The notes beneath the pieces are model-generated. The model worked only from the letters and a program-made list of their open reading frames with translations. It made no database searches and was not told the DNA's origin. A stretch of DNA of 61,983 bases, counting the filler, from Collodictyon triciliatum (lineage: Eukaryota): assembly GCA_043381765.1 (NCBI GenBank). It is 9 parts of 9 records of this genome, joined end to end, with 100 filler letters (N's around TTAATTAATTAA, not from the genome) between each part and the next. Parts side by side here need not be neighbours in the genome. Positions count along the whole stretch, not along the records: positions 30,175 to 37,615 come from JBHJMP010003897.1; 8 more parts are not named here. The stretch is one strand, 5' to 3'. Within the stretch, counting starts at the first letter, position 1. Every line of letters starts with the position of its first letter. The translations under genes were made by a program, and so were the position numbers. Of the stretch, positions 1 to 61,983 are shown piece by piece.

Positions 1-17847: not shown

Positions 17848-20800
17848 CCACTTTCAATCTCAATTCATAACTCTTTTATGCTTCTTTCATGTTTCATACT
17901 GCTCCATCTTTGGAGGAAATGCCAATCAACTTAACCACAATCATGCTATAGAATACAATTTAGCAATATTCAAGTAGTTGGTATGGAGAATTCATAATGA
18001 AGGACCTTTGTTTTGTGCATCTAGCTCAGATTCTACAAGCTAGACTCCAGCAACGGTCATGGAGGTCGCTGTCTCCGTGAATTGAACTTACATGCATGGT
18101 TTTCAGCCAGGCTTTCCAAAGAAATGGATGGCCAAGTGGACTCCGGGCCTGTCGTGATATCGAGCGTTCCTCCCTGGAAACAAATGGCATAATCAATTCT
18201 TGCAGAGGAATATTCTTCCCCAAACCCCGAGGTGGACTGTCCCATTCTTTCCCTTCATTTCCTTCCTGTCGCTGCAGACCAAACACCACACCATAACGGC
18301 GAAGACGAAAGTGTTTTCGCTGCTGACCAGACTTTGTAATTTTCATGTATTCATATATGTGTGTTCATATTCATATTTGAACTGGTCACAAATTCACTAT
18401 ACGCATAAATGTTGTGTTCATTATTCCATCAAAGTGCCACTTTCTTTATCGTCTCTTTTTTTAATGGAGTTTACTTCATCTTCCGCTCTAATTTATTTAT
18501 CTTCTTTTATTTTCAGACAACGAGACTTAACCAAACTTGAAAACCAAAAAACTGGTTGGAACAACCATTGGTCTTGTTCAAGTAGAATCCCAAACACAAG
18601 AGCCAGTGTGTGTACTGAATTTTTTCGTTTCTTTGGGAACATATGCATTATGTCCATAATATATTTTACTTTTTCTTTAAATAAAAAGCAAAAGAAGGAA
18701 GGAAGGACCTCCTCGAATTGTATTGGTTGTTTACAAGGTGACCATGAAGCTTCTAATTTTCCTTTTCTTTTTTGTTTTTGTTTGATTTTTATTGATTTTT
18801 ATTGATTTTTTATTGATTTTTATTGATTTTTTATTGATTTTTTATTGATTTTTTATTGATTTTTTATTGATTTTTTATTGATTTTTTATTGATTTTTTAT
18901 TGATTTTTTATTGATTTTTATTGATTTTTATTGATTTTTATTGATTTTTATTGATTTTTATTGATTTTTATTGATTTTTATTGATTTTTATTGATTTTTA
19001 TTGCCTTTCTTGAAGCGTCCACTTAATCACCAGTAGCACCATCATCGGCATCTTTAGCATCTCCCAGTGTCGGGTTTACTGCATCGAATCATGTCGTTTG
19101 TTCCTTCACTGACACGCCGGTTTGTCATGATAATGTTGATAGGATCTCATTTTTCTCGTTTACCAATATTAATAACTGGTATTCGAAAGTGGTAAGAAAA
19201 TTAACCCATCTTTTTCTTTTTAAAATAAAGTGCCTTCGCTACATGGCCAATCATTTTCTTCCAAAAGTATTTAGCTTCGTCGCGACTATAAATCCTATTC
19301 AAATTGTATATTCATATCTTTACCTTTTCTTACGATTAAAAAAATATATTATCATAATAAGTCTATTAAAAATGCATCTGTGTGAATAAAAAATTAGTTA
19401 TATCTTTATTATAAACAAAAACTTCAACACTCTGTGTAATACCTAGCAAAGTGAAGAAGTCATTTCAGTGTTTCCTTCAAAGCCACTGCCGGCCAATTCC
19501 TGCCTTATGACGGATTTTGTTGTCAAATCAGGGCCCAAAGCGGAAGACAGTCCCCTTTGTAACATTGAGAGGAGCTCTTGTATTTTTTTTTCCTTTATTC
19601 GATTCAAAGTGTAGCGGGGTTATGCCATACAAAGGGGCGGGATGGGAGCGCATGGGAGAGAGCAAACGCGAGTAGGGTAAGACACTGCCGTGAAGAGGCC
19701 AACACTGGAAAGAAATCAGTGATAGCGAGCTGGTCAGGTGGGCGTCCCAACTGGTTGATTGGTTGCGTGGGTAGCAGGGGTTGGATATGTTGTGGGAGAT
19801 ATCTTACGACACAATCCCACATCTCTCCTCGCTTGTGGTCAGAGCAGCGAAGAATGCGAGCGTGTTTCAGCAGGCTGTTCAGGAAGCTGTATTGCACGAG
19901 GCTTTCAAGCCTGTAAACATTGATTTCTCGTTCGGGTGAATCATTTGAGCGAGAGAATGCACGCACACTCCATAAGGCCCACAGCATATGAGAGGAGCTC
20001 TTGTATATTTTATTTAATGTCACCTTATTATTATGTTTTTCTTCATCTCATTTCTCATTATCTATTTCGTTTATAAGACGATTAAAATGGAGGTAAATTC
20101 ATAAGGGTATCGCGCAATATTTCTTTACATATTGGACTGATTGACACAAAGAAGTCGCATGTGTTATAACCCAATCTCAACCCTGTTTTCCCTTCTTTTT
20201 GCATGTATGGCTTCAACCTCCTCAACTTTGAAGGAAAAAGTTCCAAAGATTGTTAAGACCCAGTGACATTTCACTCAAGGGTAAAGTCGTCAGGATACGG
20301 AGCTGCTTCAGTAAACTCAACGAAACCAGAGACAACTTTAAAGAGATTAGGCTTATCAGGGTTTTGCATTTATAACTAGCATTTAATTATACATAGTAAA
20401 TAACATAAAAATTTTAAAAAAAGAGTGAATCACACATACATACACCTGGCTTATATACATAATAATCATTTTTTCTTTTTTCTTTAAATTGTTTTAAAAG
20501 GAAAGCCAACGACTGAATGAATTATAGCATATATCCAAATTGAAAAAACGCGTCTGTTTTGGGGAGAAGTATGAGATTTTTGAGATATGTTTTGATATTG
20601 CATTCTTTCACTTGAAATTATAGGAACTTACTGGAAAAAAAAAAGTACCCCATAAATCGTGGGCCTCCTCATGTCCCTCAACCTCGGGCATCTGTTATTC
20701 AGCCACACTCCGGCGCCGTTCTACGCCTGATTCATTCATGTGAATATTTTTCCAATATCACTGCCTTCTTTCTTGTTTTTTTCCCCTTTCACTTGGATGT

Positions 20801-22375
20801 TTCTATGTGATGATAATTTTTAAAAGAAAAGGAAGAGAAAGTGAATCTTAATAGTGTTTATTTGTATCAATCAAGGCAATTGAGAGAGAATAGCCAACTG
20901 CGGGTCTGATAAAGTCACTCGTGAAATAAAGCTCCCTTTCGCAAAGTTTAAAGGGGAAGGAACAGATTATCGAGGTATTTTATAAAGTGACATTCAGCTC
21001 ATCAGGTTTTGCTTGTGTATCCAACACTATATAGTGGCACTGGATTGTGGACGAAGTAAGTTACTCATTATACCACTTGTCCATAATCTGCCTGTTAACT
21101 CAATGGGTAGGACACAGCGCCCCAGTTCTTTTAGTTGCGTATAGTCCAAGAATGTTATTTGTTGACTTTTTCTGCTGATATAACGGTTTGGCTCTGGAGC
21201 AGTAGAAATCCTAACACATTTGTCATTTTTCGATACGTTGTCAACAACACAGAGGATGATGCAAGGGTAATGGAATTCTCTGTCTTTTCTTTTAAAAACA
21301 TAATGCTCATGTTCATATACATAAACGGACTCTCTAAGTACGGTCATAAATATAGCTATTTATATATTTTCTTTAATTATTAATCTTTTTTTTACACTTA
21401 AAAAAAATTAAATGAAAGAGAATCCAGAGTTTTCAGGCCCAATTCGGCAATTAAAGTAATATTATATGAATAAATGTGTTCTTAGTTGTGGCAATGAGTT
21501 GATTGGGTACAAATACGTGATTGAGGAAACCCCTAAAGACCACCTCCTTCGGCAATGGCGAAAGAAAGCCTTGCAATCTCAAATGACACCATTCAAAGGA
21601 TGTTTTTGCCCTAATATCCTTGTATGTATAACACACTTCCTCAAATCGATGAAATAAATGTGATAAAAATATAAAAACAGGTTCCAGAATAACAATAAGT
21701 ATATATCAGTTGTGAAATTATCATCAGAGGCCCAAAGTATCACAGACTTTGCATTCATAAATTCATTTTTATCACGTAAGGAAATTTCCATCTAGGTTAC
21801 TTTCGCTGAAAAAAAAAAACATATTTATTATTCCGTGTACTTGTATTGTATTGTATGACATGATTAATCATTTTTTTTTCCTTTATTCGATTCAATGACA
21901 TGATTAATCATATTATTTATACATTCATATTTATTTTACTGATCGATTGTTTTTTTTTCTACGTCAAGATATTGTCATTTGTTCATCATCAGATGAGAGT
22001 CTTACCGTATTCGAAATGGTCATAAAATTGATAGCACGGAAAATACCTGACGCAACACGCTCGCCCCATACATAGGTTTCCATATCATTGTATCTTTGCA
22101 TACTTGTAGAACGTCCTATGTCCCGACAATCTTATAATACGCATGATTTCTAATATTCGGCCATCACGGATTCCTTGTTTCTTTTCTGCCTTATTTTATC
22201 TATCATCATTATTGTAAAAAAAAGTAATTTTTGATTATTCCTTTAATCTCCAGTGTTATAATGTGTGAAAGCTCTCTATATGTATCACATCCACCGGAGT
22301 CTTATGAACTCTTTTTTAACTGCAGCCACAGATAATTATGTGAAGCTATGGGACTTGAGAGCGAGTTGGTAAAGC
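16200..22375 (+). CDS. WDR27: WD repeat protein 27-like, multi-exon, 3'-truncated by contig end; 5' end uncertain
   Basis: Exons encode LEVHERIIKCAAF...LVTCSEDRSFKVWNLLQKQLVCQSGILSTSLLLSLAID...FVVSSADGK (17459-17695), ISVFPSKPLP (~19460), PVTFHSRVKSSGYG (~20260-20310) and YELFLTAATDNYVKLWDLR (~22300-22365). These match WDR27 motifs as I recall them (SEDRGFKVWD, PLVFHSKVRSSGY, YNLFLT...LWDLR). Confidence 0.82.
17754..17847. repeat. (AAT)n intronic microsatellite
   Basis: Seen directly. Confidence 0.95.
18782..19003. repeat. (TTTTT[T]ATTGA)n 10-11 bp minisatellite
   Basis: About 20 tandem units seen directly, intronic. Confidence 0.92.
19566..20006 (-). mobile_element. 5'-truncated L1/Tx1-like non-LTR retrotransposon insertion with ~18-bp TSD
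   Basis: Direct repeat TGAGAGGAGCTCTTGTAT at 19566-19583 and 19989-20006. On the minus strand the ORF tail HMLWALWSVRAFSRSN...NPATL* ends in TGA at 19606-19604, followed by AATAAA (19599-19594) and poly(A). Highly similar to 51031-51364. Confidence 0.88.
21855..21911 (-). mobile_element. Ultra-short (~23 nt) insertion of the same retroelement 3' end with 17-bp TSD
   Basis: ATGACATGATTAATCAT at 21855-21871 and 21895-21911 flanks TTTTTTTTCCTTTATTCGATTCA, which is identical to the element end at 19584-19606. Confidence 0.85.
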
Positions 22376-22415
22376 ATCAAAACAGCTTAGACTAGACTAA
22401 ATGAAGCAGCACATC

Positions 22416-22733
<318 letters not shown>

Positions 22734-23184
22734 TAATTATTTTATTCTCCAAAAAAAAACTCATTGGGAAAGAAAGAGGGGTTTAAAATAAATGCTCATG
22801 AGGAAAATGAACCACTGACTATCTCTCCATATGGACGATCAGATATTTATTTATACTTTTACTCTCCTGTTCGCTTTCTTACCGCTGAAAACAATATAAA
22901 CCTCTGATAGGTCTTTGGTGATAAATTTTGGTGTTTTTACCCCTGAGGACAGCGAATGGGTCCACTTTCATTTAACACCACGAAGGAGAGAGTTATACTA
23001 TCAAAAAAAGTATCGCTCTCAAAAAGGAGAAGGTATTTAATTGCTGTAAAAAAAAGCAATAATGTGAAACTGTAGCCTATTAATGTAGAGTTTGCGGACT
23101 AGTCACTAAATATCCTCTTTAAAATTTTGACAGAGGCACTCATTACACTTTTCTTATTTATCAAAATTAACTAACATCGTATAG

Positions 23185-23527
23185 CAGTAGCCCAAAATAT
23201 CCTTGTTGACCTGCAAGTAATCATGCCTGTAAGCTGATTTTCCAAATACGAATGTATTTCGTCCGTACTACGACAACAAGGTTATTTGGTTTACTTATTT
23301 AACTAAGCCTAATGATTGCAAACTATGCAGTTCCTCCAAGAGGACTTCCAAGAAACGTCTAGGAAATTAGAGGAGCGTTCCCCTGACAAATACACCCCAA
23401 ATACTTCTGGAACACCAGCTTCATCAGAGTAATGACTCTTTACTTTTTTTTCCTTTATCAAGTTTTATGAAACCTGATATGCTACTGCTAAAATTAATGA
23501 ATGCAAGTAGTCCACCCACCAGTTCCC

Positions 23528-23608
<81 letters not shown>

Positions 23609-26600
23609 CACTAAAGCCCGATAACTCTTTGCATTTTTCGCTTGTAAACATATTGATGGTGCAGAGAAAGAGCTTTGTTGAAGAAAGCAGAGATTCTGCG
23701 TTCATTTTTGGCTCAGTATGGATCGAATACTTCATCACACGAGACAAGTGACGCTGGTCAATTCCCTGATCGACACCGAGACCATAGCCAAAGAGGTCAT
23801 GGGGTCTTTGACGGCCAATACAACTCTGAGAACTTTGAATTCCTTTCACCTCGTTCCGACTTAGTTGCACCCAACGTAAGTTCTTTTCTAATTCACTTTG
23901 ATGATACTTCCATACCTTTCGCGTACATTTTATGAAGCACATACGACGAATAGCTTTATTCAAGTTTGTCTTCAATTCAATTCAATCAAATTCATTTATT
24001 TTCTTCCCTTTTCCATAAAATCTTATGTAATATTAATCTGAAAACAAATTTCACTTCAGGAATACGAGTTACTGAAGGATTTAGTCGAAAGTCAAAAGAG
24101 AGACATTGAAATGCTGGAGGCAAAAGTGAAGTTTGTAGAGATCGATTTTAGCCGAAAAAGTGAAGAGTACATTGTTCTTGCGGAACAGTATAACACTCTG
24201 AGTGACATGTATGCCCAACAAACAGAGTATGTACGAACATTAGAACAATCTAGTGACGTTGATGGAGTTAGCGATGCACATACCCCCAACGGACCGCAAC
24301 GGAGCACCAGAGGGCTTTCCTATGTACCAACTTCAGCATTAATTATGGACCGTAAGTCTAAATTATTATAAATTTATTTATTTGTGGATCAATTAGGCTA
24401 TTTGGTTAAAATAACATGGTTTCCCGAAACATACATCAATATTCGCTCTAATTTCTCTTATTACATATGTGCAGGTGATATTACCGATGAAGCTGAAATG
24501 ATTAGCCTAAAATCAAAGCTTGATGAAACGAAAAATGAATTAGAGAAAGCAAGACAAGAAATTGTAGCACATCATGATACAAAAGTCAATCAAGAATCTG
24601 CCATTCAAAAGCACATGGTCGATAATCAGGCCTTACAACAAAAGATTCAGCAGCTACTCCTAGAGAACGAGCAGTACTCTAAACTCGTAGCCGAATCTAA
24701 GGCACATTCTAACCAGCCTTCCGTAGAGGAGCTTCAGCAGGCTATCAAGCAGGACCAAAAAATCATCAAAGATATGCAAGATATCATACAACGTTCAATC
24801 CAAACTATCGAGAAACACAATGCGAAGGGTCGACCGCAGAACTATCAATCACCTTTGGACGTTGCACGATATCTCGAGTATCTAATAGAGGGAGTCCTCG
24901 GGTATCTTAACGAACAATCTGAATTTGTCCTTGGAGTATATGAGGAACTCGGGGTTGAAACCAGCCATCCGATGAGTGTTTTGTTGAGCAAAGTTGCAGA
25001 ACTGAAGTCTAGTGAGACATCGAACAGGTCCCAGTTGTCAATCACACAGGCTGAAAAACGTGATTATGAAGCAGGAACGGCGCGAGTACGGGCCATCTTG
25101 AAAGAATACGAGGAAGAAAGCATCGCGCTTCAGGAGACCGACAGTATTCGAATGGGCGAATTTTCATCCTTAAGTGCATTAGCAATTGGACTCAAGAGTG
25201 AACTAGACACACAAAGATCCAAACGTCGTGATATAGAAGGTCTCTTGAAAGAACAAACTCAAAAGATAACTCAACTCCAAGAGCATAACCAGAACATGCT
25301 GGTAACACATAGAGCACTTGAATCAGAGTTACGAAAGGCAGAATCTAACCATCACATTCCTGAAGTACAACAGGCATACATTTTCTTGTGTCGACGTATT
25401 GCACATGTCTCTGCTTGTCTTTTGGGCACCCCAGAGTCTCCAAATACATCGACGACATTGGACGATGCTGTTGTGGTGGCAGAAATGGAACATAATTGGA
25501 CAAAGATACAACAGCATTCTGATTCATTTATAACTTTTAATCGCTTTCATACAAATTTGCTACAGTCGATCAAGAAGTGCGTTGAGAAGAAGGCTAAAGT
25601 TTCGGATATCTGGGCACATGATAATTTGCCTGAGGAAATCCCATCAGGGTTACTACCCACCCACTTGTGTTCTATTCAGTGCATTCTTGAGTTACGGCGA
25701 TATCTGGATATTTATGACCAATATATCGGTCAGCTCCAAAGAAGATTGACGAAAGAAGGTTATGGAATGGGTCTTGCTACATCCTCTTTGACGACGGAAA
25801 CTCTTGAACATGGGGTGACATCATTCCAAGCACTCGAGATTATTCAAGAAGCCCTAGCTTCTTTTGAGACAAAGTACTCAGGGTTGGAATCTGACATCGT
25901 TTATCTAAAAGCAACTCTTGAATCTACGTCACCACCGACCGATTCGCCAGTAGCTCAAAAGAATAGCACGCTTGCAATTCATTCAAGCAAGACTGTGGTA
26001 GCATCAGAGGCGAAAGAATCAGACATCCCCCGTCTCTTTGAAATCATCCAAGAACTTGAGAACAGGAATGTAGAGTTGGAAGCTCTGGCCAGAGGCAGAA
26101 CCCGTAGTTTGAATATTTCTCTTTATTCAGAGGATGGCCATGTACCAAATAATGAAGTAAATCCAAGCTCAGACGTTGACCAAAAGGATGAGTTATCTGT
26201 TTCAGAGCTATATTCTCTAATACAACACCTCGAGTCTCAGAACACAGCATTAGAGAGTGAGGTTATACGGCTGAGACAAATAGAAACTGAATTCCATGAG
26301 TCGAACCAAGAAGGAAGCCCAAACACAAACGAAGATATCCGGATTCTGACCGCTGAAGTGGCTCGCTTTCAAATGAATCTCCACGAGCTACAAGCAGAGA
26401 ATGAGTACTTGAAGAGTCAGAACAAAATCAAAGAAAACGAAAATATTGAGGCGTGGGCATTAGCAGAGGAGCTTTCTGAATTACATGGCGTTATGAGTGT
26501 CCTAAAATCAAAGAACACGAGGCTGGAAAATGAGGTAATTCGTCTACAAAATGTAGAAAGTCAGTTGGCTGTGTTGGACCAATTAGAGGATGAGAACACT

Positions 26601-28953
26601 AGACTCCGCACCATAGCCGCAAAATATGATCAGCTTCAGAGTACTTTTCGCCAAATGGACTCCTCTGGAGCACAATCAAAAGAGCAAGCTGCGAACCTAC
26701 AACAACAAAATATCCAACTTCAGGAAAAACTCAAGTATCTAGAAGAGTACGGAACACCCAAGTTTCTTGAGACTGAAAATAGCTCTATGAAAGAAAAATT
26801 GAAAGAGTTGGAGTCAAGCATCCTTGCATATGATACAAGAGCACATGATCTCGAAGCTGAAATATCTCGCTTGCAAGAAATTGAGGGCCAATTCACACGA
26901 ATGCAAAGAATAGAAGCGCAGAACGAGACCAGCCGCATGCATACTCTTCAGAGTCAAGGTCACCAAATTAAAGAGCTCGAAAAAGAGATTCATAGACTCA
27001 AACAAATAGAATCTGAAGCTAAACAGATTGCAGGATTGGAGCAAGAATTGGGACAATCCAACAAAACGCTTTTTGAAGCTAACAAACAACTCGAAGTAGA
27101 TATTGAAAGTCTTCGAAAGTCTGAGTCAGAAGTTGTTCGTCTCCGCGGGGTCATACAAGAATACGAGGGTTTCAATTCGAACCTGAAGTATGAAATAGAC
27201 AGTCTTTACAAGGAGAGCCAAGCCCAAAAGGAGACAATCACCTCCCTTGAAGAAGAGTTGGCACGCCACCAGGTCGAAACGGAATCGCAAAGGTCTCATC
27301 ATGTGAGTACAGCCAAAACTTTGAAGTCCACCAATGACGAACTGCAGTCGCAAGTCTCTAAATTATCCTATGAAAGTTTAGTCCAAAAGGAGGTTATTCG
27401 CAAGTTAGAAACTGAAAACACTAAGCTCCTGGAGTTGAATCCAGAGTTAGAAAGCCAAAGAGACGCCACTAACCAATTCAAATCTCGCAATGCCGACTTG
27501 ATTTCAAAGAATGCGGCATTAGAAAAAGAAGTGAATGAACTGTCGGAGAAAACACAAAAACTACTAAACCGTAATTCGATTCTAGAGGGAGATGTTCAAC
27601 GCCTGCGGGAAGAGCTTTCGGAGATAAACTCGACTCCCTCTCAGAGAGACCCGGATCTTGTTCGGTTGAGAAATGCAGACCGTGAGTTGCGCCAAGAGAT
27701 TTCTCGTTTGGAGGCCGAAAATGTGCGGCTAGAGTCGGAAGTTTCTAGACTCAAAACACTGGTAGAGAGACTGACCCAGGTTCGGTCTCTAGAAAGCGAG
27801 GTTGATCGGATGAAGCACGGTGCTGAGTTGCAGCAGATTCAGAAGTTGAGAGAAGACATTATCCACCTCTCAGCAATCGAAGGAGAATTGGTGGAGGAGA
27901 GGAACCGAGTTCGGACGTTGGAAACAGAGAAGCAGGTTCTCCAGCATGAAAACCAACAGGTTCGCAAAGAGCGCGACTTGTTCAAAAACTCATATGACTC
28001 CTTGCAAGCCGACCACATTCAGTCGCTGGACGGCATGGAAAGCCTCCGCCTGAAACTCAGAGATGCGCAGGAGTACGGGCGCAAAGAAAGCACGGAGCGC
28101 AACAAACTGATTGGGGAGGTCCAAGACCTTACGCAACAGCACGAACAATTGATACAGATGCAAAAATACCAAAAGCAGCAGCAGAAGGAAATTGCCGTGT
28201 CTGAGGATGAATCCTCCGCCCAGGACGAAAAAAAGGCTCCTGGCGAGCACTTGCAAACGTCATTCACAGCCAGCACTCAGTCCTCTCTGCAGCACACACC
28301 ATCGTCTGCATCCAGCTCCACTACTACCATCATCATACCCTCTGTGATTGGAGCCGCATACCCCGCGCCTTTGCACATTCCTTTTGTCTACTCGTCACAG
28401 CCTCAACAACAGCCCCATCCTTACCCTCTTTCCCAGCCTGCCTACTCCATCCCCCGCGTCCTCTCTGCTACACCATCATCAACACCAATACCGAGTCCCA
28501 GCCCGAGTCCCAGTCCAAGCCCAAGCCCCATGCATCACCGGCCACTGCCCCAGTTCGCCCCGTCCTCGTTCGACCCAAACACGCCGAGAACACTGCACCG
28601 CAGCGGAACATACCACACAGGGAACATCTCCACGAGCCACGCCCCACAATTCCCGCCAATATCCTCGCCCTCAACAGCGAGCGGCCTCGACTCTGACCAG
28701 GCCCCGATGCAGCGGTCCTTCTCGTTTGTCACTGCCCCAAACACATCCGATCTCCTTGCTTCCTCCAGCACATCAACCTATCGCTCCTTCAACTCTGCCC
28801 AGCTCGACGCCGCCATGCAGCAAAGTCCACGCACATCCCTGCAGAGACACGGGTCAGCCCAGCTGGTCCCATATTCTCGTATCCTGCTCCAAGACGGCCC
28901 ACAGAGCTCCATGGCCTCGAAACCGGCGGCAGTCCAGCTTCAGCTTCAGCCCC

Positions 28954-28984
<31 letters not shown>

Positions 28985-29309
28985 GCAGCAGCAGCAGCAG
29001 CATCAGGCGTTCACTGTCGCTTCTCCATCTCTATCTCCATCTCAGACTTCCACTCCGACCCTTGCTGAACTCACGTCCCCGCGATACACTTCACCATCGA
29101 TTCGAGGTTACGTCCCGTCAAACTCAAACCCGACTGCGCTTCAAGGCGCCGGGCCCCATGTCCAGGTTGGGCTGTCAAATGCGACTGGGCAATCTGCTGC
29201 GCGCCTACCAGGCACCGGAAGCTTCTCGATGATTCCTGTCTCCAGCGGCTCGGCGCGTCAGGGAAACACGCAGACGTCACATTCTTTGCCACGGACCACC
29301 AACTCATAA
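23185..29309 (+). CDS. Large coiled-coil protein with Pro/Ser/Gln-rich disordered tail (>1700 aa); 5' exons approximate
   Basis: Short upstream exons (e.g. 24060-24351 EYELLKDLVESQKRDIEMLEAKV...), then a ~4.8-kb terminal exon (24475-29309) rich in heptad E/K/Q/L with a polyQ/PS tail and TAA stop. Confidence 0.85.
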
Positions 29310-29975
29310 CTGGCCCGCCGCTATCGTTGCTTGCTTTGCTATGCGGCTGGTGGTATATGAAGCAGGAGCAAAGAAACAGAAAAAACACCGAAACCCAGAA
29401 AAGATGTTCCATTTCTTTTTGTTTTTCCTTTTTCTACTTTCGAAAGTCTTGCAGGTTCTCAACTCCATATCAATATCATTTCACGATTGCCTATGCCATC
29501 ACCCAACTCATTCAATAAACAAAACTGCCAATCATTCGTTCATAAGTACAATGCCGATGTGATTGCATTAACAGCCACAGGAAAAAGAAAGAAAAAGAAG
29601 AAAAAAAAAAAAAGAGGAGAAAAATGACGGAAATCCAGAGATATTTCGAGACCTTTCAACTGTCATTTTTTTTCTCCACTTGTTTTCGTTTGGGGTGAGA
29701 AGACACACATCGATCATTTATAGCTTGTTCATCTTTGTTTTTCTTCATAACGAACCTGTTTGTGTCCCATTATTGGCCATCGGGAGCCTAAGAGCCGGGT
29801 GAAACCCCCAACATACCATCCAACCGATCAATCCCTTCCATCCAAAGCGCGAGCGACCTAGGAAAGCATCATCGTGGAAGAAAGAATACTTCATTCACAA
29901 AAACATCACATATTCTCATATTCACAAACACAAACACCTAACCAGCAACCTAGCAGCTCTCTCTCTCTCTTATTC

Positions 29976-29977
<2 letters not shown>

Positions 29978-30074
<97 letters not shown>

Positions 30075-30290
30075 NNNNNNNNNNNNNNNNNNNNNNNNNN
30101 NNNNNNNNNNNNNNNNNNTTAATTAATTAANNNNNNNNNNNNNNNNNNNNNNNNNNNNNNNNNNNNNNNNNNNNACATAAAAAAACATAAAAAAAACATA
30201 AAAAAACATAAAAAAACATAAAAAAACATAAAAAAACATAAAAAAACATAAAAAAAACATAAAAAACATAAAAAAAACATAAAAAAACAT
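29978..30290. repeat. (TTTC)n and (AAAAAA[A]CAT)n repeats flanking a spacer
   Basis: Seen directly at contig ends. Confidence 0.9.
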
Positions 30291-30339
30291 TTTTTTAATC
30301 AAATGAGCTCATTTTTTTCTTTTCAAAAAGATACTAACC

Positions 30340-33300
30340 ATAGTATTCATTCGAGAAAATGTATTGCACATGACCAGAAATTTTATCAAGAAGTTCATAA
30401 GGTATATCTTTCAGGGAAGCCATCTCTCTGTATTGCGAAAGACTCAAATCCAAAGAAACGGATGATTGTATCGCAATGGTGTTGTCAATTTTTTTTGCCA
30501 GATCAAATATCGAGATAAGCAAGTTGTTCTGGTCATACCTTTTTGTTATACTGATTGCCCTAGAGAATGATACTAATTCCAATGTTCCAAGACAAAACAA
30601 CCGAGCCATGTCTAAATTACCCTCATTTAAATATATTCTTGCACGGTTATTGACAAACAAAAATAAAGCATTGGATAGCGAATCTTGAGTACTGAAATAA
30701 AGTGGATCAACCTTGATAGTGAAATTATGCACTCGATCGCCATTCTCAGAATCAATCACGTGAACATAAGCATGAACATCTACTTTCTGTTTTGAGGGAG
30801 TAACTACACCGTCGGTTATTTTGAACATTTTTCTGGTAAGCACAAAGTTGCAGTCAGATTGCAGTTGTGGGTTTGTTATTGGAGTCATTTCATTATTGGT
30901 AGGATTGTAGTAACCGAAGGCATATAATAAAGGGGAGTATCCTTCAGGTGAAATCCAATCTGTTGCAGATATGTATGTAATTTCCATTTCTGAAGAGCCT
31001 GGAGATACAAAAGCGAATCCCTTTGAAGGTAAACTGCTAGTCAAAAAATTCCAAGCTGAGAACCCATATACCTTCGTGACCAAGTCTTTGCAACTAAAAA
31101 TGATCTTATATGGTGTAGCTTCTAATAGGGAATTCGCAGGAAGATAATATATCTTTCTCGTTTGTCGTCCAATGTCACACAATTCCTTAAACTTGAAAGT
31201 TTCCTCTAACTTCCATGAACAAGAAATGTCATTCAATTTTGTCGAATGGAAATGTCCCCCGATAATTGTATCAATAGTGACTATAGGCTTTCTTTGATAA
31301 TTTTGAAGTATACTCAAAGATGTTGGCGGGACATATCCCTCGACTATAGTAATCATCTGTGAGCTTGAAGCTCCCACAGATTTTGCAACGTCAATTATTT
31401 TGAGTGTGATTTCATAAATACCAGGGCTAAAAATCGTTTGATTTGTTTGGGGAATAATCAATATAGGGTTCACATGACTCGTAGCCCAGAAATTCGAAAT
31501 AACGGAACAATTCTTTCCGACGTAGTTCACATCGATTGAAACCAAAATTTTGCAGGACCATAGATATGAGAAATCAGAATTTGGTCTGCCTGGGTCATCC
31601 ATATCCCCAGACTCAGAAGCATTAAAAGCTATCTTATTCATAGTTCCATAGATGGTAGAAGTTCCACCTGAGATCACAGCTTGAATGCCTCGGGATTGGA
31701 CCGAAACTTCAATCTCTGAATTAGAGCATTCATGTCTACTTTCGGTCAATCCAGTGCAAACAAAAAACTGAAACCTGTATATTTGGCCGGGTTTCATAAG
31801 CTTTGCTGGCAATATTAAGATTTTTTGTCCGAGAATATTTTCTGGGAGGTTAAGGTCGGATCCAAAGCCTTGCCTCCAGAAAAACCACACCTTTTGATCC
31901 CATAGACAGGGAGGTATTTCATATTCTCCAAATAATTGGAGCTTTCGATGAGGTGAAGTAACAACTGTTGCTCCGTTTGTAATCCAAGATGTAGGAATGG
32001 AAGTATTCGTGACTTTAAATTGTAATTTTGAAATATATGTGCTTCCAATCCAGTTCTTTAACTTCAACTCCAAAACAAAAGTTGTACTCATCGGAAGCAA
32101 AGCACTATCTATTTTGAAATTAGGTGTGTTACTGGTCACATATTTTTGTTGGGGATCTATGTAAGGACGGAGCACAGGACCCTCATTAGATGTTTTCAGA
32201 GTCCACTCATATGAAAATGGACATGATGCCGATCCAATAACAGAATAAGGTGAAAATGAAGCAACTGAGCAATTTCCTACGATCGATGGTCCAATCAAAT
32301 TGAAACGGATAGATGGTAGAGGTCGTAAAGTGGACTTGATGAGGAGACTTTGATGCACTTGTTTGATACAATCATGATTTTTATCCAACCCGATGACGGA
32401 TTTACCAAGGGGTGAAATTCTCAGGTAATCGTCAACAGGTACGTATGAGTTGCACGTCAAGTGTAGAACCAAGATATGATAATCTACATACGAACACCTT
32501 GAAACATCGATATTGTCAAAAAAATTCACACATGTCCTAAAAATATCCAAATTTGAGTCGCCTTCGTAAATTAGGCTGATATTTATCAACTTTAGCTTCC
32601 AATCAAAAACGACGCCTTGAAAGGGGACTGTAATGGCGCATGAATTTTTTGCTGGAGTAAAGACGTGACTTCTTGTGAAAGATGTACTTGGTGTTGGGTT
32701 ATCATGTATTGAGGGCGTAGTATTGTCCACTCGTTCTAGTTGAGACATAGATGCCTGCTGAGTTCCATGTTCTGTTCGATAAATAACCAATTAATATTTT
32801 TTCTTCCAGATTAGATCACAAGGGTCGTGACTTTATTGTATTTAAAAACAAAAACAAAAACAAAAACAAGAACAAGAACAAAATGACATAAACTGCAGAT
32901 AGTAAAACTAAATATTTTTCTTTCTCTAAGTGATGGAATGAGCCATATAGTATAAAAATAATTGCAGAATGTAATAGATTTAGTTTGTACGAACCGATGG
33001 CAGAGCTGGCAAGTTTCTTTGTTTTTGTAGGGTCATTAGATGGGGATGTATATTGATAACCTCCCTGCGATTGAATAATTTCAGAGTATGGTGATTCCTT
33101 TGACTGACGTGTTTGAAAGAGTTTACTATTAGATTCTTCAAACGATGGATCATGTAGTTTGGAAGTAAATGTAGAGACAGCATGTGAATATGGACTGACG
33201 GTACTTTTGGGATAGGTAATCGAGGTTGTGTAAAGGATATTGATTGTCATAAAAGAGACGAAACGACCGTCAATTCCTTGGTAAAGGGTCAACTCTCTAT

Positions 33301-36300
33301 CGTTACCAGTGTTTCCAAACGCATCAAATGTTACTAATTGTACAGAAAATCCAATTTTTTCGGGGTTCACTGATTCTCCTTGTATACTATATGTCCCGTT
33401 CATCAAGTCTTGGCATTCTATAGAAAGTCCTCCATCAATAATTTTCTTATTCTTACCTTTGGTAACATCCATATTCTTGTTGAATTCAGTAATAATTACA
33501 CCAATGAACTTTGTTTGAGATGTGGAATAGCTCATGTCAGCGTTTTGCGAATGAATATTTATTTGTAGTGGTTGGCTAGGGTTCAACGGCATCGCCACAT
33601 CGACACTGAAGAATCGCCATTTGTTTGCGAGTACTCGAATAAGATAAACAGCGTCTTGTATTTGAACAAGATTGTTTCTGTCTGCATCCATTTTTTGTAA
33701 CTGGAAATCAGCTATTGGGGATACAACCAACCCAGCGAGATATTTCAAGGTAAATTGGACATCGCCAACAGAAAATTCGCAGTCCCCATCTGCATTACCC
33801 ATGATATTCGATGGAGTGCATGAAAGAGTACTGGCCCTATTGGACACCGCCTTTTCTAAATTTACGTAAGAGGCACTCTTGTCAACCCCGTACGATAAAC
33901 TGCCTTTTGAACTGTTTAGATTGCCGCACTTGATCCAAACAGACCCTGAAACAAATTTTCTTGTCTGACCGGGACCCAAAGGTGCACCAATGGGAGTGGC
34001 AGATATATCGTTGGAAAGGAGTTTAGCGATATACCCCGTCACATGGTGTATGCCATCTTGATGGCATTGAATAGAAAAAGACAAAATATCAAGTATTCCA
34101 CTAGAAGATGCAGAGGGACTCGTAGCTCCCACTATTCGTATAAGCCCTGGAGGGTCATTTAGAGTAACTTCTAATTGACCTCCCGGCCAGTGCGGGCCCA
34201 CGGTGTATGTAGACACTCGAATTTTGTCCTGGTCATAAACCAAGCTGATGTCTAAGCTCCCAAGGGCTACTGATCCAGTGTTTATACGTACAGGCACACC
34301 TAGATTTGATCCAACGGCCATATCGCCAAGCGGAGGGCCAACTGTGCTTCCGATGTCTACATCACCAACATCTGGACTAAGATTTGCAAACGTTTTTGAC
34401 GTACCTTGAATTCCATAACATGTAGATGCGGATAGGTGAACAAAATATTTAGAATTTCCTTTTATTGTAGCTTTTCCCACATCGTCTATTACGATAGAAT
34501 TAGGGTCATCGCTTGAATAGGTAAATAGATTGCTGATTAAATGACTCGTCGGATGAATGGTGTCATCTTCAAAAACAGCTTTGGAGAGAAGATTGTTGAT
34601 TGATGAATCCAAAGTAGACGAGTAAGTAGGCGGAAATGAAGTGATTACAGTTGTGCATTTGACAGTCTCATTCAGAATTTGTATATTTACTTGGGAATTT
34701 TCTGAAAAGTAAGAGGCAACCACTATTATGTATCCAAACTCAAGTCCACTCGGTATTACGACTCCTTGATCACTTATTTGTGCAATATTTGTAAAATTGC
34801 TTTTGATTGAAAATACGGCTTGTGCCTTTGAACTAATATCCAGAACTCTTTGGTCAGAAAGAATCATAAACAAAGAAATCACCGTACGTTGATAGACTTC
34901 TGTGCACTTGTATCGCTTGAGTTGAGTAAGTGACCTCCTGTAAGAGCCCGGGTATGAAGGATAGGGAGTAGACGTTATATTTAAAGATAAAAACCCAATT
35001 ACTTGGACATGCAGTATCCCCTGGACCTCAGGAGCGTTTGAGGTAGTTACACGAATAGCTGCGTCCCCAAACCCATTTCCAGTAGCTGTAACATAAACAC
35101 TTTTTTCATCTTCTGATTTTTGCACCATAATCAAATTATGTGGATCCTCACCAAAATCATCATATTGAGTTCGTAAATCAAGGGTGTAGTCAATTTGTTT
35201 TCCATTCTCAAAGACGCATAAAACATTAAGTGTTCCTCGTGATGCAGTCTCAACAGTTGTTGCGAGGTCATGTATATATGCAATTTTGGAGTGACTACTT
35301 GTAACGATAATTTGAATTATTTTCGGCAACCGAATTGAGACGACCCCTAGGCCTGTCCCGAGTAATTTTCCACAGGAACTCCACGTAGCATTGATAAATT
35401 TACCACACCCACGTGAATTTACAATGACCCTTGGTGGTGATTTATCTACAGAAATTGCAGTACTTAATGAAACTATCATCAATCCTTCCTTTTCACTAAT
35501 ATCTCTCTGCATGCCATCTGAAAAACGGACATATGTCTTGATGTATCCTTCTCTACCCTCAAAATCCAAATTCTGTTCAATTTTTGTTGTCAGCTCCCAA
35601 GCGCGCATAGGCCCCAAGAAATCATTTACTGCCATCAAACTGGTTTTTATATCTGTAAATACCACTGGTTGCACAAATTCTACCAAGACCAAATCATCGC
35701 TGACAGTGATTTCGACGCTATTAGATGGGTAGCCATCTAGTTTAAGTAATGCTTTACCTGAAGTAAGACCCTGAATAATGTTACCGGTGACTTGTGCTAT
35801 ACTTGTGTTGGATACATATAGTATACTATATTTTGATATATCAGCAACAAAGTTTTCTTCACCATTGAAAAAAAAGACACTAATGCTCACTGGGCTTGAT
35901 TGATACTGCGGGTGCATACAATCGTGTGATTTGAAGTCCTTGATTTTGTTCAGTATAGTATCTTCCACTGAAAGAGCGGCTGGACCTCTCGGTTGCCATA
36001 TATGCGCAACGGTAGATGCATTTTGGTAATTAACGCGCAATAAATGCGTCAGTTTTTTCTCTTCACCTGAAAGAATGACAATACATCCATACATTAATTT
36101 GACGTCTGCGTTTGTGCTAGAACACATAGATTGTCGAGTGATATCAGCTGGCTTTTGGAATTCGTAAAATTCATAAACTATAAAGGGGATGGTAATGTCT
36201 TGTTTGGTGAGGACAGCAATATTGTTTACATGGAGTGTTTGAGGTCGAATAAAATGCCCTCTAACACTATCTTGGCCAACAAAAATATAGCCAATACTGC

Positions 36301-37615
36301 TAGATTGGATCAAATCTTGTACCACTCCATCTGAATTATCAGCCACTATCGGAATATTTCGCACATCAGTCATTTGCCTTATGATCATTTTTACAGGTCC
36401 TTTCATAGTTTCTGACGTATCCTTGATTTTCCATGATATAGTCGCAACACTAACAGTCCCTGAGACAGAAACATCGCTAATACCATTCTGTCTGGTCCAG
36501 ACAATAGATGCGCTGGAGCTTTGAATGTTAGTAGCCCCAGAAAACTTACCATCTCCAGAGATACTGGTAATGGACGCCACATTTTCGGGGAACTTTATCA
36601 ACAAATTAATTCCTTCTAAAAGTTTACCACTGGTGAATGCTGTAAGAGTTGATGTGAACGTATGAAGGGGAAGACAAGGTTGTTGGGGTAGTTGGAGTAT
36701 CATCCCAAATTTTGGTGGCTCGGGATAAATTGGGATGGATATTAGAGTAGTTACTGTTAAAGATATTGTCCTATCCGTAAATGTCAATTGTGGTGTTAGC
36801 GTTGTGTTTCTTGTAGAGAACAATTCTGCAGGAATCTTAATCATCGCAATACATGGTAAAGCGCCGTCGTAAATGCAATTTGCAACCAAAGAAGGGTACT
36901 CCAAAATCCAGAAAATAATACTACCTCCTTGATTGTTGGTCTCTCCTTTGGGACCAATTAACCAGGCTCGAACAATAATAAAAGGAGACGGATGATATAT
37001 TAGCGTAGAGATTGTAAGTCCTTGGGGTTCAACAGGTCGAATTTTTACAAAAGGTATTAATCTGGGTGCGGAACTGACCTCCCCAAGACTCACAGTTATT
37101 TGAGATTCTGGATAAGAATCAACTATCCCTGCGAGATTTTGTTTATAGAGTCCTTGCTCGTTAACTTCAATTTTATCATAAATGAAACCGGATGATATCG
37201 GTAAAATATTGAATTGCAATTGATGGTCCAGTTCCGGTGAGGCACAAATATTACAGACGTTCAAAACTTCACCAATCGGACAAACGGTAGCATTTGAGGC
37301 ATGGCGGTGTGTTGGTTGAGGTGAGAGGTTTGAATTAGAAAAAAACATTTGAGAGTGAGAATAAGGGTAGCCTTGAGATTGAGATTGAGATTGATATTGG
37401 GAAAGAGATTGTGATTGTGATTGAGATTGAGATTGATATTGGGATTGTGATTGTGATTGTGATTGTGATTGGGATTGGGATTGGGATTGAGACTGGGATA
37501 GAGATTGAGACTGGGACTGAGACTGAGACTGAGACTGAGACTGAGACTGAGACTGAGACTGAGACTGAGACTGAGACTGAGACTGAGACTGAGACTGAGA
37601 CTGAGACTGAGACTG
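30340..37615 (-). CDS. Fragment of a giant extracellular protein: (SQ)n linker, TMEM132-like cohesin + Ig-like domains, further Ig-like repeats, second cohesin, dockerin, S/T linker, REJ (polycystin-1-like) region; open at both ends
   Basis: Two long ORFs (37348-32816 and 32790-30334) can be joined by a phase-1 GT-AG intron at 32994-32772. TMEM132-like motifs: HIWQPRGPAALSVEDTILNKIK, C..QYQSSPVSISVFF, LDFEGREGYIKTYVRFSDG. Cohesin VPVRINTGSVALGSLDISLVYDQDKIRV (~34315-33960). Dockerin GNADGDCEFSVGD...MDADRNNLVQIQDAVYLIRVL (~33800-33620). REJ-like AVISGG...NASESGDMDDPG...FSYLWSC. A further GTTAG donor lies near 30338. Confidence 0.82.
37375..37615 (-). repeat. Coding (CAR-TCN)n hexamer repeat encoding (Gln-Ser)n
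   Basis: In frame with the 37348 ORF with no stops. Variation is mostly synonymous (caa/cag; tct/tcc/tca). Confidence 0.7.
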
Positions 37616-37715
37616 NNNNNNNNNNNNNNNNNNNNNNNNNNNNNNNNNNNNNNNNNNNNTTAATTAATTAANNNNNNNNNNNNNNNNNNNNNNNNNNNNN
37701 NNNNNNNNNNNNNNN

Positions 37716-37834
37716 CATACATACATACATACATACATACATACATACATACATACATACATACATACATACATACATACATACATACATACATACATAC
37801 ATACATACATACATACATACATACATACATACAT
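37716..37834. repeat. (CATA)n microsatellite at contig start
   Basis: Seen directly. Confidence 0.95.
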
Positions 37835-37893
37835 AAGCTTCGCTTAACTTTCAGTACAAAAAAAGAGATTAACAAAATAATAAATTATTTCAG

Positions 37894-38477
37894 CCTCGCG
37901 TCCAAAGGATGCCTTTACACGGTCGTTCGACATCCAACCAGCGACATACACGTCTTTGTCACACACTTGCAGGCAGGCTACAAGAGACATCGCGACGTCG
38001 CAACATCTCAACTATCCGAATTAACAGCATTCATCCGGGCAAAGACTGCTCATTCCCGCAACCCGATTCTATTACTCGGCGACTTCAACATCGACGCCCG
38101 AAATCCCCAAGAAAAAATCGACATTGATTTGTTTTGCGAAGGTGCAGGCCTTTGTGATTCTCTCGTGTGGAAGTCAGGTGATGCGCGGCCTTCCACATCG
38201 CTGAACAAGGACCGCTGCTCACTGGATTACATTTTCTTCCGAGCGGAACTTTCCGACATGAGTCCTGCGCGCTCTGCAATTCATCCACACTGGTGCAACG
38301 AAGGACTCTATTACATGGGTGCACTTTCAGACCATTCTTTGGTGGAGACCACGTTTCAGCTGCATCAGGCAAAAAAGACACCGGTGTTGCGTCTGGATTC
38401 TGTTCGCGCTTCAGAATCAATCACACTACCAAGTCAGAGCGCCGCACAGAGACTGGAGGCTGATTCGGCAGAGGCAG
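37894..38477 (+). CDS. Endonuclease/exonuclease/phosphatase (EEP) family, neutral sphingomyelinase-like; internal or last exon only
   Basis: After the TTTCAG acceptor: LASKGCLYT...HVFVTHLQAG...QLSELTAFI...ILLLGDFNID...LDYIF...LSDHSLVETTF. These are the canonical EEP motifs. The exon runs into an N gap. Confidence 0.85.
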
Positions 38478-38930
38478 NNNNNNNNNNNNNNNNNNNNNNN
38501 NNNNNNNNNNNNNNNNNNNNNNNNNNNNNNNNNNNNNNNNNNNNNNNNNNNNNNNNNNNNNNNNNNNNNNNNNNNNNNNNNNNNNNNNNNNNNNNNNNNN
38601 NNNNNNNNNNNNNNNNNNNNNNNNNNNNNNNNNNNNNNNNNNNNNNNNNNNNNNNNNNNNNNNNNNNNNNNNNNNNNNNNNNNNNNNNNNNNNNNNNNNN
38701 NNNNNNNNNNNNNNNNNNNNNNNNNNNNNNNNNNNNNNNNNNNNNNNNNNNNNNNNNNNNNNNNNNNNNNNNNNNNNNNNNNNNNNNNNNNNNNNNNNNN
38801 NNNNNNNNNNNNNNNNNNNNNNNNNNNNNNNNNNNNNNNNNNNNNNNNNNNNNNNNNNNNNNNNNNNNNNNNNNNNNNNNNNNNNNNNNNNNNNNNNNNN
38901 NNNNNNNNNNNNNNNNNNNNNNNNNNNNNN
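38478..38930. other. Intra-scaffold assembly gap (~453 N)
   Basis: N run without the TTAATTAATTAA core. Confidence 0.95.
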
Positions 38931-38978
38931 TTGTGAGTTCAATCTCCTATCAAGTCTCTTTCTACATCGGCTGTGAAA

Positions 38979-39786
38979 CTAAACTACTCGAAAGATCGAT
39001 TCATGGCTTTCCATCGGGGAAAAGCCGATGTCGAGGGCGTTGACCCGGACAACGTCAGCCGGAGGTGTTGCCATCAGTCGCTGAAGAATATTCCTTCGAT
39101 ACTGGTATGAATATGCAGATAAGAGACCAAACAAAGAGGTTAATCATCAACCCTTCATACCAATATCTAACGCTATGTTTCCTGCATTGGTGGGTATGGG
39201 AATAATAGAATTAATGGATCAGTTACATCGACGCATTTCTTATTTCCATCAAGAGGAGGTAATCCTGGAACTTCCAAGATGGCCCAGAAAATGAGAATCA
39301 GCGAAGTGGATTCAGATTTTACGAACTCGATATTGCCCTGTTTTTTCCCCCAAGTAATATTCAATATGATGATGGTCAGACAGAGATATTGTTCTTCCTA
39401 TAATATCTATCATATTATAGAGAGAGAAAAAAAACCATTACTCACCTTTTCTGTTCTCCTAAAAGACTTAACTTTGATTTCCCACATTTGTTTAAAGGCC
39501 TCCAACAGATCCTATAATTTTTGGTTCGCATATTATAATATGACCGTGCAAACAAAAAAACAAAACATTTTTCGTACGCTTCATAGCTGTGATGCCTACC
39601 CATTGGTCAAATAAAAGCAGAAAATGCTCGATTTCTGGGTGGTTGTAAACAGCAAGGTCGAAGGCCGTGTCTGGTGACCTTGGGTTTTTGAACAGAATAA
39701 CAAAGAAAAAAATAAATTCGAGTGATTGAAGGGACAGAGTTTTTCTGACAAGTAATTTATAAAATGAGAAAACTGGAAGATTCCTA

Positions 39787-39885
<99 letters not shown>

Positions 39886-42800
39886 GATAATGATAATGAT
39901 TATGATAATGATAATGATGATTAACCTCAAGAGAATATCAGACAGAATATTTCGATACAGATTTACAATTGGAATATTGGATGTCGCTGTCACTATGTTA
40001 TCAGGAAGCAAACTGAAGATAACAAAGGAAAAAAATTATTCTATTTTTTTAAACCAAGGAATGAAGAGAAAGCTTCATATGATTTTTTTTTTTTTGGAGA
40101 ATGACAGGAATGAGTAGGTTGCAGCAATCGAATCAATAAAGACTAATTTAAATAAAAAATAGAGCAAATAGATTAAATACATGATGTGTGATGCCGTGTG
40201 CATTTCAAAGAGGACAGACCTAATAGCATGAATTTCAGCGCGATTGAGCTTCGATATTCTTATTTCTAGTGTCGGGTGCTCGTCTTTTCTCTTAAATAGC
40301 ATCCACTGCCGGGCATTTTTCGCTTCATAAGAAGGAAGAGGTTGAAGGTAATGCAACATTGAGAACACAAGCTCCGAGTGAGTATCAATTCAGTGAATCC
40401 AACTGACTCTCTTTACTCATATAAAATGAAATGAAATGGTATTCAACTCAAACCTGGAATGGGTGTTGTCGGGTCAAGGGGGACGTTGTAATCGAAAAAG
40501 GTTCCTCCGTGCAGGTCTATCGTGTAGTTCTTGTTGAAGTCAATCATTTTCCTAAAAGCCGCATAATAATCGTGGGCAGTTGCGAAGAAGAAAAAGAAGA
40601 AAACATTTTTATGAAATTCTAAAATTTTAGAGAAAATTACTTCCAATTGTTTTTCTAGATGACATAGGACATTTACCCTTGGCTTGAGTAGAGAGGGAGA
40701 ATAGCCCAGCCACACGAAAGGTCCATGATTTCTCCTTTGTCAATAGTCGGAGTTTTGAGATGACTCATGCCTATGAGATGAAGGATTGCAAACGGATGAC
40801 GATAAAGTATAGCTTTTTTGTATGATAATTCGACACTCGCAAACATAAGCATACCTTTCAAAGATCAACCGAAAAGAAATATATAATGTCGATATTGACT
40901 GGGGAATGAAAAGAAAAATCAACCTTTGGAAGATGTTTGCTTCTTCCTGGATAATTGATTGATTTTGTTAAGTGTTTTGTAGTATTTCTTTTGAAATCAC
41001 AGTTATTTATAGTGAACGCATGATTCAGCAAAAATCGGGCAATAAAAGTATTTTTGGAGCATTTATGCGGATATGATGTATATTTCATCATCATCTGTCT
41101 GATTATTATTTTTGATATTTTTCAATTACTCTGCCCTCTGAACACGGACGCAAAGCTCGAACAAGAGACATGCGGATGTGACAATGCCCGTCGAGCGTAC
41201 AAGAAATGCGCCCTCTGGTCCATGGTTTACGTCACACTAAAAGAATATGAACTATCTGATTCATAATATTTTCTTAAATATGGTCAATATGAGAGGTTTT
41301 TTTTTCTGTTTTTTTTTTAAAAAAAAGAGTGGAAGAAAAAAAAAGAACACAATGAAAAAGAATAAAGAAAAGAGAGAACGACCGAAGGCAGAGTGGTAAA
41401 CAAGGAAGCTCTGGCAAAGTATTATGGCATTTGTGGAATCTAACCACTCATGTGATTGCGAATAGTCCAGTGGATAAGCTTGTCTATTACCTTCTTGTGA
41501 AATCTCCACAAAAGTGGTGAGTTCTTTGACCATACAGCAGGAATCGTATGGATATTCCCCAGGATGTTTTTCCCAGTGTTAATAGGTGCCAAGTGATTGA
41601 CAGATGCAGGATCAAATAGCGTTGCGTGAACAAAGCGCGCAACGATGTTAGAGTCGGAACCTTCATTAGATTTTTTTTTGGATAAGAGAAAAAAAGGAAA
41701 AAGAAAAAAGAAAAAGATAAAGAAAAAAGAAAAAGAAAAAGAAAAAAGAAAAAAAGAGAGTAAAAGAAAAATGTAAAATAAGATACATGCTGGGATTTAT
41801 TCACAAATGGATTTCAGAGATAACATAATATTCGATGTTCGTTTTTTCATCTGTAACATGCAATATATACCTGGCATCGGAACCTTTCTGGCCTCCAATA
41901 AAGAAACTGTAAATGCTTGGGGCTCGTAGGAAGGTTGGAGCTAGAAAGATGATACGAATGAGTAATTAATGAGTTGGGTATGAGTTTGGAAAGTGGTTTT
42001 GGAATGACAATGGTTTCAAGTGAGTTGCATTTATTGACATTGATTTATATGTTTAAGTAATATATTAGTACTAATTGATATGCACTTGAAAGGTTGAAGA
42101 ATTTTGTTTTGAAAAGAAACTAACAAGTCCAAATTTATCCACCGTGAGGTCAGAAAAGCGTAATCCATCGGTCGATAACACAGGTCTTAACGAGCCAGAC
42201 GGTAGATATTTTTCTATTATAGTTCAAAATAATTCGTGAAGGAAAAAAATGAGAGGGATACTTCAATTGAGACAGCCTATAATAATTAAAAAAAAAAAGA
42301 AGGAAAATCGCCCCTTCAATTAATTTCCATCTCTTCTCATGAGGGTCAACTAACGAGAATACTTACTAAATCTTGTTTGGTATGAACGCATTAGTGATGG
42401 CCTGAAGCTAATAGGAATAACACCAAACGATTTCAAGTAATCTACCAGTTAATTGGATAGATTAAAAACAAATCAGACATGCACATATATTCCTGTTTCG
42501 TAAGAAATTGAATAAAATAAACTTTCAAACTCTGTAATACTCTATCTTTATCTATTTACTAAATAAAGAGAATACTCCATTGACTCTCTCAAGTCTACTA
42601 ACCAAATCGATTTGCATGAAATCCTGATATAAACTTGTCATATGGAGAAAGCCCGTCTTGGTCACGTTCTGGGTGGGGGTGATCACTTAACAAAGCCATA
42701 ATAAAAATAACATATATTTGGAGTGCTATGAGGAATAGATATTGTTTTTATTTTAAAAAAAAATAAAATAAAAAGAGATGAAAGGGGAATAAATGGCTCG

Positions 42801-44342
42801 CCTGTGATTTTTCTCTTCTGGTTGTGTGTTTCTGCGATGATGAGTTGGTTTTTTAGGCTTCAAACTTAATCGTCACCATAGCCACATTTCATACCACACT
42901 TTATGTAAATAATACCAAATTTCAAATAGTGATGAGACGATGCTCAACAAAAAAAAAAAAAAAAAAAAAAATTAAAAAAAGTAAAAAGAAAATTATCAAA
43001 AAAAAAAAAAAAAAAAAAAAAAATGAGAATACCTGAATGCTCTTCTTCTTCATCTTCATATTCCCCTTCTTCATCCTCATATTCTCCCTCGCCTTCATCT
43101 TCATACTCACCTTCGCCTTCCTCATATTCTCCTTCCTCTTCATACTCCCCACTCTCTCCATCATCTCCGACTGACTCCGTGTGCTCCTTTTGGAGCCTTC
43201 TTACAGGCATTTTTGGGTCGTCTGGTCTTCGTCCTAGTTCTTCACTTTCGTAGATGTGCGAATCTGCACCTTCACCGTCTGACTGATAATCATTCTGTCC
43301 AATATCCGAGTCGTTCAACTGCGTCAGCAAAGCAGCCGCTTCACCGCCACCATAGTCATCTCCTTCATTTCCATCGTCATACCCTCCTTCGTAGTCCTCA
43401 TTATCGTCATCACGAACTGATATTGGCGCCGAAGGAGGCTTGGTGGGATTTCTTGGTGCTGCAGAATTGATTCTCAGTGGTGGCATACTTGGCTGTGGCG
43501 CTGGGTTCCGCCTTCTGGGGTTGTCATCTTCATCTGGCTCTAGATCCTTTCATTTTAAAAGGAAAATAAGATATGGTGCTTTTGAAGGGCCAGAATATAA
43601 TCCTCATATCTTAGTGTTGGTTGGTACAGTTGCGCAATATTTTGTTATAAATTTCTTGGTATTATGATACTACGAATTTGTTTACTGTGCAAATATCTCT
43701 TATGTGGATAAAAGGTTAGGGTTGATCATTCATAAAGGATATATTACGAGGCGGTCATCAAGTTTTTCAATATCCTCCGAGGCATCCTGTGATAGAAAGT
43801 ACATATTCAATCATTATTATGTGATATCTTGAATGACTTTTTACAGAAGATGCACTTGTCTTGAGTTATTGTTTAGAGCCAGGATGATGAAAGTACAGAC
43901 TCTTACTTCAAACTGGTCAAATCGAGTGGATTTGCTTGATTTCTTTGTAATTATAGGAAAATATCAATTTTTGGATTTAGTTTCTAATGACAAGCATTCC
44001 TTAAAGGAAAATAAATGCATAAAAACGAAAAAGAACAACAAAAAAATATGATAAGATGTCTATTTATCTGAATGATACAAATGAATTTAATTTTTCGAAT
44101 CAAAGTCATCATACAGTTTTCGAGAGTCCGAGATCATCATCATCATCAAATTCATCCTATTATAAGAGCACACAAAAAAAAAAAAAATTAAAGGAGGAAA
44201 TATAATTCACTCAATTTAGGAAATGTGAATATTTACACCGAGTCTTAAAATACAGGAGATACCGCATAAAATTGTTTGAGTTAGTATATAGTAGATTAAC
44301 CATTTAATTAAAAAAAAAGAAAGTTGAATACCCCTCCTCCAT
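38979..44342 (-). CDS. NPHP1: Nephrocystin-1 (ciliary transition-zone protein) homolog, multi-exon
   Basis: Exons encode an acidic N-terminal region (43550-43030), then VIPISFRPSL, LRPVLSTDGLRFSDLTVD, VSLLEARKVPMPG, VARFVHATLFD...ILGNIHTIPAVW, DLSCGWAILPL, YTIDLHGGTFFDYNVPLDP, LPDNIV...LYRNILSDILLR, LEAFKQMW...RRTEK and PGLPP. They are colinear with NPHP1 motifs as I recall them (PAGFRPSTL, SNIHTVRATW, ELSCGWVFL, LNGGTPYEKGIEVDP). Putative ATG at 44342 and TAG at 38981-38979. Confidence 0.83.
39788..39920. repeat. (ATT)n/(ATG)n intronic microsatellite
   Basis: Seen directly. Confidence 0.93.
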
Positions 44343-44984
44343 ATTGCGACCCTGCAGAATTTCTACGGATTGTACTCTGATGTTCTCTTTCAAAATCTGT
44401 TATGACGATGATGATAAACAGCATTACAAATCAATCTGATAGATGACTTTGACGTATGCAGTAGAGGGCAAGGTGGTGTTTTGGCCGAATAGATAAATGG
44501 GATAGAAAAAAAGGCGCAAGAGAAACGATATAGTAAGAAACTTTTGAATGAAAAAGAAAAGCGATTCTTGCTGTCATTTTTCAAAGGCAGAGATATTTCA
44601 TAATCAATGATGAAACCTGGTGCAGAACCCTGTCTAACCAGGCTATTTTCATCAAAGTAGGATTTGATGAGAGAGAGAATATATCACGAATAAATATACT
44701 GATTCGATTATTGGTGAATTGTTGGGACTTGAGAGCATTTATCGATGTTAAAAAAAAAACGCATGGCACAATTGGAAACCATAGGGATTGAAAATAACAA
44801 AGCAGTGGAACTTCATCTATGACAAGAGAGGTTAGGGTATTCTTAGCCATGAAACACACGGAGATCGCGAGCTGGGCGGAACTCTTGCTTGCAAAGGAGA
44901 GGCCTTCACAACGGAACTCTTTTGCGTTTCAGAAAATTACCACGAATACGGATGAGTCGAGTCAAATAGAAGGGTATTAATAAA

Positions 44985-45151
44985 AAGAAAAAGAAAAAGA
45001 AAAAGAAAGAGAAAAAGAAAGGGAAAGAAAAAGAAAAAGAAAAAGAAAAAGAAAGGGAAAGAGAAAGAGAAAGAGAAAGAGAAAGAGAAAGAGAAAGAGA
45101 AAGAGAAAGAGAAAGAGAAAGAGAAAGAGAAAGAGAAAGAGAAAGAGAAAG
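44985..45151. repeat. (GAAAGA)n/(GAAAAA)n repeat at contig end
   Basis: Seen directly. Confidence 0.92.
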
Positions 45152-45414
45152 NNNNNNNNNNNNNNNNNNNNNNNNNNNNNNNNNNNNNNNNNNNNTTAAT
45201 TAATTAANNNNNNNNNNNNNNNNNNNNNNNNNNNNNNNNNNNNNNNNNNNNAAAAAAAAAAAAAAAACAAAAAAAAAAAAAAAAAACAAAAAAAAACAAA
45301 AAAAACAAAAAAAAACAAAAAAACAAAAAAAAAAACACAACCTGTCCTATCTCCAGTTTGAGTATCAAATTGTGATGATATTATGCAACATGGCTGAAAG
45401 TTGTTTTATATTAG

Positions 45415-45965
45415 GACTGCGCGGTGCCATCGCTTTTGCACTTGCTCTTTACCTTGAGACAGCTCACGGGGTGGTCATAATCACGACCACCTTGATTATA
45501 GTTTTATTCACTACCATCGTTTTTGGCGTTGGGACCACCCCGTTGGTCAAATTTCTCAAACTTGAGGTAATCCTGAAGTTTGGGTGCCGATATTTACAAT
45601 ATCTTCATTTCATTCTGATAATTGATTTTTACTAAAAAAATAAATTACAAAAATAAAAAAATAATCATAGAAAACTCCAGCTCAGGCTCTCTACCATGAA
45701 AAAAGATCAAAGAGTGTCTGGAATAGATTCGACAACAAGTTTCCTTTATTACTATCCCATAATCGTGGCTTTCTAAAATTTACAACTTGAACCACGCTGA
45801 GATTACTTTCATGTTTTCTTTGGAATAGTCTTTTCATAAAGAAAAATGAAAATTAGATACTTCAAACCGTTTTTCCTCTCTGAAGAAGCCCTGAGATACA
45901 AACAGAAGCTCCGAGACGAAAACAGTTTGGATTTCATGCCCAGTCCTGATATTCTCGGCAGGTAA
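45415..45965 (+). CDS. Na+/H+ exchanger (CPA1/SLC9A, intracellular NHE/NHX type), 3' exons only
   Basis: GLRGAIAFALAL...IITTTLIIVLFTTIVFGVGTTPLVKFL (45415-45566), then W..FDNK/YFKPFF, the typical NHE6-9/NHX post-TM motif. Confidence 0.88.
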
Positions 45966-46152
45966 TTGGTCATCAGTGTGTGTATGGCTTTGGGGCGTTG
46001 AGCACAATATCAATTAAATGGCATGTAATCTGAGCAGTTTTTTTTTTAAAGGATTTTTGATTTTGTACCTAAATATGAGTATATCTCAGCACGAGCCCAC
46101 CTCAGGAGCTCCAGGCTTGATATGTTCCTATTGCTTTCCCGCGCTCTTTGCT

Positions 46153-46290
46153 ATCACCATCACTATGACCATCACTATGACCATCACTATGACCATCACT
46201 ATGACCATCACTATGACCATCACTATGACCATCACTATGACCATCACTATGACCATCACTATGTGTATCACCATGTGTATCACCATGACA
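46153..46290. repeat. (ACCATCACTATG)n 12-bp tandem repeat
   Basis: About 10 units seen directly. Confidence 0.92.
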
Positions 46291-46849
46291 AAGATTATCA
46301 AGATCGCCTCGGCAAGTTTTGACGTAATGTCTTACAGAAGCGCGTTACATAAATTATGCTTCCTTTAATTTCTTTGAATGTCGATGTATCGATGAAATAT
46401 CAGAAGGCCAAGGTAAATAGCCTTACAAACAAACTGACAGCGGGAGTTACCAGTTCTGAAGTCATCAAAAATACATAATGTTCCATTATCCTTTGTTGGC
46501 GCCCCTAAATAATAAGAGAGAGGGGCACACTTGAAAAATATTCTGGCGACATGCATTAAATATGGATCAATGGCGCAGGGTCGGATATATATCAAAATCT
46601 TAAATTGATAAAAGGCATCGTATCAACTCACATCCACAAAGGTAGTTAGTGTTCTTTCTTCAGCAATATTCTAAGGGAATATCCCGAAGAAGCCTTCGCT
46701 TGTGAGAAAAAAAAAGCTGTGGAAAAGGCCGTAGAAAAGGCAGTGGAAACCCCCGGATTGTGTGGTTGGAGTTTTTGTGTTTTGGAAGGAAAGAAAGAAA
46801 AAGAGAAAAAAAAGAAAATGATAGGAAAAGGAGAGAAAGCTTTCACACA

Positions 46850-48352
46850 CAGACTATTCTACCCGAAGTGGTTGAGCTCCAACACGATTTCTGGTTGTAT
46901 TCGAGACTGACAGAAGAGCGGATAAAGTTGTCGGGTCGATGAAAGTACGCACATGGCTGTTACTTCTCAAACCGATTCCGACGAGTCCTTTCAACCGTCT
47001 ATCTCAGACAAGGTTTACATCCTATCTCATTCCACAGGATGAGTCTTTTGAGGGATAACAGGTCACTTCCTTGCATTTCTTGCTGGGCGACTCAGGCAAA
47101 GAGCGATACATCGTTGTTTGTCTGGAATTATCGGAAGTGTCGCTTGACCGCCCCCTGGTTTCGGAACCATGCGTAGGCGGCAGTGGACTTTGCTTAATCG
47201 GAGTATGGATACGCGTTTGTGGTTTTAGAAACATACGCTGCTGCTTGCTCGGACTGTCTTTAGTGTGTGAAGTTCCAAGCTTGGATTCTACTTGTGCTGT
47301 TTGCTCATGCTCCTTGGTTCTTGGTGCGTCGGGCTGGGGCAAGGATAAACGGACTATCTTTGGTGGGCGCTGGTTCTTGTGTTGCCTTCGCTTTGGAGTA
47401 TCCTTTCGGATAAATAACGAAGACTGCCTTGATGCCTCTTATTTTAACCATATTCACGTCAGTCTGGATGGGTAGTCTAAGAGGGGATTTCTTTCATGGT
47501 TTGGAGATGGGCTGCTCTTGGGTCTTGCGATGTGCGGGCTTGTCCGATGGTGGCAGTGGAGGGCTCGAGTGCGATGATTCTGAAGAGGAACCGAGATTTC
47601 CTTCCATGCCATCGTCGCTGTCGCTGTATGCGCGTATCTGCTGTGAGTCATGTGGGCTCAGTTGTTGCCTGGCCTTGGCTTCCTTGACCCCGTTGCTGCT
47701 TGTCTGCTTGGCAGGTGTATTATTTTGTGGGGCTTTTACTTGTCGTTCTTTGTTTGCCGCTGGTGGACGCTCTTTGAGGATGCGCTTTGGACACTTTTTG
47801 CCCATGACCGTAAACTTTGTAGGGAGCTGGTTCTTGTGACAAAGAAGCCTCACTACGGCTGTGTCTGTGAAGAAGCATTTGTCCTTTTTGATCTCCACGT
47901 GGGTCGGTCTGAACGGCTTCAGCTCCTCACGAAGGAGTTGCGGCCACACGTCCAGTGGTAGTTGGTAGAGCATCACCGAGGTCTCTGTTGGTTTACTTTT
48001 GCTGAAGCTGGTGGTAATATCACTCAAACTTACTTGCTTCAGTTCCAGAAGCTTTCGGGCGTTTTCTGAAGTGCAGAAGGCAATCAGATAAAGGCCTTCT
48101 GTCCGGTAAGCGCAATTGGATGGACACTTCCCAAGGTTTGTTCGCTTTCAAGAAGGAGGCGAGCGCATCTGTGAGCCTGCGGGCCTTATTCTTGTTGTAA
48201 ACGACTTGCTTGACACCGTGCAAAAATACTATCCGCTCAGACAGACTTGCAGGCGGTTTCCTTTCACGGGTATTCCTGGACTTACGTGTAACTCGGGGTT
48301 TTTCCGCGCCAGCGTTGGAACCAGAAGAAATGGCTGCAACTTGCGGAACCAT
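46850..48352 (-). pseudogene. Decayed intronless ORF resembling LINE ORF1 (RRM-like segment plus basic/disordered tail)
   Basis: Higher-GC intronless stretch. Frames from ATG 48352 continue across a frameshift near 48030 into VMLYQLPLDVWPQLLREELKPFRPTHVEIKKDKCFFTDTAVVRL, then further stops and frameshifts. Confidence 0.5.
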
Positions 48353-48624
48353 CGACGGGTCGCAACTTGTTGGCCCCCTGTTGGATGAATAAAAAAAAAA
48401 AAGAAAAGAAAAAAACAAAAGAAAAAAAGAAAAGAAAAAAGAAAAGAAAAAAGAAAAGAAAAAGAAGAGAAAAAAATGAAAAGAAAAAAGGAGACCGCAA
48501 CTAATTTTACCAGCCCTAAAATAAATGTGGATAGGGTTGGTTTTCTTTATTCCCTGGGTTGCTAAAACATTTGTTCCCAGAATGTGTTGGTGGATGATAA
48601 ATCCAGGCTTTGCGGGTTGCTGAA

Positions 48625-50435
48625 TTATTGGCTGCTCTTAACAGCTTTGTAGTAAGCGTAGTAGATCTCCACCTCATCAAGAAGAAGCTTATGTGTCGGC
48701 ACCCATCCGAGGAGTCGACGAGCCTTTTCAAAAAAAAAAAAATAAGAAAAAGAAAAAAAATCGATAGAGGAATGAATGCAATCACCAAAACATGAATTTC
48801 TTTATTTGCTTCATAACAATTACAAGAACCACAACTCCACCTTAGTTGATTCCACTAGGATGGTCTTCAAGGTGAAGTCAACAGCTTTGCCTTCATCGTG
48901 GGTAATCTTCAAAAATATCAGCGCCAAGCGCCAGTTAATCACAAATGTAAGCGTGATGACAAGGTGTAAATGAAAAAAAGCACACAACGTCGAGTTTTTG
49001 ATGTACCTCCCCAGTGTAACCTGCAGTCTCAGCAAACCTCTTGGCAATTTGGCCCAAAGAAAAGCGTGAATTGTCTGTCAAATTGAATATTTGACGGTTC
49101 ACAACAGAGCGAGGTGCTTCGACGATACGAATGTAAGCATCTGCGACATCATCCACATGAACTTGAGACCTGTAAAAAAAAAAATAATTTTTTTATGCGA
49201 CAGAAAAGAAAGAAAAGAAGAGGGATACCGACGGTAGATACCATTCCATAGAAAGATTTTTATTATTTATTTATAAACGATGGAAACTACTTTGAATCGA
49301 GTAAAGGAAAAGATATGAACGACAGAAACCAATTACCAGATGATATCAGGTCGCCCAGAGACAACCACTTTACCAGCGGCAGCCTTAAATATTGCAAAGT
49401 AGTCAACAAAAAAAGACATATGCTTATTTTTCCAGGTATTATGATGATAAATCAACTGCTTTATCTAATATAAAAAAGCTTTGGGACCTGATCAAAGTAT
49501 TCATAAAAATGTTGCGACTTCTTTCCAAACACAAAACCAGGGCGAACCAAGACTGCGTCGTAGTCTTCGTCAAATAAGATTTTCCCCCCTATTTCAACAC
49601 GACCCCTAATCAGCTCATTCTTCGTTTCTGTCGCTCCTGTCTCGTCGACCTTTCAAATCGCCTCATGTTAGTAGGTACCATTCAGCTTCGATGCCATATT
49701 TTCTGAAAATAGTTTCCCTTTTTTTTTTTTTTTTAACAATCTACATGATATTTTGCACATGTTTAATAAATGAGTACCACGACATGAGGGTTATCAGCGT
49801 AGTCGCATATTCCAGAGGTAAAAACCAATAGGAGACGGGGTGAATCTGGGTTACGCTTCTTGAACCCTGCAATAGCGGCAGCCACAAACTCTTGGAAACC
49901 ATTATACTCATTTGCTGAGTGTATGATAACCTAAGGCAAATCCATGTATCATGGATTAGACGAGAACCGATAACATAAACATAAAGTCCTGTTGAATTCG
50001 AACTGGTTCAGCTTTCAACTTTCTATTCAAGACTAAAACATCAAAGAATTTACTATGTATCGCTATGAACAGGAATATGACAACCACAGCTCCCTCAAAT
50101 ACATACCTCGCACTGGGCTGCAATATGCGCGTAGGAATCAGGCTTCAAAATATCACCGATCACCGGAGTCACCTCATTATGCGCCAGCCGGTGGCCTACA
50201 TTTGAGGTAAATTTTTCTGCCTTCCCTTTATAATTCATAATATTTTGACCGATGCCACATGCATTGATATTGTTTTCGCAATGTGAAGCATCACGAAGAA
50301 TCCCAAAAGATGAAATAGATAAGGACCCTTTTCCTGGCTGCGCACCAATCCATAAACCTCATGCCCTCTGCGTCGGAGAGCCAAGGAAACTTCTTCGCCG
50401 ATGTATCCCGAGGCTCCAGTTACGAAGATCTTCAT
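48625..50435 (-). CDS. NAD-dependent epimerase/dehydratase (extended SDR), multi-exon
   Basis: MKIFVTGASGYIGEEVSLALRRRGHEVYGLVRS; LLVFTSGICDY; VLVRPGFVFG; VHVDDVADAY...QIFNL; C-terminal ARRLLGWVPTHK...KSSQ*. Confidence 0.9.
49272..49329 (+). mobile_element. Possible old ultra-short insertion of the same retroelement 3' end, in an intron
   Basis: TTTGAATCGAGTAAAGGAAAA resembles the element end TTTGAATCGAATAAAGGAAAA. It is flanked by imperfect repeats TATAAACGATGGAAAC and TATGAACGACAGAAAC (13/16 identical). Confidence 0.5.
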
Positions 50436-51019
50436 TCCACTCGGTATTGGTGTAACTGGAGAGTTTCTACAATGTCATATTTCTTTAGGATATGATAGCT
50501 GAGTTGTTATTGAACCGCGTCTATATTAAAAGTAAAGGCACGAAACGAAGATTTTAGTTATAATCAATATCATTCCTCGTATCACTCCAACTTGATGCCC
50601 TCGGCCTTATCCTCGTTTTATTGGTTGAGTTTGATTTTTTAAATGCATCATTGCACATCTAGTGCGACGCGAGGGGAGGACGAATCATATAAAGACGATG
50701 TAGCCATTCCGTATATAAGGCTTAGAAAAAATCAAATCACAACTGTATATGTAGTCGTCCAAAAGAGTGATTAAACAAGTACCGTATTATTGTGGTTGTG
50801 ACAGTGGCTGTGGCTGTGGTCACGCGGTTGTGGTCTACGTGGTCTATGTATAGTACATTGTGGTCTTGTGAACTTCGTACCATACATCTTTTATGTAAAA
50901 GTTCGCTTTGGTTGGTATGAAGTTTGCGCCAAACTCAACTGATGAAACATTTGTTAAAACACTCAACCATGGCACAATTCTTTCGCGTTCGAAAGACGAA
51001 GACATATACCTAAGCGGAA

Positions 51020-52020
51020 GTGCGCAAGGTAGAGAGCAAACGCGAGTAGGAGAAGACACTACTATGAAGATGCAACCACCGGAAAGAAATCAGTGATAGC
51101 GAGTTGGTCAGGTGGGCGACCCAATTGGTTGATTGGTTGCGTGGGTAGCAGGGGTTGGATATGCTGTGGGAGATATCACACGACACATTCCCACATCTCT
51201 CTTCGCTTGCGGTCAGAGTAGCGAAGAATGCGGGCGTGTTTCAGCAGGCTGTTCAGGGAACTGTATTGCACGAGGCTTTCCAGCCTGGCTACATTGATTT
51301 CTCGTTCGGGTGAATCATTGGAGCGAGAGAATGCACGCACACTCCATAAGGAACACAGCATATGTCCCCTTGTGACTGTCCAGAGTATTCTAGAGTCGTG
51401 GGTCATTTGATATTGTGGGCCAAACAGGATGTCGGACGCGCTGAGTCGGTTGGGAGCATAGTCAAGCTCAGAGAGCATCTTGTGGGTAGATTCTGTCACT
51501 TTTTGAGCAAGAGAGCACTTAACAAATGTGTGTTCGATAGTTATCTACACTATGGCACATGGTGCATTCTGGAGAGGTCTTCGCTGCATGAACTACGCGC
51601 GCACCTATTCACAGCTCTCTGTTGGAGATATTAAGCAGTAGGGCGCGGTGTTTCGGGATTAACTGGTATATGCGGGCTTATTTCCATCTTTTGACTATCG
51701 GTGGGTCTATAATGCCTATGGTTTCGGCCCAACGACTCATCTTCTCCGGGTTGTAAGGATTCAGACTGATGATTTTATATCGAAACAGCTTGGAATATGC
51801 CATGGCCATCGAGAATTGCGGAGAATCAGGCGTAATGGACCGCTTTTGGTTCTTCAGGCGAAAGAAAAATGGCGACGGCGCTCCGTATGAGATGGGACGT
51901 CGTGAGCGCCATCCATATTGACATGAATATTGAACAGAACTCGAAGTTATGCCAGGGATTAGTGCTGGAATACATAGGTGAAGATGAATGAACAAATGAT
52001 TGCTCCATCGCACACCCAAC
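51020..52020 (-). mobile_element. Decayed L1/Tx1-like ORF2 3' fragment (zf-RVT region)
   Basis: Across stops and frameshifts it reads RWAETIG...RWKxARIYQLIPKHRALLLNISNREL...SPECTMCHSV/TIEHTFVKC...ILFG...LWSVR (CxxC...HxxxxC). 51031-51364 is highly similar to 19657-19990. Confidence 0.8.
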
Positions 52021-52533
52021 ACACTCAGTCCTACTCAATTTAGTTATAACAATTTCACCATCATATTTTTCTCCAATCAGGCAAATATGTTTTTCCCTCT
52101 TCTTTTTTCTCTCTTGATGTCGTTGCTCTTCAAGATTACTCTGTATTTACATCATTCTAGCTACCGTGTCAGTCACGGACCATGCAAGTGGCCTTAAGAT
52201 GAACATATGCTTCGCCTTCATTCGTCTTTTTGTTCTGTGGGACTGCACGGAAGAGTTTAGCCTTTGGAAGCCAAAAAATAAAGTTTTTTTTCTACCTTTT
52301 TGTGATTCTCTGACCTCGTATTTTTCCCACCGCCAACTCTGGATACCTTTGGTTTTGTCCTCATTTTTTCTGTGTTATTTCCCCCTCTTCGTCTTTACTC
52401 CCCTCTACCAACCTACTTCTATTATACGGGTGCAAGAAAGAATCAGGCCTGGAGGTATTGTCCGTGGGAAGAAGCCCATGCTTGCCCAGACCGCACCATC
52501 AAATCGAAAGCAGCAGCCTTTACTGCCTTCTTC

Positions 52534-52684
52534 AACTTGAACTTGAACTTGAACTTGAACTTGAACTTGAACTTGAACTTGAACTTGAACTTGAACTTGA
52601 ACTTGAACTTGAACTTGAACTTGAACTTGAACTTGAACTTGAACTTGAACTTGAACTTGAACTTGAACTTGAACTTGAACTTGA
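52534..52684. repeat. (AACTTG)n hexanucleotide repeat at contig end
   Basis: Seen directly. Confidence 0.95.
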
Positions 52685-53375
52685 NNNNNNNNNNNNNNNN
52701 NNNNNNNNNNNNNNNNNNNNNNNNNNNNTTAATTAATTAANNNNNNNNNNNNNNNNNNNNNNNNNNNNNNNNNNNNNNNNNNNNAGAAAAAGAAAAAGAA
52801 AAAAAATAAAAAGAAAAAGGAAAATGAAACAAAATTAAAAAATCGATATAAAGGAAAAAATTGAAAAGGAAAAAATTGAAAAGGAAAAGGAAAAGGAAAA
52901 GGAAAAGGAAAAGGAAAAGGAAAAGGAAAAGGAAAAGGAAAAGGAAAAGGAAAAGGAGGAGAAAGGAAAAAGGAAAAGAATGGCGTTGCTCTGATCGTGA
53001 TCAACTTCCTTTGATAAACAGCGAGTCGGGTCACAAACCGTTTTCTGAGGATGAGCGATACGAAGACACACTCATTTCACGATCTGCTTGGGATGCCTGG
53101 GCATCGTGGGCAAAAGTAAGTGATCTGCTCTCCTCCTGGCTTCTGTCCGCAAATCGCTATTTGTTTGGAACCCCCTCTCAAAGCCCACGCACAACAAAAT
53201 CCGCTGCAACCTTTTTTTCGCTCGATACAGCAAACTTCCAGTTTTTTTTTTTTTTTTGGATTTGTGATCAGAGTTTGCCTTGTGCCCAATACACACCAAG
53301 GCAAGTATACAAACTTTCATCAACTCTGTCATTATGATTAAGACTATCATTTTCGTATCATGCCATCACGAGGTT

Positions 53376-53407
<32 letters not shown>

Positions 53408-53508
53408 TTCGCGCCTTTTATTTGATTGATTGCCAGTCCCAGCCCCACTCCCACGACGCAAGAAAGCAACAGACGTGCTGAAACCAACCTGCCAGCAAAG
53501 AAACGAAA

Positions 53509-56500
53509 TCAGCGGAAGCTTTTGTATTTTCGCCGGAGATCCTTTGTTGGCAGGGGCGGAAGCGATGCATTCACGTGACGGCCTTGAAGAGGCCCGCTAA
53601 ACTGTTCTGTGGTTTCTGCTGTGGATGGCGCATCCGGCCGAGAAGGTTGCTTTTCCGGCACAAAGGAGCGTGGCGTGGCATGGCTGCGGGGCGAGGAAAG
53701 GCCACTCTGGCCAGGGAGCTTCGAAAAGCCACCGGAAGCCGAGGCAGACACAGACGCTGGTGTGTGAACAGCGCGACCGGGCAAGCAAGCCGAAGGCGCG
53801 TGCGGTGAGTCAGGTTGTGCATCGTGCGCAGAATCCATGATGCGGATGTACATTCGTTCATAGCGCACGGGAGTTTCCTCCTGCGGCCTGGGAGGATGAC
53901 TGGGGTGGAAGAGAACATGAGCAGCATTGGAGGCTGGGTACTTTGCTATCGAGGGCGCTTTGTCTGGGCGCATCTGCTCGCTTTCGTCATGCACCGAGGC
54001 TTCGGTGGACTCATTATGCGCTTTGCCGTGGCTGCGTGGACTCAGATGTGTGTGAATCTCCAGGGAGTCGGTCTGAACAATCACGTACCCGTCGCCATCT
54101 TTCTTCGGGGATGCAGGATACTCTGTGGCTCTTGGTAATGTGTCTACATGTGCTGCGCTGTGATGGTGACCGTCTTCGTGGATGGGCACCGCTAATTGGT
54201 ATTGGTACGGGGTCTCACTTTGATTCTGACTTTGATTCTGACTTTGATTCTGATTCTGATTATGATTCTGATTATGACTTTGATTTTGATGATGAATACG
54301 AGAGTCTCTTGGTTCCGCAGCCTTCCCCATGGAGCGACTCTGTTGAGGGTAGTGCGGTGGGTAGCCTGATAAATTGCCTCTGCTGCCTTGGTGCGTAGGG
54401 ATTGACTCTGTACTAATCCTGCCTTCGATGGGGCGATATGTCCTCACAGATCCGTGCTCCATTGGCGGGTCAGAAAAGGCTTCTACTCTGGACTCGATGC
54501 GTCCGCCCATTTTGTAAGAGCCTGCGTCTCCGGCGGACCTTGTTGGCTTGGACGGGCCCTGGTGTGAGTGCTGATGATATGCTTCGGGTAGTGCGGCTTT
54601 GTATCCTTTAGCACCAACAGATGCACCTTGGAAAAGAGAAAGCTCGCGGCGCAACTCTTCCATGTGGAGCTTATAGTCATCCTTCTGTTTCCTTTCGGAT
54701 ACAAGCTCATAAAGAGTATTTTCCATGCGCGAATGGGCGAGGCTGTGTTCACTAGAAAGCTTCCTATATGCTTCGGAAAGCTCGTTGTATAGAGCCACTC
54801 GCTTCTCGAGCTCAATCTGCACAATCTCTAAGGCCCGGGTTATCTCGTTGTTGCGTGAGAGCAAGAGGCCGATAAAGTATTGAATGAAAACAATTTTTTC
54901 AAGCGCCGTAGATGCCGCAGTATCTTGTTGGCTCTGTTGCATTCCTTTGACGCTGTCATAAATCTCGTTTATGATAATAAAAACACTACTATGGCTTTCT
55001 TCCTTGTTCGGCACAGCACCACTTTCATGAACAGTATGTTGATTGGAAACCTGGCCTGCAGTCAGGCGTGCATTGTGATCGGGCGGACTCAAAAAAGCAG
55101 CAGAACGCGAACGATTCTGTGGCAAAATCGACAAGTTTGCAATAAATGCGTGAATTTCCCTCAACTCTACTGACCTTGCCTCAAATACTTTCTCAGCAAT
55201 AGAGACAGCCTCTGTATTTGGTCCTGGCTGGTCTGCGGCATTAGAAGCTACAATCAGTTCAGCGGTTGCGTGTATCTGATGACAGAATGCTGAAAATGCC
55301 TCCTGATAGAATTTTGAAAGCGAATCCTTCTCTATCATGGCTGATTTCATCTCCTCGAATCGAGCCAATAGCTTTTTGTTTTCCTGAGTCACGGTCATTC
55401 GAAGATTTTCAGCTTCAACCCTGAGTTTGCTTTCTCTATTCGCGATGTCTGTAACTTTAGCTATGTCCTCTCGACTGGATGCCATGATAGAGTTCATGTC
55501 CCTTTCCAATTTAAGACACAAAGCGCGTTGTCCTTGTATGATCTGCTCCTGTTGCTCTGTCTTTTTCAAGGAGTCGTTGTATTGTGCATTCAAAGCCAGA
55601 AGCTGGTCCTCATATTTCCGGGCTTCCTTTTGCATATTCAAGGACATGGCCGTCAGAGGATCCTTCTCCCTTGGGGTGGAATCTAATCCACGGTCAGTAA
55701 AGCTGCGACTCTGGTTTGAGCGAGTCATGTATTGCCCTGTTTGAGCGGAGCTCATGTCTAAAGTCTGAGCAGACAAGTGGTTTGATGGTTGTTGAATCGA
55801 TTTCCCAAACTGTGCCTCTGTGGAATGCCTGGAATCCTGTATGTTATGAATCCACTTTTCTTGAAGAACATTTCGGAGATTGGTGAGGGCGTCCATAGCA
55901 GAATTGTACTCATACTTGTCATATTGTTCCAACGATAGAATTACAAACGTCTCACTTACAAGGCTGATCATGACTAGTTGATTAGTTTCGAATTCCTCGA
56001 TGCGACTCTGTAAAGCACGCTCATGCCTTTGAAGCTCATGTATAGCAGAACTTTGCTCCTTAACTTTGGCCCTCAGTTCCTCATTTTGTTTCGTGGATTC
56101 CTTGTTAAACCCAGACAAAGTTGCTTCCGTTTGGCTCCTTTCCATACGAACACGTGTATCCGCTTCAAGGTGAATACGTGACATCTCTAGCTCTTTCTTG
56201 GCCCAGTCAGCCCTGAGTGTCTCAATAACTCTTTCTTGTTTATCTTTGCAAATATGCAGCTCATCTTTTTCGCTCTGGAGCTGGCGCACCAACGGCTTTA
56301 GTTTCTCCAATTCCTTCACACTAGATTGTAGTTTGATTTTCAAATCCTCGTGTTCCGAACACTGTTTTCGGAGATCATAGATGACAGAGTGGCAAGCAGT
56401 ATGCCAGCAATGGGCAACCTCTTGAGATGCTAGTTGAAGGGGATGGGAAGAGTGTTTCTCTTGTTGAGATATCAAATCGACAGGTAGCTCTGTCCCAAGG

Positions 56501-59500
56501 AGCTCTGCACATCCAATAATCGTACTTTGCAGCCTTTGAGTGGTTGTGGCGTCTAATCGTGGCTGGGCATCTGTGCCTTTCTTTTGCCTTTCGCCTTCTC
56601 TCTTCAAGTCTTCTAGCTGACGCTCATATTGACCGTTTATACCGGCGAGCATCTGAATTTGCTGCTTCATCAGCTCTGTCTCTTTCCTGAAACTAGCCTC
56701 ACGATCCATCATGTTTCGTTGATTAGTGTCCGATACGCTCTGCAACGATGCTTTGATAGACTTTAGTTGGCTATTTTCAAGCAAAGTGGCTTCCAGATTT
56801 GCTTTGAGCTCCATGCCATTTCGTTCAAGTTGCTTCGCATGGGTTTGGAGCTGCAAAAAATGGTCTTGCGACTGACGAGCTAATTGGCGTAACAAAGTAA
56901 TCGTAGCAACTGCTTTGTCTTTGAACGCAGAAATGTCTTTAGGAGCGTTGACATCGCCGTTCCATGTCTCTACCTTATCATAGAAATTCATTTCAGTCCC
57001 AACTAACGTTATGAAATTGAATGTTTCCCGGCAGTACTTTTTGTATTGCTCCATCAGCTCTATATTAGCACTCGATTTTTCTCGATCTTCATAGAGGCCT
57101 TGTTCCAAACTGGCGAGTGCTTTTTTTTGCTCCAATATGAATCTTTGAAAAGAGGCGGAAGCGCTTTGAACAGACGTTTTAAAGTCAAACGAAGCTGGTA
57201 TAAGGACATCTGATGTGTCTGAATTAAAGGCATCTAAGGGACGATTGGCATCGGCATCTAATGTGTGGGAAATATAAGTCACAAACAGGTAGCATATTTT
57301 CATGTTCTCTCGTGCTTCCACGATTTCTGCAGGGTTTGTATTGAGTTGTAAGGATCGTGAAGTAGCTTTCATTTGTGAAGACAGAGTCTCCTCGAGGCTT
57401 TCGAATTGAGTTTGTAATTCATCAAGCTGCTCTGTTTTCACAGCCAACGCATTCGTTATTGTTGCATTCTGCTTCTGCAGTTGAATGAAGGATGTATCAC
57501 GGTCTTGCGATCTTAAATTCAACTCATTGAAGCTGCGCTCCCATCCGACTGATGAATCTTGTAATGTAGCTTTCTCAAGAGCGATTTCCTGCAATTTTTG
57601 ATTGCACTCTTGCAACGTTGCTCTCAGAACGACAACTTCCTCAGAGAGTGTGTGATTTTCCTGGTCTTTCTTATGAAGAGATAGCTGCAGTTCCCTTAAA
57701 ATTCCCATTATCTCTTGACTACTAAAAGTCGAAGAATCTGCCGAAGAAAAGGCCATTTTTTTGAGCTCTTCAAATACGACTTTAGAGTCTTGGCTCTTTT
57801 TTTCAAGGACTTTCCGCAAAGAATCATTCTCTTCAGAATAGTCCCCAGCCTCTTTTGTCTTTCTATCCAAGGCAGCTTGCAATTTTTGGACTTTAGCTTC
57901 ATTAGACTGACATTTCAATCTCAATGTCTCCATTTCCATCTGAAGTTTACTAAATTCACGAGTTTTCTCATCCATTAAACCTTCCAATTCGCTGTTTCTA
58001 TCTTCAATTTCTTGGGAATCCTGGTCTTTTGTTTGCATCAAAACAGATATTTTTTCAAATTTCGAAAGTAGCGCCTGATAGTCATGCGCCTTACTTTCGT
58101 AGCCCATTTTGACTGCCACAAGCTCTTGTTGTGTTTCCTTGAGTTGATTGGCTTGTTGTTCCAACTTCGACTCTAGTTTCTGGACGGTATCGGAGCTACT
58201 GTGTATTTGCTGGTTAGTCGTTTGGAAACTAAGTTTGAGTTTTTCAAGTTCATCCAAAAGTGAGATATTCTCTTGGTTTTTCATTTCGAGTTTGGACTTT
58301 ACAGCGCCAAGTTCATCCGTTAGACCTCTTGCCTCCTTCATTTTAAACTCCAAGTTCCCTCTCAACTCACTGTTTAATCCCATCAAGTCTTGAAATTCTC
58401 GGCTTTTCTTTTCTAGAAGGAGGTTTAGCTCATGCAAGTCGTTTTTTAACTTGGAGATCTCTCTCTGTGCTATCTCGCCAGAAACTAATGCTGGTTCGAG
58501 CTTACAAGAAAGCTCAAGAGCCTCTTTGTTTTTTTCATCCAGTTCTGATTTCAGTTTACTAAATTGCGATGCATTCCTGTTGCATTCTTCAATAAGATCT
58601 TGCATATTTCTCTTGGAATTCTCTACCATTTCTCTCAATGAGGTATTTACGAATTTAAGGGAGCCAACTTCGCCATCCTTCTCCTCAAACATGGCCTGCG
58701 TATTCGATAGAGAATCGGCAAGAGCTTTTCTTTGAGCTTCTATCTCGTGTATTTTTTGTTGCTGCAAAGATATTGCATTTTCCAGATCGATAATAACATT
58801 TTCTTTCTTTATGAGTGTGGCCTCCAAATTCTTTATAGTCACATGAGGAGCAGCAACTTGGCTTAAGGCGCTTTCTAATTTAGTTTCCAAGAATCGATTT
58901 TCCTGCGTGAGCTTTGCAATTTTACCATCGGAATCCTCCTGACTCTTTCTTAATTCGGCCTCTAGCTTTGAGAGGTTTTCAATTTTTTGCATGCATTCAG
59001 ACACTTCAAAATCCTTTTCTTTCAATGCAACTTGTGCGAAATCCACTTCCGAGGCTAAACGCGTAATCTTTTCTTCTTGCTCGTGATTAATTTTCTTGCC
59101 CTTTTCGAATTCTAACCGATACATTTCTGCTTCTCGTTGGGATTCACCAAGACTGGACTTGAGACTTTGGATATCTTCTTTAGCTTCTTTCAACTCCGAT
59201 GCTTGTAATTGGGAAAGAATTGTACCGCTTTCAATCGACACTCTCATTTCGTTAATTTCCCGAATCTGGGGAGCAAAGGATTCAATTTGAGCGTGAAGCT
59301 GCGATATTTTGTCTTTACTGCTCATTATCGATGCGAGGTCCCTTTCGTGCTGGTCTTGCATTTGCTTGATTTGTTGCTCTTGTTTGGTCATCTTTCCATG
59401 AGCTTCTGAAAGTTCAGATGTTGCTTTGTCTCTCTGTCTACAAGCTTCAGTATACTGAACTTCAAGTTCTTTTCTTCTTTGTTCCAATAAAATTATGTCA

Positions 59501-59875
59501 GATTTGGCCTTGTCGAGTTGAAACTATTGAAAATAAGTTTAAGAAAAGTATTGGGAAATCTAAATAAAGGAGAAAAAATATTTGAAAATGTAAGGCCTAA
59601 TATTATTCATCACTATTGGAAGTCATATATCTGAGGATTAAAAAAAAACCTTTAACTGCTCGTTTTCTCTTGAGAGCATATTGATTTGCTCTATATCTCT
59701 GGTCATTTTTTCAACCTCTTCCTTTAACTTTCCGATCTCTTCGGTCAATTTCTCTCGTTCTATGGAGAAGGACGTTTCTAGTTCCTTTAATGGGCCGAAT
59801 TTTTCAGACGAATACATTTGGATCAATTTTGCCATACTATCAGAATATTTTAGCCTCAGTTTATCGATACTACAG
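53509..59875 (-). CDS. Large coiled-coil protein with disordered P/S/Q/H-rich tail (>2000 aa), probably 5'-truncated
   Basis: ~6-kb uninterrupted heptad-rich exon ending in TGA at 53511-53509, plus an upstream exon at ~59875-59650 (IDKLRLKYSDSM...ENEQLK). Confidence 0.87.
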
Positions 59876-60138
59876 GAATAAAAAAGAAGGGATGAATACA
59901 TTAGATTCATCTACGAGAGTTACAGTGCATTAGATTAATCATTTTTTGACCTTTTTCTTAGGAATATTATCTTCATTCTTTGTCGATAACGTATTTTACG
60001 TTGTTCTCTTATTTATTTTGTCCCATAATATTGGCTTTTTCAGTTCAACATACATTTCTTTACTCCCAGATGTTTGGTCAAGCTCTCCTTCTGGGTCAAC
60101 AATACCGGGGACTGAGTAGTATTCTGACTCTAAATCCT

Positions 60139-60216
<78 letters not shown>
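60139..60216. repeat. (ACA)n microsatellite at contig end
   Basis: Seen directly. Confidence 0.95.
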
Positions 60217-61039
60217 NNNNNNNNNNNNNNNNNNNNNNNNNNNNNNNNNNNNNNNNNNNNTTAATTAATTAANNNNNNNNNNNNNNNNNNNNNNNNNNNN
60301 NNNNNNNNNNNNNNNNTTAAATAAATTGTAGAGGTGTCTCCGTGCATCCCAACCTGCTGATGAAGTCATGAGCGGAGTCGAGGACGGAGTTGCATTGGAG
60401 GGCTGATTCCCAACTTACGACGAGCTTCCAAGCCGATTGGATGCAGAGTTCTGATTTCGACACGCGACTGGGAAGTGAAATGACGGCGTGGGGCGAGTCG
60501 CGACTGGGGACTGGATCTGGGATTGGGGATTGGGATTGGGGATTGGATTAGGCGTATGCCATCGGAGTTAGCCGCGGATTTGCAGTGCTTTGCCGTTTGA
60601 CAAAACTGGTTCGCAGTACCATGAGGCAAGCTGCGGCGGCGTTTCGTCTGGACCGGATTATGGTTGGCTTGCAGGATGTGGAGGAGCCGGCCAGTTGTTT
60701 TGGAGCAGCGGCGTGTCGTGGGGATAGGGCGACGGCAGAAGAAGCGGCCTGGAGTGGCCCGAGGACTGTGGCGACGCTTGCCCAGGCCCGAAAAGCCATG
60801 GGGGACAGGGAATACGGACTCCGAAGTTGACGGCGAGGCCGGCATTCGTGGATTGCGGACGGCAGCGGAGCCCAAAGAGGAAGGGGGCTGCTCGGGTCGT
60901 GAGAAGTCGCCGCGGTTGCGAAGACATGGGTTGTTAGTTGCGCTGGTATTTGTGCTTAGTTAGCTAGTTTCTATTATGAAACGAAGTGGGCAGGGTCAGG
61001 CGTTTCTCCCATGGTTAATGTACGGCTGGCAGGCAAAGG

Positions 61040-61615
61040 ACTGTGTTGGTGTTTTTCTAATATTTGTGTCGTTGTATTTTTTTTGTATCTTTTTTTTGTT
61101 TTATATTTGTCGTTACATTTGTTGATTTTTTGTTGGGTTTTTTGTTGGTTTTTTTTGGGTTGTTTTTGTTGGTTTTTTGTTTGGTTTTTTGTTGGGTTGG
61201 TTTTATTGGGTTTTTCTATTGGGTTTTTTTATTTGGTTATTTTGAATTTTGGGTTTTTATTGTGTTTTTTGTATATTTTTTTGTATCATTTTGTCTGTTT
61301 ATATTGTTGTCGTTATATTTTTGTAGTTTATATTGTGTTTTTGTTTGGTTTTTTTTTGTGGTTTTTTTTGTTTGGTTTTATTTTGTTGGGTTTTGTTGGG
61401 TTTTTGTGGGTTTTTTCGGTTGGTTTTTCTTCGTTGGTTTCATTGGGTTTTTATTGGGTTTTTATTGGGTTTTTATTGGGTTCTTTTATTGGGTTTTTAT
61501 TGGGTTTCTTTTCGTCTGGGTTTATTCGTTGGGTATTGGGTTTTTCGTTTTTGGGTGTTTTATTGGGTTTTTCGTTGGTTTTTTTTCGTTGGGTTTTTTC
61601 GTGGTTTTTCTGTTT
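61040..61615. repeat. T/G-rich low-complexity tract with degenerate TTTTATTGGG-like units
   Basis: Strong strand asymmetry, with recurrent ATTGGGTTTT and GTTGGGTTTT units. Confidence 0.8.
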
Positions 61616-61983
61616 TTCTGAAGAGGCCACCCGCGCAATTTTTTGAGTGTCCAGAAAAAGTCTGCACTTGCCGCCTTTTAACGCGAGGTGAAATTTTGAA
61701 ACACCTTTAAAGGGCCAAGCACAAAGACACGGAACATGGATCGCGGGGGGGGCTTTTCGACTCTTGAGTCACAACAAGCCGCCCAACGAGAGAGGAAGCA
61801 AGAGAAAAAATTTCAAAGGCAAACCTAATTTTTCCAAAAAAAAAAAAAAAAAAGGATATAGATAAAGAGAGAGAGAAGGGAAGCCCCGATCTCACAAACA
61901 CCACAGCCAACAAGGCAGAAACATGCAAGTCGTAAAGCTGGCTGATGCGTTGGCCGCATAGAAGCCTTTCCGGCTGCGAGAAT

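What the first reader, a model, noticed from the sequence alone, without database searches (positions are those of the whole stretch)
30340..37615. Giant TMEM132-cohesin-dockerin-REJ protein: candidate undescribed adhesion/receptor system
Seen: the two ORFs join exactly through a phase-1 intron (GCC ATC G|GT at 32994; AACAG|AA CAT at 32772), giving more than 2300 aa open at both contig ends. Order: (SQ)n, Cys motif, cohesin-like domain (~36700-36300), TMEM132-type Ig domains (~36260-35330), more Ig-like repeats, second cohesin, dockerin, S/T linker, REJ-like region (~32320-30700). Established: animal TMEM132 has a cohesin plus three Ig-like domains; REJ is the ectodomain of polycystin-1-type proteins and usually precedes GAIN/GPS and TM segments. 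Inference: a protist surface receptor fusing TMEM132 adhesion modules with a polycystin-like stalk, possibly flagellar or mechanosensory. I do not recall this combination being described.
Basis: partly seen in the sequence, partly recalled or inferred. Interest (0 to 1): 0.8.

Follow-up and report, generated by a model that had tools for sequence, protein, structure and literature searches.

The report
Protist TMEM132–polycystin hybrid surface receptor
A single-celled eukaryote outside the animal lineage makes a giant one-pass surface protein that joins the adhesion module of the human brain protein TMEM132, a bacterial-style cohesin-dockerin latch and a polycystin-1-type stalk, which suggests that these adhesion parts are older and more widespread than published.

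Summary
The two ORFs are exons of one gene, and cDNA-like contigs led to a third exon on another contig. The three-exon model is 2771 aa with one stop and lacks its N-terminus. Order: (SQ)n, all five TMEM132 domains, more Ig domains, a true cohesin, a dockerin, PKD/REJ, GAIN/GPS, one TM helix and an acidic tail. Its GPS lacks the cleavage triad; there is no PLAT or channel part. The first intron is not bridged by RNA, but six paralogues carry both halves in one open frame. The genome holds at least 38 cassette matches, some in tandem, and about 30 PKD2-like channels. Covariation pairs the dockerin with the adjacent cohesin. The mitogenome resembles that of Diphylleia rotans, so the host is not an opisthokont. 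The cassette also occurs in a green alga and in Myxococcota genomes, beyond the published 'early holozoan' range. I found no paper on the fusion. This scan reported it before on other DNA of the same genome. Function (tension-bearing adhesion receptor) is inferred. New variant of known kinds.

The parts
37373..37615 (-). (SQ)n linker, cut by the contig end; true N-terminus missing
   Evidence: the same repeat follows the cassette in many paralogues
37031..37282 (-). Cys motif (C-x8-N-x-C-x2-C) and first beta domain of the cassette
   Evidence: C112, N119, C121, C124 conserved in paralogues; beta strands in the AlphaFold model
36740..37030 (-). TMEM132 conserved region (Pfam 2nd domain)
   Evidence: Ig_TMEM132_2nd hits of P0011 and P0018 map to aa 198-281
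36278..36718 (-). cohesin 1 (TMEM132 cohesin-like 3rd domain)
   Evidence: TMEM132_3rd hits of P0011 and P0023 map to aa 302-370; Pfam Cohesin weakly on this domain in paralogue C1427
35321..36262 (-). three TMEM132-type bacterial-Ig domains (4th, 5th, 6th)
   Evidence: Ig_TMEM132_4th in 14 of 16 family members, 5th in 6 of 16; order mapped; model pLDDT 88.5; Atlas 0.92
34376..35320 (-). further Ig-like domains (about three; count inferred from length)
   Evidence: weak Ig_TMEM132_6th hit, E 0.002; Atlas neighbours carry Big_2; not folded beyond aa 830
33920..34363 (-). cohesin 2, type-I-like
   Evidence: Pfam Cohesin at cut-off; Z 15.3 to 4ums and 15.0 to 2vn5, rmsd 2.1 over 129 residues
33608..33820 (-). 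dockerin with two Ca-binding repeats and a probable C1266-C1279 disulfide
   Evidence: 9 of 12 PDB sequence hits lie on this segment in cellulosomal proteins, E 0.02-0.5; Z 10.8, rmsd 1.5 over 62 of 62 residues of 2ccl_B; coupling
33230..33604 (-). conserved beta domain after the dockerin, no family name
   Evidence: found in 64 of 153 homologues
32995..33229 (-). S/T-rich linker, end of exon 1
   Evidence: 33% S+T over the whole linker
32772..32994 (-). intron 1, phase 1, GT-AG, inferred
   Evidence: frame, composition and paralogues; no RNA cover
32323..32771 (-). start of exon 2: linker and pre-REJ domain
   Evidence: aligns at 21-25% with paralogues from aa ~1604-1633 onward
30673..32322 (-). 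PKD-like repeats and REJ module
   Evidence: Pfam REJ E 2.6e-27; K319L-like PKD hits in paralogues
30339..30672 (-). probable helical GAIN-A region, end of exon 2
   Evidence: position between REJ and GPS; inferred
30175..30338 (-). 5' part of intron 2; exon 3 (GAIN-B, GPS, one TM, tail) lies on G000:C10345
   Evidence: contigs of two runs leave the window at 30338 and go on into the C10345 exon behind AAAACAG

Best explanation
The gene encodes a type I, single-pass, tension-bearing adhesion receptor. Its ectodomain is a rod of one or more ~1350-aa cassettes (TMEM132 domains, more Ig domains, cohesin 2, dockerin, a beta domain) joined by flexible (SQ)n or S/T linkers, on a PKD/REJ-GAIN stalk and one TM helix. 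Within each cassette the Ca2+-bound dockerin latches onto cohesin 2, most likely its own, across a ~35-aa linker; this stiffens the rod and may act as a force-release clasp. The TMEM132 part binds an outside surface (prey, substrate or another cell), and pull is passed through the REJ-GAIN stalk to the membrane, where the likeliest signalling partners are the many PKD2-like channels of this genome. Shown: gene structure apart from the first junction, domain identities, single TM, family expansion, transcription-like cover, cohesin 2-dockerin covariation. Inferred: cis latch, adhesion, force sensing, channel partner. This copy is probably not self-cleaved.
For: Three-exon model of 2771 aa with one stop. 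Cassette and REJ in one open frame in 6 of the 13 REJ matches of the genome; P0001 holds the whole architecture in one predicted protein. 20 of 33 variants in the run contigs are synonymous and none is a stop, against about 25% expected. Model of cohesin 2-dockerin-next domain has pTM 0.80 in spite of a low-confidence linker. The two strongest couplings over 168 cassettes are cohesin 2-dockerin pairs, S1120-D1276 and V1162-A1330; on 142 cassettes they reach z 9.8 and 8.1, against at most 4.3-6.4 for six other domains paired with the dockerin, and 1162/1330 swaps G/F (61) for V/A (26). Dockerins are 64-73% identical among the closest 20 paralogues, the cassette core 34-49%. 53 PKD_channel matches, 32 near full length without stops; 3 of 3 tested carry the polycystin domain. 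REJ modules are described as elastic and SpREJ1 antibodies raise calcium (PMC1934368, passages).
Against: No RNA contig bridges intron 1. No localisation, ligand or channel-binding data. Covariation cannot tell a cis latch from binding between neighbours, and with an effective depth of about 130 some signal may be shared ancestry. The GPS of this copy scores only E 0.0099 in Pfam, below cut-off, and lacks H-L-(T/S), which 7 of 17 family stalks keep. Co-expansion of receptors and channels is a coincidence until binding is shown. RNA status of the runs is a guess and they come from one study.
Confidence: 0.58

Rival explanations
1. Same protein, but each dockerin binds cohesin 2 of a neighbouring molecule, cross-linking the family into a surface coat or a homophilic cell-cell adhesion layer; the REJ-GAIN stalk is only an anchor.
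For: Covariation fits binding in trans equally well. Tandem cassettes give multivalency. Near-identical dockerins across paralogues would allow cross-binding. Foldseek hits of the Ig string include S-layer proteins, at low TM-score.
Against: Cohesin 2 and dockerin are always adjacent, median linker 35 aa, which favours the cis partner by local concentration; the single-chain model is compact (pTM 0.80).
Confidence: 0.22
2. A passive glycocalyx or antigenically varied coat family without signalling; the cassette is structural and the stalk degenerate.
For: Large family, long (SQ)n and S/T stretches, 24 N-glycosylation sequons, broken copies with stops on C6567, C11373 and C5338, GPS triad lost in 10 of 17 stalks.
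Against: All complete stalks seen keep the GAIN/GPS cysteines and most show a TM and cytoplasmic tail; 7 of 17 keep the cleavage triad.
Confidence: 0.1
3. The two ORFs are separate genes, or exon 1 is also used unspliced and ends in the hydrophobic read-through tail as a short membrane-anchored form.
For: Junction not covered by RNA; the intron reads open for 59 codons and ends in a hydrophobic stretch.
Against: ORF2 starts with linker sequence and shows no signal-peptide-like stretch; six paralogues have no intron here; T-rich introns give the same false TM at the ORF ends of C2438, C2501, C3869 and C5321.
Confidence: 0.06
4. A cellulosome-like scaffold that recruits secreted dockerin-bearing enzymes to the cell surface.
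For: True type-I-like cohesin fold; several cohesins per chain.
Against: 26 of 28 dockerin matches in the genome lie in cassette contigs; the other 2 are short contigs that I did not open. Pfam Dockerin_1 finds one match below cut-off.
Confidence: 0.04

Closest known systems
TMEM132A-E (animals)
   Same: Conserved region, cohesin and three BIG domains in the same order; single TM (PMC6030884, main text read; mapping).
   Different: Adds about three Ig domains, a second cohesin, a dockerin and a REJ-GAIN stalk; the paper states that dockerin homologues are not detectable in vertebrates. PP1 and WIRS tail motifs not tested.
Coherin, lefftyrin and hedgling cadherins of choanoflagellates and sponges
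   Same: Carry the five TMEM132 domains in order, as repeated units (PMC6030884). Cadherin-bearing giants with the whole cassette are among my hits (6 of 13 scanned).
   Different: No cadherin repeats here; REJ-GAIN stalk instead; host is not a holozoan.
Sea urchin SpREJ1, 8, 9 and polycystin-1 family
   Same: REJ, GPS and one TM, as in SpREJ1, 8 and 9 (PMC1934368, passages).
   Different: TMEM132-cohesin-dockerin cassette in place of lectin domains; no PLAT, no channel-like TM domain; GPS triad missing in this copy.
Type I cohesin-dockerin pairs of bacterial cellulosomes
   Same: Folds match (Z 14-15 and 10.8).
   Different: Both partners in one chain; no enzymes found attached.
Ectocarpus Esi0130_0068 (REJ-GPS protein of a brown alga)
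   Same: REJ plus GPS outside animals (PMC4700764, passages).
   Different: 6-7 TM helices, no TMEM132 cassette reported.

Membership tests
TMEM132 | Conserved region, cohesin, three BIG domains in order | tested here: met
   direct Pfam scores are below cut-off for the window protein, the 2nd and 3rd domains are mapped through homologues
TMEM132 | TM helix directly after the third BIG domain | tested here: not met
   about 1800 aa of other domains lie between
TMEM132 | Signal peptide | tested here: inconclusive
   N-terminus missing; paralogue C1197 starts with a signal-peptide-like stretch
TMEM132 | Cytoplasmic PP1 and WIRS motifs | not tested
   tail is acidic; no motif scan run
Polycystin-1 / PKD1-like | REJ module | tested here: met
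   Pfam E 2.6e-27
Polycystin-1 / PKD1-like | GAIN/GPS before the first TM | tested here: met
   weak Pfam hit E 0.0099 here, up to 1e-10 in paralogues; cysteine and tryptophan pattern aligned
Polycystin-1 / PKD1-like | H-L-(T/S) autoproteolysis triad | tested here: not met
   this copy reads G-M-R; 7 of 17 family stalks keep it; triad importance from PMC3321182 passages
Polycystin-1 / PKD1-like | PLAT domain and 11 TM with channel-like part | tested here: not met
   one TM, then a tail and a stop; SpREJ1, 8 and 9 also have one TM
Polycystin-1 / PKD1-like | Complex with a PKD2 channel | not testable with these tools
   channels present, binding unknown
Coherin / lefftyrin / hedgling cadherins | Cadherin repeats | tested here: not met
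   no Pfam cadherin hit in the sequenced part or in paralogues; N-terminus of this gene unseen
Type I cohesin-dockerin pair | Cohesin and dockerin folds, two Ca loops | tested here: met
Type I cohesin-dockerin pair | Physical binding of the two modules | tested here: inconclusive
   covariation supports it; no complex prediction or experiment

The most novel reading that the evidence does not exclude
The TMEM132-cohesin-dockerin cassette is a pre-holozoan, laterally mobile force-bearing unit with a built-in calcium-dependent latch, shared by predatory protists, algae and myxobacteria. In this flagellate lineage it was mounted on single-pass REJ-GAIN stalks that serve as the receptor subunits of about 30 PKD2-like channels, a split polycystin system for sensing contact with prey. 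Animal TMEM132 would be a shortened descendant that lost the latch.
Probability: 0.22. Interest if true: 0.85.

Novelty: new variant of a known kind. Interest (0 to 1): 0.64.

Why it matters
TMEM132 proteins are linked to deafness and panic disorder, yet their ectodomain has no known ligand, and the founding paper places their origin in early Holozoa. Finding the whole architecture, with the missing dockerin partner and covariation naming which cohesin it binds, in a non-opisthokont protist, a green alga and myxobacteria moves that origin back and makes the cohesin question testable on soluble fragments. The fusion to a one-pass REJ-GAIN stalk beside many PKD2-like channels also gives a natural test of whether polycystin signalling began as separate receptor and channel subunits.

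Tried and rejected
Single-sequence word search found nothing; the profile search then found 2149 proteins, so that blank meant nothing. PDB sequence search with ORF1 hit only the SQ repeat. Foldseek on the 719-aa model gave only generic Ig strings, TM-score under 0.2. REJ profile search returned 6 proteins, none with the cassette. No RNA holder is on record as RNA; run X3 gave no cover, and 32198-32905 has no cover in any run. The 275-base joint in run X1 has a 20-letter side and non-intron ends; rejected as an artefact. Hydrophobic end of ORF1 as a real TM: rejected as intron read-through. A recent transfer from myxobacteria: not supported, the family is its own clade and deep branches are weak. 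An 11-TM polycystin-1: none among the four longest channel ORFs opened; the other 49 matches were not opened for this. Literature: 10 searches, seen as listings; none listed a TMEM132-REJ fusion or TMEM132 outside Holozoa; subscription papers are not held, Nichols et al. 2012 was not read, and Figure S2 of PMC6030884 was seen only as its legend.
Full report
Setting. The window is a string of unrelated ~7.5-kb contigs joined by N spacers. The finding fills one contig, G000:C3897 (window 30175-37615), of a 75-Mb eukaryotic assembly in 14,576 contigs.

Gene structure. Two minus-strand ORFs exist as described. The join 32994/32772 is in frame; the skipped 223 nt are T-rich and 26.5% GC. Other phase-1 donors lie at 33060 and 33108; all give the same fusion with a shorter linker. 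Contigs of two runs of one study, with template-switch adaptor ends (adaptor recognised from memory), cover both ORFs but not this junction. In both runs a contig leaves the window at 30338. Its loose end matches exactly one place in the genome, on C10345 directly behind an AG acceptor. That exon encodes a GAIN-B/GPS region, one TM helix and an acidic tail of about 160 aa. The three exons give 2771 aa with a single stop at the end. Of 33 variants in the run contigs 20 are synonymous and none is a stop; about a quarter would be synonymous by chance. The fusion does not rest on intron 1 alone: of 13 REJ matches in the genome, 6 (C3869, C1011, C3396, C2501, C1427, C2438) lie in the same open frame as a cassette match, and for five of them I saw a last exon with a GPS-like motif and one TM.

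Domains. Pfam gives Cohesin (E 4.6e-5), Ig_TMEM132_4th (3.2e-4) and REJ (2.6e-27). Ig_TMEM132_4th hits 14 of 16 family members. Mapping the Pfam hits of homologues through the family profile puts TMEM132 domains 2 to 6 in order on aa 198-748. The AlphaFold model of aa 112-830 is all-beta with pLDDT 88.5. The model of aa 1085-1470 (pLDDT 80.5, pTM 0.80) matches type I cohesins at Z 14-15 and the Xyn10B dockerin at Z 10.8, rmsd 1.5. The GPS of this copy reads C-R-C-D-G-M-R-S-Y and lacks the H-L-T triad whose mutation impairs cleavage (PMC3321182, passages); 7 of 17 distinct family stalks keep it (the profile used there was built partly from these rows).

Family. The cassette core has 38 matches of 39 candidates scored, on 36 contigs, three contigs with internal stops; Pfam GPS has 13 matches. 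Many cassettes are followed by (SQ)n at a contig end, C8473 runs from one cassette into a second in one open frame, and C1197 has a signal-peptide-like start, two cassettes and the pre-REJ domain. So the real proteins are probably strings of cassettes on one stalk, and the (SQ)n here is a linker. C505 inserts IPT/TIG repeats before its REJ. The window cassette groups with 17 cassettes that mostly end in (SQ)n, not with the REJ-adjacent ones, and it alone among the seven has an intron at this joint; this suggests a shuffle in the linker (inference).

The latch. Over 168 cassettes the two strongest direct couplings of all are between cohesin 2 and dockerin, S1120-D1276 and V1162-A1330; eight shuffles gave at most z 4.9. 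Since shuffles destroy kinship, I paired the dockerin with six other domains on the same 142 cassettes: best z 4.3-6.4, against 9.8, 8.1, 6.9 and 6.5 for cohesin 2; position 1162/1330 alternates G/F and V/A. That these cohesin residues lie on the canonical binding face is recalled, not tested. The result names cohesin 2, not the TMEM132-type cohesin 1, as partner; it cannot tell cis from trans. No complex prediction was available. No free dockerin enzymes were seen: 26 of 28 dockerin matches are in cassette contigs, 2 were not opened.

Host. An 85.5-kb mitochondrial contig encodes nad7-11, sdh2-4, cox11, tatC, atp4, ccm genes and many ribosomal proteins, with cox1 in four scattered pieces, cox2 on two strands and ccmF in two. 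Diphylleia rotans has the same traits and other amorphean mitogenomes lack nad8, nad10, sdh2-4 and cox11 (PMC4779616, passages). One nuclear 18S was found, in a restricted search. The host is therefore a non-opisthokont, probably a collodictyonid flagellate; that these are predators and sister to Amorphea is recalled.

Range of the cassette. The profile finds 2149 representatives at E <= 0.001, 607 at 1e-30; I saw the best 150. Among 153 proteins, 151 have cohesin 2, 112 the dockerin and 3 a REJ; reversed sequences gave none. P0001 has the full architecture with an intact triad and is at most 53% identical to any stretch I fetched, so it probably comes from another organism. P0068 and P0101 have cassette, long repeat stretches, REJ and one TM; their source is unnamed. 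One hit is named Trebouxia; Atlas clusters point to Chordata and Haptophyta. In bacterial genomes 13 loci of 96 candidates carry it: 5 titled Myxococcales or Myxococcota, 4 Deltaproteobacteria, 3 Enterobacteriaceae (probably mislabelled, inference) and one on a 9.3-Mb chromosome. A FastTree tree of 241 cassettes (41 of 282 dropped for short cover or duplication) has this family plus P0001 as one clade (0.996) and 17 bacterial or myxobacteria-like cassettes as another (0.965), sister to 37 non-cadherin cassettes that include the Trebouxia one (0.998); the labels are mine and no direction of transfer can be read.

Known against new. Sanchez-Pulido and Ponting (PMC6030884; parts 1-2 of 3 read; supplement legends) give the five-domain architecture an early holozoan origin and note no dockerin in vertebrates. 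Single-TM REJ-GPS proteins are known (SpREJ1, 8, 9; PMC1934368), as are REJ-GPS proteins in brown algae (PMC4700764) and GAIN domains in protists; the choanoflagellate GPCR survey has no occurrence of TMEM132, REJ or cohesin (PMC12716839). Ten searches listed no paper on this fusion, within a library that lacks most subscription papers. It works like a TMEM132/SpREJ1 hybrid but is a member of neither family by all defining features. This scan noted the same architecture and a self-paired latch on other pieces of this genome; those notes are not independent support, and my latch evidence comes.

Mechanism. Most likely a tension-bearing adhesion receptor with a cis cohesin-dockerin clasp in each cassette and a REJ-GAIN stalk. 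The genome has 53 PKD_channel matches, 32 near full length, and 3 of 3 tested carry the polycystin domain; no REJ or GPS was found in the four longest. A receptor-channel partnership is plausible but unshown. My odds: architecture 0.92, cohesin 2-dockerin binding 0.8, adhesion with force sensing about 0.55, channel partner about 0.3.

Verdict. Real, expressed-looking, correctly read by the first stage, and a new variant of known kinds. Interest 0.64.

Noticed in passing
window 1364-6877 (-): 1838-aa ORF with NACHT, pentapeptide repeats and WD40 propellers, an NLR-like protein of a protist.
   Followed up: no
window 24372-29306 (+) and 53512-59523 (-): Two long coiled-coil ORFs (1645 and 2004 aa) with low-complexity tails and no clear Pfam family.
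   Followed up: no
G000:C834 (L033-L038, L053-L055): 85.5-kb gene-rich mitogenome with cox1, cox2 and ccmF in scattered pieces and a group II maturase, as in Diphylleia rotans.
   Followed up: partly
G000, 53 places (L100-L106): Large family of PKD2-like channels, about 30 near full length and mostly in single long open frames.
   Followed up: partly
L087-L099: The whole TMEM132-cohesin-dockerin cassette in giant Cys-rich surface proteins of Myxococcota genomes; L090 adds 35 EGF repeats and a laminin G domain.
   Followed up: partly
L073:4940-7577 (G000:C1441): A GAIN/GPS-TM exon runs in frame into MFS transporter-like sequence; already noted by this scan as e1-7200358.
   Followed up: no
P0155: EukProt protein with glycosyltransferase domains, TIG, PKD, REJ and one C-terminal TM: a REJ stalk carrying enzymes.
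   Followed up: no
L041:1161-4379 (G000:C2001): Same REJ-GAIN stalk preceded by ephrin-receptor-like Cys repeats: the stalk takes other heads.
   Followed up: no
window 37718-38476 (+): Endonuclease/exonuclease/phosphatase fragment at the start of the next contig.
   Followed up: no
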